A stretch of 64,000 nt of DNA, taken from Escherichia phage vB_EcoM-ZQ1. A program made the position numbers and the translations under genes. The notes under the pieces were generated by a model that worked only from the letters and a program-made list of their open reading frames with translations, had not been told where the DNA came from and made no database searches. Positions 1 to 64,000 of this stretch are shown here, piece by piece. Positions within the stretch are counted from its first letter, which is position 1. Every line of letters begins with the position of its first letter. Location of the stretch: the sequence record MW650886.1; one strand, written 5' to 3'.

Positions 1-20
1 ATACCGCGCCGTTCAATGAA

Positions 21-1388
21 TTGTCATCGCCGTTCTCTATGGAGATCTTCTATGACTGGGGTGAGTCCAGTAATTTGACCATTTCAGAAATCCAGAAGTG
101 GATTGATCGCGGCCAGCATGTTACTGTGGTGATCGAAGATAGTGTTCGTGCTCGTAACCTGAAGATCAAGCAGCTGAAAGATACAGGGACGATAGTCATC
201 GTGGCCAAGCCGAACACATCCTATGTCACCAAGCGCAACCAATCTAAGGACAACCCTGCGTTCAAGAATTCTCAGGCTCTCTATGATTTCTTTGAAACTT
301 GGATTGGTAAAGAAGAAACGACGGTTGATTATCTGTGCTTCGCTGACAAGTTCGTCGATTGGCTGAGTGCGGTGCTGGAGCCTGCCGAAGTCAAGTTCAT
401 GAACGAACTGACGTATGTCACACCCCCGGTCACCAAAGACCCTGGCCTATTTCCGTTCACGCGCAGCAACTTCGACATATACCAGTCTGAAGAACTGACG
501 GGCGACCAGATCTCAGATATCATCAACAAGGGCGAGCGCATCGTCTATATTGAGGTGTCTGGTTATGAGTGTATCCATCAGGTGATGGGCAGAACGTTGA
601 CCGCAGCTGCGGCGCGAGGCATCCGCGAGTCTCTCTACAAACATGCCGTTCACGCGGATGAAGATGGCAAGCCGGTGTATATCAGCGATATGTTGAACGT
701 TCACAACCGAATCTTCTTGGCTCGCCGTAAATCCGTGCCAATGATGAAGAAGTTCCCAGAGGTCTTCATACCGATTGATGAGATTCTGAAGATTATGTTG
801 GAGAATGCCAGGCCGATGCTGGAACGCCACAACGCGATACGGTTGCTGAAATCTCATCAGAGGCTTCACCTTGGTTCTAATCGCCTGAAATACGGGTGTC
901 ATCTGGTAAAACAGGCGTTCGGTGAAGGGGAAGACGGGCGTTATAATCAGCTGGTTAATCGGTATAACCAAATGCTGGATTATGTTGACGATATCTTGGA
1001 CGAACAAACTATCCGCCATTATCAGGCGATGTCGAAGCGTAATGTTTCTCTTCATGAGGTTCGCCGCTTCAAACATTTCCAGGATACGATCAGCACTCTG
1101 AATCTGAATCTGTATACCAATGAGCGGGATGAAAGGGTGTTCCGCGCAGAACAACGCATGTTGCAAATCTTCAGTCACGCATCGGAAGTTCTGAGGATTC
1201 ATGGATTCGTGCCGTTTGATTTACTGAAGACGCCAACACGGAACGCGAAAAAGGCGAACCGCATGACCGTAGAACGTCATCGTGTTGTCCGGTTCTTGAA
1301 AGAGAATTACAAACCAAGCGCCCTGAACCCGATTGAAAATTCTTCGGATTACTTGGACGTTATTTCAAATTCCATCATCAGGGCATAA
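21..1388 (+). CDS. hypothetical protein; start uncertain (frame is open to the window edge, TTG at 21, first ATG at 39), possibly 5'-partial
   Basis: 455-codon ORF with no in-frame stop upstream within the window; no recognisable catalytic motif. Confidence 0.5.
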   Translation: MSSPFSMEIFYDWGESSNLTISEIQKWIDRGQHVTVVIEDSVRARNLKIKQLKDTGTIVIVAKPNTSYVTKRNQSKDNPAFKNSQALYDFFETWIGKEETTVDYLCFADKFVDWLSAVLEPAEVKFMNELTYVTPPVTKDPGLFPFTRSNFDIYQSEELTGDQISDIINKGERIVYIEVSGYECIHQVMGRTLTAAAARGIRESLYKHAVHADEDGKPVYISDMLNVHNRIFLARRKSVPMMKKFPEVFIPIDEILKIMLENARPMLERHNAIRLLKSHQRLHLGSNRLKYGCHLVKQAFGEGEDGRYNQLVNRYNQMLDYVDDILDEQTIRHYQAMSKRNVSLHEVRRFKHFQDTISTLNLNLYTNERDERVFRAEQRMLQIFSHASEVLRIHGFVPFDLLKTPTRNAKKANRMTVERHRVVRFLKENYKPSALNPIENSSDYLDVISNSIIRA

Positions 1389-1419
1389 TAGTCCTGTTAA
1401 CCAACGTGGGAACTACAAG

Positions 1420-2985
1420 ATGAACAAGATTGACGAAAAGATCCTGAAGCATTTGAAGGAAGGCAAAAGCCAGAGCGCAATTGCTACTCTGTTGGGCATA
1501 CCCCGCTCGACTGTACAACGTGTTTCCGACAAGGAAATCGGTGTTGACCCTACTTCGCTGAAATCTCTGACAACAGATCAGATCGCCAATATCCAAAGGG
1601 ATTCGGCGGCAGGTAATGTCAGCAATGCATTCTTGGCCAAGGTGTACGGTGTGTCCGCCAAGACCATTGCTCGCGCTCTGTTGGTCCGCATTACCGAGGA
1701 GGAAAACAAGGTAACTGTGATCTCTCCTATCAAGCCGGAAGAGCAGGAAGTATTCGAGGTCCAACCGGGCGGCACGGCCAAAGACAAAGATGGCACAGAA
1801 TGGTATGTTGGGGCATATCTGCCGAACCACAACAAGTATCTGTGTCTCACTAACGACGACAATTTCAAAGGGGCTTTCTTTGAAAAGTCTGAATTGACTC
1901 CTGTGGAAGGTGATAGTCGTGCTTTCGATGTTGAAGATATCGGCAAGATGGCAGAAATTTCTGTGGCGCTGTCAGAAGGTGCGGACAAAGTCCCGGGCAA
2001 CGTTGAAATCAGCGTTGTGGTTGACGGGGAAACCTATCCTATCCGTGGATCCTTGGATGCCCGTCGCCGTGTTGGTTACTTTGATGGCATCCTCGGTCGC
2101 ACCCTGCGCCTGGCTCTGTCTTCTGTAGAATTCGCCGTCGCTGTCAAAGACGTTGAAGAAGTGGCTGATGATAAGAAGACCAAGCAGGACTTCGGCGCGA
2201 AAGACCTGGACGTGTTCCTGAACGAACACCAGATCCTGATTCTTCCTGACAGCGTTGTTATCGCGATTGACGGCAAGCCGGAAACGATCACCACTTCACA
2301 CCCGGCCTATGACCGCATCGTACAGGCGATCAAAGACAAAGACGTGAAACTGGCATACTCGCTGATGCGCCCCCGTGAAGCCATCGCGAAGTACGCTGCT
2401 GGTCTAGTAGACGTGTCTGACAACCGTGTCCGCTGGTCCGGTCATGACATCACAGGCACATCCATCGCCAAGCGTGTACTGGCGCTGATGCTGAAGGGTG
2501 ACTTCCACAACCTGGACCGCATGGCGAAGTTTATGGACAAAATGTTCCAGAACCCGTCAGCTTCTCTGGTTCAGTCTGGGCGCATCTATGAGTTCATGGC
2601 GTACTCTGACATCGAAATTGACGACGACGGTGACATCATCCTCTACAAATCGGTGCGCGGCAACTACATGGACAAGCACAGCAACACGATCAGCAACGCC
2701 CCAGGCACTATCGTGCGGATGGCTCGCTCATTCGTGAACGACAACAACTCTGAACTGTGTTCATACGGTTTGCACGTTTGCTCCCTGGCCTATCTGAAAC
2801 AGTGCTTCGGTTCTGTTGGCCAGCGTGTCGTTCGCTGTAAGCTGAACCCGCGTGACATCGTGTCGGTCACCGATGATTTTGGTTCAAGCAAAATCCGCTG
2901 CTGTGAATACCTGGTGTTGGATGACTACACCGCTGAGTACAACCGCCAGCACAAGTCTATTGACGTGACAGGTCTGTACAAGTAA
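1420..2985 (+). CDS. hypothetical protein with N-terminal helix-turn-helix-like segment
   Basis: ATG at 1420 follows the stop of the upstream gene (1386-1388); N-terminus ...SQSAIATLLGIPRSTVQRV... resembles an HTH; rest unassigned. Confidence 0.5.
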   Translation: MNKIDEKILKHLKEGKSQSAIATLLGIPRSTVQRVSDKEIGVDPTSLKSLTTDQIANIQRDSAAGNVSNAFLAKVYGVSAKTIARALLVRITEEENKVTVISPIKPEEQEVFEVQPGGTAKDKDGTEWYVGAYLPNHNKYLCLTNDDNFKGAFFEKSELTPVEGDSRAFDVEDIGKMAEISVALSEGADKVPGNVEISVVVDGETYPIRGSLDARRRVGYFDGILGRTLRLALSSVEFAVAVKDVEEVADDKKTKQDFGAKDLDVFLNEHQILILPDSVVIAIDGKPETITTSHPAYDRIVQAIKDKDVKLAYSLMRPREAIAKYAAGLVDVSDNRVRWSGHDITGTSIAKRVLALMLKGDFHNLDRMAKFMDKMFQNPSASLVQSGRIYEFMAYSDIEIDDDGDIILYKSVRGNYMDKHSNTISNAPGTIVRMARSFVNDNNSELCSYGLHVCSLAYLKQCFGSVGQRVVRCKLNPRDIVSVTDDFGSSKIRCCEYLVLDDYTAEYNRQHKSIDVTGLYK

Positions 2986-3002
2986 CCAAACCCCATCCAC
3001 CA

Positions 3003-3027
3003 AGGAGGCTTCGGCCTCCTTTCAGTT
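3003..3027 (+). terminator. GC-stem hairpin with UUCG tetraloop (aggaggc-TTCG-gcctcct) followed by a short T-rich tract
   Basis: 7-bp perfect stem read directly, 18 nt after the stop at 2985; U-tract is weak. Confidence 0.5.
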
Positions 3028-3209
3028 CGAAGGCGAGACCAGGGAATACTCCCACAAGAACTTTCCTCCCCGTGATGTTCATGACCAACAGTTCGTGAAA
3101 TTGTTCTGTCGCTGTGGTGGTTGCGACTTCACAGACGAAGGATACGCGATGCACGTATACTGCTGCAATTGCTGTGGTAAATACGTAACAGTCTATAGGA
3201 GAACCAAAC

Positions 3210-3635
3210 ATGGCGAAGAAACCTGAAGTCAAGAAAGTTGAAATTAAAACCGAAGCCCCAGTCGATGACATCCAGGCGAAGGAGGAAGGTGTGTTGCCTA
3301 CCTACCTACAACGCGCCATCGATAACATCCCTCCAGGGGGAGACGGAGGCGTCGTCTACGCTGGCGGGTACGGTTGGGTGTGCGAATACCAAGACGGCAC
3401 GAAGGAACTCCTCCAGGAGCTTCCAGGGCTGGCTGCGACCCTCAAGCGTTATGGTCGCGACAAGTTCGGCAAGCCGTTTGAAACCGGGGCTGTGATTGAA
3501 ACCAACATCACAGTCGAGACTCTGAACCTGCTGGGTGAAGATGATCTCAAGTTGTTGGCTGCGCCGCTGGGTATCACAGAAGAAGATCGCATTCAGCTGA
3601 TTGCGAAGCTGATCGAAAAATTGCAGATTAAATAA
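3210..3635 (+). CDS. hypothetical protein
   Basis: 141-aa ORF; AGGAGA Shine-Dalgarno about 8 nt upstream of the ATG. Confidence 0.5.
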   Translation: MAKKPEVKKVEIKTEAPVDDIQAKEEGVLPTYLQRAIDNIPPGGDGGVVYAGGYGWVCEYQDGTKELLQELPGLAATLKRYGRDKFGKPFETGAVIETNITVETLNLLGEDDLKLLAAPLGITEEDRIQLIAKLIEKLQIK

Positions 3636-3665
3636 GCCGGTGTACAACAGCTGAACTTATTCAAT

Positions 3666-4058
3666 ATGCCTATCGTTGACGAAAGCAACTTGATGGATTA
3701 TGCACTGAGGCATTATATTGTAGATTCTGTCTCGTGGGATGAACTGCTGGTAGACATTCAGCGGATTTCGCTAATTAATCAATCATTGAAGAGATTTGTC
3801 CCTGGTAAGAGTCCTCGGTTGATTCTCAATCAATTGATTACTGTCTTCAATACGTTCGAAACAGAGGCTGCTTGTCGCATGCTCGTTTTGAAGGTGGATA
3901 AGCCCCAGTTGCCACGCCTCAAGGCTGCTTTGTTGACATTAGGCGTATGGCGCGATGATTTATGTTCCGGTTCATACGAACCAGATAATGAGCTGATGAT
4001 GGCTCTGAACAACGATTTGGATGAGTGGAGGAAACCATGCCAACGATCACTGTATTAG
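3666..4058 (+). CDS. hypothetical protein
   Basis: 130-aa ORF, co-directional and tightly packed with neighbours. Confidence 0.45.
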   Translation: MPIVDESNLMDYALRHYIVDSVSWDELLVDIQRISLINQSLKRFVPGKSPRLILNQLITVFNTFETEAACRMLVLKVDKPQLPRLKAALLTLGVWRDDLCSGSYEPDNELMMALNNDLDEWRKPCQRSLY

Positions 4059-4846
4059 TAGCACCGGAAGTTGTTCGCAACAAACCGGAAACTGAGCGTC
4101 TTCACACTGTAACAGGTACTGCTCGGGGTTGGGAAAAGACCAGTCTTAACCAAGACCCAGACGAGATCCTGACTGAGTGTAAAGGTCTGGATGCACTGCT
4201 GACCAAGAGCAATTTGCAGGCCGATGGCGTCACCAAAGTGGATCCAACCAAGCCCGTTGGCTTCCAGCTGTCTTATGAAATCCACGACCCAAGCGCTGTG
4301 CTGACCACTGGCCTGACCATCACCCCTGAAACTGCTAATGGTGAAGTCGGTCAGGTTGTTGAACTGAAGGCGGTCGTCGCTCCGGAGAACGCGACCTACC
4401 AGGGTGTCAACTGGTACTCTGGCGATCTGACCAAAGCTGTGCATATCGGTGGTGGTAAATTCAAGCTGCTGGCGCCGGGTTCAGTGACTGTTTACGGTGT
4501 AACCATCGAAGGTGACCACACTGACTCTACCGTCATCACAGTGGCTGGCGCTCTGTCTCTGTCTACCGATCTGGCTGCTTCTCAGGATGTAACAACAGGT
4601 GAATCCGCAACCTTCACCATCGCTGCTACAGGCGGCACTACCCCATACACACATACTTGGTACTTCTCTGATGTCCCTGGTGGTGAAGGTGAGGTGATCG
4701 ATGCTGGCACTAACCCCACTGCTGCAACTGCGAGCCTGGTTATCACCACAGTTGCTGCCGAAAACGAGGGTGAGTACTGGTGTGTTGTTGAAGACGCTGA
4801 CGGCCACTCTGTGACCTCTACTCGTTGCGAAATGGCTGCGGTCTAA
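4037..4846 (+). CDS. Ig-like domain protein (Hoc-like fold candidate)
   Basis: ATG at 4037 preceded by GGAGGA; C-terminal half has Ig-type pattern ...TFTIAATGG...YTHTWYF...EGEYWCVVEDADG... (G-x-Y-x-C motif). Confidence 0.5.
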   Translation: MPTITVLVAPEVVRNKPETERLHTVTGTARGWEKTSLNQDPDEILTECKGLDALLTKSNLQADGVTKVDPTKPVGFQLSYEIHDPSAVLTTGLTITPETANGEVGQVVELKAVVAPENATYQGVNWYSGDLTKAVHIGGGKFKLLAPGSVTVYGVTIEGDHTDSTVITVAGALSLSTDLAASQDVTTGESATFTIAATGGTTPYTHTWYFSDVPGGEGEVIDAGTNPTAATASLVITTVAAENEGEYWCVVEDADGHSVTSTRCEMAAV

Positions 4847-4848
4847 TC

Positions 4849-5082
4849 ATGAAAGGCTTCCAGGACTTCCTTGAAGACTCGGCAGCCCCCGGAACCACGA
4901 CCGCCGATGTGGGGAAACCCGAAGGCGGTATGGTGAAAGAGCCTGTCAAGAAGCCCAAGGATCTTGAGGAAGAACAAGAGCAGACCTCCTTCCAAAAGAT
5001 CTTTGGAAACATCTTCAAAGACCTCGACCTGAAGAATGCGCGAAAGTGGAACTTCAGGACAGGCAAATATGAAGAGGAATGA
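4849..5082 (+). CDS. hypothetical acidic/lysine-rich small protein
   Basis: ATG at 4849 directly after the stop of the upstream gene (4844-4846). Confidence 0.4.
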   Translation: MKGFQDFLEDSAAPGTTTADVGKPEGGMVKEPVKKPKDLEEEQEQTSFQKIFGNIFKDLDLKNARKWNFRTGKYEEE

Positions 5083-5110
5083 GCCATGAACGCGATGATC
5101 ATGGGTTAAC

Positions 5111-5133
5111 AAAAGAGGCTCCGGCCTCTTTTT
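5111..5133 (+). terminator. rho-independent terminator (agaggc-TCCG-gcctct then TTTT)
   Basis: perfect 6-bp GC stem, tetraloop and T-run about 30 nt after the stop at 5082; a TATAAT hexamer follows at 5152-5157. Confidence 0.6.
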
Positions 5134-5200
5134 CATTTCCAGCATTTAGTGTATAATGGACCCGTTCCCCATGAGCGGAACCTAACTGAGGATACACCAA

Positions 5201-5701
5201 ATGAAATCCATGGTCAAACGTAAAGTTGAAATCTCCCTGACTGCCCATATTGAAATGGTCCAACAACTTATCCTGGATGCGTATGAAATCCAGAAAGATC
5301 GCCAATCGAGGGGAGGTGTGACGGACCCCACCTGTCCTGGAAACATACTGTACTATCGCATGCTGCGCCAGACTGGGCACACCGCCGCGCTGAAGAAGAT
5401 TCTGTCCTATGATTTCCAGACAGAGAACAACCTCAACATCATGGGCGTCTTCCATAGCGTTAGTGAACGCGATTCTTTCTTCCGCTCCCGAGCAGGCGCG
5501 GATGTATCATTGCCCGATGTAGACAAGAAACAGCACACGACAACCATCTCCCATTACATGGGCACGGATATCGATAAAGCAAACATCATCGTGTTCTCTG
5601 ATACGTTGCATGACCCCAAGCGCCTTGCATCTGCGCATGAAATGCTGCGGGAAGGTCGCAGCACCCTCACTAATTTGACTTTAGTAGTGTTTCTGGGCTA
5701 G
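5201..5701 (+). CDS. hypothetical protein
   Basis: 166-aa ORF; GAGGA upstream of the ATG. Confidence 0.5.
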   Translation: MKSMVKRKVEISLTAHIEMVQQLILDAYEIQKDRQSRGGVTDPTCPGNILYYRMLRQTGHTAALKKILSYDFQTENNLNIMGVFHSVSERDSFFRSRAGADVSLPDVDKKQHTTTISHYMGTDIDKANIIVFSDTLHDPKRLASAHEMLREGRSTLTNLTLVVFLG

Positions 5702-5746
5702 ATAGTTACAGGGGAGGAAACTCCCCGCTTCAACCAGGAGGCGCAT

Positions 5747-5944
5747 ATGTTCAGGTTCAAGATCTACAAAGAACGAAACTCGTTCAAATTCGGTGTCGTC
5801 GCTGGGGTGTGTTTCTTCCTGACGATCGAAAACGTGATCGGGCTGCTCACAATACCACAAATGCAGATAACCCGATTTGTCCTTGCTATCGTATTCGCCG
5901 CTATCGGCTTGGCCTGTAGTTATATGGGCTGCATGAAGAAGTAA
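5747..5944 (+). CDS. small membrane protein (two predicted TM helices)
   Basis: 65-aa ORF with two hydrophobic stretches (VVAGVCFFLTI...; FVLAIVFAAIGLA). Confidence 0.4.
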   Translation: MFRFKIYKERNSFKFGVVAGVCFFLTIENVIGLLTIPQMQITRFVLAIVFAAIGLACSYMGCMKK

Positions 5945-5986
5945 TTTCACTACACACAGCAATACTTTGATTTGAGAAACTACATC

Positions 5987-6475
5987 ATGATGCTGTTAAT
6001 GAGCGTTCCACAGAACAAGATGACCCCTGCAACAGAGGGCAAGAATCACTTCAACATCTACAGCCGGAGCCAGACGGAACTCGGGCGCTTCCTCTCGCAT
6101 TTTACCCATCATCCAATGACTACCCATGAACATGGTGTGTTTAACTCCATGGAGGGGTACTGGTATTGGCTGAAGTATAGGGATGACAACCTGCGCCTGC
6201 TCGACGGTTATGAGGCCAAGCAATATGGACAGGGATTGGCGGCTTCCCGCGTCATTGTCCTGGACCCGTCTACCGAAGAATTCAAGCGCGATATCCTATT
6301 TGCAACTAGCATGAAACTCCAGACAATGCCTGAACGTCTGAAGATCAGATTGGCGTACAGTCGCCTACCCCTGATCCATGCATATGTTCAGAACGGGAAA
6401 TACAGTTTTCAAAACTCTATGGACTATATCATTGCCCACATTAATCGTCTCCGCATACAAGGAACTTTGAAATGA
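5987..6475 (+). CDS. hypothetical protein
   Basis: ORF track begins at TTG 5972; first ATG is at 5987. Confidence 0.45.
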   Translation: MMLLMSVPQNKMTPATEGKNHFNIYSRSQTELGRFLSHFTHHPMTTHEHGVFNSMEGYWYWLKYRDDNLRLLDGYEAKQYGQGLAASRVIVLDPSTEEFKRDILFATSMKLQTMPERLKIRLAYSRLPLIHAYVQNGKYSFQNSMDYIIAHINRLRIQGTLK

Positions 6476-7053
6476 AATTTCTACACACTATCGTCGACAC
6501 TTCTTATGACTGCACTGCTCATACCCCAGACCGTTCGCCTGTGTTTGTTCTGAACAAACTAGGTGAAGAGATCTGTGAACTGTCTGATGTGTTTCATGGC
6601 ATAGTATCTTCCGAGCCGTTGAATGGCGAAGTTGCTGATGTCATTATCTCTGCTATTGACCTTCTGTACGTCATGGATTATGACGACGTCCAATTGCGCG
6701 GCTCTCTGAACAAGGCCGAAATGATCGACTCTGTCATCAACCACATGGCGACAGTGAACGATATTTCTTCTAATCTGTTGGAAGAAGACTGGTTCCGTCT
6801 GATTGATCGTGATCCTCAAAAGCATCTGAATCTTATCCATCATTATCATGGCCGGATTATCCGATTGTGCAACCAGCCTTATCGCAGTCAAGACAGATTG
6901 GATCAACTCGTCAATGACCTAATCAAGCATGTTGCGCGCATGGGGTGTGGGGAAGGGGCGATACGTGGATCCTCTTTGATGGCCACTCGCATTAAAGTGG
7001 AGCACGCTATTGAACACAAGGTTGAAAAGTGGCGTACTGAATTTGGCTTATGA
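6472..7053 (+). CDS. MazG-like all-alpha nucleoside triphosphate pyrophosphohydrolase candidate
   Basis: ATGA overlap with the upstream gene; motifs LGEEICELSD (E-E-x-x-E) and GEVADVIISAIDLL (E-x-x-D) typical of MazG/HisE-type NTP-PPases. Confidence 0.4.
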   Translation: MKFLHTIVDTSYDCTAHTPDRSPVFVLNKLGEEICELSDVFHGIVSSEPLNGEVADVIISAIDLLYVMDYDDVQLRGSLNKAEMIDSVINHMATVNDISSNLLEEDWFRLIDRDPQKHLNLIHHYHGRIIRLCNQPYRSQDRLDQLVNDLIKHVARMGCGEGAIRGSSLMATRIKVEHAIEHKVEKWRTEFGL

Positions 7054-7319
7054 ATAACATACAACCTTGGGAACACCCGACTGTCGTAAAGACGGGTAAA
7101 TCCCGACAATGGCTCTTGGCTGGTGAATTCTTTGAATGGTGGTATAGTAACGGTGAAGACAAAGTGAAGAACCGTTATTGTTTAATGTTGAAAGAAACCG
7201 GGTTAAGCTCTGTGTGTTCTAAGGCCACAGCACAAACTTGTATATCTAAATTTCAGAAAGGTTGGATACCAAAAGAAGATTCCGCCTGGTTGAAATTTTA
7301 CGGAGATAATAATGGTTGA
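7050..7319 (+). CDS. hypothetical protein
   Basis: 89-aa ORF, ATGA-coupled to the upstream gene. Confidence 0.4.
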   Translation: MNNIQPWEHPTVVKTGKSRQWLLAGEFFEWWYSNGEDKVKNRYCLMLKETGLSSVCSKATAQTCISKFQKGWIPKEDSAWLKFYGDNNG

Positions 7320-9210
7320 TGTAAACAGAAAATACAAAAAGCTCTCACACATCGAGCATATACTCCTTCGCCCAGAGCGCCATCTAGGGAGTATCCGTTC
7401 TTCTGTCGGGATGGCTTGGGTATATGATCTCAGCAAAGACAAAGTTGTGTTTAAAGACAATTTTGAATATAACCCCGCTCTTATCAAACAGTTTGATGAA
7501 ATCATCACCAACTGTGTTGACCACAGCAAGACCCCTGAGGGCAAATCCCTGACGGAAATCACCGTCACAGTTTCCCCGATGAACGGTCAAATCATCGTTG
7601 CTGACAACGGGGGTATCCCTGTGGTCAAGCATGAATCTGGTATGTGGTTGCCAGAAATGTTATTTTCAGAATTGTTTGCTGGATCGAACTTCAACGACGA
7701 AGACGAAGAGTACAACAACCAGAAGTCCGGTGGTCAGAATGGCGAAGGGGCGTCCCTCGTCAACGTGTTCTCCAAATGGTTCCGCGTCACGACTAATGAC
7801 GGCAAGAAGTCTTATACTCAGACGTTTGAAGACAACATGAGCAAGAAATCTAACCCAGTCATCAGCAACGTGAACAGTCCTGGCACATCCATCGCCTGGA
7901 TCCCTGACTATGCTCGTCTGGGCGTCAAAGGACTTGACCAGAACAACCTGCTGATGATCTATCGCCGCGCGTTTGAAGTGGCTGCGTGTAACCCGCGCCT
8001 GAAGATTGTTCTCAACGGGAAGCAAATCCGGATTGACCGCTTTGGCCATTTCGTTGATTACTTCCATGCTGGCTCGGCTGTTGACGAAACCGGGGATTGG
8101 TCTGTTGCTGTAGCCCCTTCATCCGGTACGTTCATGCACGCATCATACGTGAACTCTATTGCCACCCACATCGGTGGTCCTCACGTTGATTATGTTGCCG
8201 ACCAGATCGTGGCAGCGATTCGTCCCCAGCTGGTGAAGAAGTTCAAGACCGAGCTGAAGCCAGCAATGATCAAGAACCACATGTCCTTGTTCATCGCTGC
8301 CGACATCAACAACCCGCGCTTTGACAGCCAGACCAAGGAGCGCATGACCACTCCTGTCAGCCAGTTCGGTACGTCGTACAAGCCCAGCGATAAACTGATC
8401 CGCAAGGCGCTTGAGTTCGTTACGGCTGGTCTGAGCAAAGAACTGGCTTCCCTACGCAATGAGCAGGATGATGCTGAGTTTGAAAAGGCCAAGAAGGATA
8501 TCAGCAAGCGGGATTATCGTGAGATTGAGAAGTATTACCCGGCGACCGCCCGTGGTGACCGCAGCGGATGCTCCTTGCTGCTGACCGAGGGTGATAGTGC
8601 ATCCAACCCTATCCTGAACGCCCGTGACACCAAGAAGATCGGGTTGTTCCCGCTTCGTGGTAAGTTCATCAACTGCCTGAACGCCCCGCGCTCAAAGGTG
8701 ATGAACAATGAAGAGTTCAAGAACCTGTGTACGATCCACGGCGGCGCAGTGCCAGGCCAGCCCCTTGATATCACCCGTTACCCACAGACTGTTGTGGCTA
8801 CCGATGCGGACGATGACGGCATCCACATCCGTGGGTTGTTGATCACCCTGTATTGCACCTACTGGCCGGAGTACGTCCGTCAGGGCAGGCTGAAGCTCCT
8901 GCGCACCCCTTACATGCGTGTGTGGTGTGGTAAGGTGATGCATGAGTTCATGAACAACGCCGAGTATGAGGAGTTCCTGAAGACTCCCGATGCCAAGAAG
9001 ATCACGAAGAAGAAATATCTGAAAGGTCTGGGTGGTAACAGCACTGAAGACTTCAAACGTATTCTAAACAACCTGGATGCGTATACTACGACAGTCACGC
9101 TGGACGATGGCTACCAACAGTCACTGAAGAATGGCTTCGGTGATGAGGCCGCCGATTACCGCAAAACCTGGTTTAGCGATGTTTGTCTATTTGAGACTGA
9201 GGATGAATAA
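7312..9210 (+). CDS. DNA topoisomerase II large subunit (T4 gp39-like, probably including the gp60-equivalent region)
   Basis: 632 aa; GyrB-type ATPase N-terminus (LSHIEHILLRPERHLGS), Toprim-like region (LLLTEGDSAS...DADDDG). Confidence 0.85.
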   Translation: MVDVNRKYKKLSHIEHILLRPERHLGSIRSSVGMAWVYDLSKDKVVFKDNFEYNPALIKQFDEIITNCVDHSKTPEGKSLTEITVTVSPMNGQIIVADNGGIPVVKHESGMWLPEMLFSELFAGSNFNDEDEEYNNQKSGGQNGEGASLVNVFSKWFRVTTNDGKKSYTQTFEDNMSKKSNPVISNVNSPGTSIAWIPDYARLGVKGLDQNNLLMIYRRAFEVAACNPRLKIVLNGKQIRIDRFGHFVDYFHAGSAVDETGDWSVAVAPSSGTFMHASYVNSIATHIGGPHVDYVADQIVAAIRPQLVKKFKTELKPAMIKNHMSLFIAADINNPRFDSQTKERMTTPVSQFGTSYKPSDKLIRKALEFVTAGLSKELASLRNEQDDAEFEKAKKDISKRDYREIEKYYPATARGDRSGCSLLLTEGDSASNPILNARDTKKIGLFPLRGKFINCLNAPRSKVMNNEEFKNLCTIHGGAVPGQPLDITRYPQTVVATDADDDGIHIRGLLITLYCTYWPEYVRQGRLKLLRTPYMRVWCGKVMHEFMNNAEYEEFLKTPDAKKITKKKYLKGLGGNSTEDFKRILNNLDAYTTTVTLDDGYQQSLKNGFGDEAADYRKTWFSDVCLFETEDE

Positions 9211-9211
9211 T

Positions 9212-10543
9212 ATGGTTGCCAAGAGCATTACTGTAACGGACTTTGTCAACACTGACCATAAACAGTTTTCTGTGGTCAACAGCATCCGTCAAATCCCTCA
9301 GCTGATTGACAGTCTCAAGCCAAGCCAGCGCAAGATCCTTTTCGCTGCTCTTGAGTACAACAAGGAGGAGATTGTTGACCGCCTTGGTATGTTCGCCGCC
9401 GCTCGGACCAACTACAAGTCTGGTGGGGAGAACATGAGCGGCACTATCGTGAACATGGCCCAGGGGTTCCCAGGTACGAACAACATCCCGTACTTTGACC
9501 GCGATGGCCAGTTTGGTTCTATCATGGGGCGTGATGCTTCATCTGCCCGATACATATCCGTCGCTGTATCTGACGTTATCCGCAAGATCTTCCGCAAGGA
9601 GGATGAGGGTATCTTGGAATACAACTACCTTGGTGAAGAAAGGCTGGAGCCGAAGTTCTTTCTACCCATCCTGCCCATGTTCCTGGTGAATGGGATCAAT
9701 GGTATCGGCACCGGATATTCCACCGACACCCCGTGTCATTGCGTTAAGTCCGTGCTGAATGCCCTGAGAGCGCTTCTCCGTGGCGAAGACCCGAAAGACT
9801 TAAAACCGTACTGGAACGGCTTCAAAGGAGAGACAGGCTATACTGAGGAAGGAAGAGCATACAGTCGCGGCATCTTCCGTCGCGTCAATGCCACCACCCT
9901 GCATATCACCGAAGTCCCAGTGGGCTGGTTTGCCAAAACCTATGAGACCAAGGTGTTGCTGCCTCTGTACAAGGCAGGTATCCTCACCGAGTACGCCAAC
10001 GACACGACGGAAGATGGCTGGGATATCACGGTTGTGTTTAAGCGCGGCGAACTCTCTAAGCTGAGTGACGAGCAGGTTGAGCAGATGTTCAAACTGTATT
10101 CAGCTACCAAGCCTGTGTGGACAGCATGGGATGAAGACGGTGTTATTCATCGTTATTCTGGTTGGCGGGACATGTTGCTACCGTTCTTCAATTATCGCCT
10201 ATCACGGTACGAAGACCGTCGCCAGTATCTGTTGAAGGACATGGCAGACAGGATCCGCAAGCTGGGTGACCGGGCGGTGTTCATTGAATGGGCGACGCGT
10301 GTTGATCTCCGCCAAAAGATTGACGTGCTGAAGTCTCTGTTCATGCAGGACTACCCGGACTTTGGTGGTGATCTTGACGAGTTGTTCAAGATGCCTCTGT
10401 CGTCTATTACTCTGGACGCCCGTGAGCGCCTACTCAAGCAGATTGAGAACCTTGAAGCACAACATAAGGAATTAAGTAAGAAAGAGGACATCGATCTTTA
10501 CACTGAAGACCTTGATGACCTTGAAAAGGCTCTTGGCCTATAA
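9212..10543 (+). CDS. DNA topoisomerase II medium subunit (T4 gp52-like, GyrA-type)
   Basis: ATG at 9212 just after the gp39-like stop; N-terminal LKPSQRKILFAA resembles the GyrA/ParC breakage-reunion motif. Confidence 0.8.
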   Translation: MVAKSITVTDFVNTDHKQFSVVNSIRQIPQLIDSLKPSQRKILFAALEYNKEEIVDRLGMFAAARTNYKSGGENMSGTIVNMAQGFPGTNNIPYFDRDGQFGSIMGRDASSARYISVAVSDVIRKIFRKEDEGILEYNYLGEERLEPKFFLPILPMFLVNGINGIGTGYSTDTPCHCVKSVLNALRALLRGEDPKDLKPYWNGFKGETGYTEEGRAYSRGIFRRVNATTLHITEVPVGWFAKTYETKVLLPLYKAGILTEYANDTTEDGWDITVVFKRGELSKLSDEQVEQMFKLYSATKPVWTAWDEDGVIHRYSGWRDMLLPFFNYRLSRYEDRRQYLLKDMADRIRKLGDRAVFIEWATRVDLRQKIDVLKSLFMQDYPDFGGDLDELFKMPLSSITLDARERLLKQIENLEAQHKELSKKEDIDLYTEDLDDLEKALGL

Positions 10544-10547
10544 CATC

Positions 10548-10565
10548 GGAGGGGTTCGCCCCTCC
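10548..10565 (+). promoter_or_regulatory. intercistronic UUCG-tetraloop hairpin (ggagggg-TTCG-cccctcc) with no U-tract, directly upstream of the next RBS
   Basis: 7-bp perfect stem read directly; followed by GGAGGG RBS and the ATG at 10585. Confidence 0.5.
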
Positions 10566-10584
10566 TCACCCGGAGGGTTGCGCT

Positions 10585-10872
10585 ATGTTCTATCTCCGTT
10601 CTGCAGCACCTGTGGTATTCATCATTTCCCTATTTGATTTCTTGGTTCCTCGCTTTATCAAAGAAGAGGTAGCGTTTGGTCTCTATGGTGAGACGGAAGA
10701 CCCAGAGGTCGATGAATATTACCCAATGTGCGCCCTGAAAGATATCGAGGAAGGGGAAGATGTTGCAATGGTCGGCACCATGCGTTCTTTCAATCTGTTT
10801 GGGCTTGCACTCTTTCCGAAACTGGTTGGTGAACTGCGCCCCTACGATCCTGAAGCCACTGTAGATGGTTAA
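10585..10872 (+). CDS. hypothetical protein
   Basis: 95-aa ORF with a strong GGAGGG RBS. Confidence 0.45.
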   Translation: MFYLRSAAPVVFIISLFDFLVPRFIKEEVAFGLYGETEDPEVDEYYPMCALKDIEEGEDVAMVGTMRSFNLFGLALFPKLVGELRPYDPEATVDG

Positions 10873-10919
10873 TCATAACATAGCTTCTGAGCCCTAAACT
10901 TCTGTCTACGGATGATTCC

Positions 10920-11129
10920 TTGTATTTTCATTGTCCTGGGTGTGGTATACTTCATCTATATCGCATTAAGGGCGAAACCCAAGGTCCGATGTGGATGTGG
11001 AACAACAATGTTATTGAGCCTACGTTCACACCGAGCCTGCTGGTGAATGCAACTGATCCAGCATTATTTTGCCATCTGTTCCTGACCGACGGCAAATACA
11101 ATTCCTCGGAGACTGTTTCCATGATCTGA
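10920..11129 (+). CDS. hypothetical small protein
   Basis: 69-aa ORF with CPGCG near the N-terminus; ORF only. Confidence 0.3.
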   Translation: MYFHCPGCGILHLYRIKGETQGPMWMWNNNVIEPTFTPSLLVNATDPALFCHLFLTDGKYNSSETVSMI

Positions 11130-11188
11130 AGAACCAGACAGTGGATATGGTCGACATCTCTGAACCTGAAATTTGGATTGAATAGATT

Positions 11189-11599
11189 ATGAAATTACTG
11201 GGATATTTTCGTGAACTCCCAACGGGAACTGAAGGCAAGTTGTTCTCACAGGTGAAGGGGGATGACATTGGTGATACGATGATTCCCCTGTACACTCGTG
11301 AACTTCCTGTCGAAGGTGCCTGGGAGCGCCGTGTGGTCGCTGCCGCCAACAAATATGGTGATGTAATCGTCGTTGCTGACCGTCACCACAGCCGATTCAT
11401 GAACAGCCAGCTCAAGATCCTGAAAGAAGCAGGCGTCATTAAATCCACCCATACCCGCGAACAGGGCTTCATCGACAACCAGGGCAACTTCCTCACTCGT
11501 GAAGAGGCGTGCATCGTAGCCCGTGAAGCTGGACAGATCAATCAGGTGCGCCTGAAGACAACCCCTTTCCGCGAACTCTTTTCCGAAGACCTCTATTGA
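11189..11599 (+). CDS. hypothetical protein
   Basis: 136-aa ORF. Confidence 0.45.
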   Translation: MKLLGYFRELPTGTEGKLFSQVKGDDIGDTMIPLYTRELPVEGAWERRVVAAANKYGDVIVVADRHHSRFMNSQLKILKEAGVIKSTHTREQGFIDNQGNFLTREEACIVAREAGQINQVRLKTTPFRELFSEDLY

Positions 11600-11605
11600 A
11601 GAAAA

Positions 11606-11625
11606 AGGCGGTATTATTACCGCCT
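11606..11625 (+). promoter_or_regulatory. stem-loop (aggcggta-TTAT-taccgcct) after the stop at 11599; possible terminator or RNA-stability element
   Basis: 8-bp stem read directly; downstream tract only partly T-rich. Confidence 0.4.
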
Positions 11626-11649
11626 CGACCCCTTGTTTGGTAACATCAA

Positions 11650-11892
11650 ATGAGCCCAGAATTTGAAAATCTGTTCGAGCGATGCTTCGAACCAGGTTCT
11701 GTGTCCGGTTACATGGACCGCCTTTGCACTGCCATTGTAATACGCCTTGCTGCCAAGGGTATCGTTGTCAACACCATTATCAACAATGGGAACAACTTTA
11801 TCATGCAGATGACTGATTATCACCACCGCACAGGCATCATCCAGGTGTCATGTGTTGACAACAGCATTATTGAATGGAGACAGTACGCATGA
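11650..11892 (+). CDS. hypothetical protein
   Basis: 80-aa ORF. Confidence 0.35.
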   Translation: MSPEFENLFERCFEPGSVSGYMDRLCTAIVIRLAAKGIVVNTIINNGNNFIMQMTDYHHRTGIIQVSCVDNSIIEWRQYA

Positions 11893-12488
11893 CAACTTAT
11901 GTAATCAATGGTGGTGATCTACTGAAAGCCGCCTGTAGCTTCAATCTGATCGACATCTTTGCCCACGGTGCCAACTGTTGGTCTACCATGGGCGCGGGCA
12001 TTGCTCTGCACATCGGTAACAACTTCCCAGCCCTGCGTGAAGTCGATGCGAACGACCCTCGTGGTCCAGAGCAACGCCTGGGTGGCATGTCCTATGCATT
12101 TGACCACAGCACTGGTGTCTGGGGCGCGAACCTCTACACTCAGTTTTATCCAGGTCCGAACGCTCGCATGCCGTCTGTCATCAGTTCTGTTCAGATGTTG
12201 TTTGAGCAGGTTCACGAAATTGTGGAAGCAACTAAAGACGAAACCGTCTATGTCGGCCTGCCTGCTATCGGTTGTGGTATTGGTGGTCTGAACCTCTACA
12301 GTGTAGTGCGCCATATCAATCGAATCTCTGAAAGCGTGTATGAAGAGACCCGCCGTCGTGTCGTCCCAGTCTTCTATATCAGGGAAGGAGACGGATTCGA
12401 TGATGATCTGATGGAACTTTCTCATCTGGACACAGAAGGTATCATGATTGTCGAAGATGAGCAAGAAATCATCGACGAGGAGGCGTAA
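11889..12488 (+). CDS. macro-domain protein (ADP-ribose binding/hydrolase family)
   Basis: ATGA overlap at 11889; motifs DIFAHGANCWSTMGAGIALHI (N-A-A-N ... G-G-G-V-like) and GLPAIGCGIGGL match the macro-domain signature. Confidence 0.65.
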   Translation: MTTYVINGGDLLKAACSFNLIDIFAHGANCWSTMGAGIALHIGNNFPALREVDANDPRGPEQRLGGMSYAFDHSTGVWGANLYTQFYPGPNARMPSVISSVQMLFEQVHEIVEATKDETVYVGLPAIGCGIGGLNLYSVVRHINRISESVYEETRRRVVPVFYIREGDGFDDDLMELSHLDTEGIMIVEDEQEIIDEEA

Positions 12489-13121
12489 ATGTACAAGTCT
12501 AATTTCCTTGCAGTTGCCGACAGCGAAACCCTGGGGCGCTGGGATGATGCAGTCATGCTGTCTTGGGCACACACCATCGCCGACCTGACCAAGCGTTATA
12601 CTCTTCAGCAGCTGGTTGAGGAGCGCACGACGTTCATTAAGCTGAATGTCAAAGAGCAGATCGAACTCGGTCGCGTGAAGGACCAGGGGACGGTAGAATG
12701 GTGGTTGGGGACGGGTAAACGTAACCCGTGTGATGCGGCTCGCGCCGTCAGTCTGTACCCCAAGGAAGATGACATCTCTATCTTCCAGCTGGCCGATGAA
12801 ATCCGCAAGGGTTGTCATCGTCTTGGGGTAGACCCGCGCTCGGTTGACTGGTGTGATCGCAACCTGTTTGATCTGCGCAAGGCTCAGCACATCATTGAGG
12901 TGACATGTAAGCAGGACTCCAACGAGCCTTGGGATTACCACCACACCTTCGACATCGTGAGCTGGCTGAAGGGTGTTGGGCAGCAGGATCGGTATGCTGG
13001 CATCAAGGCATGGGAACTGGAAGGTATGGTCTATCATGACCCTCGTTATGACGCTGCGCTTGACTGGCTGCGTATTCAGAAGACCATGGAAGATCTGATG
13101 GGTCTGGAGGTTGTGGGATGA
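12489..13121 (+). CDS. DEDDh-type 3'-5' exonuclease (DnaQ-like; T4 DexA-like candidate)
   Basis: N-terminal AVADSET (D-x-E Exo I motif) and C-terminal YHDPRYDAALD (H-x4-D Exo III motif). Confidence 0.6.
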   Translation: MYKSNFLAVADSETLGRWDDAVMLSWAHTIADLTKRYTLQQLVEERTTFIKLNVKEQIELGRVKDQGTVEWWLGTGKRNPCDAARAVSLYPKEDDISIFQLADEIRKGCHRLGVDPRSVDWCDRNLFDLRKAQHIIEVTCKQDSNEPWDYHHTFDIVSWLKGVGQQDRYAGIKAWELEGMVYHDPRYDAALDWLRIQKTMEDLMGLEVVG

Positions 13122-13420
13122 TTGTATTCACTGTCATCGGTGTGATCGTAACAGCTGGGGTGTTCACAGCCATATTGGGCTACCTGTACTTCATGTTCCT
13201 TCATCCGTTATTTCAGGCGTTCAGTCTCACGAATTGGTACTTGGCCTGCCTAAAGGCCGACGGCGGCGTGAACATGGCCTCTCTTCCTTACTGGCGGCTG
13301 GTAGCGCATTACTACTCGGTCGGTGGCTGGCCTGGGGAAAGGACATGGAACTCTATCGGTGAGTGGTATGGAATAGGTCGATGGCGTATATTCCCTGATG
13401 AAGACGATCAAGCCCCGTGA
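13118..13420 (+). CDS. small membrane protein
   Basis: ATGA overlap; N-terminal hydrophobic helix IVFTVIGVIVTAGVFTAILGYLYF. Confidence 0.4.
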   Translation: MIVFTVIGVIVTAGVFTAILGYLYFMFLHPLFQAFSLTNWYLACLKADGGVNMASLPYWRLVAHYYSVGGWPGERTWNSIGEWYGIGRWRIFPDEDDQAP

Positions 13421-13430
13421 GGGGCTTTTC
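13411..13430 (+). terminator. rho-independent terminator (agcccc-GTGA-ggggct then TTTC), GNRA-type loop
   Basis: hairpin overlaps the stop codon at 13418-13420; argues against the 13398 start of the next ORF. Confidence 0.55.
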
Positions 13431-13484
13431 TATATCCTGGATAGAGTATCATTGGTTCACCAACGAATCCTCGGGAGAGGTGAT

Positions 13485-13826
13485 ATGAAACGTTCGGTTG
13501 TTGTAAATGACATCACGAGATTGATAAACCTTGTCAAAGATGTGTTTCCACAACAGGTGGATGTCGAGTACGTGGGGAAGAACGGGAAGTGCTATCAGGT
13601 TGCTCTACTTCTGAAGCACGTGTATCCCCAAGCAGAGATACATTACAGTCAGACCGAAGGTCATGTGTATACTCTGATTGATGGGCATTACTACGACATC
13701 GACGGCATCCACTTCAGTGTCCCACCGGATACGTGTTTGCTCGAACACAACAGAGGCCATAAACCCCATCGCTGGCATAAAGGGTTTGTGAACGTACCGA
13801 TTTTAGAATGGTTGAGGAGACCATAA
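13485..13826 (+). CDS. hypothetical protein
   Basis: ATG at 13485 preceded by GGAGAGG and downstream of the terminator; the ORF-track start at 13398 lies inside the terminator. Confidence 0.4.
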
Positions 13827-14386
13827 TGGCAGGAATTGTGAAGTATCTGGGAGACACCCACCTTGGGCACAAGAAGATCTTCAAGCCCCGTGGGTTCGAT
13901 ACCCAAGAGGCGCATGATGCTGCAGTTATCGACAGTATCTTTCAGGGGCTGAAGTCTCGAGACGTCCTTGAACTTGCAGGCGACATCTGCTTCATCGGGG
14001 CTGAGGGGTTCATTCGCCTGATGCGCGAGGGTGCCAAGCGGAATATTGATGAGTTCAAGCGCCGCCCGGTTCCCGATGACTGGCGACCGAACTTTATCAT
14101 CAGGGTGGCGCAAGGCAACCATGACAGATTCAAGATGTTGATGCAGCTGTATCAAGAGGGATGGATTAGCTCCTTTGGTGCGATGTATGAGCGTGATACC
14201 CCGGTTGGTTGTGTGCTGACCACTCACGTTCCTTATCAATTAGGCCGCTGGGCTTATAATATCCATGGTCATCTTCACAGTAAAATGCGTGAAGAACGTG
14301 AATACCTGAACTGCAGCTGGGAACAATTCAAGCGCCCTGTGACATTGGCCGAGCTGCTCTACACCAATCTGGGGATTGAAATATGA
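13826..14386 (+). CDS. calcineurin-like metallophosphoesterase
   Basis: TAATG overlap start at 13826; motifs YLGDTHLGH (GDxHG), AGDICFIG (GDxx), QGNHD (GNHD/E), HGHLH. Confidence 0.65.
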
Positions 14387-14700
14387 AAATTTATTTTCCT
14401 GGCCAAAAGGTGCCTTCTGAAGTGCAGAAGGTCACAATCACAGGCTACCGGAAAGGGGATCCATATCTGCGCTTCTCCTCTCCATGTATCGTGAAGCAAA
14501 CTAAAACGGGTTATTATATCAGGCCGATTGTGTTGATGGGCTGTGTAATGACATTCAGAGCTTCCTGTGAACACGTTCTTATACAAGGAAGTCCGAACAT
14601 CGAAGGTGGAGAAACCCACATGAACTGCAAGCCGATTATCCCGACATGGTTGATTATTGGTGTGCTTTCCGTTTTAGCTCTGAAAGGAGTATTGTCATGA
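14383..14700 (+). CDS. hypothetical protein with C-terminal TM helix
   Basis: ATGA overlap; C-terminal [17 protein letters not shown] is hydrophobic. Confidence 0.4.
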
Positions 14701-15035
14701 AAAAGCCGCGTATTACAGGACACCAACTCTTGGTTCTCTACGGGATGGAGAACTTTGAGAAAGGTCATTGCCGTTATGGTGAATGGTACTTGCATCCCAA
14801 ATCCTGGACCAATGACAAGGGCAACACCGTCTGGACGTTCCAGGTATGCCCGAACACTGGTGGTTTCACCTCCGTCAAAGGCGACCCATGGGACACCCGC
14901 ACAGGGGCTTCCCTGCTAGCCAAGGGGTTGATCGAACCAGCTGGCTCAATGGTTCATGACGGTTCTTACGTGAACTGGCCGAACACTGAGGTGACGTTCT
15001 ATCGCCTGACTGAACTCGGTAAATCTTATCTCTGA
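14697..15035 (+). CDS. hypothetical protein
   Basis: ATGA overlap at 14697 (MKKPRITG...). Confidence 0.4.
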   Translation: MKKPRITGHQLLVLYGMENFEKGHCRYGEWYLHPKSWTNDKGNTVWTFQVCPNTGGFTSVKGDPWDTRTGASLLAKGLIEPAGSMVHDGSYVNWPNTEVTFYRLTELGKSYL

Positions 15036-15060
15036 ATAAAGATTCAGCGGTTATTGAAGA

Positions 15061-15091
15061 AGGGGGAGTATATACTTCCCCTTAGTTTATT
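15061..15091 (+). terminator. rho-independent terminator (9-bp stem, ATAT loop, then TAGTTTATT)
   Basis: hairpin read directly about 25 nt after the stop at 15035. Confidence 0.55.
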
Positions 15092-15105
15092 AAGAGGAAC
15101 CGGAA

Positions 15106-15420
15106 ATGACCCCATTAAAAGAAATGTATGAGCGTCTGGCTGAACTACAGGCGAAGGAAAAGCGCTTCTCAGAAGAAGAGTCTGAAATCGCCGAGCTGAA
15201 CAACCTGATTGCCACTCGTGAGAAGTACCTGCATCGCTACATTAATCACCCGCCGCGCATGGTAGACCGCGTCAGCACTATCATGGACCTGGATGAAGTT
15301 ACTCCTGGCAAAGAAATCATTGTCAGGGAAGTCCACCAGATGGTCGCCATGGGTCAGATCTTTGGTCGTGCAGACCAAGACGACATGATCTTCCTCCTTG
15401 AAAAGAAACTGGTGATGTGA
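15106..15420 (+). CDS. hypothetical protein
   Basis: 104-aa ORF with AAGAGG RBS. Confidence 0.45.
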   Translation: MTPLKEMYERLAELQAKEKRFSEEESEIAELNNLIATREKYLHRYINHPPRMVDRVSTIMDLDEVTPGKEIIVREVHQMVAMGQIFGRADQDDMIFLLEKKLVM

Positions 15421-15926
15421 TGGCTATCAAACCCCGTATGTTATTTGCGCATATGCGCTCGGCTCATGCATACGCTCTGTCCAGCTATGCCCAGCGCCTG
15501 AAGGTCGGCTGTGTTATCGTTGACCCGCGTGTTGACCAGCCCCTGTCTATCGGTTGGAACGGGACTGCTCCTGGCGCTCCTAATGTCTGTGAGAAGGAAG
15601 TAGACGGTCAACTGGTATCGGTGGGTGTTATCCACGCCGAGGAGAATGCTCTGAGCAAACTCCCCCAGCACACTGAAGACTGTTGTGGCCTGGTGATGTT
15701 TGTCACTCATAGTCCATGCCCAGAGTGCACCCGTCGTATTATCGGCAGTGGCAAGATCGCTAAAGTATTCTATGACCGACCATATCGTATCATAGACGGC
15801 ATTATTGAAATGCTGGCTGCTGGGATTGAAGTGTATCGCATGGTCGATCAGATTGTTGTAGTCCAGCATTCTGTGAAGAACGGCGAACTGGTATCCACCC
15901 CTGTTTTAGTGAACCCTGACAAATAA
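15420..15926 (+). CDS. dCMP deaminase (cytidine/deoxycytidylate deaminase zinc-binding family)
   Basis: HAEENAL (H-A-E) and SPCPEC (P-C-x-x-C) zinc-binding motifs; start overlaps the upstream stop (GTG at 15417, ATG at 15420). Confidence 0.8.
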   Translation: MAIKPRMLFAHMRSAHAYALSSYAQRLKVGCVIVDPRVDQPLSIGWNGTAPGAPNVCEKEVDGQLVSVGVIHAEENALSKLPQHTEDCCGLVMFVTHSPCPECTRRIIGSGKIAKVFYDRPYRIIDGIIEMLAAGIEVYRMVDQIVVVQHSVKNGELVSTPVLVNPDK

Positions 15927-15936
15927 GGAATTTATC

Positions 15937-16344
15937 ATGCGTTATGTAGATCGTATGCTCGGCAAAGACGAGCACGTTATTGCCTTCACCCGCCCGACTT
16001 GGTGGAGCGGTTTTTGGATTTACGTTCTGGTTATTTTAACGTTTATCCCAACATTTGGATTCAGCTTGTTATTTCTGATACCAACAATTTTAAATGTATT
16101 GACAACTGAATTCGCTGTGACTAACAAGCGTGTCATCGTCAAACGTGGTTTCATCCGTCGTGATGCTGATGAGTTGCGCATCGGTAAGGTGGAGACAGTG
16201 AAGGTTGATCAGTCCATCACAGGCCGCATCTTGGGCTTCTCAACAATCAGCGTGATCGGTACGGGCGGCACCCGCCTGCTGGCCAAGGGTTGTGCTGGTG
16301 GTAATGCGTTCCGTCAGAAGATCTACGATCACCTAGAAGACTGA
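15937..16344 (+). CDS. membrane protein with bacterial PH-like domain (YdbT/DUF304-like architecture)
   Basis: two TM helices (WWSGFWIYVLVILTFIP...LLFLIPTILNVL) followed by a soluble domain; family assignment is from pattern recall only. Confidence 0.4.
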   Translation: MRYVDRMLGKDEHVIAFTRPTWWSGFWIYVLVILTFIPTFGFSLLFLIPTILNVLTTEFAVTNKRVIVKRGFIRRDADELRIGKVETVKVDQSITGRILGFSTISVIGTGGTRLLAKGCAGGNAFRQKIYDHLED

Positions 16345-16346
16345 TT

Positions 16347-16559
16347 ATGATCACTTCAGGTTACACCATCGATCTTTATTGTGAATGCTCAGATTGCAAG
16401 GCATGCAGTTGGGCTTGGGAAGAGCATCACACCAAGCGCGGGTTCAAACAATACACTGGTGAGACTTGGGGTGATTGTGTCAGGCAGGCTCGGGCTGATG
16501 GTTGGCAAATCGGGCGCGACAGACATACCTGTTACGCCCCTGGTCACAAGAGAAGTTAA
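16347..16559 (+). CDS. small cysteine-rich protein (possible zinc-binding)
   Basis: 70 aa with CECSDCKAC ... CY cysteines. Confidence 0.4.
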   Translation: MITSGYTIDLYCECSDCKACSWAWEEHHTKRGFKQYTGETWGDCVRQARADGWQIGRDRHTCYAPGHKRS

Positions 16560-17170
16560 GGTAAGAGCAGTCCATCATCCCGCTCCGTTGGGGCGGGTTT
16601 AATCTCCTTCCGCATCTGTTCCTTCAGCACCCTGACACGCTCAGCATGGCGACGGTCTTGCATCTCCATATCCCGTTTCTTTTTCGACTTCAGCTCAAAC
16701 TGTTTACGAACATCCGGATCTTCACCCGGAACAAGATGCTCTTCGGTCCATATAATGAACTTCCAGTTCTTCTTGGCACACAGTTCGCGGGTGGCCTCCC
16801 ACTTGGCAGAGTTGACCAACCAGGTTCGCATCGCATTGTTGAATGTCGACTCCTTCATGTTCGGAGTCTTCTTCGGCTGCTTGATCTGGTCTTTGGGCTT
16901 GATCTCAATGAGGGTGACCTGTAGTTCCTCTTGCCCTTCACGGCGCGTCCAGACCTTGAGGTCCATGAAGTAACGATGGGTGCGCCCGTCGACTGGGGAA
17001 ATGTAAGGGATTACGGTCTCCTCACTAGACCACTTTACTATCGCGGAGTTCATATCACAGAACTTGAAAGCCACCAACTCCAGCGAAGAGCGGAAGATGA
17101 TGTTATTCACATTCCCCTGATACTTCTTGGGATTAACTGGGGTGTACTTCCCCTGAAGATAGTTGCTCAT
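16556..17170 (-). CDS. PD-(D/E)xK nuclease-like protein; possibly a gp4-like head completion nuclease
   Basis: lone reverse-strand gene; motif YFMDLKVW ... LIEIKPK (D ... E-x-K); sits divergent to a structural gene block. Confidence 0.4.
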   Translation of the reverse strand: MSNYLQGKYTPVNPKKYQGNVNNIIFRSSLELVAFKFCDMNSAIVKWSSEETVIPYISPVDGRTHRYFMDLKVWTRREGQEELQVTLIEIKPKDQIKQPKKTPNMKESTFNNAMRTWLVNSAKWEATRELCAKKNWKFIIWTEEHLVPGEDPDVRKQFELKSKKKRDMEMQDRRHAERVRVLKEQMRKEIKPAPTERDDGLLLP

Positions 17171-17220
17171 AATCTAGTCCTAAATAGCTATAACACTCTA
17201 TCTATTTAAGGGCTGAGACC

Positions 17221-18189
17221 ATGGCCGACTTCAAGAAGACAATCGATAAGATCAAGGTTCTGAACACGAAGGGATTGTCCCAGGCTCAGAAGCAATTGTC
17301 TTATCCCCTAGACGTTACTGGGGGTAAGACCTTGGGACACTATGTCCTATTCAACATCAACCGTATCTCCGGTTCATCTTATGGCAACACGGCTACTCAG
17401 ACTATCGAGAACCCAATACAGAACCCTCTGGGGAATACTCCTGTGGTCTATGGGTCCAAGTCTGGTTCCATCACCAAATATGCATGGGCGCGTCACGTTC
17501 GTTCAAACGAGTCTATCGTACTTTGTATGCCTGAGTCCATTACAACCAACTATGGTGTTGGCTGGAACGGTAGCGAGCTGGGGCTGGCTGGTATGGGGGC
17601 ACAGTTCCTTTCCCGCGCCGCCCAAGACATGACTCAGTTTAAACTGGGTGATGCGCTCAACGTCGGGAAGGAGATGGGGCGATTCGCTGCCACCAAGGCT
17701 ATCCAATCTGCGTCGGAGGCTATTCCATTCCTGCCGAGCATTAACGCTCATGACACCCTTGAGTTGTTCACAGGCACCATGACCAACCCATATGTGGAGA
17801 TGATCTTCCAGGGTGTTCGCAACCGTGAGATTCCATTTACATTCAAATTCACGCCGCGATCTCAGAAGGAAGCCAAGATGGTCCGTGAGATCATCCGCAT
17901 GTTCAAGATGCACATGTACCCAGAGTACAAGTACAACAAGAATTCCAGCGCGTTTTACTTGCATCCTTCAACATTCGACATTACGTTCATGGTCAATGGG
18001 GAGCGTAACCAGTGGCTGCACCGCATCTCCACTTGTGTGCTTTCCAACATGTTCGTCAACGAGACGCCGGACAGTTCATACGCGGTTCACAAAGATGATG
18101 GTATCGTGTCCACGCAGGTTGACATGACCTTCATCGAACTGGAGCCTCTGCATAAAGGGCGCTTTGAAACCGAAGGCGATAGCTTCTAA
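17221..18189 (+). CDS. virion structural protein (baseplate/tail-tube-associated, gp48/gp54-like candidate)
   Basis: 322 aa; first gene of a co-directional block ending in a tape-measure-like protein; assignment by position and weak resemblance. Confidence 0.35.
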   Translation: MADFKKTIDKIKVLNTKGLSQAQKQLSYPLDVTGGKTLGHYVLFNINRISGSSYGNTATQTIENPIQNPLGNTPVVYGSKSGSITKYAWARHVRSNESIVLCMPESITTNYGVGWNGSELGLAGMGAQFLSRAAQDMTQFKLGDALNVGKEMGRFAATKAIQSASEAIPFLPSINAHDTLELFTGTMTNPYVEMIFQGVRNREIPFTFKFTPRSQKEAKMVREIIRMFKMHMYPEYKYNKNSSAFYLHPSTFDITFMVNGERNQWLHRISTCVLSNMFVNETPDSSYAVHKDDGIVSTQVDMTFIELEPLHKGRFETEGDSF

Positions 18190-18200
18190 GAGAGGATGCC

Positions 18201-18755
18201 ATGAAATATTTTGAGAAGTTTCCACTTGTTTGGCATCAATTGCAAGATGTCCAAGAGAATGATCAGGTGCTGTTACAGAACTTAACGCGCCGGGTGATGA
18301 TCTTACAGAAAATTAAGGACATCGAAGGGCTTCTCCTGCCGTATACGATCCAAGATGGGGAAACCCCAAGGTCTTTCGCAGAACGCGTTTACGGATCCTT
18401 CGAGTTGTTTTGGATACCTTGTCTGATAAACGGCATCATGGACATCAATAAGGACTGGCCGAAACCGGAACGCCGTATTGTTGAAGAACTGACTGCAGAT
18501 TATGGCATCGATGGTATGTGGGATACAGCCTATTATGTCGACCAGTTCAACAATGTGACCGACGCCCGTGCTATCAAATTTGCATATAACCTAGACCTGG
18601 ATGAGCCGTCCATAATTGCTAACTATGGTCTGACGGCAGTTTCATACCATGATGATGCAATCAGTAAGAATGAAGCCAAACGGAACATCCAAGTACTCGA
18701 CCCAGATTATGTGTCTTCGTTTGTCAATCAGCTGGAGCAGGAGTTGGCGAAATGA
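18201..18755 (+). CDS. hypothetical structural-module protein
   Basis: 184 aa, tightly coupled within the structural block. Confidence 0.35.
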   Translation: MKYFEKFPLVWHQLQDVQENDQVLLQNLTRRVMILQKIKDIEGLLLPYTIQDGETPRSFAERVYGSFELFWIPCLINGIMDINKDWPKPERRIVEELTADYGIDGMWDTAYYVDQFNNVTDARAIKFAYNLDLDEPSIIANYGLTAVSYHDDAISKNEAKRNIQVLDPDYVSSFVNQLEQELAK

Positions 18756-20140
18756 TCGAAAACAGAGAGACCCAAGACGGTATTGTAACACCGTCAACAA
18801 CATTTGACCTGAAGTATATGGCGATACTCCCTCATACACCCCAGGGCGGATCACCAACGCCATATGACCTGACGGCGTTGTTTGAGGAGTTCAACGTCTT
18901 CCAGGATCTGGGTCTTGAAGGGAAGTCATCTCCATCACTTACAGCCAATGTCTTGATAAAAGAGGGGTGGGACATTCTTGACACAATGCCTATCTTGGGT
19001 GGTGAAGAAGTTGTGGTGTCATTCAAGAGTCCGGCGGCCTCGGAATACACCACTCTCTCCCTGCGCGTAGCGCGTGTTGGGCGCGTAGCTGATGAGTCCA
19101 ACAGCTCGTCCAAGAAAGCATTCTGGTTGCACATGGTGACCACCGATGCCTATAAGGACAGCATGATCCGATGCTCCCTCGGTCTTGACGGTTCGTATTC
19201 TGACATGGCGAAGACAATCTTCAATCAGCTGGAGTCGCGCACCAAGTTCGAAGACATCGACCCGTCATATGGAATTCAAGAGCGGTTCGCCACCCCGCTC
19301 TGGCCTGTGCTGCGATCTATTGATTATATGGCGAGCCGTTCTTATGACGAATTGTTCATGCCATTCGTGTTCTATGAAGACTTCAATGGCTATCACTTCA
19401 AGAGCCTGACGACGTTGTTCAACCAGGGTAGCCAGTCATTGACAGCAGAAGAGAAGCAGGAACTAGCTCAGCAGAACAAGTTGTTCCGTGATCCTCAGGA
19501 CGCGCCGCTCATGCAGGATAACAACTTCAACTCTGAGCGCTTTATGCGCACGATCATCAAGGCAGAGAAGAAGCTGGCGCGTGACCAGTTCATGGCAAAC
19601 TACCGCGATGTCCTGGCAGTGAACGAGCGCGTCTACGACTTTGAGACCAAGACAGTCACCCCAACACAGCGCATCTATACTGAGTGGTTTGCAGAGACGG
19701 CTCACCTTGATCCGTTCCCGATGTTCTCAGATGAATTCAATCGTCAGAACGTCCGTTACATTGAAGCCCAGCCGGATGGAGCGGAGCAGATTGATTATGC
19801 TCGTCGTGTTATCAACTTCAGTCTTGCCAGCACTGTGATGCGCGTGTTGCTCGTTGGTGATAACCGCCTGAACGTCGGTCAGGTGTTCTACGTCGAAGAC
19901 CAGTCCAACCGTCCTAAGAAGAACGAAAACCTGGCAGAGTTAAGTAAGCTATCGACAGGCCACTATATCGTGACCAAAGTGCGTCACAAGATTTCCCGCC
20001 TGACCAAAGATTATCAGTGCATCGCTGAGATTGCCAAGGACAGTTTGCTGGAGCAGGTGCTTCCACCTCAGACCAATCAGACAACTGCTTCCACCACTAC
20101 TCCTCAGGCGATTGAGAAAGGCCAAGCACAGAAGGTTTAA
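18752..20140 (+). CDS. hypothetical structural protein (baseplate hub candidate)
   Basis: 462 aa, ATGA-coupled, immediately upstream of the tape-measure-like gene. Confidence 0.35.
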   Translation: MIENRETQDGIVTPSTTFDLKYMAILPHTPQGGSPTPYDLTALFEEFNVFQDLGLEGKSSPSLTANVLIKEGWDILDTMPILGGEEVVVSFKSPAASEYTTLSLRVARVGRVADESNSSSKKAFWLHMVTTDAYKDSMIRCSLGLDGSYSDMAKTIFNQLESRTKFEDIDPSYGIQERFATPLWPVLRSIDYMASRSYDELFMPFVFYEDFNGYHFKSLTTLFNQGSQSLTAEEKQELAQQNKLFRDPQDAPLMQDNNFNSERFMRTIIKAEKKLARDQFMANYRDVLAVNERVYDFETKTVTPTQRIYTEWFAETAHLDPFPMFSDEFNRQNVRYIEAQPDGAEQIDYARRVINFSLASTVMRVLLVGDNRLNVGQVFYVEDQSNRPKKNENLAELSKLSTGHYIVTKVRHKISRLTKDYQCIAEIAKDSLLEQVLPPQTNQTTASTTTPQAIEKGQAQKV

Positions 20141-20151
20141 CGAGGTGACCC

Positions 20152-22098
20152 ATGGCACAGGAAGCAACGAACAATGATGTTGTCAAAGTTCTAGACAAGA
20201 TCAAGGCGGAGATGATGCAGCGCAAACAACTCCGCGCTCAGAATGAAACCAACAAACAGCTTGACCGGATGAACAAGAATCTGGCCAAGCTGGAATCTGC
20301 CACTAAACAGGGCACCAAGGCCGAGTCCAAGCCATTTGAAATCCGTATCCCGACAGTCAATGAGATCGTCATGGGATTCGCTCGCATGTCTCCGATCTTC
20401 ACCCGCGACTTCAGCGTATGGATGAAGGATACTGTCGATGTGGGTAACGAAGGCAATCGGGAACTGGAGAATATTGCAGGCAAGATTGACCGCCTCGGTG
20501 AGATCACCCGCATGCCAACAGATGACACGTCCCTGGAGTATCTTAACCTGATCTCAGACCAGCTGAAGTCTGCCAATGATGACACCCTCAAGCGCATGGA
20601 CGAGCAGAGTGTGTCTCTGGTCCGCGTGGGATCATTCTTGAACATGATCGACGGAGTGATGATCGAGGTTCGTGACGATGTTGCTGAACTGAAAAAGAAC
20701 TCCGATGACACCCTTACTCGATTGTCTAGCATTGAAAACAAGATTGGGCGCACGGGCGGTCATATCGTTGGAGTGCTGACACGCATCTTTGATGAAGACC
20801 AGAAGTGGCGTGAGAAGGACGAGATGCGCCGTGGGGAAACCGACAAAGAAACGGGTGGTCATCCTCAGGCGGGTTCTGTTATACCCAAAGACGATGACCA
20901 GAAAGACGATTCCTCCGGTATCGGGGCTGCTGTGGCGGCCATGCTTGGCCTGAATGCACTGAAGGGCTTCTTGCTCAAGCCGTTCAAGATCATCGGTGGT
21001 GTTGTCGGGACTTTCCTCGGCATGTTCTCCAAGCTGGGAGAAGGTATCACCAAACTTCTGGGTCCATTTGGGAAGGTGTTTAAGTTCCTGAAAGTCGGCC
21101 CACTGGCTCTCCTGTCTATGATCTGGGACTTCGGTAAAGGCTTCATTGATGCGAAGGAGATCCTGGGTAAAGGTGCTGTCACGATAGTTGACCGAGTACG
21201 GGCGGGGATATCAGAACTGGTTGGTGGATTTGGTGATCTATTTGACTGGGTGTCCAAGATCTTTGGCTTCGATACCAAGGCGGGAGAAACCCTGCGCAAA
21301 TACACCCTCATGATCACTGAGGCTCCCGCTCGTTGGCTGAATGGTATTATCGACTGGATTAGCAACGACTTGTTTGCAGGGATCGGGAGAGACACGTCTC
21401 TTACGGATATCCCTGGCAAGTTAGCAGACAACCTACAGTCCGAGTTGATGAAGCTGGTAGACTGGATCACAGGGGGTATCAGTAGTGTGATCGACGAGGG
21501 CATGGGTGTGGCCAACAAGGTCATTGACGATATCAAGAAGGGATTTGCCGAAAATGTGAAGAAACCTTTCTTCAACATGCTGAACACAATCACCAATGCG
21601 ATGTTCGATATCGTTGACAAGTTCGTCAGCATCATCCCTGACGCTCTGGGTGGACAGGCTGCGAAGCAGAAGATGGATGAGGCTCGCCAGTCTATGCTGA
21701 TTGACACTGATGAGAATCCATCTCCTAATGTGACAGAGACCCAGCAGCCACAGACGCCAGCACAACCGAACATCGATCCACAAACGCTGACTCCAATACC
21801 TTCTGGTGCGTCTTCGGATGACAAGAATATGACTAATGACCGCACCTCTCAGCTGAAAGCTGCGTATGGTTCTATCGGGGGTGGTACTCTGGGCGGGGCC
21901 ATGCCATCACAAGGGAGGGCGCTGTCTAATATTGAGCAAGTACAAGGCGGCTATTCACCGCCTCCAGCCAGCGTCGTGATGCCAGTACAGCAGAATGTGG
22001 ATGCTTCTAAGAGGATCAACACGACCAATAACTTCAACAGCTCATATCTTGAGCCTGAGAACAAAACAGATAATTCCCGCATCCTGTGGGAATGGTAA
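20152..22098 (+). CDS. tail tape-measure / baseplate hub protein (T4 gp29-like candidate)
   Basis: 648 aa; coiled-coil-like N-terminus, Gly-rich hydrophobic central segment (GIGAAVAAMLGLNALKGFLLKPFKIIGGVVGTFLGMF), Ser/Thr/Pro-rich C-terminus. Confidence 0.45.
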   Translation: MAQEATNNDVVKVLDKIKAEMMQRKQLRAQNETNKQLDRMNKNLAKLESATKQGTKAESKPFEIRIPTVNEIVMGFARMSPIFTRDFSVWMKDTVDVGNEGNRELENIAGKIDRLGEITRMPTDDTSLEYLNLISDQLKSANDDTLKRMDEQSVSLVRVGSFLNMIDGVMIEVRDDVAELKKNSDDTLTRLSSIENKIGRTGGHIVGVLTRIFDEDQKWREKDEMRRGETDKETGGHPQAGSVIPKDDDQKDDSSGIGAAVAAMLGLNALKGFLLKPFKIIGGVVGTFLGMFSKLGEGITKLLGPFGKVFKFLKVGPLALLSMIWDFGKGFIDAKEILGKGAVTIVDRVRAGISELVGGFGDLFDWVSKIFGFDTKAGETLRKYTLMITEAPARWLNGIIDWISNDLFAGIGRDTSLTDIPGKLADNLQSELMKLVDWITGGISSVIDEGMGVANKVIDDIKKGFAENVKKPFFNMLNTITNAMFDIVDKFVSIIPDALGGQAAKQKMDEARQSMLIDTDENPSPNVTETQQPQTPAQPNIDPQTLTPIPSGASSDDKNMTNDRTSQLKAAYGSIGGGTLGGAMPSQGRALSNIEQVQGGYSPPPASVVMPVQQNVDASKRINTTNNFNSSYLEPENKTDNSRILWEW

Positions 22099-22758
22099 TC
22101 AGACTCCGTGGGCTTGTATTAGCTCACGGAGTCTCTGTTTTGAATATGTGGTATCCTCATCCGGAACCACAGCATTCGTCTTCCTGAGCAAGAACGCCTC
22201 TGAGTTCCAGTAGATGTCATCACGCAGAATCGTATCGTATAGATGAATGAAACCAACGATCTTGTTCAGACCGACAAGGAACCAAATCGGGAACTTCTTG
22301 ATGATGATGTCTGTCAGCAACGGTGGATGACCTGTACCCGTCCCCTTGATGTACTCAATGAAGGTGCAGTTGCGCTCCCTTATGGCAGGGATCATCTCCC
22401 GCTCGAACTCCTCAAGGAAGTTATATGTAAAGTTCTCGTACAGCTTACGGTATTCATCATAATTGGCCTGAGCCTGGCGTGTAAGCAATGTCGTCACCCA
22501 GGTCTTGGGTGATTTGATGAAGTTGGCAATGATGTAGTTCTCTACCACTTCACCCTGTGATGACTCGAACCGACGGGCAAGGCGAGCAAACTGTTTGCAC
22601 ACGGCCTCCTTCGCCAAGAACGTCTCGAACTTGTAATTCATCGGTCCATACAAGCTGTAATCGAAGTCCTTAGTGGTGAAGTGCAGCTTGATCGCCATGA
22701 AGACACAGTAAACGTTGAACGCCCGCTCGAACTCCATCTTCTGCCACTCTGTTAGCAT
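22099..22758 (-). CDS. gp59-like helicase loader candidate
   Basis: 219 aa; loose N-terminal resemblance to T4 gp59 from recall, and position in a replication-gene neighbourhood. Confidence 0.4.
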   Translation of the reverse strand: MLTEWQKMEFERAFNVYCVFMAIKLHFTTKDFDYSLYGPMNYKFETFLAKEAVCKQFARLARRFESSQGEVVENYIIANFIKSPKTWVTTLLTRQAQANYDEYRKLYENFTYNFLEEFEREMIPAIRERNCTFIEYIKGTGTGHPPLLTDIIIKKFPIWFLVGLNKIVGFIHLYDTILRDDIYWNSEAFLLRKTNAVVPDEDTTYSKQRLRELIQAHGV

Positions 22759-22994
22759 TTGCGTTCCTCTTCTTTAATAAATTGCAATAACTCTTCCATC
22801 AGCCCTTTCTTCTTGATGAACTGTAACACCAGGATGAAGCGACGGAAGGAGCGGGGGACAACACGATAACCCTTCGCCCAGTAGTTCACAACATTAGAAC
22901 AATCCAATAAACGAGCCAGCCCAGATTGTGACACCCCGAGGCTCAGCAGAACCTTGTACATGTACTTCTTGTCATTTACCGGAAGCTCTTTCAT
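22752..22994 (-). CDS. XRE/Cro-type helix-turn-helix protein
   Basis: LLSLGVSQSGLARLLDCSNVVNYWAKG matches the HTH_XRE pattern; start uncertain (ORF-track start 23006 overlaps the upstream gene). Confidence 0.4.
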   Translation of the reverse strand: MKELPVNDKKYMYKVLLSLGVSQSGLARLLDCSNVVNYWAKGYRVVPRSFRRFILVLQFIKKKGLMEELLQFIKEEERKC

Positions 22995-23229
22995 TCTTAA
23001 ACTCATGATATTTGTCCGCTAATGTCTTATAATATTTGTTAGGATTATACTCCTGTTTGGAATAGTGAAGAGTAAGGGAAGCACTCAGACCTAGGATAAT
23101 CACGACAACGAGCGCCTTGTGGTTATTGATCTCGGGAATAGCTATCCACACCAGCAACAACACAAGCGAGCTGATAATCAAGGACAGCAAGAACGTTAAT
23201 GCAATCACCAATGCGAATAGCTCGTCCAT
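22972..23229 (-). CDS. small membrane protein (two TM helices)
   Basis: FALVIALTFLLSLIISSLVLLLVWIAI and ALVVVIILGLSASLTL hydrophobic helices. Confidence 0.4.
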   Translation of the reverse strand: MDELFALVIALTFLLSLIISSLVLLLVWIAIPEINNHKALVVVIILGLSASLTLHYSKQEYNPNKYYKTLADKYHEFKNERASGK

Positions 23230-23233
23230 CAGA

Positions 23234-23455
23234 TCACACCTCTTTGTGATTCTTCATCTTGCGGACAGTGCCCACAAACCCAAGATCCTTCCCGCAATGG
23301 GTGCAGATAGCATGGCAAGCATGGTTCTCACGATAGGTGCTGTGTTTGCAGCGCCATTGCTTGAACGCCGAACGGGCAACTGGGATCAAGGCGATCAAGA
23401 AGACGATGCCGGACATCTGAAGTTCAACCAAGAACTTCGCCCACCAGAAACTCAT
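23234..23455 (-). CDS. small membrane protein with C-terminal CxxC...CxxC
   Basis: ATG at 23455 sits 4 nt after the ligase stop (23460-23462); TM helix then CKHS...CHAICTHCG. Confidence 0.35.
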   Translation of the reverse strand: MSFWWAKFLVELQMSGIVFLIALIPVARSAFKQWRCKHSTYRENHACHAICTHCGKDLGFVGTVRKMKNHKEV

Positions 23456-23459
23456 ATAC

Positions 23460-24890
23460 TCACCCATTACCCTTCTCCAACAGGAATGCGATGTTTTCAA
23501 TGTACGCTTTCTGTATCGCATAGACTTCATCCAGTGTGTTGGCCACTTTCTTGTCAATGCGGACTTCTACAAGGCGAGGTAGGAACAAAGACTTCATCGC
23601 ATCATCTGTCTTATCCTGTACGCCATTGGAGAGCACTGCGGCGATTTTGCCAATGTAGTCGCCCTGGTTCTCCCACATATGGCGTCTCAGCTCATCTGAG
23701 ATCCCTGATACGCCAACAACAAGCAGGCTGTCGGAAGTTTTACAAATCAGTGAGCCAAAAGTCTTGGCGTGTTTGCCTTTCTTGTCGGCCTCGTTGAATC
23801 CCACGATTTCAAGGTCACACTCAACCTCCATCTTCAGCTTCAGACCTTCAGAAGAAGTACCATCTTCCCACGGCATGTCTGCGGCCTTACATATCGTGCC
23901 TTCTTCTTTGCGAGCCAGCGCGTCTTTGAAGTGGTCGACGGCTTCGGCAAATGAGTGAACAACACGAGTTTCTTGAACCTGAACCAGACCGTCGTCTTCA
24001 TCAAACAGTTGCTGGATGATATCGAAGCGGCGCTCATACGGGGTATCCACGCGTTGGGCGTTGAACCATTGTTCATACGGCACAACATCCCACACCCGGT
24101 AGATCACCCGATAACGATCTTCTAGGGGTTCTCCTGTCTGAATCACGCTGTTGAGTTTACCGTTACCGACAGCACGAGGCAGGATGGTATTCGACTTGAG
24201 GTCAACAACGAGAAGTTCACCATGGAACACACTCTCACCAATCCCCGTATCGTAGATCAGGTCTTTGAACACCAGTGAAAGGTTATCAACAGAACCACCT
24301 GCGATAAGGGAACCGGAGCGAGAGCGAATCTCAGGCTCTTTATTGTACCGACATATGATGTTGGCGAACATACCGTCTGACTTCAGCTGGCTGTAGACGC
24401 CACGCTTGAAGTCCATCTTCTTCAGCAGGTCAATTGTCATGTTGTCATAACGATGATACGGAAGAATGTTGATCAGGCGTCCAGTGCCTCCGGCGGCGTT
24501 GAATGCAGCGTTGATACCCTTCTCAGCGATACCCGCCTTGATATCACGGTCTAGGATCATCTGAATGAGTTCGTGGTATTGGGGATCCATCTTCAGGGCG
24601 ACAGAGGCCAACAGGGCATCAGCCTTTTGGCCACTGACAAGGCGCTGTGCCATCTGGTCGAGGACGTCATAGACTTCGCTGATGTCATCAGTCTTCTCAC
24701 GGACGAGCATGCGAGGGTACGCGCTGAGCTTCAACTCAGTCCGATAGAACGACGTCATTGGGTCATAGACATACTGCAGGAAGTCTGCCAAGTCTGGGTT
24801 GTTCTTGAATGCTTCGGTCAGCACGGCTTTCTTCGCATTGCTGCCTTTGGTTTCGCGAAGTCGGTGGACTGTTTCAAGGATAGGGATCAT
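23460..24890 (-). CDS. ATP-dependent DNA ligase (T4 gp30-like)
   Basis: 476 aa; nucleotidyltransferase motif I LKSDGMF (K-x-D-G); size matches T4 DNA ligase. Confidence 0.8.
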   Translation of the reverse strand: MIPILETVHRLRETKGSNAKKAVLTEAFKNNPDLADFLQYVYDPMTSFYRTELKLSAYPRMLVREKTDDISEVYDVLDQMAQRLVSGQKADALLASVALKMDPQYHELIQMILDRDIKAGIAEKGINAAFNAAGGTGRLINILPYHRYDNMTIDLLKKMDFKRGVYSQLKSDGMFANIICRYNKEPEIRSRSGSLIAGGSVDNLSLVFKDLIYDTGIGESVFHGELLVVDLKSNTILPRAVGNGKLNSVIQTGEPLEDRYRVIYRVWDVVPYEQWFNAQRVDTPYERRFDIIQQLFDEDDGLVQVQETRVVHSFAEAVDHFKDALARKEEGTICKAADMPWEDGTSSEGLKLKMEVECDLEIVGFNEADKKGKHAKTFGSLICKTSDSLLVVGVSGISDELRRHMWENQGDYIGKIAAVLSNGVQDKTDDAMKSLFLPRLVEVRIDKKVANTLDEVYAIQKAYIENIAFLLEKGNG

Positions 24891-24902
24891 GTGGTGTCTC
24901 CA

Positions 24903-24935
24903 GGGTTATATGTGCTGCTATTATAACCCTGGGGA
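24903..24935. repeat. 33-bp near-perfect palindrome (ccagggttata-N11-tataaccctgg) upstream of the ligase start
   Basis: 11-bp inverted arms read directly; no adjacent U-tract on either strand. Confidence 0.6.
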
Positions 24936-25004
24936 CTTCAATAGATTATTGGTGGGTGTGGGATCTTGCTTAGCCGATAATGACCGCAAATGTTTCTGTA
25001 TCCA

Positions 25005-25565
25005 TCATGAACCCTCCGCCCAGACAAAGCCGTATTTGTTCAGTAGATCCACGGTTTCACCACGAGCGCGAGCCACGATAGATTCTACTGATTCTTCCAC
25101 CTCGAGTGGTGGGCAACCAGCCTTTTCGTACGTGTTAAGCAAGAGAGCAAGTTCTTTTACGAACTCTTCTTGTTCCTCTCCTCCAAAGAACCACATCCGC
25201 AGATCGTCGCGTTCCCCGTGCTTGTTCAGAGAAGCCATATTCACGTACACGTAATCGTTTTTCTGAACAACGTCATTTATCTCCGGCCAATGCAACCCAG
25301 TCATCGCATAATTGAAGAATTCCGAAGGGGTGACTTCATCCGACAAATAATACAAACGGAAGTCACCGCTGGGGCCATGTTTGCAAGTTCTATCCAGCAT
25401 TATTTTGTGGATGTCAACACGGTCTCGCTTCAAGACTTCCCGTTTCTTCAGTCGACCTCTCAGCCAGGCACTGCCAATACACAAAAGAACGAAAGCAGTA
25501 GCACCAGTGAGTATGTTGAAAGAATCAATAATGTTCATAAGATCCCCGAAGTGATAAAGGGGCAT
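25005..25565 (-). CDS. membrane-anchored protein (N-terminal TM helix, soluble C-terminal domain)
   Basis: GGAGGGG RBS upstream of the ATG at 25565; N-terminal NILTGATAFVLLCIGSAWL is hydrophobic. Confidence 0.45.
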   Translation of the reverse strand: MPLYHFGDLMNIIDSFNILTGATAFVLLCIGSAWLRGRLKKREVLKRDRVDIHKIMLDRTCKHGPSGDFRLYYLSDEVTPSEFFNYAMTGLHWPEINDVVQKNDYVYVNMASLNKHGERDDLRMWFFGGEEQEEFVKELALLLNTYEKAGCPPLEVEESVESIVARARGETVDLLNKYGFVWAEGS

Positions 25566-25579
25566 AAGCCCCTCCGATG

Positions 25580-26188
25580 TTATTTGCTCAGGCTGGCGAG
25601 GTAGTTGTCGGCTTCGATAGACGACGGGCTGTTGGCGGAGTAGCTCGAATCAGCGATTTCGGTTTCGCGCAGGATGGCATCGATATCGATGGTGGTCATA
25701 CCAGCGGCATAATCGATATCTTCAGGGAGCACCAGACCCAGGTCGTTCGTCTCTTTCTGAACACGAACCAGCTCGAGATTGGACTTGACTTCGTCCAGTT
25801 TGTCACCCAGCTGGATGATCGCACCGTTCAGTTTGTCGCTGCTTGCTTCGATGTCCTTCACCTGAGCCAACAGGGCTTCACCGATACGGCGGCGATGCAG
25901 AATAATCAGGGCGTCGGCGCGGGTTGGTGTGACACCACGAGCGATGGCGTCCTTCAGAACTTCTTCGCGCTTGGCGGCTTCACTCAGGTTCTGTTCTGCG
26001 GTCTTCTTCAGTTTGACGCCGTTGCGGACGTTGGTGACACGGGCTTCCTCCAGGCGACGGATTTCGTCAGACAGCTTGCGAGCAGCCAGGTTCAGGCGCT
26101 TTTCGGTGTCGGTCAGTTTATCCAGACCTGCGGTGACGTTGGCTTCAACAGTGGTGAAGATGCGTTTCAGTAAGTTTTTCAGTGACAT
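25580..26188 (-). CDS. PspA/IM30-family (phage-shock protein A / Vipp1-like) protein
   Basis: 202 aa; N-terminal amphipathic helix then long heptad-like coiled coil (LKNLLKRIFTTVEANVTAGLDKLTDTEKRL...) resembling PspA; GAGGA RBS. Confidence 0.55.
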   Translation of the reverse strand: MSLKNLLKRIFTTVEANVTAGLDKLTDTEKRLNLAARKLSDEIRRLEEARVTNVRNGVKLKKTAEQNLSEAAKREEVLKDAIARGVTPTRADALIILHRRRIGEALLAQVKDIEASSDKLNGAIIQLGDKLDEVKSNLELVRVQKETNDLGLVLPEDIDYAAGMTTIDIDAILRETEIADSSYSANSPSSIEADNYLASLSK

Positions 26189-26205
26189 CAGTGTGTAGTC
26201 CTCAG

Positions 26206-26547
26206 TTATTTCTTCGGGGGTTCAATTGAGGTGAAAGAATCCTTCCAACTCTTGAATTTTTCAACTAGGGCTTCTTCACCCAGCTCGTCATTTGACACGC
26301 TGTGAATATAGGCGAATGCTCCATAGCCGGATCCTGGCATAGCCTTGCAGATGCGCAGACTGACCAAAGAATCTCCTACGGAAACAAGATAGTGGTCACG
26401 ACGATTGTTCAGGGCATAGTGGTTGTCATGAAACTTGTCGATAACAACACAGTTCTGAGGTTCGACGTCAATCGGTAGCCCGTTGGCTTCGGATCCACCG
26501 CGCCCAAGCACGCAGCCTGGGAATAATGTTTCTACGAGTGTGGTCAT
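26206..26547 (-). CDS. hypothetical protein
   Basis: 113-aa ORF, co-oriented with the PspA-like gene. Confidence 0.45.
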   Translation of the reverse strand: MTTLVETLFPGCVLGRGGSEANGLPIDVEPQNCVVIDKFHDNHYALNNRRDHYLVSVGDSLVSLRICKAMPGSGYGAFAYIHSVSNDELGEEALVEKFKSWKDSFTSIEPPKK

Positions 26548-26776
26548 GGTCTGTTCCTTCTGTAAGTTCCCATGTATTATATGGGTGAATCGTTTAATGA
26601 ATTATTTGTTATGGAAACCCAGAGCCTTGTAGACTTCTTCACGATTTTAATTTCGGCCTGAGCCTCTGTGTGATTAATCCGGCGCTTGTGTTGTCGGGCG
26701 TCAATGGCATCGATTAGACAACGGATCTCAGCGCATCAGGGGCTTACCCAACAGCCAGTTGAAATACTCGCGCATG

Positions 26777-26989
26777 TCACTTCCTCATCAGTGAGAGCAG
26801 ATTGACCGTAGCCGGGCGCGCATCAGGGGCGTAGAAGACGTCCTGAGAGTGCCTCTTACAGCACGGGCAATCCTTCGTGGCGATTACACAGGGAGCCTTG
26901 CTTACGGCAAATCCGGCGGCTTCGGCTTCCTTCACAGTGGTGAATGGCATGTAAGCACTTGTGCCCTGCCCTCCGCATGAACATTCCAT
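26777..26989 (-). CDS. small cysteine-rich protein
   Basis: 70 aa with CSCGG ... C ... CPCC; start overlaps the upstream micro-ORF stop (TGATG). Confidence 0.4.
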   Translation of the reverse strand: MECSCGGQGTSAYMPFTTVKEAEAAGFAVSKAPCVIATKDCPCCKRHSQDVFYAPDARPATVNLLSLMRK

Positions 26990-27105
26990 CAGCGTTTCCT
27001 CTTAAAGGGGATGACCAGGGCTATGATGAGAAGCATAGCTGTAATCATCCCACATGCTATCAGACCAAAGGCGAACGACTTCAGAACAAACTCAATCAAA
27101 TTCAT
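26989..27105 (-). CDS. micro-ORF encoding a 38-aa hydrophobic peptide (absent from the ORF track)
   Basis: hand-translated MNLIEFVLKSFAFGLIACGMITAMLLIIALVIPFKRKR; ATGA-coupled to the upstream gene stop and TGATG-coupled to the downstream start. Confidence 0.3.
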   Translation of the reverse strand: MNLIEFVLKSFAFGLIACGMITAMLLIIALVIPFKRKR

Positions 27106-28328
27106 AACTTCCTCAATTTGGCTCTGGTGACCTGAGTTTGTTTAACGCCGTTGTACTCAGTCAGTTCTTTGACACGACCACGGATGATCATATCGCCCTG
27201 CAAGAACTCTGTATCCATATAAGAGGTCTTCCAGGTAATTGTATTGCCTTCTGCTGTTTTGAAAGTAAACAGGTAGCTATCACCATATTCATTGGAGAAG
27301 AGGAAGGTGCGCTTGTCGAACCTGACTTGCACTTCCAGCATTTCACCGACTTCTCCCACCCATTTGTTCTCCGCCTTGCGGTCAGTACGAGGACGATGGA
27401 TGTAATCGTAATACTTCTTGGCACCCCAGCGGACTGTGTTGTTATCCTTGATGAGGTGATAGCCGGGTTCACACATGCGTTTCAGGCGAACATTGAACTC
27501 ATTAGATTCGGACAGCGCACTGATGAAGAGCTTCATATGGTACATTTCCGACTCGGCGTCTTCACGGTATTCGTGTGCCTTGTTTACGAAATACTCTTCA
27601 TCGGAACCTGCTTTTGGTTTCTGGTGAGACCGGACATAGCCCAGTACTTTGTCAAACAGTTCAGACTTGATATCCACGCCTGCCAGCATCACCTGGAAGC
27701 ATGCGCGCAGGTAACTGTGGGTGTCGGTGAAGCGCTCATTTTGGACGCGATATATACCCTCTGGGTCGTCCTCGTCTGGCATGAAGAACTCTTGGATTTC
27801 CAGATAGTAAGACATAATCGCGTCAAGGGACTTCTGATGAGGCACATAATGATGCATACAGGTGCTACCAATCAGCATCTGGGTATGCGTTTCCTCATTT
27901 TCAATCACATACGTGTTCTTGCGACGGATGGCTAGATTGCAATGCTGACACCAAGAGACGTTCTCTGTCTCGAAGCGACGGATGAAGTCAGGATTGATGT
28001 TGTCGGACAGGCGGTTAAGAATAACCTTTGGATATTCGTGATTGAACTGACCGATGATCTTCCAGCCACCATAAGAGATGGGGCGGTCAATGCCTTCGCC
28101 TTCGAGAGTGACAGGTTTCCACCAGTGAGTAAGGATCTCACCAGTGAAGTCGCGGGTGTGGGTTTTGAAGGGTTCACCATAAGTCACAGTCGGAAACGGA
28201 ACACCCAACCTTTCGGCAGTGCGCTCGAGCTTCTTCAGTCGCTCAACTACCAACCCTTCATTGTCGATCGGAATATTGAATGTTTTGACGTTCATTTCCA
28301 GCCTCATGATGTAGTTGTAACTCTTCAA
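27102..28328 (-). CDS. hypothetical protein (408 aa) with Cys/His cluster
   Basis: long ORF; WCQHCNLAIRR...STCMHHYV cluster; no enzyme family recognised. Confidence 0.55.
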   Translation of the reverse strand: MKSYNYIMRLEMNVKTFNIPIDNEGLVVERLKKLERTAERLGVPFPTVTYGEPFKTHTRDFTGEILTHWWKPVTLEGEGIDRPISYGGWKIIGQFNHEYPKVILNRLSDNINPDFIRRFETENVSWCQHCNLAIRRKNTYVIENEETHTQMLIGSTCMHHYVPHQKSLDAIMSYYLEIQEFFMPDEDDPEGIYRVQNERFTDTHSYLRACFQVMLAGVDIKSELFDKVLGYVRSHQKPKAGSDEEYFVNKAHEYREDAESEMYHMKLFISALSESNEFNVRLKRMCEPGYHLIKDNNTVRWGAKKYYDYIHRPRTDRKAENKWVGEVGEMLEVQVRFDKRTFLFSNEYGDSYLFTFKTAEGNTITWKTSYMDTEFLQGDMIIRGRVKELTEYNGVKQTQVTRAKLRKL

Positions 28329-28375
28329 TACAGATTAAATATTAGGCGATTATTTCTTGAAAGTAAAGTTATTGA

Positions 28376-28403
28376 AGTAAAAAGCCCAGTACTTGACTGG
28401 GCT
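28376..28403 (-). terminator. rho-independent terminator on the minus strand (8-bp stem then TTTTTACTT)
   Basis: agcccagt / actgggct stem read directly, downstream of the stop at 28422. Confidence 0.55.
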
Positions 28404-28421
28404 TCTTGGTGTTCGATTGGC

Positions 28422-28736
28422 TTATTCGCCACTGACATTCGGATCTCGATCGGGCTTGGCGTTCGGGAACAGGGACTCGTAGAGATCCTGATACTTCTCG
28501 CTCGTTTCGATCGTCTTATGGTAAGTTCCATTGGCGCGGTCGGATACAACCTTGCGCAAGTCGCTGGCCTTGATACCCGTATCTTTCGCCAGCTCGGCCA
28601 GAGTCTCAGTAATGAAAGTCTGTTCCGACTTGATGCGGACCTGGGCGGCACGACAGTTTTCAATCGCACCTATCAGCTTGCGACGGGATTCAGGATCAGA
28701 TGGTAGTACATAAAAGCCGATTTGTTCTACAGACAT
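28422..28736 (-). CDS. hypothetical protein
   Basis: 104-aa ORF. Confidence 0.45.
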   Translation of the reverse strand: MSVEQIGFYVLPSDPESRRKLIGAIENCRAAQVRIKSEQTFITETLAELAKDTGIKASDLRKVVSDRANGTYHKTIETSEKYQDLYESLFPNAKPDRDPNVSGE

Positions 28737-28751
28737 TTGGTGTTCCTCTTG

Positions 28752-29087
28752 TTAAGATCTCATACCTTGTGGGATCAGATTAGTCCCGCAACGGCGTAAA
28801 AAGAAGTTTACGATTGAGTGATACTGGAACTTCGGGATGATCTCTACACCATCTTCCGTCGTATACCATTCCACTGTGTTGGTGCGCACTGGAAGGGGGA
28901 ATGACGGCAGATCCAGCTGTACGAGTTCACCCTCTTGGCATATCATACCAATTCCATATTCCTCCCAGATTTTACGATTGCTGAAGAACTCCAGAGTCTG
29001 CTCCGGACTCAGCTCAATCGCTTGTTTGGTGTGGCACACCTGTTTGGCGGCCTGCACCAGGCCAGCCATAAAATCATTGTGTGACAT
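28752..29087 (-). CDS. hypothetical protein
   Basis: 111-aa ORF. Confidence 0.45.
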   Translation of the reverse strand: MSHNDFMAGLVQAAKQVCHTKQAIELSPEQTLEFFSNRKIWEEYGIGMICQEGELVQLDLPSFPLPVRTNTVEWYTTEDGVEIIPKFQYHSIVNFFLRRCGTNLIPQGMRS

Positions 29088-29151
29088 GATGTGCTCCTGG
29101 TTTATATTCAGATCATAAAATTATACCCTATGACCCGCTTTATTGAATTAC

Positions 29152-30576
29152 CTAGAATTTCCAATTATTGACTGTTTGGGCTTTCTGCTCATCGCTGGCA
29201 GCAGCTCCGGACTTGTTGAGGTCATGTTTGATGTGTACGTTTTCGACATATTTGGCCTCAGCCTCAGTCAGGTCCTTCTTAACTTCATTCCAGTCCAGGT
29301 CAAACAGGATCTGTTTGTCTTGGTCCATACCAAACAGGAATGATTTCAGCTTCTGCTTGTTGGCATAACGGTTCTTGAGTATTGAGGCTCGGGCTTTCTT
29401 GACCGCCGCCAGTTCGTCGGGAGCATAGAATGCCATGATGAAGTCGGCCACCTTCGGAATACCGATAGCATCTGCCAAATCACTGATTCCACCATCAGTG
29501 CTATTCTGATTCTCACGATTGAACTGCATACCAGTCCATACAGGGACATCAAACTCAAATCCCAGCGCACGAAACTCACGAGCCACAGACGTGTAATAGA
29601 CGTTCGTGTTCTGCATCAGGTGGGCAGGCAGGCGCGAGGAAGCAGCTTCGCCAAGATAGTCAATAACGATAACATCAGGAGCACGACCAGTTGCCTGGAT
29701 GTACTCAAGGATATCGCGGCGGAATAAACCCGTGTGTCCAGCACCGGAAGGATATTCCTTGATGACGATATCACCCTTGGGCGCACCATCTTGGCGACTG
29801 CGGAGCTTCTCTATCGTTGCAATATACTCGTGCCTTGTGAGTTTCTCTAAAGACTCAAAGTCGCGACGCATGATACGGGCATCAAGACGGTGTCGCCAGA
29901 CGTTCTCGGCCACTTCAAGGGTGAAGACAAAGACGTTCAGCCCCTGCTCCGAGTACCCTGCGGTCAGGTCAATCAGCGTTGTGGTCTTACCTGCGTTGAT
30001 CGCGCCTGTTACGATGTTCAGTGTCTTCTTACCAACGCCACCACGTGTCGCCTTATTGAATATCTCAACTGCGAACGGGATCTTGGCCTCGTTGGAGTTC
30101 ATGTGGTCATACTGCTCTGCCGCCATCTCCCAATAGATGTGACCGAGGTATGAATCAAACCGGATCGCCAGGGCTTCCTGCAACATGGTCGGGATGTTGT
30201 TCATCTCGTCCTTGCGCTTCTCGTCACCGTAGATGTTGACGGCAGTCTTGATTGCGTTGTGTACGGCCTTTTGCCGCGCCCAAGCCTCGGTTTCCTTCGC
30301 CAGCCACTCTTCATTGAAGGTGTTGTCGTTGATGTTCTCCAGGGCAGATACCGCCTGGTCAAACACATATTCGTTCAGCTTTGTCCGTTCAAGAATTATA
30401 GATAGTGCTTCGACAGACGGGCGGGCATTGTACTCTGAGGTATAACTGTCAATCAGACCAAAGATGACCTTTTCGCCTTCGTTGTCAAAATAATCGGCTT
30501 TCAGGTACGGCAGGATCTTTCTTTGGTAATCTTCATTGTAAATCAACTGTGAAAGCACGACAGATTCGAGTAACAT
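29152..30576 (-). CDS. replicative DNA helicase (T4 gp41-like, DnaB family)
   Basis: 474 aa; Walker A GAINAGKTT; size and downstream-of-uvsX position match T4 gene 41. Confidence 0.85.
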   Translation of the reverse strand: MLLESVVLSQLIYNEDYQRKILPYLKADYFDNEGEKVIFGLIDSYTSEYNARPSVEALSIILERTKLNEYVFDQAVSALENINDNTFNEEWLAKETEAWARQKAVHNAIKTAVNIYGDEKRKDEMNNIPTMLQEALAIRFDSYLGHIYWEMAAEQYDHMNSNEAKIPFAVEIFNKATRGGVGKKTLNIVTGAINAGKTTTLIDLTAGYSEQGLNVFVFTLEVAENVWRHRLDARIMRRDFESLEKLTRHEYIATIEKLRSRQDGAPKGDIVIKEYPSGAGHTGLFRRDILEYIQATGRAPDVIVIDYLGEAASSRLPAHLMQNTNVYYTSVAREFRALGFEFDVPVWTGMQFNRENQNSTDGGISDLADAIGIPKVADFIMAFYAPDELAAVKKARASILKNRYANKQKLKSFLFGMDQDKQILFDLDWNEVKKDLTEAEAKYVENVHIKHDLNKSGAAASDEQKAQTVNNWKF

Positions 30577-30582
30577 TGGCCA

Positions 30583-30912
30583 CTACCCCACCAAAAATTT
30601 ATTATATTCCTGAGCATTACGCTGCATGAGGTCTACAAGGATATCCCCTGACACCTCAGTGAACAAGTCATTTTCTTTCAAATTCACAAACATCAGACGC
30701 AATGGTTTCTTCAATATATCAGTCACGAAAGACAGGCGGGGTTCGCCGTCCACTTCGTTGATGGCCACCTTGCCGAACCTGAATTGAACACCACGGAATT
30801 TGCCAGAAGTGATCTTGATGATCGCCAGCTGATCAGCACCAGGGTCGATGATTGTGTAGTTATTGGGGGAGTCTCCTCCCCCTCCACTGTTATTCGCTTG
30901 TGTTAATAACAT
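30583..30912 (-). CDS. hypothetical protein in the position of T4 gene 40
   Basis: small ORF between uvsX and gp41; ORF-track start 30963 overlaps uvsX, a later ATG is more likely. Confidence 0.4.
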   Translation of the reverse strand: MLLTQANNSGGGGDSPNNYTIIDPGADQLAIIKITSGKFRGVQFRFGKVAINEVDGEPRLSFVTDILKKPLRLMFVNLKENDLFTEVSGDILVDLMQRNAQEYNKFLVG

Positions 30913-31975
30913 GGTCCATTTGCTCCAGCATGTTAGCAGGCATAACAGTACCGTTAGAAACACCGAACATTTTCTTCACGTCATCGGCGAAGTTGACATT
31001 CTCCAGCAGCGGATACCAGAAATCATCATCCATCTGACGCTTCTGATATTTCTTTTCCTTCTCAGGATCGAAACCACCCTTGGTTGTACGCACATACCAA
31101 CCGGAAGACGGCATATCAACATAACCCAGAGCACGAGCGATCTCAAGCAGGCCGCTCCAGCGATCAATACCGCCGTTGTACAGTACCGTCACAGGGAGCT
31201 TGGCTTTCTCTTTGACATGGCGACCTTTCATGATGCTTATGTTGAAGTTCCAGCCCAGCAGATCTTTGTCTTCCTTCACCTGAGAACGGGTGATAAACCA
31301 GATCAAGTTGGAGGATAAGAAGCCCTGCTTGCCGCCTTTGATGTTAGGCTCGGCATATTGGTTGCCGATCTCATCGTAATAGGAGTTGATCCAAACACAC
31401 ACGAGATTTTTGCTATTGATTTCAGGAGTCATGACACGCCAGAAGCTGTTGAGGGCACGGGCGCGGGTCATGTCTTGAGTGTCGTTCCCTTTGATCGCAT
31501 CTTCAACTTCCTTGGTGGAGGGAAGTTGGCTGATAGAGTCGATGAAGATTATAACATGGTCGCCTTTCTTGACTTCCTGTAGGATCTGCAGCAAGCGGAT
31601 CTTGGTCTGTTCAACGTTGTCGATCGGTACGTACAGGACGCGGTCCATGTCAATGCCCATAGAGGTCCAGTAATCAGCGTTGGCACCCTTTTCCGAGTCA
31701 GCAAATACACAGATAGCATCAGGGAACTTGTCCATATAAGCCTTGACATCGACCAGGCCGAACATCGTTTTGAAGGTACGGGAATCACCCACCATCATCT
31801 TGATACCGGAGATCAGGCCGCCGTCAATACGCCCAGACCATGCGATATCGATCAGGGGAATACCAGTAGAACAGATGATAGACGGTTCCAGAGCGTCGGA
31901 TTTGGACAGCACTGAAGCCTGGTCATCGTGTTTCTTAGCAACCTTCAGCATGCGATCCATTAATGAACTGGCCAT
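30890..31975 (-). CDS. uvsX: UvsX recombinase (RecA/Rad51 family)
   Basis: 361 aa; extended collinear similarity to T4 UvsX from recall (GIPLIDIAWSGRIDGGL..., ICVFADSEKG..., VIIFIDSISQL..., MTRARALNSFWR...). Confidence 0.9.
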   Translation of the reverse strand: MASSLMDRMLKVAKKHDDQASVLSKSDALEPSIICSTGIPLIDIAWSGRIDGGLISGIKMMVGDSRTFKTMFGLVDVKAYMDKFPDAICVFADSEKGANADYWTSMGIDMDRVLYVPIDNVEQTKIRLLQILQEVKKGDHVIIFIDSISQLPSTKEVEDAIKGNDTQDMTRARALNSFWRVMTPEINSKNLVCVWINSYYDEIGNQYAEPNIKGGKQGFLSSNLIWFITRSQVKEDKDLLGWNFNISIMKGRHVKEKAKLPVTVLYNGGIDRWSGLLEIARALGYVDMPSSGWYVRTTKGGFDPEKEKKYQKRQMDDDFWYPLLENVNFADDVKKMFGVSNGTVMPANMLEQMDHVINTSE

Positions 31976-32502
31976 TTCACTTCCTCTTTGTTGTTAATCG
32001 TCGTTAGTAAGTCTACACCCATAACCTTCTGGGACAAAATGTTAACCGCCTCTTGGATGCTCTTCAGGGACATTGTCTCAACAAGTGACGATGCGTCATT
32101 ATGCCGGTCGGTTAGGTACATATTGCGCAGATTGTTGTAGTTCGTGCGGTTGATGCACGCAGTGTTCAGTGCTATATTCAGGATATACATCATCTGTTCA
32201 ATGGTTATATCCTTTGGTATAGCGTGGATGTAATAGATCGAGCCTTCAAAATAGACGTCTACCAGTTCATCTGGTATCTTGGCCCCACCACCGGCATAAT
32301 CTTCGATCATCCTGAACAGAGACTCTGGTTGCTCGCTGGCGATCTTATGCGTAACAGTCGCCGAAAGACCGTCGCCCGGTTTAACAGGCCTGGTGTATTC
32401 GGTAAGGAATACATTATGTCCGCCGCCGATGATGTGCTCGGCGAATTTGGAGGATGCCTGAGCAGCGTTCTCCGCATGGTATGAAACGACGACTGTAAAC
32501 AT
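31960..32502 (-). CDS. hypothetical protein (in the position of T4 beta-glucosyltransferase, no recognisable similarity)
   Basis: 180-aa ORF coupled between the NTP-PPase-like gene and uvsX. Confidence 0.45.
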   Translation of the reverse strand: MFTVVVSYHAENAAQASSKFAEHIIGGGHNVFLTEYTRPVKPGDGLSATVTHKIASEQPESLFRMIEDYAGGGAKIPDELVDVYFEGSIYYIHAIPKDITIEQMMYILNIALNTACINRTNYNNLRNMYLTDRHNDASSLVETMSLKSIQEAVNILSQKVMGVDLLTTINNKEEVKWPVH

Positions 32503-33056
32503 TAGAACTCCAGGGTCAGAGGGGTTTCTGCGGACTTGTCGTAATCCGCACCACCAGAAGCACGCAGACGATTGCGATCGTTCTTGCGTTTGTGTGCCAG
32601 TATGTAAGTCTCAATGTCGATCTCCATATAAGAACACGCAGACGACAGGAAGAACATGAGAGTCTCAACGCAAGGATCGTTCATGAATTGCCCAAGGCGG
32701 TACGTAACATTGCGATGCCCTACAACACCCAAAGCAGATGGGGTGAATTCGCGATTACTAAGGACTTCAAATTCTTCTTCGATCTCACCTTTGGTGCGGT
32801 CCACAAGGATGAAGCACAACATGAAGTGTACCACGTCCACCAGCTCATAAACTGCGTTCGTATGGTCAAACCCGATGTCGTTGCCATAGACCTTCCAGTC
32901 ACGGGTGGTTTCATCAAGGAACTCTGCCCACTCACGATAGATAGAGTTGATGACTGCGTTCTGACTCCATACATTCTTCCACTCTTCCCCAAAGTAGGCC
33001 ACGTTAGTGGCCTTTTGGAGTTCGAGCAGGCTTTTGATATGTCCTGCTGTGATCAT
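32502..33056 (-). CDS. all-alpha NTP pyrophosphatase candidate (dimeric dUTPase/dCTPase-like)
   Basis: acidic helix motifs (FGEEWKNVW ... YREWAEFLDE); ATGA-coupled to dNMP kinase; family assignment tentative. Confidence 0.4.
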   Translation of the reverse strand: MITAGHIKSLLELQKATNVAYFGEEWKNVWSQNAVINSIYREWAEFLDETTRDWKVYGNDIGFDHTNAVYELVDVVHFMLCFILVDRTKGEIEEEFEVLSNREFTPSALGVVGHRNVTYRLGQFMNDPCVETLMFFLSSACSYMEIDIETYILAHKRKNDRNRLRASGGADYDKSAETPLTLEF

Positions 33057-33622
33057 TTACGTTCTCCGTAGAATTTAACGAACGGTTCCCAACCATCAAA
33101 TGGATTGAGGAATTCGTAGTCCACTTTCATTTGGTCAATGAAAGCCTCTATATCGTCCTCTATGATACCAGCACGGTCGGCCTTTGAAATACGGGTGATA
33201 GGGCATTTCGTACTCAGCGCCCATTCATATTCCTGAGGGGTACGCAGATCACTCACGATATAATGGACGTGGGGGTTCTGCTCTACCAGAGGAAGCTGGA
33301 AGCGCTTGAAGAATGCCAGGAACAGATCGGGTTGTACGTAACGCAAGCCCGTATCGCTGCCTAGATGAAGCCAGATCTGCCGTGGAGTTAAGCCCTTGGG
33401 ATTATCAGGGTGCACGTAAGGAACGTCCTTCACGGCATCCTCTACCTCCGCTGGGAGCCATGGGTAGATGTAGTTGGCTACACGGCGCAGTTCATCAGAG
33501 AAAGAAAGGCGCTGTATGTCCATATCACCCTGTAAGTGGTGGTAACTGATCAGGGACTCCAAACAGAAGTCCTTACCGGAGCGCTTGCGCCCCGTAAAGA
33601 ATTCAAGATTTGGGTACATCAT
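33053..33622 (-). CDS. deoxynucleoside monophosphate kinase (T4 gp1-like)
   Basis: N-terminal P-loop FFTGRKRSGKD resembles the T4 gp1 signature. Confidence 0.7.
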   Translation of the reverse strand: MMYPNLEFFTGRKRSGKDFCLESLISYHHLQGDMDIQRLSFSDELRRVANYIYPWLPAEVEDAVKDVPYVHPDNPKGLTPRQIWLHLGSDTGLRYVQPDLFLAFFKRFQLPLVEQNPHVHYIVSDLRTPQEYEWALSTKCPITRISKADRAGIIEDDIEAFIDQMKVDYEFLNPFDGWEPFVKFYGERK

Positions 33623-34665
33623 ACTACACCTTCCAGGAACTTAGGATCAATGATCTTGCGGTCAACCGGGGAATGGGTGAGCGCGGTGTTCAAGCCATGA
33701 TCCTGAATCAGGTCCAGGTTAATGAGCTTTTCGTTCAGTTTACAGTGCAGACAGTACGCCATCTGTACAATCAGGCCGCGATCCGCATCGTATTCCTTCA
33801 GGTGAGCAACCACAGTTTCCCACGGGCTACCGATATCACAGTGATGAAGCACACCAGTGAACAGATTGCGGATATGGTTCTGGTTGGTCACGTTCGTGAA
33901 GTGAATCATGGAGTTGATGAACCCAGCTTCTACTTTGGTGTCCTTCGTGATCTTTCCCAGCTGCTTCTGGCTGACTTCATTGTTGTAGTAATGAAGATTG
34001 TTAGAGAATAGCTTGTACTGACCGACATCAACATCCAGCACCCGAGCAATCACTTCCTGAAGAATAGAGAACTCAATGAAGTTAATTGAACTCATCCCCC
34101 ACAGAACATCCTGTGAGCGGTTGATGACCGTCAGGTTCAGACGACCTTCAACGATGGCGAACAACAGAGCCAGGTTACACACCATGTCCTTAGTCTTTGC
34201 TTCGCCGCTCTCGCTGAACTTCGCCAGACCAGCATCCGAATCTAGAGCCGGGTCATAGATGGTGAGGTACGCCTGGCGAGTGTTTGGGTTCTTGCGCAGG
34301 CGGTTGATAACGCTATCCAGCTGGCCATGGGCGTACAGACGCGGACCATAAGCAGCTCGCCATGTTACCCCATCATCCGAAAAGTTAGCAGCGCGAGGCA
34401 ATACGCGTGACAGGAACTTTATGTCGTTGCGACCTGACAACACCCAGAAGGTCTCGCCGATGGCAGCGATAGCCGATGAGTTGCGACCTTCAACGGAGAG
34501 CCAGCGGTCACGAATATCGGAAACAGTGATCGTCACACCATCAAGGAAGCGGGTGCTATCAGTATTGATTTCAGCATTACCAGGATCAGATTCGATCCCG
34601 AATTCACGGATAGCCAAGACAGCCTGCTTCAGCATGTCATTGTTGTTAATTGCTTTGATTTCCAT
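33619..34665 (-). CDS. thymidylate synthase / pyrimidine hydroxymethylase family enzyme with about 100-aa C-terminal extension
   Basis: ThyA-fold motifs: ETFWVLSGRND, RKNPNTRQAYLTIYDP, catalytic-Cys region DMVCNLALLF (VCN instead of PCH), NRSQDVLWGMSSINF (R-S-x-D ... N); occupies the T4 gene 42 position. Confidence 0.75.
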   Translation of the reverse strand: MEIKAINNNDMLKQAVLAIREFGIESDPGNAEINTDSTRFLDGVTITVSDIRDRWLSVEGRNSSAIAAIGETFWVLSGRNDIKFLSRVLPRAANFSDDGVTWRAAYGPRLYAHGQLDSVINRLRKNPNTRQAYLTIYDPALDSDAGLAKFSESGEAKTKDMVCNLALLFAIVEGRLNLTVINRSQDVLWGMSSINFIEFSILQEVIARVLDVDVGQYKLFSNNLHYYNNEVSQKQLGKITKDTKVEAGFINSMIHFTNVTNQNHIRNLFTGVLHHCDIGSPWETVVAHLKEYDADRGLIVQMAYCLHCKLNEKLINLDLIQDHGLNTALTHSPVDRKIIDPKFLEGVV

Positions 34666-35336
34666 CAGATACTCCCAAAATCACGACAGAGGAATGCCAT
34701 CACAGCCTGGTCTACTGTTAGGCCGTGAGACTTCATCATACCCGCAGCCACCGTAGGGAACAAGTCTTTATGTCGTTGACGATGGTCATGAACTCTCTCC
34801 CACTTCTCGACCACCAGACTTTCATTGAAGTCCACACCGCCGTTACGTGATTTAACACGAGCGATACACGTTTCAAGAGGAGTGTCCATAAAGAGCACAA
34901 CCAATTCACGTGGTGGGCGTGTCAGACGGGGGATCCAAGAACTCAATAATGTGGATGGAATGATACCTTCGAAAATCACATCATATTTCAAGTATTCTGG
35001 TTGGTCAGCAATAGACAACGCGAACAACATCTGCTCAGTGTCCTTCAGGGAATCAACCCCCTTGGACTTCGACTTGTCATATTTACCGATACAGACCACG
35101 TTGAACGAAGGACAGACAGTCAGCATGACCTTGCCGTTATGGGTCACGACATACGCCTGAGGATCCCTCTCCGCCAGCTGAGACGGCACAGTGGATTTAC
35201 CGCTACCATTGGAGCCTTTGACGTAGTAGATTTGCCCTCGTGCTGGGTAGATCCCCTTTACGACGGGTGGTTTAAAGAATGTGTGGACGGGGCGCTTCAT
35301 CAGCCCCTTCAGGGAGTAGGACATAAACTGCTCCAA
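34665..35336 (-). CDS. P-loop kinase of unassigned specificity
   Basis: Walker A YYVKGSNGSGKST; coupled by 1-nt overlap to the ThyA-family gene. Confidence 0.55.
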   Translation of the reverse strand: MEQFMSYSLKGLMKRPVHTFFKPPVVKGIYPARGQIYYVKGSNGSGKSTVPSQLAERDPQAYVVTHNGKVMLTVCPSFNVVCIGKYDKSKSKGVDSLKDTEQMLFALSIADQPEYLKYDVIFEGIIPSTLLSSWIPRLTRPPRELVVLFMDTPLETCIARVKSRNGGVDFNESLVVEKWERVHDHRQRHKDLFPTVAAGMMKSHGLTVDQAVMAFLCRDFGSI

Positions 35337-35340
35337 TAAA

Positions 35341-35365
35341 CAAAAGGAGCTGCTATTATAGCAGC
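35341..35365 (-). terminator. rho-independent terminator on the minus strand (gctgcta-TAA-tagcagc then TCCTTTT)
   Basis: hairpin read directly, downstream of the stop at 35400. Confidence 0.5.
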
Positions 35366-35399
35366 CCCTTCATCTATTGAACAGTTTCTGAACTTAAAT

Positions 35400-36236
35400 T
35401 TACACAGCTTTCGCTTCAGCCAGAGCCTGTGGAAGCCATTCATTGATCGCCTTAACCAGAGACTCAGCATCAGACTCTTTGATCTTCTGACGTTTGGTGA
35501 AGGACTTGCCGTTCACATACAGACTGAAGCCCCAGCCACCGGAAACGATAGGCGCAACGTCGACATACGTATTGGTGCGGGCGTGAAGGTTTTCAGGGTT
35601 AGCCAGTTCGGTGACCGGGAACTGGAACCAACGCATGTCTGGGTTCACGTAGCTCAGGAACACGCTGGGAACAACACCAGCTTCAATCGCCGCCAAGACC
35701 GGACCGTGATCAGAAGCGCGAGCCACGTCAACCATTTCCTCACGTTTGGTGTGACGGCGTTTACGCTCTACCAGCGCCGCCTGCGGGGTCAGGGTCTTAC
35801 CCTTCGATGCTTCTTTCAACATAGAAGACGCCAAGGAACCGATTTTCGCGTCGGACGGCTGATTGCCTTCTTCCAGCGCCGCGTTGACTGCATCTTCAAC
35901 CGCGTCTACCGGGGCGTCGGACACTGAGGCTTCACATGCATCGGCAGAGATCGGTGCTTCAGCATCAATAGTTTCAGCGACTTTCAGGGATACTTCAGCT
36001 TGGGCTTGCTCTTGGGCTTGCGCCAGAGCCTGCTGAGTTTCTTCCTTCTCTTCGGCGCTCAGACCTTCAATCAGTTCGAAGCCGTTGGCAGCCTGAAGAA
36101 CACCTTCAACCATACGGCGCAGGGTAACGTTTCCGATGATCAGACCTGCTTCTTTGATTTCAGCCTGAATAGCAGCAACGTCTTTGCCTTCAATTTCAAT
36201 TTTGGTTCCAGAATCCACATGAAGAATATATGACAT
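35400..36236 (-). CDS. hypothetical protein with acidic Ala/Glu-rich linker
   Basis: 278-aa ORF; no assignable domain. Confidence 0.5.
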   Translation of the reverse strand: MSYILHVDSGTKIEIEGKDVAAIQAEIKEAGLIIGNVTLRRMVEGVLQAANGFELIEGLSAEEKEETQQALAQAQEQAQAEVSLKVAETIDAEAPISADACEASVSDAPVDAVEDAVNAALEEGNQPSDAKIGSLASSMLKEASKGKTLTPQAALVERKRRHTKREEMVDVARASDHGPVLAAIEAGVVPSVFLSYVNPDMRWFQFPVTELANPENLHARTNTYVDVAPIVSGGWGFSLYVNGKSFTKRQKIKESDAESLVKAINEWLPQALAEAKAV

Positions 36237-36307
36237 AATAAAAAACCCTTTCGTTATTAAGACCGTATCCGCGGCATATTGTTGTTCTGACTGTGTAGTG
36301 AGAACAT

Positions 36308-36335
36308 AATATACTGCATTTTCATAGATGTAAAC
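36308..36335 (-). promoter_or_regulatory. T4 early-type promoter candidate (GTTTAC -35, 16-nt spacer, TATATT -10) on the minus strand
   Basis: hexamers read on the reverse complement, about 70 nt upstream of the start at 36236 in an AT-rich region. Confidence 0.4.
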
Positions 36336-36426
36336 TACTTTTTATTGAAAAGAAAGTTAACACCTTAGTGTTATAAGGTGCGCGACCAAGCGGAGCGCGA
36401 ACTTGCGTGAATATTAACTTTCTACG

Positions 36427-44405: not shown

Positions 44406-46016
44406 ATGTTAGACAATATGAGATGGTTTTACGGCACCGTTGAAGATGTCAACGATCCAGACCAAAACGGGCGAGTTGCTGTTCGCATATATGGCGTACA
44501 CACCGACGATCCCGTCCTCCTGCCTACGGACAAACTCCCATGGGCGAAGGTACTGATGCCTGCTTCAAACGCCTCCTCTGCTGGTTTAGGTTGGTCTCCA
44601 ACGGGTATCATTCCTGGTACTGAGGTTATGGGGTTCGCCCTTGACGAAGCATACCAGAATTTACGCATCACCTGGACTTGGACTGGTTCAAGTCCTACTG
44701 ATGGTGCCGACACAAACCCACTGGCTCTCGGGCAGGTCGTTCAATCTGTGGAACGTCAGGCGTACAACGCCGTCACTGACGTTCCTGTGAAACAAGAAGA
44801 CGAACCACAACCAGATCCACAACCACCTGTTGGCGGGTATGATCCAGAGAAGTGGATGACAATCGCTCGTGGCGAATTGGGTATCAAGGAGTACGCTGGA
44901 AAGTTCAACAACAACCCGCGCATTATAGAATATCACAAGACAACCTCCCTTGGTGCTTCTGAAGATGAAGTGTCGTGGTGTGCGGCGTTCGTGGGTTGGG
45001 TTATGATACAGGCTGGATACACGTCTACACGCTCCGCTCTTGCCCGATCTTACCTTACATGGGGCACTCCACTGTCAGCACCACAATATGGCGCTATCGT
45101 AGTCTTCCGGCGTGGTAACAACCCTACATTTGGACACGTAGCGTTTGTGCAGAAGTTCGATGCAAACTATGTCTGGTGTATTGGTGGCAACCAATCCGAT
45201 TCAGTGAAGGTTAGTCGTTTCAGACGTTCTTCGGTCTTGGGATATCGTTGGCCTGGTCCTGCTAACACAGCCACAGCCGTGCCTGCGCAGCAGAATGGTA
45301 AATGGTCAGAACCTATCCCAGATCGTACTCCAAAGGAACAACCGACTCCGGCTCCTACTGGGCGAGTACAGGATATTGACAACACTGGAGAAACCATGGT
45401 TCCGGCTGCGGGTGGCTCCAAATACCCGTACAATAACGTCATGGTGTCCCGAGCTGGGCATATTATGGAAGTGGATGACACCCCTGGTGGTGAACGTCTT
45501 CATTGGATGCATAAGTCTGGGTCTTACAAGCAAATGTTGCCGGATGGTGATGTGGTCAACAAGTCCGTCAAAGACCACTATGACCTGACGATGTTCAACA
45601 AGCGTTATTATGTCGGCGGGGACCACAACCTGACGGTCAAAGGAACTGAAGTTCAGCGCAAGACAGGTGAGGTCTATCATTTGCATTCCAACAACTACTC
45701 AAATGTGGTTGCGGGCACAGCGCTGATGAAATTCAGTGACCTAGCGGAAATGCAAGCGCAGAATATTCTGCGCATTATCTGCGAGACTCTGGAGGTCGGC
45801 GGGACATTGAAGGTTCCTAAGATTCTAACGACTGAGATCATCGCTGACAAACTGACTGTCGCTCAGACGATCAATGGTAACATCATATATGCCGAAGGTG
45901 CTGGTCGCGCTTCTTCTCTGTCAGGTGCAACCCCTGCATCCCCTACGGGTCCGGGTGAGATTGACATCAAGGCAGAATTAAAAGACAATGGTGGTAATTT
46001 CGGCACCAAAGAGTAA
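44406..46016 (+). CDS. baseplate central hub / cell-puncturing protein (gp5-like) with CHAP/NlpC-P60-type peptidase domain
   Basis: N-terminal gp5-type OB segment (WFYGTVEDVNDPDQNGRVAVRIYGVHTDD...LPWAKV); central Cys/His peptidase-like region (SWCAAFVGWVM ... GHVAFV); C-terminal repeat-rich region. Confidence 0.65.
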   Translation: MLDNMRWFYGTVEDVNDPDQNGRVAVRIYGVHTDDPVLLPTDKLPWAKVLMPASNASSAGLGWSPTGIIPGTEVMGFALDEAYQNLRITWTWTGSSPTDGADTNPLALGQVVQSVERQAYNAVTDVPVKQEDEPQPDPQPPVGGYDPEKWMTIARGELGIKEYAGKFNNNPRIIEYHKTTSLGASEDEVSWCAAFVGWVMIQAGYTSTRSALARSYLTWGTPLSAPQYGAIVVFRRGNNPTFGHVAFVQKFDANYVWCIGGNQSDSVKVSRFRRSSVLGYRWPGPANTATAVPAQQNGKWSEPIPDRTPKEQPTPAPTGRVQDIDNTGETMVPAAGGSKYPYNNVMVSRAGHIMEVDDTPGGERLHWMHKSGSYKQMLPDGDVVNKSVKDHYDLTMFNKRYYVGGDHNLTVKGTEVQRKTGEVYHLHSNNYSNVVAGTALMKFSDLAEMQAQNILRIICETLEVGGTLKVPKILTTEIIADKLTVAQTINGNIIYAEGAGRASSLSGATPASPTGPGEIDIKAELKDNGGNFGTKE

Positions 46017-46089
46017 GTTGGTATAAGTTTGGTGGTAGAGGGGCAGCACGTCTCTCTGCTCCTTATAGGCATCCTGAGAGGATCGCGAA

Positions 46090-46470
46090 ATGAAAGAGTA
46101 TAAAGATGTCGATCTGAAGTTCGGCATGCATCCAGTGACCAAAGATGTCACCATGAAATCAGGTGTGTATGCTGTCTTACAATCCGTGCGGAATATCGTC
46201 ATGTCTTCAGTCGGGGACTGGCCCACTTATCCTGGGATCGGCGCGGGGCTTTATGGGCTGCTGGGTGAAAACACGACACCGACTATCCAGGTAGATGTGA
46301 AGAACAAAGTAGAGGACGCCATCGCCCTGTATGAACCCAGAGCAGAGGTAGAAGAAGTCACGGTGAGTCTGTCAGAGGATTACCACTCTCTGGGCGTGAC
46401 CATCACATTCTATGTGGTCAACAATCCAGATCCAATAACAGACACCGTGTGGTTGAAAAGGACGAATTAG
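46090..46470 (+). CDS. gp25-like baseplate wedge protein (GPW/gp25 family) candidate
   Basis: 126 aa, size and position next to the hub protein; weak pattern match. Confidence 0.5.
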   Translation: MKEYKDVDLKFGMHPVTKDVTMKSGVYAVLQSVRNIVMSSVGDWPTYPGIGAGLYGLLGENTTPTIQVDVKNKVEDAIALYEPRAEVEEVTVSLSEDYHSLGVTITFYVVNNPDPITDTVWLKRTN

Positions 46471-46557
46471 AATTTCTTCCTGAATGCCGGAGCCACGACT
46501 AACATGAAGTGGGGACTGCCAGCTGCATGCCCAGCTCTTTGTAATCTTGCATGAGGA

Positions 46558-47019
46558 CTACTCCGCCAGGGTGATCACAACCATATTTAAGACTGTGTCG
46601 ATAGCTCGGCCTGTTTCCTCTTCATGGAGGGTTTCGGCGCGGAGGTGCACGTCGGTGATGAAATTGTCGATGTGCATTGAAGTCAGGTACGGGCGGTGCT
46701 GGGATAATGGACGGTTGGCCATCACATAATTGCGCAGTGTGTTGAAGTCCTGATGAGAGCATTCTGTGGTATCGATACGGAGGAAGCGTTCGTTGTGTCT
46801 TGTCTTCAACTCAGTTGCTTTCCCGAGGTAGACCAGAGGTCCATTGCGACCGATACGGAACATGACATCAACAACAGACTTGAAGATTTCGCGTTCAATC
46901 AGTGCGGTGGGTGACCAGCAGATCTCTTCTTTGTCGTCGGCGTACAGGGTGTCGATCACCAGAGGAAGCTGAATGTAACCGAAGTTGTGCAGTGGGTTGG
47001 TAAGTACCTTGTTTGTCAT
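46558..47019 (-). CDS. GIY-YIG endonuclease candidate (T4 DenA / endonuclease II-like)
   Basis: LVYLGKATELKTRHNERF resembles the GIY-YIG core of T4 DenA; sits downstream of nrdA-nrdB as in T4. Confidence 0.45.
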   Translation of the reverse strand: MTNKVLTNPLHNFGYIQLPLVIDTLYADDKEEICWSPTALIEREIFKSVVDVMFRIGRNGPLVYLGKATELKTRHNERFLRIDTTECSHQDFNTLRNYVMANRPLSQHRPYLTSMHIDNFITDVHLRAETLHEEETGRAIDTVLNMVVITLAE

Positions 47020-47087
47020 GATATAGTTCCCGCTTTCAATTTGTGGCGAATGCCAATGAATTACTGGGAAGTATAAGCGCAGGGATT

Positions 47088-47118
47088 ATAGAAGTAAAGC
47101 CCCTCAATGAGGGGCTTT
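47088..47118 (-). terminator. stem-loop after the glutaredoxin gene on the minus strand
   Basis: long stem aaagcccctc...gaggggcttt followed on the minus strand by TTTACTTC. Confidence 0.45.
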
Positions 47119-47124
47119 GGCTTG

Positions 47125-47349
47125 TCAGCGTTTAAGGCTGGCGGCGAGTCCATTAACGTCGGTCACGGTCTGGTCAGCGAGAACGATTACAGGCATCGAC
47201 ACGCGCGGCTTACCTGTCAACTGCTGAAGTTCTTCCAGCCGGTAATCTTTGTCCAGCTTGAGGATCTTGTGTTCCAGCCCTTTCATTTTGCACAGATTTT
47301 CGGCTGTTACACACTGAGCGCAACCTTGTTTGGAATAGATCGTAATCAT
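47125..47349 (-). CDS. glutaredoxin-like protein (NrdH / T4 NrdC-like redoxin)
   Basis: 74 aa; N-terminal IYSKQGCAQCV (C-x-x-C); immediately downstream of nrdB. Confidence 0.7.
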   Translation of the reverse strand: MITIYSKQGCAQCVTAENLCKMKGLEHKILKLDKDYRLEELQQLTGKPRVSMPVIVLADQTVTDVNGLAASLKR

Positions 47350-47358
47350 TTCTCACCT

Positions 47359-48462
47359 TTAAGCGAATTTGAGGCCATCGGATACCGAACCAGTCAGTAC
47401 ACCCATCAGATAATCAGGAGCTTCCGCTTCCTGCAACGCGTACTGCATTGCCTTATTATCTAGCCAGTCATTAATCCATGGGACTGGGTTCTCCTTGCGA
47501 GGTTCACCGGGATATGGATGCCCGATAGCGCCCATCCGGTGGGTTGCCAGCCAGTCTACCATCTGATGAAGGATCTTGGCGTTCAGCCCCAGGATGGAAC
47601 CGTCTTTGAATAGGTAGTTCGCCCACTCCTTCTCCTGATGGACCACGTCCAGGAACATCTGGGTCATCTCACCACGCAGTTCCTCACGGATGATTGCAAA
47701 GTCGGGGTCCATACCAGGCAGGCGGTTTAGAAGCGTCTGGGTCAGGATCAGGTGATCCTGCTCATCACGGGCGATCTGTCGAATGATTTTGGCATTGCCT
47801 TCCATCTTCTTCTGGAACTGTGTGAATGCCCAAGAGCATGCAAAGGACACGTAGAAGCGGATGCCTTCCAGTGTGTTGGCAGCAAACAGAGCACGCCAGA
47901 ATGCGCGTTTGGCATTCATCAGATCTTCTCGGGTGAAGATGCGTCCGGCCATACGCATGCCACTGTACTGTACCATGTCATCGTAGTACACACTGATCTG
48001 GTGAGCACAGTCCACGATCTCCACAACATCCAGTACGTGGTCAAACACGATACCTGGATCGTTCACAGTATTGCGCAAAATGTGGGTGTACGATAAAGAG
48101 TGAATGGCTTCCTGGCGCGTCCATTCAAGGACAGCAAACTGCATTTCAGGGGTAGACGCCCATGGACCAAACGCCTCGAACGGAGCCGCACCCTGGATAG
48201 AGTCCAGCATGGTCTGGCGCTTCAGGTTGCTGAAGTAGACATGTTTCTCTGCTTCGTTCAGAGTAGCGAAGTCTGCCTTGTCCTTGGTGATGTCCACCTC
48301 TTCAGGACGCCAGAACTGGCTGAGACCTTTCTCATACCACTTCTGTACGAATGGCCAGGCCACGACATCGTAACGCTGGATGCTCACTGGGTCACCGAAG
48401 AACGGTAGACCAGTGTTGTCCGAGCTTGGGTCGAATACGGAGAATTGTTTCTGTTCGCTCAT
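47359..48462 (-). CDS. nrdB: ribonucleotide reductase beta subunit (class Ia)
   Basis: 367 aa; ferritin-like diiron pattern (EAIHS ... EGIRF ... DEQDHL) and adjacency to nrdA. Confidence 0.85.
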   Translation of the reverse strand: MSEQKQFSVFDPSSDNTGLPFFGDPVSIQRYDVVAWPFVQKWYEKGLSQFWRPEEVDITKDKADFATLNEAEKHVYFSNLKRQTMLDSIQGAAPFEAFGPWASTPEMQFAVLEWTRQEAIHSLSYTHILRNTVNDPGIVFDHVLDVVEIVDCAHQISVYYDDMVQYSGMRMAGRIFTREDLMNAKRAFWRALFAANTLEGIRFYVSFACSWAFTQFQKKMEGNAKIIRQIARDEQDHLILTQTLLNRLPGMDPDFAIIREELRGEMTQMFLDVVHQEKEWANYLFKDGSILGLNAKILHQMVDWLATHRMGAIGHPYPGEPRKENPVPWINDWLDNKAMQYALQEAEAPDYLMGVLTGSVSDGLKFA

Positions 48463-48481
48463 GTTTCTTTCCTGATTAATA

Positions 48482-48501
48482 AGGGGTGATCTCTCACCCC
48501 T
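48482..48501 (-). promoter_or_regulatory. intercistronic hairpin between nrdA and nrdB (aggggtga-TCTC-tcacccct)
   Basis: 8-bp perfect stem read directly, just upstream of the nrdB RBS. Confidence 0.45.
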
Positions 48502-48532
48502 GATGATATAACGGTAGTAGGTTTAGACCAAT

Positions 48533-50815
48533 TTATACAATACAACTATCACAACCAGGTTCCTCAGCCTGCTTCAGCTCTTCGTCTTCCTTGGCGTCCT
48601 TGTTTGTGTTATAATACAGAGTCTTGCCACCCCACATATAGAACGACAAGATATCCTGCATCATCTTGGCGCGAGGGATCTTGCTGTCAGGATACTTCTC
48701 TGGGTCATACCACGTGTTGGTACTGATGGACTGGTCAACCCAGCGCTGGATGACAGCAGCGGTCTTCAGGTACTCAATACAGTCCAGGTCCCACTTGAGG
48801 TCATACATCGGCCCAAGGGTCTCAACGTCCGGGACGACCTGCTTATAAGTGCCGTCCTTGCTACCCTTGATGCTCACCAAGCCCTTCGGTGGCTCAATGC
48901 CGTTCGTTGCGTTGAGGACCTGTGAGGAGCTTTCGGTAGGGGCTACTGCCAGCAGGGTGGCGTTGCGGATACCATAGGTCTTCAGATTGTCCTTCAACTC
49001 ATCCCAATCCAGCCCATATGCCATCCCTTCTGGCTTCTTGCCATTTGGTAGGATATCAAGTGGAAGCGGCTGAAGGTCGGCGGTGACCTGCCCATTATTG
49101 TGGATGGTTCTGCGTTTACACGCCCCGAACTTCATAGCCAGACGGTTGGACGCCTTGACCAGATAGAAGTGCAGGTGTGCCATCCACGCATCTAGCATTT
49201 CAAGACCAGCTGGTGAGCCATAGCCCGTGAAGTTCTTGGCCAAGAAGTGAGCCACGTTCACGATACCAACACCCAGAGGACGATAGTCTTCAACAGCCTT
49301 GCGAGCCTGAATCGCTGGATAGTCCTGATATTCCAACAGCATGTCCAGCGCAGATACCAACACGAACGCCACGTCTTCCATTTCCGTAGGATCTTCGAAC
49401 GCCGTCAGGTTGAAGGAAGCCAGGGTGCACAGAGCCACGCGCCCGTTTTCATCGTTGTACTGCTCAAACTCACGGGTCGGCAGGGCGATTTCTAAACAAA
49501 GATTTGAAGAATAAATCGTGTCTAGGTTGAATGGACTGTATTCATTCATGTGATCGACAAACGCGATGTAGATGCGGCCTGTGTCTGAACGCTGGTCTAA
49601 CAGCATCTGGAACACCTCTTCTGCCTGCAACTTTTTAGCACGAACCAAACCAGCATCAGCGGCCTTGATCATGTTCTCATACAGAGTACGGAACTTGTCA
49701 ACGTCAGCGAAGTATGCTTCATACATTTCGCGGTTGTCTTTCGGGTCGAACAGATACAGAGGCTGCTTGGCAACAAGGCGCTCAAACATCACGCGGTTGA
49801 TCTGAATGCCATAGTCGATACGGCGTTCGCGGTTTTCTTCAGTACCACGGTTGTTCTTCAGAACAACGACGTCATCGAACTGGTAATGCCACAGAGGGAT
49901 GTACGCTGTTGCTGCACCACCACGAATGCCGCCCTGAGAGCACGATTTGAGTGCCCCAGTGAGATACTTGATGAACGGGATCAGGCCTGTGTGAACCATC
50001 TCTCCGCCGCGAATAGGACTACCAATCCCACGGATTGCCCCGACATCGAAGCCGATACCCGCACGTTTGGACACATAGTCAACGATGGTCTTGGCTGTTG
50101 CGTTGATAGAGTTCAGGGTGTCATCAGTCTTGATTAACACACAGGAACTGAACTGACGGGTAGGAGTACGAACACCTGCCATAATCGGGGTGGGAAGACT
50201 GAACTTGCCTGTGCTGGCATATTCATAGAACTTTTTCACCATCTCCAGGCGGCTGTCTTTGTCCCAGTTAGAGAACAACGCCATGGCGATGCCCATGTAC
50301 ATGACCTGAGGGGTTTCGTAGAAGATCTTGCTGTCTTTCTTGGAACGGTCGCGCAACAGGTACTTCTCAGTCAGCTGACCCATGGCCGCCCACGTGAAGT
50401 TCTTATCGCGTTTGTGATTGATAACATCGTTCAGCTCGTTGAACTCTTCGATCGTGTAGAGATCAAGGAACTCACGATCATACACGCGCTGTTTGATGTT
50501 CTTGATGAAGATGTCCAGCAGGTGAGGCGGCTTGTACTGGCCGTAGACAGCCTTGCGCAGATCATACGACTTCAGACGAGCAGCCACATATTGGTAATTG
50601 GGTTTGTCTACAGAGATCAGTGAAGCCGCAGCCTGGATGAGGATATCCTGAATGCGATCTGTTCTCATGTTGTCGGTGAACTGAATCTTCGATGCAGCGA
50701 TCACCTCTGACATTGACACACCAGACAGGCCATCACATGCGCGGTCTACGACCGTGTGTGGTTTCTCAATATCAAATGGGACAGAAGATCCGTCACGTTT
50801 TATAACGTTAATCAT
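48533..50815 (-). CDS. nrdA: ribonucleotide reductase alpha subunit (class Ia)
   Basis: 760 aa; ATP-cone-like N-terminus (VIKRDGSSVPFDIEK), glycyl-radical-fold catalytic region, C-terminal redox cysteines (EEPGCDSCIV). Confidence 0.9.
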   Translation of the reverse strand: MINVIKRDGSSVPFDIEKPHTVVDRACDGLSGVSMSEVIAASKIQFTDNMRTDRIQDILIQAAASLISVDKPNYQYVAARLKSYDLRKAVYGQYKPPHLLDIFIKNIKQRVYDREFLDLYTIEEFNELNDVINHKRDKNFTWAAMGQLTEKYLLRDRSKKDSKIFYETPQVMYMGIAMALFSNWDKDSRLEMVKKFYEYASTGKFSLPTPIMAGVRTPTRQFSSCVLIKTDDTLNSINATAKTIVDYVSKRAGIGFDVGAIRGIGSPIRGGEMVHTGLIPFIKYLTGALKSCSQGGIRGGAATAYIPLWHYQFDDVVVLKNNRGTEENRERRIDYGIQINRVMFERLVAKQPLYLFDPKDNREMYEAYFADVDKFRTLYENMIKAADAGLVRAKKLQAEEVFQMLLDQRSDTGRIYIAFVDHMNEYSPFNLDTIYSSNLCLEIALPTREFEQYNDENGRVALCTLASFNLTAFEDPTEMEDVAFVLVSALDMLLEYQDYPAIQARKAVEDYRPLGVGIVNVAHFLAKNFTGYGSPAGLEMLDAWMAHLHFYLVKASNRLAMKFGACKRRTIHNNGQVTADLQPLPLDILPNGKKPEGMAYGLDWDELKDNLKTYGIRNATLLAVAPTESSSQVLNATNGIEPPKGLVSIKGSKDGTYKQVVPDVETLGPMYDLKWDLDCIEYLKTAAVIQRWVDQSISTNTWYDPEKYPDSKIPRAKMMQDILSFYMWGGKTLYYNTNKDAKEDEELKQAEEPGCDSCIV

Positions 50816-50851
50816 GGTGTTCCTCGGGTTTGTTTACGCAGGTTTTATTAT

Positions 50852-50878
50852 ACGCCGCCCTCGTAGATTGAAGGCGGC
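50852..50878 (-). promoter_or_regulatory. GC stem-loop followed by a TATAAT-containing A/U-rich tract between phoH and nrdA
   Basis: cgccgcc / ggcggcg 7-bp stem with a 13-nt loop; could be terminator, promoter or both. Confidence 0.35.
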
Positions 50879-50898
50879 GGGGAGGGTTGGTGAGTTAC

Positions 50899-51741
50899 TT
50901 AAATGTCGTACAGATCGTTGACTTCCAGCATCAGGCGGGTGAAGTCGCCGCGCCCGTTGCGGTCAGACTTGTCGAACTCGATGATACTGAAAGGCTGAAC
51001 CCATTCAGGGTACTCATCACCGACGCCAACACCATCGATCTTCAGGGTTCCGGCCTCCAGCTTGGCGTTGAAGTCGCGGAAGGAACTGACGTACTTTTCA
51101 AGGGCGCTGTCGCGCAGGCGCTTGTTGGACTGTTTGATGTCACCGTTGACAAAGATGTAAGTCGAGTCAGATGCGCGGGTCAGTAGGTTCTTCAGCTGCT
51201 CCATATCACATTCCTGCGCTTCTTCAATGATCAGGAAGGTGTCGTCGAAGGTCATCCCCTTGATGGTCTCCAGATCCTGGATCTCAATGATCCGCTTCTC
51301 CCACAGATAGTTGAAGAAACCGTCGCTACCTGTGTCAGTCTTCAGCACCTTCTTCAGCGTCTGAATCAGGGGCATCAGATATGGCATCAGTTTTTCGTAT
51401 GTGTCGCCAGGGCGGAAGCCTGCAGTCTGGCCTGTTGGCAGCGGAGAGCGCGTGATGACGATCTTACTGACCACTTTATCGATCAGGAGCTTGGCGGCGG
51501 CTGAGGCACCACAATACGATTTACCTGTGCCTGCCGGACCGATTGCGATGGTGAGGTTTTCTTCAAGAGCAGATTGATACGCGAGGTTCTGATTTTCTGA
51601 GAGGCCATTGAACGGAGCGATTCTGAAGTCACCTTTAGAGAACTTCATCCAGTCATCTTCTTTCTGGATTGTCTCTTTCTTGCGTGCTGACTTGGTCTTG
51701 CCCGCTGGCTTCTTACTTACAACTTTGGTGGCAGATTGCAT
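50899..51741 (-). CDS. phoH: PhoH-like ATPase
   Basis: Walker A GPAGTGKSY and overall PhoH-like layout. Confidence 0.8.
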   Translation of the reverse strand: MQSATKVVSKKPAGKTKSARKKETIQKEDDWMKFSKGDFRIAPFNGLSENQNLAYQSALEENLTIAIGPAGTGKSYCGASAAAKLLIDKVVSKIVITRSPLPTGQTAGFRPGDTYEKLMPYLMPLIQTLKKVLKTDTGSDGFFNYLWEKRIIEIQDLETIKGMTFDDTFLIIEEAQECDMEQLKNLLTRASDSTYIFVNGDIKQSNKRLRDSALEKYVSSFRDFNAKLEAGTLKIDGVGVGDEYPEWVQPFSIIEFDKSDRNGRGDFTRLMLEVNDLYDI

Positions 51742-51812
51742 GGGAACCTTCCTATATCTCAGGGTGTCATCACCTCTAATTAAGGTGACAACCCCAGCAT
51801 ACCTGAGGATTG

Positions 51813-51838
51813 GATAAAGAAAAGGCCGTTTCCGGCCT
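51813..51838 (-). terminator. rho-independent terminator on the minus strand (aggccg-TTTC-cggcct then TTTCTTTAT)
   Basis: read directly, downstream of the endolysin stop. Confidence 0.6.
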
Positions 51839-51843
51839 TTGAG

Positions 51844-52638
51844 TTAACTGAAACTCTTGTATGCTGCTGCGAGCTTCTTGTCGTACTGGTTCTTGGCATA
51901 CGCCGGACCATTATAGCGCCGTGCAAATTCAGACCAGTTCTTGTCCTTCAGAGCCTTCCAGAGCTTGGCGTCAGCCTTGATGAACTTCACGAATGCCATC
52001 AAATGAGCACGTTCTCCTGTCAGGAAGTCGTTGAACATCTCCTTGGCGTTGGCATATCCACAGACCTGGCAGTTGAATCCCATGATCTGGAAGAGACCGT
52101 AAGAGGCGCTCTCGTACGCACAATCCTCATCGATGTTGATGGCCGCATGAAGTCGATCCAACTCCGCGTCGCCTCCCGTGTACCCGCCTGCGGAAGGACT
52201 GACCAACGTCGGGTACATATGTCCCATGGCATTCGCCCGAGCCTGTCCGAACTTCGCCATCAGCTTCTTATACATGATGTGACGCTCAAATAATGTCTTG
52301 ATCTTACCTGACTTGGTGAAGCCCGTGCCGCGCGACTCAACCTGATTCACCGCCTTGACAGAGGCAAGGTCAACACCCAGATCATTAGCAGCATCAATCA
52401 GGTCTGACTCAGTTAAATGATCCTGATGGGCGTCTCCGGCGTTGCGAATAGCATAGGAGGTCTTTGGACCCACGATACCATCAATGACAAGCCCCGCACC
52501 CGCCTGAACAGTCTTGACGGCGTTCTCTGTTGCCTTACCAAAGATGCCGTCAGCGACGAGGGTGAAGCCGATTTTGTTGAGGCTATCCTGAAGTGCCTTC
52601 ACTTCAGTACCACGGTTGCCAAATTTTAGAATGGCCAT
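51844..52638 (-). CDS. endolysin: N-terminal peptidoglycan-binding repeats plus C-terminal muramidase-like domain
   Basis: ATG at 52638 with GGAGG RBS; two PG_binding_1-like repeats (GTEVKALQDSLNKIGF ... FGKATENAVKTVQ); C-terminal catalytic-like domain (YGLFQIMGFN). Confidence 0.65.
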   Translation of the reverse strand: MAILKFGNRGTEVKALQDSLNKIGFTLVADGIFGKATENAVKTVQAGAGLVIDGIVGPKTSYAIRNAGDAHQDHLTESDLIDAANDLGVDLASVKAVNQVESRGTGFTKSGKIKTLFERHIMYKKLMAKFGQARANAMGHMYPTLVSPSAGGYTGGDAELDRLHAAINIDEDCAYESASYGLFQIMGFNCQVCGYANAKEMFNDFLTGERAHLMAFVKFIKADAKLWKALKDKNWSEFARRYNGPAYAKNQYDKKLAAAYKSFS

Positions 52639-52700
52639 AAGAAAATACCTCCACAATGAATGTAGAGGTATTTAAAGTGAAAGTGAACTGACTTTGAGGA

Positions 52701-53000
52701 TTACATGGTTTCCAGCATAGAATTCAGCTTAACGATCTGCATTTCAATATTTTTCTTTAGACTCAGATACGCTTCAACTGGGGAAGCGGTTGGGCCAGTC
52801 TGATATTTTCCTGCTTGAGCTGACCAACACCGAGTGGCTTTCCAATAAAAGAGGAATACAGTGGATTCAACGCTTTCTATTTCGATAGCACCAACACCGA
52901 GTGGGCAATATTTGCGTATACCGTATCTCCACTGCTTACCAGTCTCTTTTTCCAGGGCTTGGCAAGCAACTGAACCAATTTGTTCTAGAGTAAGTTTCAT
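52701..53000 (-). CDS. hypothetical protein
   Basis: 99-aa ORF. Confidence 0.4.
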   Translation of the reverse strand: MKLTLEQIGSVACQALEKETGKQWRYGIRKYCPLGVGAIEIESVESTVFLFYWKATRCWSAQAGKYQTGPTASPVEAYLSLKKNIEMQIVKLNSMLETM

Positions 53001-53185
53001 CGCACTACCACCACTGGCATGATTTCTCTGAATGACTCGCGCACCTCAGTGTCGTACCCGTATTTCTCAAGGATTGCCATCATCGCCTGCTCAAGTTCCT
53101 CTTGGAACTGAGGAAAGACTTTGTTCGGGATGCGTTCAACAACCCAGAGAGCGCCCGCAGACGCCTGAATGACTGCTCGTGCCAT
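52997..53185 (-). CDS. hypothetical protein
   Basis: 62-aa ORF, ATGA-coupled. Confidence 0.35.
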   Translation of the reverse strand: MARAVIQASAGALWVVERIPNKVFPQFQEELEQAMMAILEKYGYDTEVRESFREIMPVVVVR

Positions 53186-53199
53186 GAGGATGGCCTCCT

Positions 53200-53236
53200 A
53201 CCAAAAACCTGAAAGGAGGGGAGTTGCCTCCCCCTT
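53200..53236 (-). terminator. rho-independent terminator on the minus strand (GC stem then TTTCAGGTTTTTGG)
   Basis: hairpin read directly, just downstream of the stop at 53245. Confidence 0.55.
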
Positions 53237-53244
53237 GCTACCGC

Positions 53245-53733
53245 TTATGCCAGTTTGCTCACCAGAGCTTCAACTGCGTCGGCGCTCAGTTTACCCATTT
53301 TGACGTACTGAGCTTTTGCTTCGCCACCAACAGCTTTCACGATGTCGGTGTTGTCGTACCCCTTCTTAGGGAAGACCATCACAGAGAAGGAACCGTTGTT
53401 CAGCGGGTTCAGCTGGATGCGACCTTTACCGACTACGATGGTGCCGTAAGTTTCGGTGCTTGCTTCGACAATGTGGATGTCGTGACCCAGGTTTTTCAGC
53501 ATACCAACTTTGTCGGCAGTCTTAGCAACCACAGCTTTATCAACCACAACCTGCTCTACCAGGGTGAAGCCGTTAGTCACTTTCACTTTACCGTTCAGCA
53601 GGTTCATGAAGGAAGTTTTACCACCAGTGAAGCCAGCTGCCTGAGCGATGCGGAACATTTCAACTTTAGCAACTTCGGTGTTCAGTTCGAAAGAGATGGT
53701 GCCGTTGGTGATCAGAGTTTTGGTAGTAGCCAT
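53245..53733 (-). CDS. hypothetical protein, monocistronic with its own promoter and terminator (likely highly expressed)
   Basis: ATG at 53733 (MATTKTLI...) with GAGGA RBS; promoter-like hexamers upstream, terminator downstream. Confidence 0.45.
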   Translation of the reverse strand: MATTKTLITNGTISFELNTEVAKVEMFRIAQAAGFTGGKTSFMNLLNGKVKVTNGFTLVEQVVVDKAVVAKTADKVGMLKNLGHDIHIVEASTETYGTIVVGKGRIQLNPLNNGSFSVMVFPKKGYDNTDIVKAVGGEAKAQYVKMGKLSADAVEALVSKLA

Positions 53734-53806
53734 GATGTAATTCCTCATAATGTAGTTGGTGCGTTTCACTTTTCATTCGGCGGTGTGTTGCCGCCCTATG
53801 TGAACT

Positions 53807-53835
53807 ATAATAGTGCATCATTATTGAAGAGTAAA
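53807..53835 (-). promoter_or_regulatory. promoter candidate (TTTACT -35, 17-nt spacer, TATTAT -10) preceded by a strongly AT-rich tract
   Basis: hexamers and spacing read on the reverse complement. Confidence 0.4.
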
Positions 53836-53867
53836 GTCTTTTTCAATAATTTTTAAAAATTATTTTT

Positions 53868-53902
53868 GAAGTATTTTAAAAGGCCTCGTCGAATGAGGCC
53901 TG
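53868..53902 (-). terminator. rho-independent terminator on the minus strand (aggcctc-N7-gaggcct then TTTTAAAA)
   Basis: 7-bp stem read directly, downstream of the stop at 53930. Confidence 0.5.
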
Positions 53903-53929
53903 GAGGGAAGTAATGTGAAGTAAAAAGTT

Positions 53930-54136
53930 TTAGTTCGGGCGAAATCTTACAAACTCGCGAGCCAATTCGGCTTGCTCATCACTGATGGGAACCCCATGGA
54001 AGTCCGCCTGACCATTCTTCCAGCCGTGGATGAAACTCGGAGATTCTTCCCCAGATAAGACATACCCCTCACGAGATTTCAAGTACCCCCGCACGATCTC
54101 TCCGTCGTCCAGTTTGTTCAGTTCTTCTAACGTCAT
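53930..54136 (-). CDS. hypothetical protein
   Basis: 68-aa ORF, ATGA-coupled to primase. Confidence 0.35.
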   Translation of the reverse strand: MTLEELNKLDDGEIVRGYLKSREGYVLSGEESPSFIHGWKNGQADFHGVPISDEQAELAREFVRFRPN

Positions 54137-55191
54137 CGCACTTTCCTCAGTTCAGCGAATTGTAATGATGCGGCCATACCTTGGTAAACGTTCTTGGCGA
54201 TCAGCTTCAGGAGGTCTTGTATGGACATGTTGCCCTTTGATGGCATGACCATGTCGTTGATATCCTTCCAAGGAACGTCTGGTGGGAACAGTACAACCTT
54301 GACACCTTTATCTATCATCTTCTGAATACCGTCACACACCTGCGGGTTCCGGTACTGATTATCAGGGATATAAATGTCACCCTTCACGCTCAGTAGATCA
54401 GCGTCGGCCGATGCAAGACAGTTGGGTAGGAACAGGCTGTCAATCGGACCTTCCACAACCAGCTTGGTCTTGTGAATGTTCACCCGGTCTTCACCATACA
54501 CCTTAGTGTCTTCATCCTTGGGCTTGACTGTTGCGTAGCGTAGTGCCGCATTCTTGTCGAATGCACGCCCCTGAACGATCTTCATGCGACCATCCTGAGT
54601 CCAGAACGGAATCACCAGCCGCTCGTCATCGGGGATCTTCAGCTGCTTCTCAGGGTTCGTTTCGAACTGGAGTAGATCCTGGCGGAAGTGTTGTGTGTAA
54701 TACAGGAGGGACAAAGTGCTCTCCGGCAGTCCACGCCACTGTACGTACTGTCGAGCCTTATGGTCAGGCGGTAGCAGATCAAGCCGTAGCATATTGCCGA
54801 GGAGGCTCTCGTCGCGTTTCGCCGCCACTGAGCCAATACGGGCGGTCTGTGTCAGCTTTGGCAGCGGCTTCAGGGAAGGAAGTGGTCTGCCCGACGTATC
54901 ACCCAGCAGACGGAACTTCTCCATGTTGTACTCTGTTGAGAGGCGTTCGTCGAACTTCTTCAGCCAGAACTCAAATGACCAGCCATTCATGTTATGGCAA
55001 TTGTGACATTTAAACCGGAAGCAGTCATTATCTCGATCGAAGAAAAAATAACCTCGTCGCTTATTAGCACTTTTGAGAGAATCTCCACACAGGGGACAAC
55101 GGAAGTTTGCGACAGCACCAACGCGCTCCCACTTGAATTTATCGAGTCTGGGAGCAACGTAATTTATGAATTGTTCATCAAGAAATTTCAT
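54133..55191 (-). CDS. DNA primase (T4 gp61-like)
   Basis: N-terminal zinc ribbon FRCPLCGDS ... FKCHNCHN matching the T4 gp61 pattern, then a Toprim-like region. Confidence 0.8.
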   Translation of the reverse strand: MKFLDEQFINYVAPRLDKFKWERVGAVANFRCPLCGDSLKSANKRRGYFFFDRDNDCFRFKCHNCHNMNGWSFEFWLKKFDERLSTEYNMEKFRLLGDTSGRPLPSLKPLPKLTQTARIGSVAAKRDESLLGNMLRLDLLPPDHKARQYVQWRGLPESTLSLLYYTQHFRQDLLQFETNPEKQLKIPDDERLVIPFWTQDGRMKIVQGRAFDKNAALRYATVKPKDEDTKVYGEDRVNIHKTKLVVEGPIDSLFLPNCLASADADLLSVKGDIYIPDNQYRNPQVCDGIQKMIDKGVKVVLFPPDVPWKDINDMVMPSKGNMSIQDLLKLIAKNVYQGMAASLQFAELRKVR

Positions 55192-55367
55192 TAGATCTTC
55201 TGCCTCTGGAACACTTCGGTCACAGTATAGTCTACATCACGACTTTGAGCTATACACAGTGCTCGACAAGCCCTCTATACAAAATATTTGTTTACCAGCC
55301 GTGTTGTGTTCGAAGTGGGCGAAGCTGTCCAAGAGATTCATGTAGCTGCGCATGTGACGGGGTAAAG

Positions 55368-55411
55368 ATTTTGCTCATTGTCCTTTCCTTTCGGTGGATA
55401 ATGAGCAAAAT
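55368..55411. repeat. perfect 12-bp inverted repeat (attttgctcatt / aatgagcaaaat) with 20-nt spacer
   Basis: read directly in the 244-bp intergenic region upstream of the primase gene. Confidence 0.6.
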
Positions 55412-55435
55412 TATATGCCTTTATTTTGTATTGAC

Positions 55436-55787
55436 TTACGACAGCTGCTTCAGTTTGTAGATCGTCTGATAGCACAGCGTCTTGATTTCATCAAGTGTGT
55501 TCTGAAGGTGGGAGTCACACTGCTTGTAGATGCCATCTACGTCTATCACCACACTGTTAATATAGGAGATAGGGTCTGGGTTGTACAATTTGATATTCTC
55601 GAATGATGGAACATACTGGCCACCCGCACCGATGTATGCTTCGGTAAACGTGTCCAGCAAGTCCTCTAGATCCCCGTAGAACTCCCCGAGTGCCTTGTGC
55701 TTGGCATAGGACGTTGTAACGAAGTGTAAGGCATGAGAGTGGGCTATAGCAAGCAGTCCACGGTTGATGAAAATACTCGCATTGACC
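55436..55787 (-). CDS. hypothetical protein (possible four-helix ferritin/Dps-like fold; weak)
   Basis: ATG at 55787 with GAGGA RBS; ORF-track start at 55843 lies inside a terminator hairpin. Confidence 0.4.
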
Positions 55788-55799
55788 ATGATGTTGTCC

Positions 55800-55832
55800 T
55801 CAGAAAAAGAAATCCCCCTGTATTTAAGGGGG
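55800..55832 (-). terminator. rho-independent terminator on the minus strand (atccccc-loop-gggggat then TTCTTTTTCT)
   Basis: read directly, downstream of the stop at 55875. Confidence 0.55.
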
Positions 55833-55874
55833 ATTGTAATCACTGCTTGACAAGAACCATCTTGATGGTTTCAC

Positions 55875-56180
55875 TTAGTCTTTGTCGGCAGACTTGCCAA
55901 AGAAGAATTCGAAACCGTCATGGACAGCAACGACTTCCTGACCTTGGGAGATACCGTGAGTCTGGTCTGGGGTCAGCTTCACCTTGATGGTGTTGCCATC
56001 GGTTAACTCCAGGTTGTAGACATCCGCCTGATTGTCAGGAGTGATCTGGGTCACGGTAGCGCCGGAACACCACTGAGTGCCATCAGCTTGTTTGGTGATG
56101 GATACGGTCTTACCCTGGACACCAGCATGGGTCTGAGGTTTAGCGGCTTGTTCTTTAAAATATTCGATAAACGGTTTCAT
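55875..56180 (-). CDS. late-promoter-driven small protein (virion component candidate)
   Basis: 101 aa; exact TATAAATA about 24 nt upstream, GGAG RBS, own terminator downstream. Confidence 0.45.
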   Translation of the reverse strand: MKPFIEYFKEQAAKPQTHAGVQGKTVSITKQADGTQWCSGATVTQITPDNQADVYNLELTDGNTIKVKLTPDQTHGISQGQEVVAVHDGFEFFFGKSADKD

Positions 56181-56204
56181 CTTAATCTCCTCGGGGATTT
56201 AAGT

Positions 56205-56212
56205 TATTTATA
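56205..56212 (-). promoter_or_regulatory. T4 late-promoter box TATAAATA (minus strand)
   Basis: exact match on the reverse complement, immediately after the upstream terminator hairpin. Confidence 0.5.
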
Positions 56213-56229
56213 AGCCCCCGAAGGGGCTT
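56212..56229 (-). terminator. hairpin terminator after the 1096-aa gene (agcccc-TTCG-ggggct on the minus transcript)
   Basis: stem and UUCG loop read directly 8 nt after the stop at 56237; weak U-tract. Confidence 0.45.
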
Positions 56230-56236
56230 TTGATGA

Positions 56237-59200
56237 TCAGATCTTAATCTGCATGTTGCCACCCAGGGACTGCTCGTACTCGCTGTATGCGCCTTCCCCG
56301 TAGTCTCGTGCCCACTGGTCAGACTGCTGGGCGCTATCCAGAGTCATCAGGTTTGGTTCAGTCGGGTTGTAACCCTTGGACTTCGCATCCCGGTACAGAG
56401 TCTGCAGGTACTGGTTGGCGCGGTCAATCTGAGCTTTGAACTCGCGATATGCCCCTTCAGTTGTGTTGCGGCGGAAGGTGATATCCCAGTCCACGTTCAG
56501 AGTCTGACCATCACGGCTTGCATAGATCTGCCAATCCAGGTCGCGGCCTTTTGGTGCGTTGTCGCGGATGGAGTCGGCGTATGCCGCAAGGTCGTCCTTC
56601 GGATTGTGCGACGTGCTTTTCAGAAGTAGTGCATGACCCATACCACCGTTTGGCTCAAGAGACCATTTTCCTGTTTCTCTTCCCAGGCGTTCTATGTTGT
56701 TGAGTTGGTTTATCGACAATTCAGAAGAGTCAAATAATACCACATCACGTTTTTTGGGGGTTCTCACATAAGGGGTGAGATCAATGTCGATCATCCGGTT
56801 TATAAATTCTACCACTTCAGCTTGTTTCTTTGGCAATGTGGTATTGATATCCGGCTTGTTTGCCACTTTCTCTAGGCGTTTATTTTCTGCGCTTATCATG
56901 GACAGCATAATTTGTGTAACTTTGCCGTCAGACAAGTTGTAATCATTCCAAATCACTTCACCTTTATCCGTGATGGTTATATCGTTCAAGAACACCTGGT
57001 TTGGGTTGTATGACTGACTTTTCAACTGTTGGAGGTTTCTGGAAAGATATACCATTTTTGATGAAATCTCATCAATCACACTCTGGACCATATCTTTGTT
57101 TAAAGGAAGTTCATATGTCTTCGGATTGTTCAGGGTACGCCCTTTCTGAGAGACAATTGGGGTGAATGCAACTTTACCTTTGTCGTAGTAATAGGTCACG
57201 TTGGTTATCATAGAAGTACCGGCGTATTTTCCCGTTTCGGGGAAATTGACATCCCACCGAATGGACATGCCGTTGACAGTCTCACCAAACACCATGGCGT
57301 TGCTTGGTATCTTCAGGGTTCCAGAGTTGACCAGATCAGCGCCTTGGGCATTCAGGTCGATAGAACCATAGATAGCCCCGGTAATACGATCTTTCAACAT
57401 CAGGGTCTTGTCGCCCTTCTCTGGGATGATTTCCAGCGGGTGCTTGCCACGCGGAGGTTCTTTGATGAGTTCCAGTAGAGCAGTTTTCCCTGGTTTCACA
57501 CGATTCAGGACAGCGTCGGACACTGTCAGAGTCCAGTTTGCGGTTTCCACATAACCCCAGCCCCGAGAACGGCGAATGGCTTTGATAGGATATGGAGCGC
57601 TTGTTGGCACTGCGCTAATTTCCCATTTGCCAGTGTACTGGGTCTTGGCAACCTCAAAGATGGACGCAATTACTGCATTGGCGACGTCACGGGCGCTACC
57701 TTTGGCCACGTTCTCCTCTTCAGCAATTTCGCTGAAAACTGAGTATTGAACGAAACCAGCGAGGACGTTTGTGAAGTTGACAACGATAACCAACCCGCCT
57801 GCTGTCGTGTAACGACCAGCGCCCACACGACGGATGTTTTCACCAGGAAGAATAGAAGTGTCCAACCCAACGTTGGTATCAATGATACCCAGAACACGAG
57901 CGATGAAACCACTGTCACGTAATTGATCAACACTGGTTGCACCCTCGGTCGAATCCGATGCGGATTTAGACACTTTGTTCAACTTGATAGAGACAAGGGT
58001 TTCCCCGTTGACACCGATGATATCCCATTCAGTACCCTGCTCGTTCGAGGTGCGGGCAATCTTGCGCTTTGAATTGATGGCACCTTCGTAACGCCCGTTC
58101 TTGACCACAACAGAGGCAGTAGCAGCATCAGTCGCACTTGCTGCATTTGAAAAGTCTGGGTCAGAAATACTGATGTCGACGTCACCGTTTTGAGAACGCA
58201 TGCGAACACCGTTTTTGAATCGTTCAACGTTTACTTCTCGAGCACCAAGTCGTTTGGCATCAATAACAGCAGTTCCAGAACCGATAATGTTGGCTGGGTT
58301 ATTTCTGTCTGAACTGTTTTGAGAACCTTTCCAAAATTTTGTAGACGCCATGGTGAAATCATTCAGGATATTGATAGGGACTTGCGGTAATTTCAACTGA
58401 CGAGCAATGAAATCAGCACTTTGCCCACGCACAGGTTTCTCATTCATGTATGCGCCAACATACACGCCCGGCTCATTGTAGTGGGGAGCGATATTTGCCG
58501 TGTTCGTGCGGCCTCTCTCCTTACCAGCCCATAACAACATGGGCTGATCCCCGTTTGAAGTTAATTTCCATCCGTTGCCATTGCTGGTGTCATTGCTGGT
58601 GTCATTGCTGGTGTCAACGTCCACCACCAGAATTATCTGAGCACCTTTCTTGAAAGTGTACTGATCGTACATACCTTTCTTCTGTTTGGTCATGGACGCA
58701 CCGACCAAGTCTTGGTTGGTGAAGCCGCGCTTCATATTCCAAGATACCTCAGTCCCGTCTGGATATTTGTCAAAATCATAACCATAGAATGTGGCTACTT
58801 CTTTCGAACCGCTTATCAGACGGACGTAATTTCCACGAATCGGGTCTCGCCCGCTCTTCAACTCCAGACCAGTGTCCGAGCTGTTGTACCACTCGCGGTT
58901 GACTTCTATTTCAGAAGAACCAGCCCCAACTCCCACATCCGGAGTATTGTTCTGAACCGGAACGTCACCGACTTTGTCTGGATCATCCCAGGTGATACCC
59001 TGCATCTTCGGACCGTCGAATACCTGAGCCGGATCTTTACCCTTACGAACTAGCCACACATAACCACGGTCAGGAACAGGCGCGTAGGTCAGGTCCATGA
59101 CGTTCAGTTTCTGCTTCAGGCCGGACTGGCGGATGATCTTAGGAATCAGGGTCATACCGCGATCCAGCGCTTTCTTAGAGAAGTTGACAGCAAAGCCATC

Positions 59201-59527
59201 GATGGTCTTACCCAGAGGGGTCGCCATGAATTGTTTGGTCGCTTCGATCATGGAAGCGATAACGCGCATTGGGTTCTTGAAGCGAGCGATGGCGTCAGGA
59301 TAGACGGAGCCGCGCTTCTGGCCGATGAAAACCTGACGAACGCTCTTGCCCAGCCCCTGAGGAGTATAGAACTGAATGCGGTATTCCTTATCATCTTCGT
59401 CGACGAAGGTAAAGAACACATCGCCTGCGTTCTTCTTACCCATGGTCAGCTCATACGGAGCGGAGTTGAACGCTTCGTCTAACTGATCTCTTTCCTGCAT
59501 GAACTGGAGGAAACTTAGCTTTGACAT
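56237..59527 (-). CDS. large hypothetical protein (1096 aa), possibly virion-associated
   Basis: long uninterrupted ORF with AGGAGAT RBS; contains in-frame (TSND)n repeat; no catalytic motif recognised. Confidence 0.6.
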   Translation of the reverse strand: MSKLSFLQFMQERDQLDEAFNSAPYELTMGKKNAGDVFFTFVDEDDKEYRIQFYTPQGLGKSVRQVFIGQKRGSVYPDAIARFKNPMRVIASMIEATKQFMATPLGKTIDGFAVNFSKKALDRGMTLIPKIIRQSGLKQKLNVMDLTYAPVPDRGYVWLVRKGKDPAQVFDGPKMQGITWDDPDKVGDVPVQNNTPDVGVGAGSSEIEVNREWYNSSDTGLELKSGRDPIRGNYVRLISGSKEVATFYGYDFDKYPDGTEVSWNMKRGFTNQDLVGASMTKQKKGMYDQYTFKKGAQIILVVDVDTSNDTSNDTSNGNGWKLTSNGDQPMLLWAGKERGRTNTANIAPHYNEPGVYVGAYMNEKPVRGQSADFIARQLKLPQVPINILNDFTMASTKFWKGSQNSSDRNNPANIIGSGTAVIDAKRLGAREVNVERFKNGVRMRSQNGDVDISISDPDFSNAASATDAATASVVVKNGRYEGAINSKRKIARTSNEQGTEWDIIGVNGETLVSIKLNKVSKSASDSTEGATSVDQLRDSGFIARVLGIIDTNVGLDTSILPGENIRRVGAGRYTTAGGLVIVVNFTNVLAGFVQYSVFSEIAEEENVAKGSARDVANAVIASIFEVAKTQYTGKWEISAVPTSAPYPIKAIRRSRGWGYVETANWTLTVSDAVLNRVKPGKTALLELIKEPPRGKHPLEIIPEKGDKTLMLKDRITGAIYGSIDLNAQGADLVNSGTLKIPSNAMVFGETVNGMSIRWDVNFPETGKYAGTSMITNVTYYYDKGKVAFTPIVSQKGRTLNNPKTYELPLNKDMVQSVIDEISSKMVYLSRNLQQLKSQSYNPNQVFLNDITITDKGEVIWNDYNLSDGKVTQIMLSMISAENKRLEKVANKPDINTTLPKKQAEVVEFINRMIDIDLTPYVRTPKKRDVVLFDSSELSINQLNNIERLGRETGKWSLEPNGGMGHALLLKSTSHNPKDDLAAYADSIRDNAPKGRDLDWQIYASRDGQTLNVDWDITFRRNTTEGAYREFKAQIDRANQYLQTLYRDAKSKGYNPTEPNLMTLDSAQQSDQWARDYGEGAYSEYEQSLGGNMQIKI
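58579..58614. repeat. 12-bp tandem repeat, three perfect copies (cattgctggtgt), in frame inside the 1096-aa ORF, encoding (TSND)3
   Basis: copies at 58579-58590, 58591-58602, 58603-58614 with partial copies flanking. Confidence 0.8.
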
Positions 59528-59602
59528 TTTATATCTCCTGATTGAATTAATGGCGGTTTCTTCTAATTAGCGAAACCAAAAGGGAGCGTCAGCCCCCTTA
59601 TC

Positions 59603-59959
59603 TTATTTTTGAACTTGGGCTACAGACATCGCCCAGAGCGGGAGGGTGTGGGGGTCCAGGGCTTCCAGTAGATATTCGACGCGCTCTGACATGATACCTT
59701 CAGGGAAGTTTACTTCTTCTGGTTCGTTGTTGGCCGTCCAACCCAATGTCAGTCCTTCAGCGTGATGGATGATATAAACGAAGTCGTCTGGTTCGTAGTC
59801 CTTTTCCATCAGGGCGAAGAAATCTTCCATTTCTTCGTCGGAGAAGTAGTAGATGCGAGGTACAGAGCCGTCAGCAAAGTGCTCAGCACCCTGGAAGGCA
59901 AACATGTCATCGGCGGTGAAGTTCTTGAGTTGTGTCATGATATAGTTCCTGCTTTTCAA
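59603..59959 (-). CDS. hypothetical acidic protein
   Basis: 118-aa ORF; alternative start at 59938. Confidence 0.4.
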   Translation of the reverse strand: MKSRNYIMTQLKNFTADDMFAFQGAEHFADGSVPRIYYFSDEEMEDFFALMEKDYEPDDFVYIIHHAEGLTLGWTANNEPEEVNFPEGIMSERVEYLLEALDPHTLPLWAMSVAQVQK

Positions 59960-60014
59960 GTTGGTGTCGTACTGCTTATGGAATGAAGTATAGGAAAGGA
60001 TATTGAAGAAGTAA

Positions 60015-60033
60015 AGGGGCGAAAGCCCCTTTT
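60015..60033 (-). terminator. hairpin terminator (aggggc-GAAA-gcccct), GNRA-type loop, T-rich on the plus side
   Basis: read directly, just downstream of the stop at 60045. Confidence 0.5.
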
Positions 60034-60044
60034 ATTGAATTATT

Positions 60045-60683
60045 TTACGGCGTCGGATTCACAACCGGAATGTGGGATCGAATACCTGCGATGATGTCCT
60101 TCAGCCGAGGATTCCATCCACCCACCAAACGGGGGAGAGCGATAGCGCCAGGCTGGACCAAAATGATGTCGCTGCCTGTGATATTGTGCTGAGGGAACTG
60201 AGCAAGGTACTGCTCCATGGCGACACCCTCATCAATCAGAACAGGACCGACATCAGATGACGCGTAGGTTGCACCCAGACCGTCAACGCCCCATGCCAAG
60301 ATACCCCAGTCAGGGATGTTGGCTTCAGATGTGATGGTGAATCCAAACACGGTGTTCAGCGAAGTAAAGGAATAGACATCGTGGGTGATGTCATACACCA
60401 GATACCCCTTGGCCAGCATATCGGCAAAGATCGCGTCCGTATCGCCAACAGCCGGAGTCGGCACAGTAAACAACAGCTCGCCATCAGGAGGAGCAGGATA
60501 CGTGCCGAGGGCATAGAGGCACCATGCATCAATGCACTTCTTAATGAACGCCTCTGGCGCGACATAATCAGCAAGGCGAACCGTACCTGAGTACTCTGAT
60601 ACGATAATGCCTTCCTTCGCACCCTGTAGAGCAATGAAGACCAAGATATGTTCATATCCGGCCTGAGATGGAGTGATGTTCAT
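60045..60683 (-). CDS. hypothetical protein
   Basis: start set at ATG 60683 (MNITPSQ...), TGATG-coupled to the upstream gene stop; ORF-track start 60779 overlaps the upstream CDS. Confidence 0.4.
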   Translation of the reverse strand: MNITPSQAGYEHILVFIALQGAKEGIIVSEYSGTVRLADYVAPEAFIKKCIDAWCLYALGTYPAPPDGELLFTVPTPAVGDTDAIFADMLAKGYLVYDITHDVYSFTSLNTVFGFTITSEANIPDWGILAWGVDGLGATYASSDVGPVLIDEGVAMEQYLAQFPQHNITGSDIILVQPGAIALPRLVGGWNPRLKDIIAGIRSHIPVVNPTP

Positions 60684-61297
60684 TATCTTGTCCTCTTCAG
60701 TTTCTCTATTGTGTGCTTGTTCATGGCGATCACCTGAGGATCTACCTCGGAGATGGTCCGGCCTTCGAAAGACACACATTTCTGAAGATATTTAGCTTTC
60801 TTCACGACGTCGGCAGCATAAGCGTTCGATGCAGGATTACGGGCGAAGCCAGCATTGTAAGAGGAGAGGGATTTGCGGATATTCTGATTGTGATAGGTCA
60901 GCCAGAACTGCATCTCATCGAGGGCGGCTTGCGCGGCATATTCTTGGTCGGTCAGCAACTTTATGGCGACATTGGCATAGCACTTGCGATTCTTACAACC
61001 TTCGCGATCACCAACTGTCTTCACCTTGTTCTGAAAGGCTCCCATGTTGGCCGCCTTGAGACCGTATCGCATTGACACTACATCTTCACCAGCGCGGCTC
61101 TCTCGCCAAGATATGGCGGCCAGAGTGTAGCCAAGATCTTGTGTCTTGCCTACGTGATAGGCGGTTGCCATCGTATTAAGTTGTTGCTCGGAGAAATTAT
61201 AAACACATTGACTTGTATTTTGGGAAGCGTGCACATTCCCGCTGGCAATGGTAAAGGTCACGGACAAGGCCATGGCCTTCAACGTTGTCATCGTCAT
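60683..61297 (-). CDS. soluble lytic transglycosylase (SLT-domain) with N-terminal signal peptide
   Basis: N-terminal signal-like MTMTTLKAMALSVTFTIASGNVHAS; SLT motifs ISWRESRAGED (E-S) and SSYNAGFA (Y-N-x-G). Confidence 0.55.
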   Translation of the reverse strand: MTMTTLKAMALSVTFTIASGNVHASQNTSQCVYNFSEQQLNTMATAYHVGKTQDLGYTLAAISWRESRAGEDVVSMRYGLKAANMGAFQNKVKTVGDREGCKNRKCYANVAIKLLTDQEYAAQAALDEMQFWLTYHNQNIRKSLSSYNAGFARNPASNAYAADVVKKAKYLQKCVSFEGRTISEVDPQVIAMNKHTIEKLKRTR

Positions 61298-61349
61298 GAT
61301 GGCGTTCCTTATGTTTGTCGACTTGCAGCTCGATTGAGCCTCCTGACAG

Positions 61350-61386
61350 GGGTTAAAAGATAAAGGGCACGTGATATTTAGTGCCC
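61350..61386 (-). terminator. rho-independent terminator on the minus strand (gggcac stem then TTTATCTTTTAAC)
   Basis: read directly, downstream of the stop at 61394. Confidence 0.5.
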
Positions 61387-61393
61387 TTCAGCC

Positions 61394-61678
61394 TCATTCG
61401 TAGATGAGGTGGTAGGATTCCTCGATACACTCCAGCCAGCCATAGACGAACTGTAGAGGGTCATCCCATGCCGTCTTGGTCGCGACGGTAAAGTTGCCGT
61501 CCAGGATCTGCATATCTTGGTACTTGTTGAAAGCGAGTACAGCATCAACCACAATCAGGCCGCCCTGCTCAAGATAACGATTCGGAGTGACGGCCACTTG
61601 GTAACGAGGATTCCTGTGATTCCATATCTCCACAGCAATGTCACAGGAATCCTGAATTTCATCTTTGGTTTCTGACAT
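61394..61678 (-). CDS. hypothetical protein
   Basis: 94-aa ORF. Confidence 0.4.
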   Translation of the reverse strand: MSETKDEIQDSCDIAVEIWNHRNPRYQVAVTPNRYLEQGGLIVVDAVLAFNKYQDMQILDGNFTVATKTAWDDPLQFVYGWLECIEESYHLIYE

Positions 61679-61988
61679 ACGTTTGTCTCAGGTGTTCAGT
61701 AAAGGATTTACCCAGCTTGCGGAATAGTTTAATACGACCAATGACTTTGACGTAAACATCTCCGTGGCAGGGGCGTGGCTTACACCAGCACCCCAATACC
61801 TTCCCGTCAAGCTCAAGGAGTTCATCCTCGGTGATATCCCCTTCAATCAGGCGCACATACAGGTCTTCTTCAAACAGTTCGATACAGACGCCTCGTCCAT
61901 GGTCTTTGACCTCAAATGGGTTCCCCCATTTACCAGGCCGACCAATGTAGACGTCATATGGCTCCTTCTTGAAGTGGACGACTTTCAT
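61659..61988 (-). CDS. conserved hypothetical protein (GRPGKWGNPF motif)
   Basis: 109-aa ORF; ATGA-coupled to the upstream micro-ORF. Confidence 0.4.
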   Translation of the reverse strand: MKVVHFKKEPYDVYIGRPGKWGNPFEVKDHGRGVCIELFEEDLYVRLIEGDITEDELLELDGKVLGCWCKPRPCHGDVYVKVIGRIKLFRKLGKSFTEHLRQTYVRNQR

Positions 61989-62149
61989 TTCAGGATTTGA
62001 CCTGCAAGTAGATAACAGAACCAGACAGAGAACCCGAGATACCCCAGTGCTTTCAGGTAGTTTTTCCTTTCGACTTCACGAGAAAATGCAATGATGTCAA
62101 TGATGCATGCAAAGACCAGGATTGCGAGTTTAATTTGTTCGTAGTTCAT
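61985..62149 (-). CDS. micro-ORF encoding a 54-aa two-TM membrane peptide (absent from the ORF track)
   Basis: hand-translated MNYEQIKLAILVFACIIDIIAFSREVERKNYLKALGYLGFSVWFCYLLAGQILK; starts 2 nt after the gp46-like stop, ends in ATGA overlap. Confidence 0.3.
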   Translation of the reverse strand: MNYEQIKLAILVFACIIDIIAFSREVERKNYLKALGYLGFSVWFCYLLAGQILK

Positions 62150-62151
62150 GA

Positions 62152-64000
62152 TCAATCCTTCTTGATAACTTCAGTCAGGCCGTTTCGCAGGCCGTAGCGA
62201 ATGTTGTGTTGGAAGTATTCCTGGAACTCCTGTTCGCGCTGGCTAATAACAAACAGGTTGTTCCCGCCGAACTTATGCTTCAACATCTCAACCGATTCCT
62301 GCACCCCGCGCTCGCTCATGTTCTCAAGGATCTCGTCCAGCACGAACAGGTTACATTGTACAGACGCCTTGAGGTTAGCCACATCGCGCAGAGCTAATGT
62401 CACAGCCAGGTTCAGACGACTGCGCTGGCCAGTAGACAGGGAGAAGATACTCTGTCCTTTGCGGCCTGCTGCGCTCATGGTGATCTCAAAGGTATCGTCA
62501 ACAACGATGTCCAGGAACATGTTGAGGGCTTCAAGATACTCGTTGATCTTGCTATTGAGGAATGGCAGATACAGGGCGATGATACGCGCCTTGGTCTGGT
62601 CATCTTTCAAGAAGAACAGCAGGTGCTGTAAGTCCTGGAGTTCTTGGTCGGCATCCTCGCGGCGCTGGTATAGATCCTCCAGTTCACCTTCCAACGCAGC
62701 GATGGAGTTCTCCAGGTCGGTGGTAGGTGTTGGCTTTACAGCCAGTTTACGCTCCAGATCGGCAATAGACGCCACGAGAGGAGCACGACGGGCTTTCAGC
62801 TCGGCGATCTTATCATCGACGGCTTTAATCCCGCTAACGGCATTCTCTCGCGTCTGTTGCAGCGACGCAGTGATGTCTTCAAAACGAACGTTCATTGCCT
62901 TACGGATGTCAAGGATCTTCTGTTGGCATTCACGGTTCAGCGAATTACACTCAATCGTGGCGACATCATGAAAACCTTGAATATCACGGCGCAGCTGCTT
63001 GATGTTGTCAACGATTTCGTCGGCCTGCTTGCGCATTGCATCAAGTTCAGCATCCAACACAGCAATGTCAGCAACCAGCTTGTCGTCCTGGGCTTTGTGG
63101 TCATCGATCAACACAGTGACTTCGGCGGTGACTTTATCCAGCTGGTCCAGCTTCGCCTGTAGATCCTGAATCCGAGGATTGTACTCGCTTTCAATGCGCG
63201 CCTTGGTATCGTCGGACACCAGTTGGGTACATGTTGGGCAAGTCCCCATGTCGTGGAAGCGCTTGATGGCCGACTGATGCCCCTCCATTTCAGTCTGGAA
63301 CTTGATACGGAAGTTCTCACCCTGCTGGCGGCGCTGAATAGCAGCGTTCAGGGTGTCCAGGTTTGTGTTGCGCTTGGTGAGCAGGGTGTTCTTGCGTTCG
63401 GCCACTGTAAAGGCGCGGTCACGCAAGACCTGAAGTTCATGCTCCGCAGTAGACACTTCGATGCGCTCATAATCATCGGCCTTTTCCTGAGCGGCATCCT
63501 TCACCGCCTGGATCTTGGCATCAAAGTCTTTCTTGACAGCCTCGATCTCTACCATGGATTCATCATGCAGGCGGCTTTCCACCGTCTTCATTTCCTGGGT
63601 GGCTTCAAACTCCACAGCCGTGAGGCGGGTGCGCTCCTCATTCTGCGCGGCAATGTCAGCATCCAGGGAATTCAGGGCTTCCTGTTGCTGTACAAGGATA
63701 TCGGCCGACTGCTGTTGGATCAGGGCGTTGGATTGCTCGATCTGCTGAAGCTGCGTCTTCTTGTTGGTGTGGTCAACAACCTTCAGTGCGCATTCGTTAG
63801 ATATAGAGTCCAGAGTTGCATTTGTCCTTTTGATGGCGGCCTTGACATCTTCGTTCATCAGGCTGAAGAAGCCCAAGTCCCAGATAGTCTCCACCATGGC
63901 GCGGCGGTCGGCTGTGTACATCTCCGTGAACGGAATGAACTTCTCTTTACCCAACACCAGAGAGTTCTCAAACATCTTCTGGTCTACACCGATGAGGTTC
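62152..64000 (-). CDS. recombination/repair ATPase (T4 gp46-like, Rad50/SbcC family), 5'-partial (N-terminus beyond the window end)
   Basis: long coiled coil, ABC signature LSTGQRSRL and D-loop LFVLDE at the C-terminus; no Walker A within the window, so the N-terminus lies upstream. Confidence 0.75.
   Translation of the reverse strand, partial: NLIGVDQKMFENSLVLGKEKFIPFTEMYTADRRAMVETIWDLGFFSLMNEDVKAAIKRTNATLDSISNECALKVVDHTNKKTQLQQIEQSNALIQQQSADILVQQQEALNSLDADIAAQNEERTRLTAVEFEATQEMKTVESRLHDESMVEIEAVKKDFDAKIQAVKDAAQEKADDYERIEVSTAEHELQVLRDRAFTVAERKNTLLTKRNTNLDTLNAAIQRRQQGENFRIKFQTEMEGHQSAIKRFHDMGTCPTCTQLVSDDTKARIESEYNPRIQDLQAKLDQLDKVTAEVTVLIDDHKAQDDKLVADIAVLDAELDAMRKQADEIVDNIKQLRRDIQGFHDVATIECNSLNRECQQKILDIRKAMNVRFEDITASLQQTRENAVSGIKAVDDKIAELKARRAPLVASIADLERKLAVKPTPTTDLENSIAALEGELEDLYQRREDADQELQDLQHLLFFLKDDQTKARIIALYLPFLNSKINEYLEALNMFLDIVVDDTFEITMSAAGRKGQSIFSLSTGQRSRLNLAVTLALRDVANLKASVQCNLFVLDEILENMSERGVQESVEMLKHKFGGNNLFVISQREQEFQEYFQHNIRYGLRNGLTEVIKKD

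Follow-up and report, generated by a model that had tools for sequence, protein, structure and literature searches.

The largest complete open reading frame (ORF) in the window, by which we mean the whole 64,000-nucleotide stretch of DNA analysed here, encodes a protein of 1096 aa, and the question raised by this locus is what such a protein does for the phage. The window belongs to the genome of an Agtrevirus-like, ViI-like member of the Ackermannviridae, a family whose phages (ViI, CBA120, Kuttervirus, Agtrevirus, Limestonevirus) find wide use in biocontrol and therapy. The head and late-transcription genes are related to those of T4, but the phage is not strictly T4-like. The protein is among those with the highest peptide or spectral counts in Ackermannviridae virion proteomics; of the records listed, a single one gives it a name, 'tail completion protein', and the others call it 'hypothetical'. 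The original prediction offered two alternatives, either an internal protein that is injected or an enzyme associated with the tail. Virion-associated orthologues, an N-terminal domain like that of T4 Alt and a module from an internal-protein family favour the first, whereas the second finds no support. We regard the protein as probably an internal head (ejection) protein built on the T4 Alt delivery chassis. The new element is that an Alt-type head-packaging domain and protease site are joined to a shuffled string of unknown modules and not to an ADP-ribosyltransferase (ART) enzyme.

The gene occupies 56237..59527 on the minus strand (a strand that the original prediction did not give), including the TGA stop at 56237-56239. 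It starts with ATG, with AGGAG 8 nt 5' of it, and the product has a mass of 121.6 kDa and a pI of 8.5. Its rank as the largest gene in the window holds, the runner-up among complete ORFs being 760 aa long. The gene is situated between gp46 and primase homologues in a neighbourhood of gp47, gp46, RegB-like, primase and NrdA genes, distant from the tail and tailspike cluster. A terminator-like hairpin with a T-run (59580..59599, minus strand) closes the 118-aa gene upstream, at a distance of 52 nt from the ATG of the large gene; immediately 5' of the latter there is no canonical late promoter. A search of the window for internal repeats or paralogues of the protein found none.

The protein is a member of phrog_3867 (E = 0), a family of unknown function. 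Searches of the whole protein against Pfam, NCBIfam, PADLOC and PDB sequences gave no significant assignment, nor did a profile built from 61 homologues when run on PDB sequences, and a Foldseek search of the model against the PDB returned nothing at E ≤ 1e-3. The protein had been described as devoid of any motif that could be placed, and in these database searches it is; profile comparison nevertheless finds its N-terminus to be Alt-like.

The N-terminal domain and its predicted protease site

Residues 19-180 (58988..59473, minus strand) form a basic domain (pI 9.8) with a predicted α/β fold that is weakly GNAT-like. Its AF2 model is of high quality (pLDDT 90.4, pTM 0.84) and, in a Foldseek search of BFVD, matches Alt proteins of T4-like phages with E values of 1.7e-6 to 2.7e-4 and TMq of 0.57-0.64; the matches are to HY03, phiAS5, SP18, CF1, Henu6 and the ART-less Alt N-part of Melville, which is 323 aa long. 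The matches also include proteins whose annotation names a deaminase or ParB domain. An hhalign comparison of the family profile (A4) with a profile of 10 Straboviridae Alt N-termini (A7) gave a probability of 96.8% and an E value of 2.2e-10 over 158 columns, aligning residues 14-177 with residues 2-179 of T4 Alt. Tests of single sequences were insignificant (BLASTP E 0.3; family HMM against T4 Alt, 3.9 bits), as was hhalign against one T4 Alt sequence (5.8%). Taken together, the profile–profile and predicted-structure comparisons indicate that the domain is homologous to the Alt N-domain, with the cleavage motifs of the two in register. Parsing of an AlphaFold model, advised in the original prediction, yielded an Alt-like N-domain and a layout of modules but no significant PDB fold match. 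The Alt N-terminal domain family, which precedes ART in T4 Alt, is PF26846 in newer Pfam releases; when the T4 Alt N-terminus was used as the query of a protein search, only four proteins were retrieved.

The first 18 residues (MSKLSFLQFMQERDQLDE; 59474..59527, minus strand) are a predicted propeptide ending in the prohead-protease motif L16-D17-E18|A19, and the sequence from A19 onward is AFNSAPYELTMGK. The L-x-E18 motif is kept in all 59 sequences of one alignment (A5), and across the wider family the conservation of E18 is 90% or higher. In the hhalign profile alignment L16-D17-E18|A is matched to I4-T5-E6|L of T4 Alt, from the N-terminus of which the removal of 6 aa is annotated in X15811. 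The T4 prohead protease gp21 cleaves after L/I-X-E (PMC9026906). From these sequence features we infer that the 1096-aa protein is cleaved after E18. The N-terminus MSKLSFLQFMQERDQLDE aligns with that of its relative Alt and not with those of internal proteins.

T4 Alt is an RNA polymerase ADP-ribosyltransferase with about 40 copies per head. Its packaging and ejection are described in PMC9026906. The likeness extends beyond the homologous domain of ~160 residues and the short propeptide, whose terminal L/I-x-E is aligned in the two. Each is found in virions (here by way of orthologues), both are laid out as an N-domain followed by a long variable region and then by cargo, and distant members of the N-domain family carry an Alt-type ART. 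There are differences too. Neither the protein nor the window has a detectable ART domain, shuffled modules without assignment make up the cargo of ~900 aa, the gene has gp46 and primase homologues on its two sides whereas T4 alt adjoins gene 30, and the predicted propeptide is 18 aa long as against 6 aa in T4 Alt.

The Alt-N-like domain heads ~80 clusters of proteins of 300-1439 aa. PF03496, to which the ADP-ribosyltransferase domain of T4 Alt belongs, was found in 5 of 62 distant N-domain proteins scanned; on a T4-like contig, one of these and an adjacent paralogue adjoin genes for Gp23, scaffold, Peptidase_S77 and portal. We propose that residues 19-180 serve as a head-core targeting module. 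The link to the Alt packaging domain provides a testable model of head targeting, E18 cleavage and ejection, and it suggests that the Alt N-domain could be a natural, folded alternative to the 10-residue capsid targeting sequence (CTS) of T4 for the loading of large foreign proteins.

A string of variable modules

Behind the N-domain the protein has a predicted disordered, acidic linker (residues 181-233, 58829..58987; pLDDT 23-33, pI 4.1) and six modules, all on the minus strand. Module B (residues 234-305, 58613..58828) is beta-rich, modelled with low confidence and contains a TSNDTSNDTSNGNG repeat; it is variable and in some orthologues displaced or duplicated. Module C (residues 306-412, 58292..58612) has beta strands and helices and is found with 62% identity in orf111 of CBA120, and the beta-rich module D (residues 413-520, 57968..58291) is missing in about half of the orthologues. 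Module E (residues 521-889, 56861..57967) is the conserved α/β core of the orthologues in phages of Enterobacteriaceae, for which neither a fold match nor invariant polar residues were found. Orthologues range from 640 to 1208 aa, modules having been gained, lost and shuffled between close relatives, and the cargo is mosaic in its architecture.

The optional module F (residues 890-972, 56612..56860) matches phrog_7673, an 'internal head protein' family, over residues 900-954 (E 4.4e-10) and is 48% identical to SYGD1_189 of a Tequatrovirus. The latter is a full-length phrog_7673 member of 90 aa (E 1.6e-53) whose gene comes after those for dNMP kinase and tail-fibre chaperone and whose N-terminus, MKTFKEFINE|A, is a T4-type CTS. 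By these sequence matches module F belongs to a T-even internal-protein family. The internal proteins are a diverse set of defence proteins with the CTS alone in common (PMC3012670). The 1096-aa protein resembles the T-even proteins of the IPI/II/III type in module F, given the CTS-bearing T-even member of phrog_7673, and in a cargo that is highly variable among close relatives. They are, by contrast, single-domain proteins of 8-20 kDa with a CTS of 10-19 aa, whereas here several modules of this sort are carried on one 121-kDa chain behind a folded Alt-type domain of 160 aa. Only module F falls within the family; no CTS of the MKTYQEFIAE type was found in the 1096-aa protein, and MSKLSFLQFMQERDQLDE resembles it just in the L-x-E at the end and, loosely, in the pattern of aromatic residues.

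Module G (residues 973-1096, 56240..56611) is an optional, acidic C-terminal domain (pLDDT 80-94), absent in the YX22 orthologue, with invariant residues R1019-R1020 and Y1081-S-E-Y-E1085 in the motifs TFRRNT and YSEYEQSLGG. It occurs in 51 distant clusters, in part as stand-alone proteins of 110-300 aa and in part as the C-terminal portion of other proteins that have the N-domain. The pattern [LIVM]xE[AMSGT] is present within the first 18 aa of 21 of 44 module G relatives, as against 4.7% of control windows, an enrichment inflated by kinship among those sequences. In one relative, P0222, there is a KMPT-N domain (PF20294), which is a domain of polyvalent proteins. The gene contexts of the stand-alone proteins are short and uninformative.

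The original prediction had suggested looking for an ADP-ribosyltransferase or a depolymerase in the middle and C-terminal regions, and both were rejected on Pfam and tblastn searches. There is no match to PF03496 even at E ≤ 1 (T4 Alt scores 5.8e-36), and tblastn with the Alt ART domain found no similarity in the window (best E 0.44). The model has no long beta-helix and neither Pfam nor the PDB provided a match to a depolymerase fold; a glycosidase or lyase domain, a feature of tailspikes and depolymerases, was not found in the protein, nor was any enzyme fold.

Virion association and proposed role

Virion proteomics, the first check advised in the original prediction, is available for orthologues: published mass spectrometry detected those of LIMEstone1 and Sajous1 in purified virions. 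In LIMEstone1 the single gene is split by a frameshift into ORF081 and ORF082, both confirmed structural proteins; ORF081 gave 55% coverage with 23 unique peptides and was exceeded by the sheath alone. Gp214 of Sajous1, taken as the orthologue through synteny with FrontPhageNews, gave 196 spectra from CsCl-purified virions and was within the top five most represented virion proteins; the prohead protease was also reported among the virion proteins of this phage. The orthologues are therefore present in virions, and their counts of peptides or spectra are high. The neighbouring ORF078, ORF080 and ORF085 of LIMEstone1 are virion proteins too, though the locus lies amid replication genes. The papers on PP35, phiD3, AG3 and CBA120 yielded no proteomic data for the orthologue, and we found no whole-virion structure of a member of the Ackermannviridae in the literature.

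Such counts would suit a multi-copy structural component, and the protein could be an external part of the virion, either an accessory of the tail, neck or baseplate or a decoration of the head, with modules that bind the host surface and a mosaicism that reflects host range. Modules B to D are indeed mosaic and beta-rich, the protein has weak matches to an Ig-like/dockerin protein (E 0.022) and to a lectin C-terminal domain (E 0.19), and the orthologues in FrontPhageNews and Sajous1 are named 'tail completion protein'. That label derives from low-confidence threading, however, and homology of sequence or fold to T4 gp3/gp15-type or tail-terminator proteins was not found. Pfam, PHROG and PDB-sequence searches gave no tail-protein matches, and the gene sits amid replication genes at a distance from the tail and tailspike cluster. 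With an N-domain homologous to that of a head-internal protein, its protease site aligned, and with module F from a family of CTS-bearing internal proteins, we consider an external position unlikely.

A place inside the head might also serve mainly assembly or DNA condensation, as with T4 IPIII or an accessory of the core or scaffold, with no effector acting in the next host. The abundance of the orthologues in virions would agree with this, as would a mildly basic protein with a strongly basic N-domain and a core module E that has no conserved catalytic-looking residues. In T4, heads assemble more slowly when IPIII is lost (PMC9026906). Extreme shuffling of modules among close relatives would not be predicted of such a protein, though. 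Elsewhere the N-domain carries an ADP-ribosyltransferase or, in the Foldseek matches, belongs to deaminase- and ParB-annotated proteins, and the strictly invariant RR...YSEYE of module G suggests a specific interaction. A purely architectural function seems about as improbable as an external one. Least credible by far is a non-structural enzyme of the replication and recombination cluster that contaminates virion preparations, for although the gene lies among gp47, gp46, RegB-like, primase and NrdA genes and a few replication proteins do occur in LIMEstone1 virions, these are at contaminant level (1 peptide, <5% coverage), far below the counts of the orthologues, and the protein has Alt-N homology and no detectable enzyme family or fold. 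Absence from virions together with similarity to a non-structural enzyme had been named as grounds for abandoning the original prediction; the orthologues are in virions, and searches detected no enzyme family or fold.

Internal head protein, to be delivered with the DNA, is thus the reading that we favour. The 1096-aa protein would be synthesised late in infection and incorporated into the scaffolding core of the prohead through its Alt-type domain (residues 19-180). The gp21-type prohead protease of the phage would trim it after L16-D17-E18, and it would be kept in the DNA-filled head, probably at a copy number in the tens or higher, until it is ejected along with the DNA into the host cell. 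Its cargo, the flexible linker and modules B to G, most likely exerts its effect in the first moments of infection, by binding or neutralising host defence or takeover targets and not by catalysis. Location inside the head, ejection and an anti-defence role are inferred, and the effector role is conjecture because no effector domain is recognisable and invariant polar residues are missing from module E. Counted against an internal head protein are its mass, 121 kDa being much greater than that of the T4 internal proteins, the insignificant similarity to a single T4 Alt sequence, the lack of a canonical late promoter just 5' of the gene, the beta-rich variable modules, which fit a surface-exposed protein too, and the nature of the proteomics, which reports virion association only.

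Polyvalent proteins, of which DarB of P1 is an example, are defined by the presence of more than one recognisable enzymatic domain, for instance a methylase, helicase, peptidase or ART. Those of phages and conjugative elements were reportedly described by Iyer et al. in 2017. The protein described here is similar in being large and multi-modular, in its proposed delivery with DNA and in module shuffling of the conflict type, but unlike them it has no enzymatic or effector domain that we could recognise. The ejection (inner-body) proteins of phiKZ and SPN3US form paralogous head-internal families that are cleaved after glutamate by a gp21-related protease and then ejected (PMC9026906). They differ in having another cleavage motif and in forming an inner body, and no similarity of sequence or fold to the 1096-aa protein was detected.

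More tentatively, and with rather less confidence than in delivery itself, the Alt N-domain can be viewed as a general chassis, shared by Straboviridae, Ackermannviridae and uncultured relatives, for interchangeable injected cargo. The modules would then represent new families of counter-defence or takeover effectors, and in the Ackermannviridae the hypervariable locus would correspond to ipI of the T-even phages. The main effector candidates in this general-chassis reading are the widespread module G, with its RR...YSEYE, and the conserved core E. A hypervariable locus of this kind may decide which host strains a phage overcomes after adsorption and so matters for the prediction of host range beyond tailspikes.

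The 3' flank

The large gene was originally seen as followed by a terminator and by a late promoter driving the next small gene. A GC hairpin with a UUCG loop (56212..56229, minus strand; 7 bp, AAGCCCC-TTCG-GGGGCTT) does lie 4-7 nt past the stop, with an RNA ΔG of -13.1 kcal/mol and a z of -2.5, and its core AGCCCC...GGGGCT is unchanged in YX22, LIMEstone1 and CBA120. It has no U-tract, however, and the terminator scan did not flag it, so what stands is a conserved hairpin directly after the gene and not a called terminator.

The last base of the hairpin overlaps an exact T4-type late-promoter box, TATAAATA (56205..56212, minus strand), 24 nt 5' of the next ATG. The box occurs twice in the window against 0.66 expected, a count that alone is not beyond chance because 16 of 100 shuffles reach at least two. 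Among the relatives it is exact only in LIMEstone1, where it is annotated at the same position as a putative late promoter; the sequence is CTAATTAC in YX22 and CTAAATAC in CBA120. A late box is thus plausible, although one not conserved in the closest relative. The box, proposed to drive the next gene, is followed by a Shine-Dalgarno GAGGAG (56192-56187, minus strand) and the ATG (56180) of a 101-aa ORF; in YX22 and CBA120 it is degenerate. The downstream gene (55875..56180, minus strand) is weakly TOBE-like and matches the first half only of phrog_4048; its counterpart in LIMEstone1, the 189-aa ORF080, is a virion protein.

The large gene and its flanking signals

The window is part of an Ackermannviridae genome, subfamily Aglimvirinae, Agtrevirus-like, and shares 97% identity with Escherichia phage YX22 across 14 kb. 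The 1096-aa ORF on its minus strand (56237..59527) is real, with an ATG start, a TGA stop and AGGAG located 8 nt 5' of the start and, as first proposed, it is the largest complete ORF present, the runner-up having 760 aa. It is flanked by homologues of the gp46/47 recombination nuclease and the gp61 primase. Matches to the gene by tblastn come from 357 phage records, almost all of them Ackermannviridae. Among the matches listed, the annotation is 'hypothetical' in all but one, a 'putative tail completion protein', and none is linked to Alt, the packaged and ejected ADP-ribosyltransferase of phage T4; no precomputed Pfam domain is present in the homologues listed.

The original prediction placed a terminator and a late promoter directly downstream. 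A 7-bp GC hairpin with a UUCG loop does lie 3' of the stop (56229-56212, minus strand; RNA dG -13.1 kcal/mol, z -2.5), followed by an exact TATAAATA late box (56212-56205, minus), then by GAGGAG and the ATG at 56180 of a 101-aa ORF (55875-56180, minus). The hairpin is without a U-tract, and a scan for terminators did not call it terminator-like. TATAAATA occurs twice in the 64 kb, a count reached by 16 of 100 shuffles, so its weight lies in its position. LIMEstone1 has an identical box at the equivalent position, annotated there as a putative late promoter. The hairpin core is unchanged across YX22, LIMEstone1 and CBA120, but at the late-box position YX22 has CTAATTAC and CBA120 has CTAAATAC.

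Upstream, a terminator-like hairpin with a T-run (59599-59580, minus) closes the preceding gene. From this hairpin to the start codon of the large gene no canonical late box was found, and no promoter of the gene's own. A CTAATTA/CTAAATA motif after GC hairpins was noticed upstream of the large gene as CGCTAATTAG (59560-59575, minus) and, in intergenic regions of YX22 and CBA120, where the window has TATAAATA. Possibly it represents a form of the late -10 element peculiar to this family; a ViI-like late consensus is reported as not established.

The N-terminal domain and its predicted protease site

When 1.84 billion representatives were searched exhaustively, the first ~180 residues turned up at the head of about 80 clusters of proteins of 300-1439 aa with unrelated C-termini. 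PF03496, the T4 Alt ADP-ribosyltransferase (ART) family, is present in 5 of 62 scanned proteins with this N-domain. One carrier, P0185, and a neighbouring N-domain paralogue, P0179, lie on one T4-like contig and adjoin genes for Gp23, scaffold, Peptidase_S77, portal, tube, sheath and terminase.

Single-sequence comparisons with T4 Alt were insignificant. Profile-profile comparison of the family with ten Alt N-termini from diverse Straboviridae gave a probability of 96.8% and E 2.2e-10 over 158 columns, query residues 14-177 corresponding to T4 Alt 2-179. The AlphaFold2 model of the N-domain (57-sequence alignment; pLDDT 90.4, pTM 0.84) is a confident a/b fold whose BFVD matches beyond its own family include Alt proteins from T4-like phages, namely HY03 and phiAS5 (E 1.7e-6), SP18 (TMq 0.64), CF1, Henu6 and a 323-aa Melville protein, which shares 63% identity with residues 1-200 of T4 Alt and has no room for the ART domain. 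The N-domain is, as judged by profile and predicted-structure methods, the Alt N-terminal domain. The large protein is not an Alt orthologue, since a test for the ART domain that defines Alt showed it to be absent. The Alt-N-like fold was also seen in small proteins of the jumbo Agrobacterium phage Atu_ph07 and in uncultured-phage proteins annotated cytidine/deoxycytidylate deaminase and ParB/sulfiredoxin (A0A6J5KPZ7 and A0A6J5LH38); the range of cargo on the Alt-N chassis therefore exceeds ADP-ribosyltransferases.

About 40 copies of Alt belong to the prohead core, and the protein is ejected into the host; the T4 prohead protease, gp21, cuts after L/I-X-E (PMC9026906). The T4 Alt sequence record has six residues removed post-translationally, and the profile alignment sets L16-D17-E18|A19-F20 of the large protein against I4-T5-E6|L7-F8 of T4 Alt. 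The consensus is LNE-VFD in the Alt profile versus L-x-E-AF(N/D) in the large-protein family. All 59 of the 59 sequences aligned keep L-x-E18, and across the wider family E18 is at least 90% conserved; the remaining [LI]xE sites, which lie within module E (see below), show poor conservation. Because the site is aligned, conserved and of gp21 specificity, and because Sajous1 virions contain a prohead protease (PMC10892097), cleavage specifically after E18 is predicted.

Mosaic cargo

Orthologues span 640 to 1208 aa, and their BLAST map is a mosaic in which the N-terminal ~200 aa are universal. Modules B (aa ~234-305), C (~306-412) and D (~413-520) are variably present, absent, displaced or duplicated, module E (521-889) is core, and modules F (890-972) and G (973-1096) are optional. 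The orthologue in YX22, the nearest relative, is without G; that of LIMEstone1 has only the N-domain, G and, between them, a stretch weakly resembling C; in CBA120, orf111 combines the N-domain, C, E at 35% identity, and G. Vibrio Ackermannviridae have two neighbouring paralogues with the N-domain alone in common. The full-length model (pLDDT 73) has an acidic disordered linker at 185-255, low confidence in B, moderate in C, D and F (F pLDDT 50-74) and high in E and G; fold searches used this whole multi-domain model, so module-level similarities were possibly missed. Orthologues in which query aa ~197-316 (linker and module B) are displaced include P0001, P0011, P0053, P0108 and P0119. The segment follows an unrelated insert of ~70-200 aa or stands beside a second diverged copy, hence recombination within the disordered linker region.

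Module F matches phrog_7673, 'internal head protein' (E 4.4e-10), and shares 48% identity with a 90-aa Tequatrovirus SYGD1 protein that is a full-length phrog_7673 member (E 1.6e-53). The gene for the latter lies directly 3' of the dNMP-kinase and tail-fibre-chaperone genes, the position of ipI on the T4 map. Its product begins with MKTFKEFINE|A, a T4-type capsid targeting sequence (CTS), as does that of the next gene. T4 internal proteins are described as diverse defence proteins with only the CTS in common (PMC3012670); at 121 kDa and without a short CTS, the large protein is not a classical member.

Module G occurs in 51 distant clusters, either as stand-alone proteins of 110-300 aa or C-terminally in other N-domain proteins, with R1019-R1020 and Y1081-S-E-Y-E1085 invariant. 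[LIVM]xE[AMSGT] lies within the first 18 residues of 21 of its 44 relatives versus 4.7% of control windows, an enrichment whose significance is inflated by the mutual relatedness of the 44; examples of leaders are MKTFKEFVKES and MKLTxLxEMAAK. Six stand-alone relatives (P0193, P0194, P0203, P0217, P0227 and P0251) have a common leader, MKLxxLxEMAAKK, and a Cys-rich, zinc-ribbon-like CxKCGKTMAANHYWYKGGWxCK between the putative protease site and G. The polyvalent-protein domain KMPT-N is present in one module G relative. The layout of the large protein resembles that of polyvalent proteins, although it has no recognisable enzymatic domains.

Virion association, proposed role and neighbouring genes

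LIMEstone1 ORF081 and ORF082 are 'confirmed structural proteins', ORF081 with 23 unique peptides and 55% coverage, exceeded by the tail sheath alone, and the neighbouring ORF078, 080 and 085 are likewise virion proteins (PMC3296691). The two ORFs are one orthologue, divided by a frameshift inside the N-domain (about 6308-6312 of HE600015); the near-identical PP35 has an undivided 531-aa ORF, and the split in LIMEstone1 is probably an artefact of sequencing or annotation. From CsCl-purified virions of Sajous1, 196 spectra were obtained for gp214 ('tail completion protein'), which was among the five most represented proteins (PMC10892097). That gp214 is the orthologue follows from three observations: the Sajous1 order is RegB, two small genes, large gene, TOBE-like gene and ferritin-like gene, FrontPhageNews has the same arrangement, and family matches of the window genes 3' of the large gene agree with the last two. 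The large protein is almost certainly a virion protein. With orthologues in virions and no likeness to a non-structural enzyme, the original prediction passes the refutation check that came with it.

The location, cleavage, ejection and function that we infer are likened to those of T4 Alt and the T-even internal proteins. The Alt-type N-domain would bring the protein into the prohead core, where the prohead protease would trim it after E18; it would remain in the filled head and exit with the DNA, and the variable cargo would be active early in the new host, by binding more probably than by catalysis. A head-internal location conferred by the Alt-type domain is likely; ejection with a role in takeover or anti-defence has about an even chance. 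The beta-rich mosaic and weak Ig/lectin hints could instead indicate a protein on the outside of the virion (tail, neck or decoration) whose modules bind the host, but homology to Alt-N, the presence of an internal-protein module and the place of the gene argue against this. Abundance, basic charge and the lack of catalytic residues would suit a head-internal assembly or DNA-condensing protein; extreme module shuffling, and enzymatic cargo elsewhere on the same chassis, would not. A contaminating non-structural enzyme is effectively excluded by the peptide counts. We file the large protein as a packaged protein that is led by the Alt-N domain and has novel, shuffled cargo.

The small gene at 55436-55843 (minus) encodes a Dps/ferritin-like protein (DUF5856, PF19174, E 1e-29; phrog_858, 'starvation-inducible regulator'). 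The orthologue in LIMEstone1, ORF078, is among the confirmed virion proteins (PMC3296691), and the Sajous1 authors name its counterpart ferritin (PMC10892097). The 101-aa product of 55875-56180 matches only positions 1-100 of the 189-position phrog_4048, with a weak TOBE likeness (E 0.0012). Full-length counterparts have 189 aa in LIMEstone1 (a virion protein) and 181 aa in CBA120, so the window lineage and YX22 have a half-length form. A DUF7270 protein (60045-60683, minus; PF23934, E 3.5e-110) is the orthologue of LIMEstone1 virion protein ORF085, and directly 5' of its gene is a RegB-like gene (60683-61297, minus; phrog_600, weak SLT match). RegB gave 31 spectra in Sajous1 virions (PMC10892097). 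All the genes running from RegB to the ferritin-like one may together form a cassette for packaged proteins within the replication region. Between the RegB-like gene and the gp46 homologue lies a 109-aa ORF (61659-61988, minus) with DUF4326 (PF14216, E 1.6e-23), NrdA.1-like by annotation in relatives.

What the first reader, a model, noticed from the sequence alone, without database searches (positions are those of the whole stretch)
60683..61297. Signal-peptide SLT-domain transglycosylase in addition to a separate endolysin
The window encodes three distinct cell-wall hydrolase candidates: the CHAP-type hub domain, a PG-binding endolysin (51844-52638) and this SLT-domain protein with an apparently cleavable signal peptide. 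A Sec-exported transglycosylase in a lytic phage could be a secreted lysis enzyme or a periplasmic factor for superinfection or cell-wall remodelling.
Basis: partly seen in the sequence, partly recalled or inferred. Interest (0 to 1): 0.45.

Follow-up and report, generated by a model that had tools for sequence, protein, structure and literature searches.

The report
Exported phage wall-cutting enzyme (T4 Vs.1 family)
This phage gene encodes a small cell-wall-cutting enzyme with an export signal; it is the counterpart of phage T4's long-known but never-characterised Vs.1 protein, so the feature is real and already catalogued, but what it does during infection is still unknown.

Summary
The ORF at 60683..61297 on the minus strand (204 aa) is a real gene under strong purifying selection (dN/dS 0.08). 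It has a Sec-type signal peptide (cleavage most likely VHA|SQ after residue 24) and a lysozyme-like GH23/SLT fold. The family-1 lytic transglycosylase motifs are present: E66-S67, G86-A-F-Q, S146-Y-N-A-G and Y160. E66 is invariant in 128 of 128 homologues.

The window comes from an Ackermannviridae phage and does encode three wall enzymes. These are a gp5-like hub with a CHAP domain, a cytoplasmic PG_binding_1+muramidase endolysin, and this exported enzyme.

It is not new. It is the orthologue of T4 Vs.1 (PHROG 600), found in more than 2,100 phage records. Its SLT similarity was published in 2006 (with an earlier PSI-BLAST report cited there). Many Ackermannviridae records mislabel it "RegB endoribonuclease" or truncate it.

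Paired cysteines that co-vary across the family point to disulfides, which fits a periplasmic location. T4 vs.1 has early RNA and middle protein, and scored "Semi-Fit" in a knock-down screen. A holin-independent, pre-lysis wall-remodelling accessory enzyme is therefore more likely than a second endolysin, but this role is inferred, not shown.

Side finding: about 155 nt spanning the leader and the signal-peptide codons are nearly invariant across four genera. This is unexplained.

The parts
60683..61297 (-). CDS of the Vs.1-like exported GH23/SLT enzyme (204 aa; predicted mature form 180 aa, 20.3 kDa, pI 9.4)
61226..61297 (-). Codons 1-24, predicted Sec/signal-peptidase-I signal peptide MTMTTLKAMALSVTFTIASGNVHA|SQ
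   Evidence: Heuristic n/h/c analysis and the -3/-1 rule. Low pLDDT for residues 1-30. An N-terminal hydrophobic segment is present family-wide.
60812..61129 (-). SLT/GH23 catalytic core (residues 57-162) with motifs E66-S67, G86-A-F-Q89, S146-Y-N-A-G150 and Y160
61100..61102 (-). Codon GAG for the predicted catalytic Glu66, in the context W-R-E-S
   Evidence: Read directly from the sequence. Invariant in 128/128 and 127/127 aligned homologues.
60686..60775 (-). 30-residue C-terminal extension (residues 175-204, ending KLKRTR). Only 21 of 128 family members have a tail of 25 aa or more here.
61305..61310 (-). Shine-Dalgarno AAGGAA, 7 nt before the ATG
61355..61389 (-). Terminator-like hairpin GAAGGGCAC-N10-GTGCCCTT followed by TATCTTTT, directly after the stop of the upstream gene (61394)
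   Evidence: In Taipeivirus the stem is kept through an A-U to G-U change.
61221..61375 (-). Nucleotide island that is nearly invariant across genera: 3' arm of the hairpin, the leader, the SD and the signal-peptide codons
60045..60683 (-). Downstream DUF7270 / phrog_3923 gene. Its ATG overlaps the SLT stop codon (TAATG), so the two are probably translationally coupled.
51844..52638 (-). Context: canonical endolysin (PG_binding_1 + Muramidase PF11860, no signal peptide)
44406..46016 (+). Context: gp5-like baseplate hub with a CHAP domain (entry lysin)

Best explanation
The gene encodes the Ackermannviridae orthologue of phage T4 Vs.1. It is a small, single-domain lytic transglycosylase of glycoside-hydrolase family 23 (SLT type).

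Proposed mechanism:
- The protein is made with a Sec signal peptide, exported across the inner membrane and cleaved by signal peptidase I, most likely after Ala24.
- It then folds in the periplasm as a soluble, basic protein of about 20 kDa, stabilised by two disulfides (Cys31-Cys174 and Cys101-Cys106).
- There it cuts the MurNAc-GlcNAc bonds of the host sacculus, using Glu66 as the single acid/base catalyst.
- Because it reaches the wall through Sec, it does not need the holin.
- I infer that it is made before the late genes and acts as an accessory wall-remodelling or wall-loosening factor that improves phage fitness. It would not be the enzyme that executes lysis; that is the cytoplasmic PG_binding_1+muramidase endolysin.

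Shown here: the ORF, its selective constraint, family membership, fold, catalytic motifs, signal-like N-terminus and cysteine covariation.

Inferred: actual export and cleavage, the disulfides, the chemistry of the product (anhydro-muropeptide versus hydrolysis), the timing of expression and the biological role.
For: Identity:
- PHROG 600 match at E=3.8e-59.
- 32% identity to T4 Vs.1 at E=1e-18.
- The best BFVD fold matches are Vs.1-family phage proteins.

Fold and active site:
- AlphaFold pLDDT is 91.8, with residues 31-204 above 94.
- Foldseek finds GH23 chitinase, MltD, MltE and Slt70.
- The family profile hits EtgA at E=1.5e-5.
- E66, Y147, G150 and Y160 are invariant; S67, G70 and G86 are at least 90% conserved.

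Export:
- The N-terminus has signal-like architecture with a 13-residue h-region and VHA|S.
- The filter passes only 1 of 75 other ORFs, and 151 of 182 homologues have a hydrophobic N-terminus.
- Cys31 and Cys174 are present or absent together (60 both, 10 one only, 58 neither; Fisher p=1e-24). Cys101 and Cys106 behave the same way (p=9e-18). Even cysteine counts dominate.

Selection: dN/dS is 0.084.

Timing and role:
- T4 vs.1 is classed as early RNA / middle protein (PMC9697503 supplements).
- T4 vs.1 is 'Semi-Fit' in the CRISPRi-ART screen and listed as of purely unknown function (PMC11879866 supplements).
- The gene shares a strand and cluster with the gp55, gp47, gp46 and nrd genes.
- The Felix O1-like homologue directly follows rIIA/rIIB.
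- Late-promoter-like TATAAATA variants precede the endolysin, hub and tail-tube genes but not this gene.
Against: - The Pfam SLT score for this sequence is just below the gathering threshold.
- No dedicated signal-peptide predictor was available. The h-region is only moderately hydrophobic (mean Kyte-Doolittle 1.87, lower than in most homologues).
- Timing is borrowed from T4. No Ackermannviridae transcriptome was found.
- The late-promoter motif is not enriched in the window overall (19 matches against 23 expected), so its absence upstream of this gene is weak evidence.
- The T4 fitness effect is marginal (score 0.81, KS p about 0.1).
- The position matching lysozyme Asp52 / EtgA Asp60 varies in the family (S 74, D 27, A 16, N 7; the query has N84). 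Lytic transglycosylase versus muramidase chemistry therefore cannot be told from sequence.
- No experiment on any family member was found in the searchable literature.
Confidence: 0.6

Rival explanations
1. It is a second, Sec-secreted endolysin or auxiliary lysis enzyme. It would accumulate in the periplasm and contribute to wall destruction at the end of the cycle, like the signal-peptide or SAR endolysins of other phages.
For: It is exported and muralytic by prediction. Nolan et al. 2006 suggested 'some role in cell lysis' for vs.1. The endolysin lies on the same strand about 8 kb away.
Against: - T4 vs.1 has early RNA and middle protein.
- The gene is not next to lysis genes.
- A complete cytoplasmic endolysin is present.
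- No late-promoter-like motif lies upstream, although one lies before the endolysin.
- The h-region is 13 residues with an AXA-type site, so it is not a SAR anchor.
- From established T4 genetics (my own knowledge): e-minus mutants do not lyse although vs.1 is intact.
Confidence: 0.2
2. It is a periplasmic factor for superinfection exclusion or inter-phage competition. It would alter the sacculus so that later-arriving phages cannot inject productively.
For: It would be periplasmic and expressed early by inference, as are T4 Imm and Sp (for timing). The Felix O1-like copy sits beside rIIA/rIIB, which are early envelope-associated genes.
Against: There is no direct evidence. Cutting glycan strands should ease tail penetration rather than hinder it. 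The invariant catalytic Glu argues for catalysis rather than for a blocking protein. No defence or anti-defence family match was found.
Confidence: 0.1
3. It is a virion-borne entry enzyme, like T7 gp16 or phiKZ gp181, that opens the wall during DNA injection.
For: SLT domains are common in virion proteins; tape-measure and internal-core proteins appear among the distant fold hits. One record labels the downstream gene 'structural protein'.
Against: A cleavable Sec signal and paired cysteines place it outside the cytoplasm, where virions are assembled. The phage already has a gp5-like CHAP hub for entry. The protein is a small single domain with no structural-protein module.
Confidence: 0.03
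4. It is a RegB-type endoribonuclease, as many database records of Ackermannviridae phages state.
For: Source names such as 'endoribonuclease RegB family protein' and 'RegB site-specific RNA endonuclease' are attached to this family.
Against: There is no similarity to T4 RegB (best E=0.56), but there is clear similarity to its neighbour T4 Vs.1 (E=1e-18). The fold is lysozyme-like. The label is most simply an off-by-one transfer from the adjacent T4 genes vs.1 and regB.
Confidence: 0.01

Closest known systems
Phage T4 Vs.1 (gene vs.1, T4p112, UniProt P13311; PHROG 600), with its homologues in Straboviridae and Felix O1-like phages
   Same: Same family: E=1e-18, 32% identity, full-length PHROG match. 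Both have an N-terminal signal-like segment and the same E-S / G-x-F-Q / S-Y-N-x-G / Y motifs. Both are small single-domain proteins encoded among early or middle genes.
   Different: T4 Vs.1 has none of the four cysteines and is 181 aa. The Ackermannviridae form adds the Cys31-Cys174 and Cys101-Cys106 pairs and a 30-residue basic C-terminal extension. The neighbouring genes differ: regB and vs in T4, phrog_4165 and DUF7270 here.
Specialised lytic transglycosylases of secretion systems (EtgA of the EPEC type III system, PDB 8urn/4xp8; the IagB/IpgF/VirB1 type)
   Different: There is no secretion apparatus or rod-protein partner in the neighbourhood. EtgA's auxiliary Asp60 aligns with Asn84 here. 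The host is a virulent phage.
Catalytic domains of E. coli / Pseudomonas family-1 lytic transglycosylases (Slt70, MltC, MltE, MltF, MltD)
   Different: It lacks the superhelical, LysM or ABC-like accessory domains. It is not a lipoprotein, as there is no lipobox. Sequence identity is only 11-17%.
Sec-exported phage endolysins (signal-peptide Lys44 of fOg44; SAR endolysins such as P1 Lyz and phage 21 R)
   Same: They are phage muralytic enzymes that reach the wall through Sec rather than through holin holes (my own knowledge of these systems).
   Different: Those are the phage's only endolysin, are late genes in lysis cassettes, and use a different fold or a non-cleaved SAR anchor. This protein coexists with a cytoplasmic endolysin, lies outside any lysis cassette, and has a short h-region with an AXA-type site.

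Membership tests
SLT / GH23 family-1 lytic transglycosylase (Pfam PF01464) | Lysozyme-like alpha-helical fold | tested here: met
SLT / GH23 family-1 lytic transglycosylase (Pfam PF01464) | Catalytic Glu at the end of a helix, followed by Ser (motif I, E-S) | tested here: met
   E66-S67 lie at the end of helix 56-67. E66 is invariant; S67 is Ser in 122 of 128 and Thr in the rest.
SLT / GH23 family-1 lytic transglycosylase (Pfam PF01464) | Motifs II (G-L-M-Q), III (A-Y-N-x-G) and IV (conserved Tyr) | tested here: met
   The query has G86-A-F-Q89, S146-Y-N-A-G150 and Y160. G86 is at least 90% conserved; Y147, G150 and Y160 are invariant. The motif definitions are from my own knowledge of the family-1 literature.
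SLT / GH23 family-1 lytic transglycosylase (Pfam PF01464) | Score above Pfam's gathering threshold | tested here: not met
   20.2 bits against a cut-off of 21.3 for this sequence. However, 73 of 127 family members match at E<0.01, the best at 1.5e-11.
SLT / GH23 family-1 lytic transglycosylase (Pfam PF01464) | Product is 1,6-anhydro-MurNAc (non-hydrolytic cleavage) | not testable with these tools
   This needs enzymology. The position of lysozyme's second carboxylate is Asn84 here and varies in the family (S/D/A/N).
T4 Vs.1 family (PHROG 600) | Full-length profile match and pairwise similarity to T4 Vs.1 | tested here: met
   PHROG 600 at E=3.8e-59, residues 7-179 against profile positions 4-176 of 178. 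BLASTP to T4 Vs.1 at E=1e-18.
Sec / signal-peptidase-I secreted protein | n-h-c tripartite N-terminus with small residues at -3/-1 and no lipobox | tested here: met
   K7; a 13-residue h-region; V-H-A|S; no [LVI][ASTVI][GAS]C. This is heuristic only: 1 of 75 control ORFs passes the same filter.
Sec / signal-peptidase-I secreted protein | Demonstrated export and cleavage | not testable with these tools
   Indirect support only, from covarying cysteine pairs.
SAR (signal-anchor-release) endolysin | Uncleaved, weakly hydrophobic N-terminal transmembrane segment of about 18-20 or more residues, in the phage's lysis enzyme | tested here: not met
   The uncharged hydrophobic run is 13 residues with an AXA-type site. 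A separate endolysin exists.
RegB endoribonuclease | Sequence similarity to T4 RegB | tested here: not met
   Best BLASTP E=0.56.
Specialised lytic transglycosylases of secretion systems (EtgA type) | Encoded within, and acting with, a type III or type IV secretion or similar envelope-spanning apparatus | tested here: not met
   The neighbours are phage replication genes and genes of unknown function. Only sequence and fold resemblance is met.

The most novel reading that the evidence does not exclude
Vs.1-type enzymes would form a distinct third class of phage wall enzyme, separate from entry lysins and endolysins. In this reading it is an early or middle, holin-independent, Sec-exported transglycosylase that conditions the sacculus during the latent period, for example to prepare rapid lysis, to let envelope-spanning phage complexes form, or to feed wall turnover. 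That would explain its retention in more than 2,100 large myovirus genomes and its partial fitness effect in T4. In four Ackermannviridae genera its expression would additionally be governed by a nucleotide-level element of about 155 nt covering the leader and the signal-peptide codons, a region where synonymous change is absent.
Probability: 0.3. Interest if true: 0.6.

Novelty: already known. Interest (0 to 1): 0.3.

Why it matters
On its own this is a re-discovery. The protein is 100% identical to a deposited one. Its family (T4 Vs.1) has been predicted to carry an SLT domain since the 2003-2006 T4 genome papers.

There are two practical points:
- Many Ackermannviridae records call this gene 'RegB endoribonuclease' or annotate only a truncated form that lacks the signal peptide and the catalytic Glu. 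These annotations should be corrected.
- Vs.1 is one of the few widely conserved T4 genes of unknown function with a measurable fitness effect. The evidence assembled here gives a concrete, testable hypothesis for it: a confident fold, an invariant catalytic Glu, a family-wide export signal and covarying disulfide cysteines.

If the pre-lysis periplasmic role is confirmed, it would add a step to the textbook picture of how large virulent phages handle the host wall.

Tried and rejected
- A direct sequence search of the PDB with the single protein found nothing. NCBIfam also found nothing.
- I looked for a conserved two-gene module. The downstream DUF7270 protein is unrelated to the downstream genes in T4 (vs) and in the Felix O1-like phage (a polynucleotide kinase), so there is no conserved partner.
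- I suspected the gene was split or frameshifted in Shigella phage Ag3. The DNA is intact, so the split is an annotation error.
- I tested whether T4-type late promoters (TATAAATA) could time the gene. The motif sits before the hub, tail-tube and endolysin genes but is not enriched overall, so this is only weak evidence.
- The sigma-70 promoter scan found no promoter upstream of the gene.
- I tested the conserved island as a structured RNA. There is no Rfam match, no unusual folding stability on either strand (z 0.5 and -0.1), and no repeat of its sequence elsewhere in the window.
- The PADLOC defence library gave no meaningful hit.
- Literature searches for any experiment on vs.1 or on an Ackermannviridae transcriptome found none. 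The BSPM4 ORF52 paper that surfaced concerns an unrelated antiholin.

Full report
**What is there**

The ORF at 60683..61297 lies on the minus strand and encodes 204 aa. It has an AAGGAA Shine-Dalgarno 7 nt before the first ATG. Its stop codon overlaps the ATG of the next gene (TAATG). That next gene is DUF7270 / phrog_3923 at 60045..60683.

The window is 97.8% identical over this region to Escherichia phage LHE287 and belongs to the Ackermannviridae. LHE287 encodes an identical protein.

The gene is under strong purifying selection. Against the Kuttervirus orthologue, dN is 0.118, dS is 1.40 and dN/dS is 0.084.

**Domain and fold**

For this sequence alone the Pfam SLT match is marginal: E=4.4e-4 and 20.2 bits against a cut-off of 21.3. 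The single sequence finds nothing in the PDB or in NCBIfam. The family view is unambiguous:
- PHROG 600 matches over the full length at E=3.8e-59.
- An exhaustive HMMER search finds 423 cluster representatives.
- 73 of 127 aligned members hit SLT individually, the best at 1.5e-11.
- A profile of the alignment hits the type III secretion transglycosylase EtgA at E=1.5e-5, followed by weaker matches (E 0.03-0.9) to goose-type and C-type lysozymes among others.

E66, Y147, G150 and Y160 are invariant. Q39, G50, A61, I62, S67, G70, G86 and W132 are at least 90% conserved. These fall on the family-1 transglycosylase motifs E-S, G-x-F/M-Q, A/S-Y-N-x-G and the motif IV Tyr; the motif definitions are from my own knowledge. 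Codon 66 is GAG at 61100-61102.

The position that aligns with lysozyme Asp52 and EtgA Asp60 is Asn84 here. Across the family it is S 74, D 27, A 16 and N 7. Sequence therefore cannot decide between transglycosylase and muramidase chemistry.

**Export**

The N-terminus reads MTMTTLKAMALSVTFTIASGNVHA|SQNTSQC. It has one basic residue, a 13-residue uncharged core and a V-H-A|S site, and it has no lipobox. The core is too short for a membrane or SAR anchor.

The same crude filter passes only 1 of 75 other non-overlapping ORFs in the window. A hydrophobic N-terminal segment is a family trait, present in 151 of 182 homologues, with textbook examples in T4 Vs.1 and the Felix O1-like protein.

Independent support comes from the cysteines. 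Cys31 and Cys174 are present together in 60 sequences, alone in 10 and absent in 58 (Fisher p=1e-24). Cys101 and Cys106 behave the same way (p=9e-18). Even cysteine counts dominate. This is the pattern expected for disulfides, which form in the periplasm.

No dedicated signal-peptide predictor was available, so export remains an inference.

**It is the T4 Vs.1 family**

The protein aligns with T4 Vs.1 at E=1e-18 and 32% identity. tblastn finds relatives in 2131 phage records. These include Straboviridae on Escherichia, Klebsiella, Acinetobacter, Aeromonas and Vibrio hosts, as well as Felix O1-like phages and Ackermannviridae.

Nolan et al. [quoted passage not shown] Several records and UniRef already name it an SLT-domain protein or lytic transglycosylase. 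The feature is therefore already known at the level of prediction.

I found no experimental characterisation. The family is not exclusive to phages. A Wolinella succinogenes homologue sits between glyS and a two-component system, with no phage genes around it.

**Database errors**

Many Ackermannviridae records label this gene RegB endoribonuclease. It has no similarity to T4 RegB (E=0.56). In T4, vs.1 and regB are adjacent, which suggests an off-by-one transfer of the name.

In Ag3 and RC-2014 (and, from the length of its deposited protein, Bue1) only a short form from Met76 is annotated, and the CBA120 record marks an alternative start there. That form lacks both the signal peptide and Glu66. 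The Ag3 DNA is intact.

**The three wall enzymes**

- The hub at 44406..46016 (+) has Gp5_OB plus CHAP domains.
- The endolysin at 51844..52638 (-) has PG_binding_1 plus Muramidase PF11860 domains and no signal peptide.
- The third is the exported enzyme described here.

T4 has the same logic, with gp5, gpe and Vs.1 (my own knowledge for gp5 and e; for the gene map).

**What it most likely does**

Several lines of evidence point to expression before the late phase:
- T4 vs.1 is classed as early RNA and middle protein (PMC9697503 supplements).
- In this phage and in Kuttervirus the gene lies on the strand and in the run that carries the gp55, gp47, gp46, primase and nrd genes, opposite to the baseplate and tail genes.
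- In a Felix O1-like phage it directly follows rIIA/rIIB.
- TATAAATA-like motifs lie 24-34 nt before the tail-tube, hub and endolysin start codons but not before this gene. The motif is not enriched overall, so this is weak evidence.

T4 vs.1 knock-down scores "Semi-Fit" (0.81, KS p 0.099). The authors list it among five semi-fit T4 genes of purely unknown function (PMC11879866 supplements).

Taken together, I favour a Sec-exported, holin-independent periplasmic transglycosylase. It would be made before lysis and would remodel or loosen the sacculus as a fitness-enhancing accessory. A second endolysin is less likely. No conserved partner gene was found, and no defence-related match was found. 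The biological purpose of the remodelling is not established.

**Side observation**

A stretch of about 155 nt (61221-61375) is 96-100% identical among Agtrevirus-like, Limestonevirus, Kuttervirus and Taipeivirus genomes, whereas the flanking coding sequence is 57-85% identical. It covers four elements:
- the 3' arm of the upstream terminator-like hairpin;
- the leader;
- the Shine-Dalgarno sequence;
- the signal-peptide codons.

The first 24 codons show dS = 0, against dS about 2.5 for the rest of the gene. A 183-nt query is at least 90% identical in 266 of 272 records, while the surrounding 2.2 kb is 60-80% identical in 193 of 271.

Across the part of the window that aligns with Salmonella phage 38, only three blocks reach 95% identity. 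One of the others (53581-53880) consists of a terminator, a strong sigma-70-like promoter and the 5' end of a coding sequence.

The island has no Rfam match, no unusual RNA stability and no repeat elsewhere in the window. It is absent from Miltonvirus, where the intergenic gap is 11 nt. Its function is unexplained.

**Verdict**

The feature is a known kind, a T4 Vs.1 / GH23 exported enzyme, so its novelty is low. Its residual interest lies in the unresolved role of a very widely conserved gene and in the unexplained conserved leader.

Noticed in passing
window 61221-61375 (- strand): A nucleotide island is nearly invariant across four Ackermannviridae genera. It covers the 3' arm of the terminator hairpin, the leader (which contains CAGGAGGCTC), the SD and the first 24 codons of the SLT gene. 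Those 24 codons show dS = 0, against about 2.5 for the rest of the gene. There is no Rfam hit, no unusual RNA stability and no repeat elsewhere in the window.
   Followed up: partly
window 53581-53880 and 58601-58800 (- strand): These are the only other blocks at least 95% identical to Kuttervirus phage 38, against a mean of 75%. The first consists of a terminator hairpin, an AT-rich sigma-70-like promoter (TTTACT-17-TATTAT) and the 5' end of a phrog_3764 gene of unknown function. The second lies inside the 1096-aa ORF.
   Followed up: partly
database records of homologues (e.g. Dickeya phages Coodle and PP35, Salmonella phages Maynard and Marshall; Ag3 orf00114, CBA120 orf114, RC-2014, Bue1): There is systematic mis-annotation of this gene as 'RegB endoribonuclease'. 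Other records annotate a truncated form starting at Met76 that lacks the signal peptide and the catalytic Glu. The Ag3 DNA is intact.
   Followed up: yes
window 38251-38258 (+), 44364-44371 (+), 52669-52676 (-), 56205-56212 (-): T4-type late-promoter-like octamers (TATAAATA, CATAAATA, TTTAAATA) lie 24-34 nt upstream of the tail-tube, gp5-like hub, endolysin and a 101-aa gene. The motif count in the window is not above chance.
   Followed up: partly
window 56237-59527 (- strand): A 1096-aa ORF of unknown function (phrog_3867) contains a DTSN tandem repeat and has a short C-terminal match to an 'internal head protein' PHROG. It has no Pfam domain.
   Followed up: no
L008 8001-8747 (Wolinella succinogenes chromosome): A 248-aa cellular homologue of the Vs.1 family lies between glyS and a two-component system, with no phage genes nearby. 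The family therefore also has bacterial housekeeping members.
   Followed up: partly
L004 1-3465 (Felix O1-like Salmonella phage SUT_S920): The Vs.1 homologue directly follows the rIIA/rIIB-like genes and is followed by a polynucleotide kinase. Synteny with T4 and with Ackermannviridae is not conserved.
   Followed up: partly
window 60045-60683 (- strand): The DUF7270 / phrog_3923 gene appears translationally coupled to the SLT gene (TAATG overlap). One record calls it 'structural protein'. In Kuttervirus phage 38 only a 108-aa ORF is annotated at this position, and nucleotide similarity is lost over the 3' part of the gene.
   Followed up: no

Follow-up and report, generated by a model that had tools for sequence, protein, structure and literature searches.

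Two small genes packed between longer ones

The window, by which we mean the whole 64,000-nt stretch of Escherichia phage vB_EcoM-ZQ1 DNA that was analysed, carries two very short open reading frames squeezed between longer genes, all of them on the minus strand: orfA (61985..62149), which encodes a 54-aa two-TM helical hairpin (allele T1), and orfB (26989..27105), which encodes a 38-aa peptide that spans the membrane once and ends in KRKR. A preliminary description had proposed these ORFs from the letters of the DNA, and both exist at these positions and lengths, on the strand which it left unsaid. It had also remarked that they are absent from the ORF track; this is true, but merely the effect of a length threshold, as both are shorter than 60 aa, and a 60-aa cut-off hides real genes. 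The predicted products, MNYEQIKLAILVFACIIDIIAFSREVERKNYLKALGYLGFSVWFCYLLAGQILK for orfA and MNLIEFVLKSFAFGLIACGMITAMLLIIALVIPFKRKR for orfB, are as strongly hydrophobic as they were said to be (GRAVY 0.74, in two hydrophobic segments, and 1.40, respectively); by peak hydrophobicity, orfB is the first and orfA the third of the 229 ATG-initiated ORFs of 30-59 aa that the window contains in its six frames.

The DNA at both sites matches more than 200 records of Ackermannviridae (ViI-like) phages. The closest records, at 96-98% identity, are Escherichia phages A221, AV101, YX22 and PC3 and Enterobacter phage fGh-Ecl02, all of the subfamily Aglimvirinae (Agtrevirus-like). Both genes are annotated in A221, AV101, Shigella phage phiSboM-AG3 (AG3), ViI, SilasIsHot and other phages, and relatives carry them under the label “hypothetical membrane protein” (gp106 and gp049 of AG3). 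The counterpart of orfA, AG3 gp106 (orf00117, YP_003358593), is 96% identical over 54 aa, sits in the same place between gp46 and the NrdA.1-like gene with identical junctions, and is noted in its record to have two TMDs (Phobius/TMHMM); it is the same gene. So is the counterpart of orfB, AG3 gp049 (orf00054, YP_003358536) or ViI Vi01_050c, which is 84-92% identical over 38 aa, overlaps the 408-aa and Cys-rich genes just as orfB does, and is annotated with one TMD. PHROG families exist for both, each labelled “unknown function”: orfA aligns with PHROG 34593 (E = 1.3e-40) over residues 1-54 on profile positions 1-54 of 54, and orfB with PHROG 6569 (E = 1.5e-26) over residues 1-38 on profile positions 1-38 of 38. 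The genes are thus not “unannotated”, as they had been called; they have been annotated in related genomes since 2010, the 54-aa product was discussed in the 2011 AG3 paper, and the finding is correct but ordinary. Annotation is nonetheless uneven: the record of 3HA11 omits its orfA-family ORF, and that of Bue1 an orfB-like one.

Junctions and transcription signals

orfA belongs to the run rnh - gp55 - gp47 - gp46 - orfA - DUF4326 (PF14216) - a 94-aa gene and onwards. Its upstream partner (62152..64000, minus strand, running off the window end), assigned from the ORF and its annotation, encodes a gp46/SbcC-like recombination endonuclease subunit and is annotated as Gp46 in A221, AG3, Vi01 and AV101; the Shine-Dalgarno motif of orfA, GAAGGA (62156..62161, minus strand), lies within the last gp46 codons. 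The gp46 stop codon TGA (62152-62154) is followed by 2 nt and then by the orfA ATG, in the order TGA-TC-ATG (TGATCATG); the sole start that overlaps the gp46 stop is an alternative TTG (62153-62155), two codons upstream. At the other end, the ATG of the DUF4326/NrdA.1-like gene (61659..61988, minus strand; Pfam PF14216, E = 1.6e-23) overlaps the orfA stop as ATGA. orfB is clasped from both sides: the stop of a 408-aa gene (27102..28328, minus strand; PHROG 2319, KVP40.0369-like) overlaps its start as ATGA, the start of a 70-aa Cys-rich gene (26777..26989, minus strand; PHROG 4789) overlaps its stop as TGATG, and its Shine-Dalgarno motif, GAGGA (27110..27114, minus strand), lies within the end of the 408-aa gene and is kept in all relatives examined. 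Each of the two motifs is properly spaced from its start codon. Stop/start overlap had been claimed at both ends of both ORFs; it holds at both ends of orfB, whereas orfA has it at the 3' end and not at the 5' end. Nor does such coupling set these ORFs apart: overlaps and tight packing are the norm in these operons, so coupling alone is nothing special.

Between gp46 and orfA there are no promoter- or terminator-like signals above chance, and around both ORFs the coding strand has no internal promoters or terminators beyond chance. In AG3, Table S2 of which lists 40 terminators, none falls between Torf127 and Torf105, which bracket the orfA run. orfB is part of a predicted unit, 408 aa - orfB - 70 aa Cys-rich - 113 aa - PspA/IM30-family, with a hairpin at each end: a terminator-like hairpin upstream of the 408-aa gene (28384..28402, minus strand), identical to the AG3 “Torf057” stem-loop, marks the 5' boundary, and a weak terminator-like hairpin, AGGGGC-TTAT-GCCCCT (25557..25575, minus strand), just past the PspA-like stop and at the AG3 “Torf049” position, marks the 3' boundary. 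The PspA/IM30-family gene (25580..26188, minus strand; PF04012, E = 4.9e-11, 43.1 bits against a cut-off of 33.9) is the last in the unit and is followed by a gene for a single-TM protein and then by DNA ligase. TATAAATA T4 late motifs occur twice in the whole window, both times far from orfA and orfB. Judged by their neighbours, orfA and orfB appear to lie among gene sets that phage T4 expresses early or middle, a timing that we borrow from T4; by the same analogy, both would be made alongside replication and recombination genes.

Evidence for translation

Are these frames genes at all? The ORFs could in principle be untranslated, either frames left open by chance in spacers or the outward sign of a conserved RNA or regulatory DNA element. 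Chance openness is not rare at this length: random sequence of like composition is open with a probability of 0.04-0.13 per slot, and when the slot DNA is shuffled, the frame stays open with a probability of 0.037 for orfA and 0.13 for orfB. Against this stands frame-specific selection in both ORFs. For orfB, the variable columns fall on codon positions as 9/4/20, and pN/pS is 0.17 in frame versus 1.8 and 2.9 off frame (Nei-Gojobori counts). For orfA the test rests on 19 differences, because T1 hardly varies from genus to genus: within the allele, five unique DNAs have 10 variable columns between them. These 19 nucleotide differences come from a metagenomic copy with 83% aa identity and are distributed over codon positions as 6/3/10; pN/pS is 0.31 in frame versus 2.0 and 2.2 off frame; such amino-acid changes as occur are conservative. 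The metagenome contigs keep orfA in the same gp46/DUF4326 synteny.

Divergence leads to the same conclusion. The T1b subfamily (3HA11, Ds3CZ) is only 41-48% identical to T1, and yet has exactly 54 codons, without indels (z = 21.7), and keeps both hallmarks of the orfA family, the Asp within helix 1 (D18 in orfA) and the helix-2 motif FCYLLA. Other occupants of the same slot, diverged or unrelated, are again open two-TM frames of 53-57 codons, and Shine-Dalgarno motifs are conserved. Synonymous sites of T1 are conserved between genera too, as an RNA or DNA element would have it; however, we attribute this to recent exchange, because the more distant T1 copy differs mostly at third positions. 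An RNA element also finds no backing in two direct searches: Rfam has no match in the whole window, and RNA folding shows no excess over shuffles (z = +0.76 and -0.20), so this explanation was dropped. Altogether, an untranslated origin of the ORFs is extremely improbable. orfA and orfB are very probably real genes that are translated into very small proteins of the inner membrane; their families are already annotated in Agtrevirus-like relatives. The preliminary description had taken them for real small membrane-protein genes and had itself named conservation in relatives as a check; the reading frames of both are indeed kept, and together with frame-specific selection this bears the proposal out.

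Coupled translation would produce both peptides, which would then enter the inner membrane of the host. Their sequences say little about what they do there: scans of orfA, orfB and the alternative slot alleles against Pfam, NCBIfam and PADLOC give no meaningful match, and Pfam at E up to 10 gives two chance-level matches for orfA and no families for orfB. A large protein collection yields just five clusters for orfA; none has a name, none falls below 83% identity, and no relatives beyond this phage group are among them. We found no usable Ribo-seq, RNA-seq or infected-cell proteomics in the literature on Ackermannviridae; virion mass spectrometry exists (PMC10892097), but non-structural membrane peptides are not expected among its detections.

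The gp46/DUF4326 junction as a cassette site

The AlphaFold2 (AF2) model of orfA is a confidently predicted helical hairpin, with helices at residues 3-27 and 31-53 and a pLDDT of 87.7. The N-end is acidic, the loop (SREVERKNYLK) is basic, and there is almost no mass beyond the bilayer; by the positive-inside rule, orfA is predicted to adopt an N-out / loop-in / C-out topology. What else can occupy its place? To keep the answer independent of orfA, the slot was surveyed by anchoring on the flanking conserved genes, as the interval from the gp46 stop to the DUF4326 start. The slot holds T1, the allele of the window, in about 25 records; T1b in 12 records, always after a 102-aa basic protein; T2, of 57 aa, in 40 records; T3, of 53 aa, in 9 records; and T4 (here the name of an allele, not of the phage), of 53 aa, in the Serratia IME250 type. 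Elsewhere the 102-aa basic protein (PHROG 4651; 137 records overall) stands in the slot alone, as in ViI and many Kuttervirus phages; the slot is empty, with only a 2-nt gap, in Taipeivirus-type loci (L020-L022); and deletions reach into DUF4326 in LIMEstone1 and in loci L029 and L032-L034.

Every small occupant has the same design: two TM segments form a hairpin around a short basic loop, and the end overlaps the DUF4326 start. From the charge pattern the N-out / loop-in / C-out topology is predicted for all slot alleles. All five, T1, T1b, T2, T3 and T4, are open frames of 53-57 codons. Their sequences are another matter: the similarity of T1 to T2 is weak (z = 4.2), to T3 marginal (z = 2.0), and to T4 nil, and given these values we do not unite the slot alleles in one family. 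At the same time, individual alleles cross genus borders nearly unchanged: in AG3 (Agtrevirus) and SilasIsHot (Kuttervirus) the T1 island agrees at 98-100% of its nucleotides, against about 85% in the flanks, and T3 is 100% identical between Kuttervirus phages and Agtrevirus MK-13. The near-identity of T1 and T3 across genera, taken with the variability of the slot, leads us to regard the occupant as a cassette that is swapped by recombination in the conserved flanks and is dispensable.

This polymorphism is a specific instance of a known process. T4-type genomes undergo modular shuffling and have hyperplastic regions, in which small genes are swapped, inserted or deleted between core genes (PMC2839356, PMC4122927), and the orfA slot resembles them in the turnover of small genes between conserved core genes of close relatives. 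It differs in being intra-operon, with breakpoints that coincide with two start codons, that of the cassette itself and that of the gene after it, and in lacking the promoter-stem-loop (PeSL) motifs that flank T4-type shuffling regions; these were looked for and none was found.

Is the hairpin a holin?

Could orfA be the holin that is missing from ViI-like phages? As a class II or pinholin-like protein, it would be a timed hole former that releases or activates the endolysin, and it would fill a real gap: Ackermannviridae are still without an identified holin, and their lysis genes are scattered, not clustered. Class II holins and pinholins, such as S21-68 of phage 21, are small proteins with two TM helices and a charged cytoplasmic C-tail, and orfA shares with them the small size and the two TM helices. 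But orfA has no charged hydrophilic C-terminal tail, ending in ...LLAGQILK, 4 residues past helix 2; its predicted orientation, with the loop inside and both ends outside, is the reverse of that of class II holins; and, unlike pinholins, it lies outside any lysis cassette, can be dispensed with in relatives and lacks the charge-adding dual-start motif.

The suggestion has a history in annotation. In the AG3 genome paper (2011), gene 117, of the orfA family, is put among five small TM proteins that “could” be holins, no holin or lysin having been detected (PMC3121705). Furthermore, T3, in the same slot, is annotated as “holin” in Salmonella phage Maynard, from which the annotation spread to RefSeq and to PHROG 35473, which is so labelled. 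But this label is a prediction, for which the Maynard genome announcement states no basis, and only T3, unrelated to orfA, matches a PHROG labelled holin. The protein concerned, Maynard gp106, is like orfA in its slot, its overlap with the DUF4326 start and its build (a two-TM hairpin of 53 aa with a short basic loop), but has no significant sequence similarity to it (z = 2.0), and its name comes from annotation only. For orfA itself, no holin family matches in Pfam or NCBIfam.

Gene context and distribution also argue against a part in lysis. orfA is flanked by gp46 and DUF4326, within the rnh-gp55-gp47-gp46 operon and with no terminator between, and has no TATAAATA late motif nearby; the endolysin homolog (51850-52638) is 9.3 kb off, itself without TM neighbours. 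The type phage, ViI, has no TM ORF in the slot, loci L020-L022 have nothing there, and LIMEstone1 has only a deletion remnant. All of them are lytic phages, whereas a holin, being needed for lysis, would be expected in every lytic relative. We therefore consider it very unlikely that orfA is a holin, and the proposal that the slot alleles are the missing holins of Ackermannviridae is just as hard to credit.

Conflict at the inner membrane, or a toxin?

If orfA is dispensable and mobile, what is it good for? Because the gene shows presence/absence polymorphism, shares its site with unrelated alleles and has passed between genera, we look to conflict: orfA may, as a tentative assignment, be an accessory factor in superinfection exclusion or counter-defence at the inner membrane. 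We infer that such a role fits its presence/absence and allelic turnover better than a lysis holin does. As orfA has almost no mass beyond the bilayer, any activity must be inside the bilayer, where it would bind a membrane protein or form oligomers. Phage T4 offers a parallel in Imm, a small, early, inner-membrane superinfection immunity protein that is likewise accessory. orfA is like Imm in being a small TM protein among T4-type early/middle replication genes, but has no sequence similarity to it (no Pfam match at E up to 10) and is shorter.

The same reading can be carried one step further, to the whole slot. The gp46/DUF4326 junction might be a dedicated exchange site at which interchangeable hairpins, T1, T1b, T2, T3 and T4, serve as specificity determinants of conflict; this is possible, though we would not count on it. 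If true, each hairpin allele would exclude, or protect against, different competitors or membrane-acting abortive-infection systems, and the diverged or unrelated alleles, their patchy presence and their near-unchanged passage between genera would all be explained.

Alternatively, one or both peptides could be host-takeover toxins, which early in infection would depolarise or otherwise disturb the inner membrane, or would block a membrane complex of the host. Their size and hydrophobicity fit the class of type I toxin peptides and small regulatory membrane proteins, both genes sit in operons of T4-type early/middle genes, and near-absence of extramembrane mass leaves only the bilayer for them to act in. 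However, neither has homology to toxin families, and a PspA-like protector of the membrane is among the phage's own products, which would argue against deliberate depolarisation. None of the observations tells a toxin apart from a conflict factor. We regard a toxin as improbable for either gene, and keep an accessory role in conflict as the likeliest, if tentative, reading of orfA.

orfB and the PspA/IM30-like protein

The distribution of orfB is broad. A tblastn search recovers it from 215 phage records at aa identities of 80% and above, and its overlap with the 3' end of the PHROG 2319 gene is present in relatives too; across the sampled loci, the length, the start overlap, the Shine-Dalgarno motif and the KRK(R/K) end are all constant. 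Since a locus search for distant relatives of the 408-aa gene gave only close ones, tblastn on the phage collection was used instead. Taipeivirus-type loci have diverged versions of 38 and 46 aa (z = 12 and 5.2), and an unannotated 37-aa ORF of Erwinia phage Bue1 is probably a homolog as well, to judge by its sequence (z = 4.4). Two further candidates were rejected: a 38-aa TM ORF of Serratia phage Kevin occupies the same position but has z about 0, and is a positional analogue only, and the similarity of Vibrio-phage TM proteins of 129-132 aa is not significant. By this sampling orfB is a core gene, conserved family-wide. The positive-inside rule predicts a single-pass N-out / C-in topology, with the basic end in the cytoplasm.

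What might a core peptide of 38 residues do? Family-wide conservation and a unit shared with the PspA-like gene suggest a membrane-maintenance module. By analogy with PspB/PspC-PspA or LiaI-LiaH, orfB could tether the phage PspA/IM30 (ESCRT-III-like) protein or act as its partner in the membrane; recruited to the inner membrane in this way, the PspA-like protein would protect membrane integrity and the proton-motive force in infection. The two genes lie in one predicted, hairpin-bounded unit both in the window and in AG3; both are family-wide; another single-TM protein comes after the PspA-like gene; and in Miltonvirus Kevin and Nezavisimistyvirus Bue1 a 37-38-aa TM ORF stands directly upstream of it. 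Yet several observations weaken the link. The Kevin ORF, as noted above, has no detectable sequence relation to orfB; the cytoplasmic part of orfB comes to only about 5 residues (KRKR), and orfB has no Pfam match to PspB, PspC or LiaI; the genes to which it is most tightly coupled are the 408-aa and Cys-rich ones and not the PspA-like gene. Among T4-like Straboviridae with PspA-like genes (Maroon, AS-sw) there is no TM neighbour, and a partnership with PspA as a general rule was rejected on this ground. Our own reading of orfB, of low probability, is a conserved housekeeping function in the membrane in which the PspA-like protein may share; that orfB anchors this protein we likewise consider unlikely.

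Implications

The finding as first stated matters little, since two small genes already in the curated lists of relatives have been found again. Its value lies in where it leads. A recombination-prone slot of alternative membrane hairpins offers a compact setting in which accessory phage functions can be tested, and the slot hairpins bear on how ViI-like phages time lysis. A second, modest lead is the family-wide 38-aa peptide in one unit with a phage PspA/ESCRT-III-like gene. Ackermannviridae are common in biocontrol and therapy cocktails; to know whether the peptides cause superinfection exclusion would be of practical help in cocktail design.

Alternative cassettes at the orfA slot

Between the stop codon of gp46 and the start of DUF4326 lies a variable cassette site, which in the window (61985-62151) is filled by the two-TM hairpin gene orfA. 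Across the compared loci of other phages (L005-L034, L125 and L126), this slot has a two-TM hairpin allele, a basic protein of 102 aa (PHROG 4651), the two together, or is empty. The hairpins themselves come as five diverged or unrelated alleles, T1 (the window's own), T1b, T2, T3, and T4; T1 and T3 are near-identical between genera, whereas the flanks share only ~85% identity. The 54-aa T1b ORF is not annotated in the public record of phage 3HA11 (L125, 692-856). Dickeya phage LIMEstone1 (L006/L023, locus ~3036-3100) carries a deletion remnant after gp46, in which the 102-aa gene is reduced to its first codons (ATGGGTAGACTGATTCGTGTTTCAAAG), and these run into a 5'-truncated DUF4326 gene, annotated from residue ~38 (72 aa); DUF4326 is truncated in a similar way at four other loci (L029 and L032-L034).

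Identity along the orfA operon is strongly mosaic: downstream of the 94-aa gene, Agtrevirus and Kuttervirus phages share 95-100% identity over window ~59000-61300, as compared to only 50-85%, far lower, in the adjoining gp46 region (both in comparisons with L002 and L007). A 204-aa protein (PHROG 600) with a hydrophobic signal-like N-terminus is encoded ~700 nt downstream of orfA, at 60683-61297(-). Its match to the SLT lytic-transglycosylase family (PF01464) is marginal, 20.2 bits against a cut-off of 21.3, and its relatives are variously named Vs.1, RegB or hypothetical; it is possibly a secreted muralytic enzyme.

The PspA/IM30-like gene and its downstream neighbor

The product of the last gene in the predicted orfB transcription unit (25580-26188(-)) belongs to the ESCRT-III-like PspA/IM30 family (PF04012, E=4.9e-11). 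Its homologs, for the most part annotated as hypothetical, occur throughout Ackermannviridae, and many T4-like Straboviridae have one too (“e.6”). Where does the next gene, for a 186-aa single-TM protein, begin? The mechanically called ATG at 25565(-) lies inside the loop of the terminator-like hairpin that follows the PspA/IM30-like stop; translation probably begins instead at ATG 25538 (MNIIDSF...), which matches the relatives.

Possible orfB counterparts and the orfB 3' junction

In Erwinia phage Bue1 (L124), a 488-nt annotation “gap” contains two ORFs that are missing from the public record: one of 105 aa (2007-2324), whose N-terminus is signal-peptide-like, and a 37-aa TM ORF (2321-2434) resembling orfB, the 38-aa single-pass TM peptide gene of the window. 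The 157-kb Vibrio phages K356 and K469 (L115 and L116) encode distant homologs of the 408-aa protein (22-24% identity) followed by a 129-132-aa protein, in which a TM segment is N-terminal and a Cys-containing part is C-terminal. It may correspond to a fusion of orfB with its Cys-rich neighbor, although the comparison gave no significant similarity.

Two records labeled “Enterococcus phage Efm 3-10” (OR844944.1 and OR844942.1) contain Ackermannviridae orfA and orfB sequences (84-94% aa identity), probably through contamination or a mislabeled assembly; one “Pseudomonas” record is likewise included in the record counts.

In several Kuttervirus phages (L092 and L099-L101; records Se-B, pertopsoe, Mansal, AR2819, Guerrero, and STP55), an HNH/homing endonuclease gene, rather than the Cys-rich gene, directly follows orfB; thus, mobile endonuclease genes seem to insert at the orfB 3' junction.
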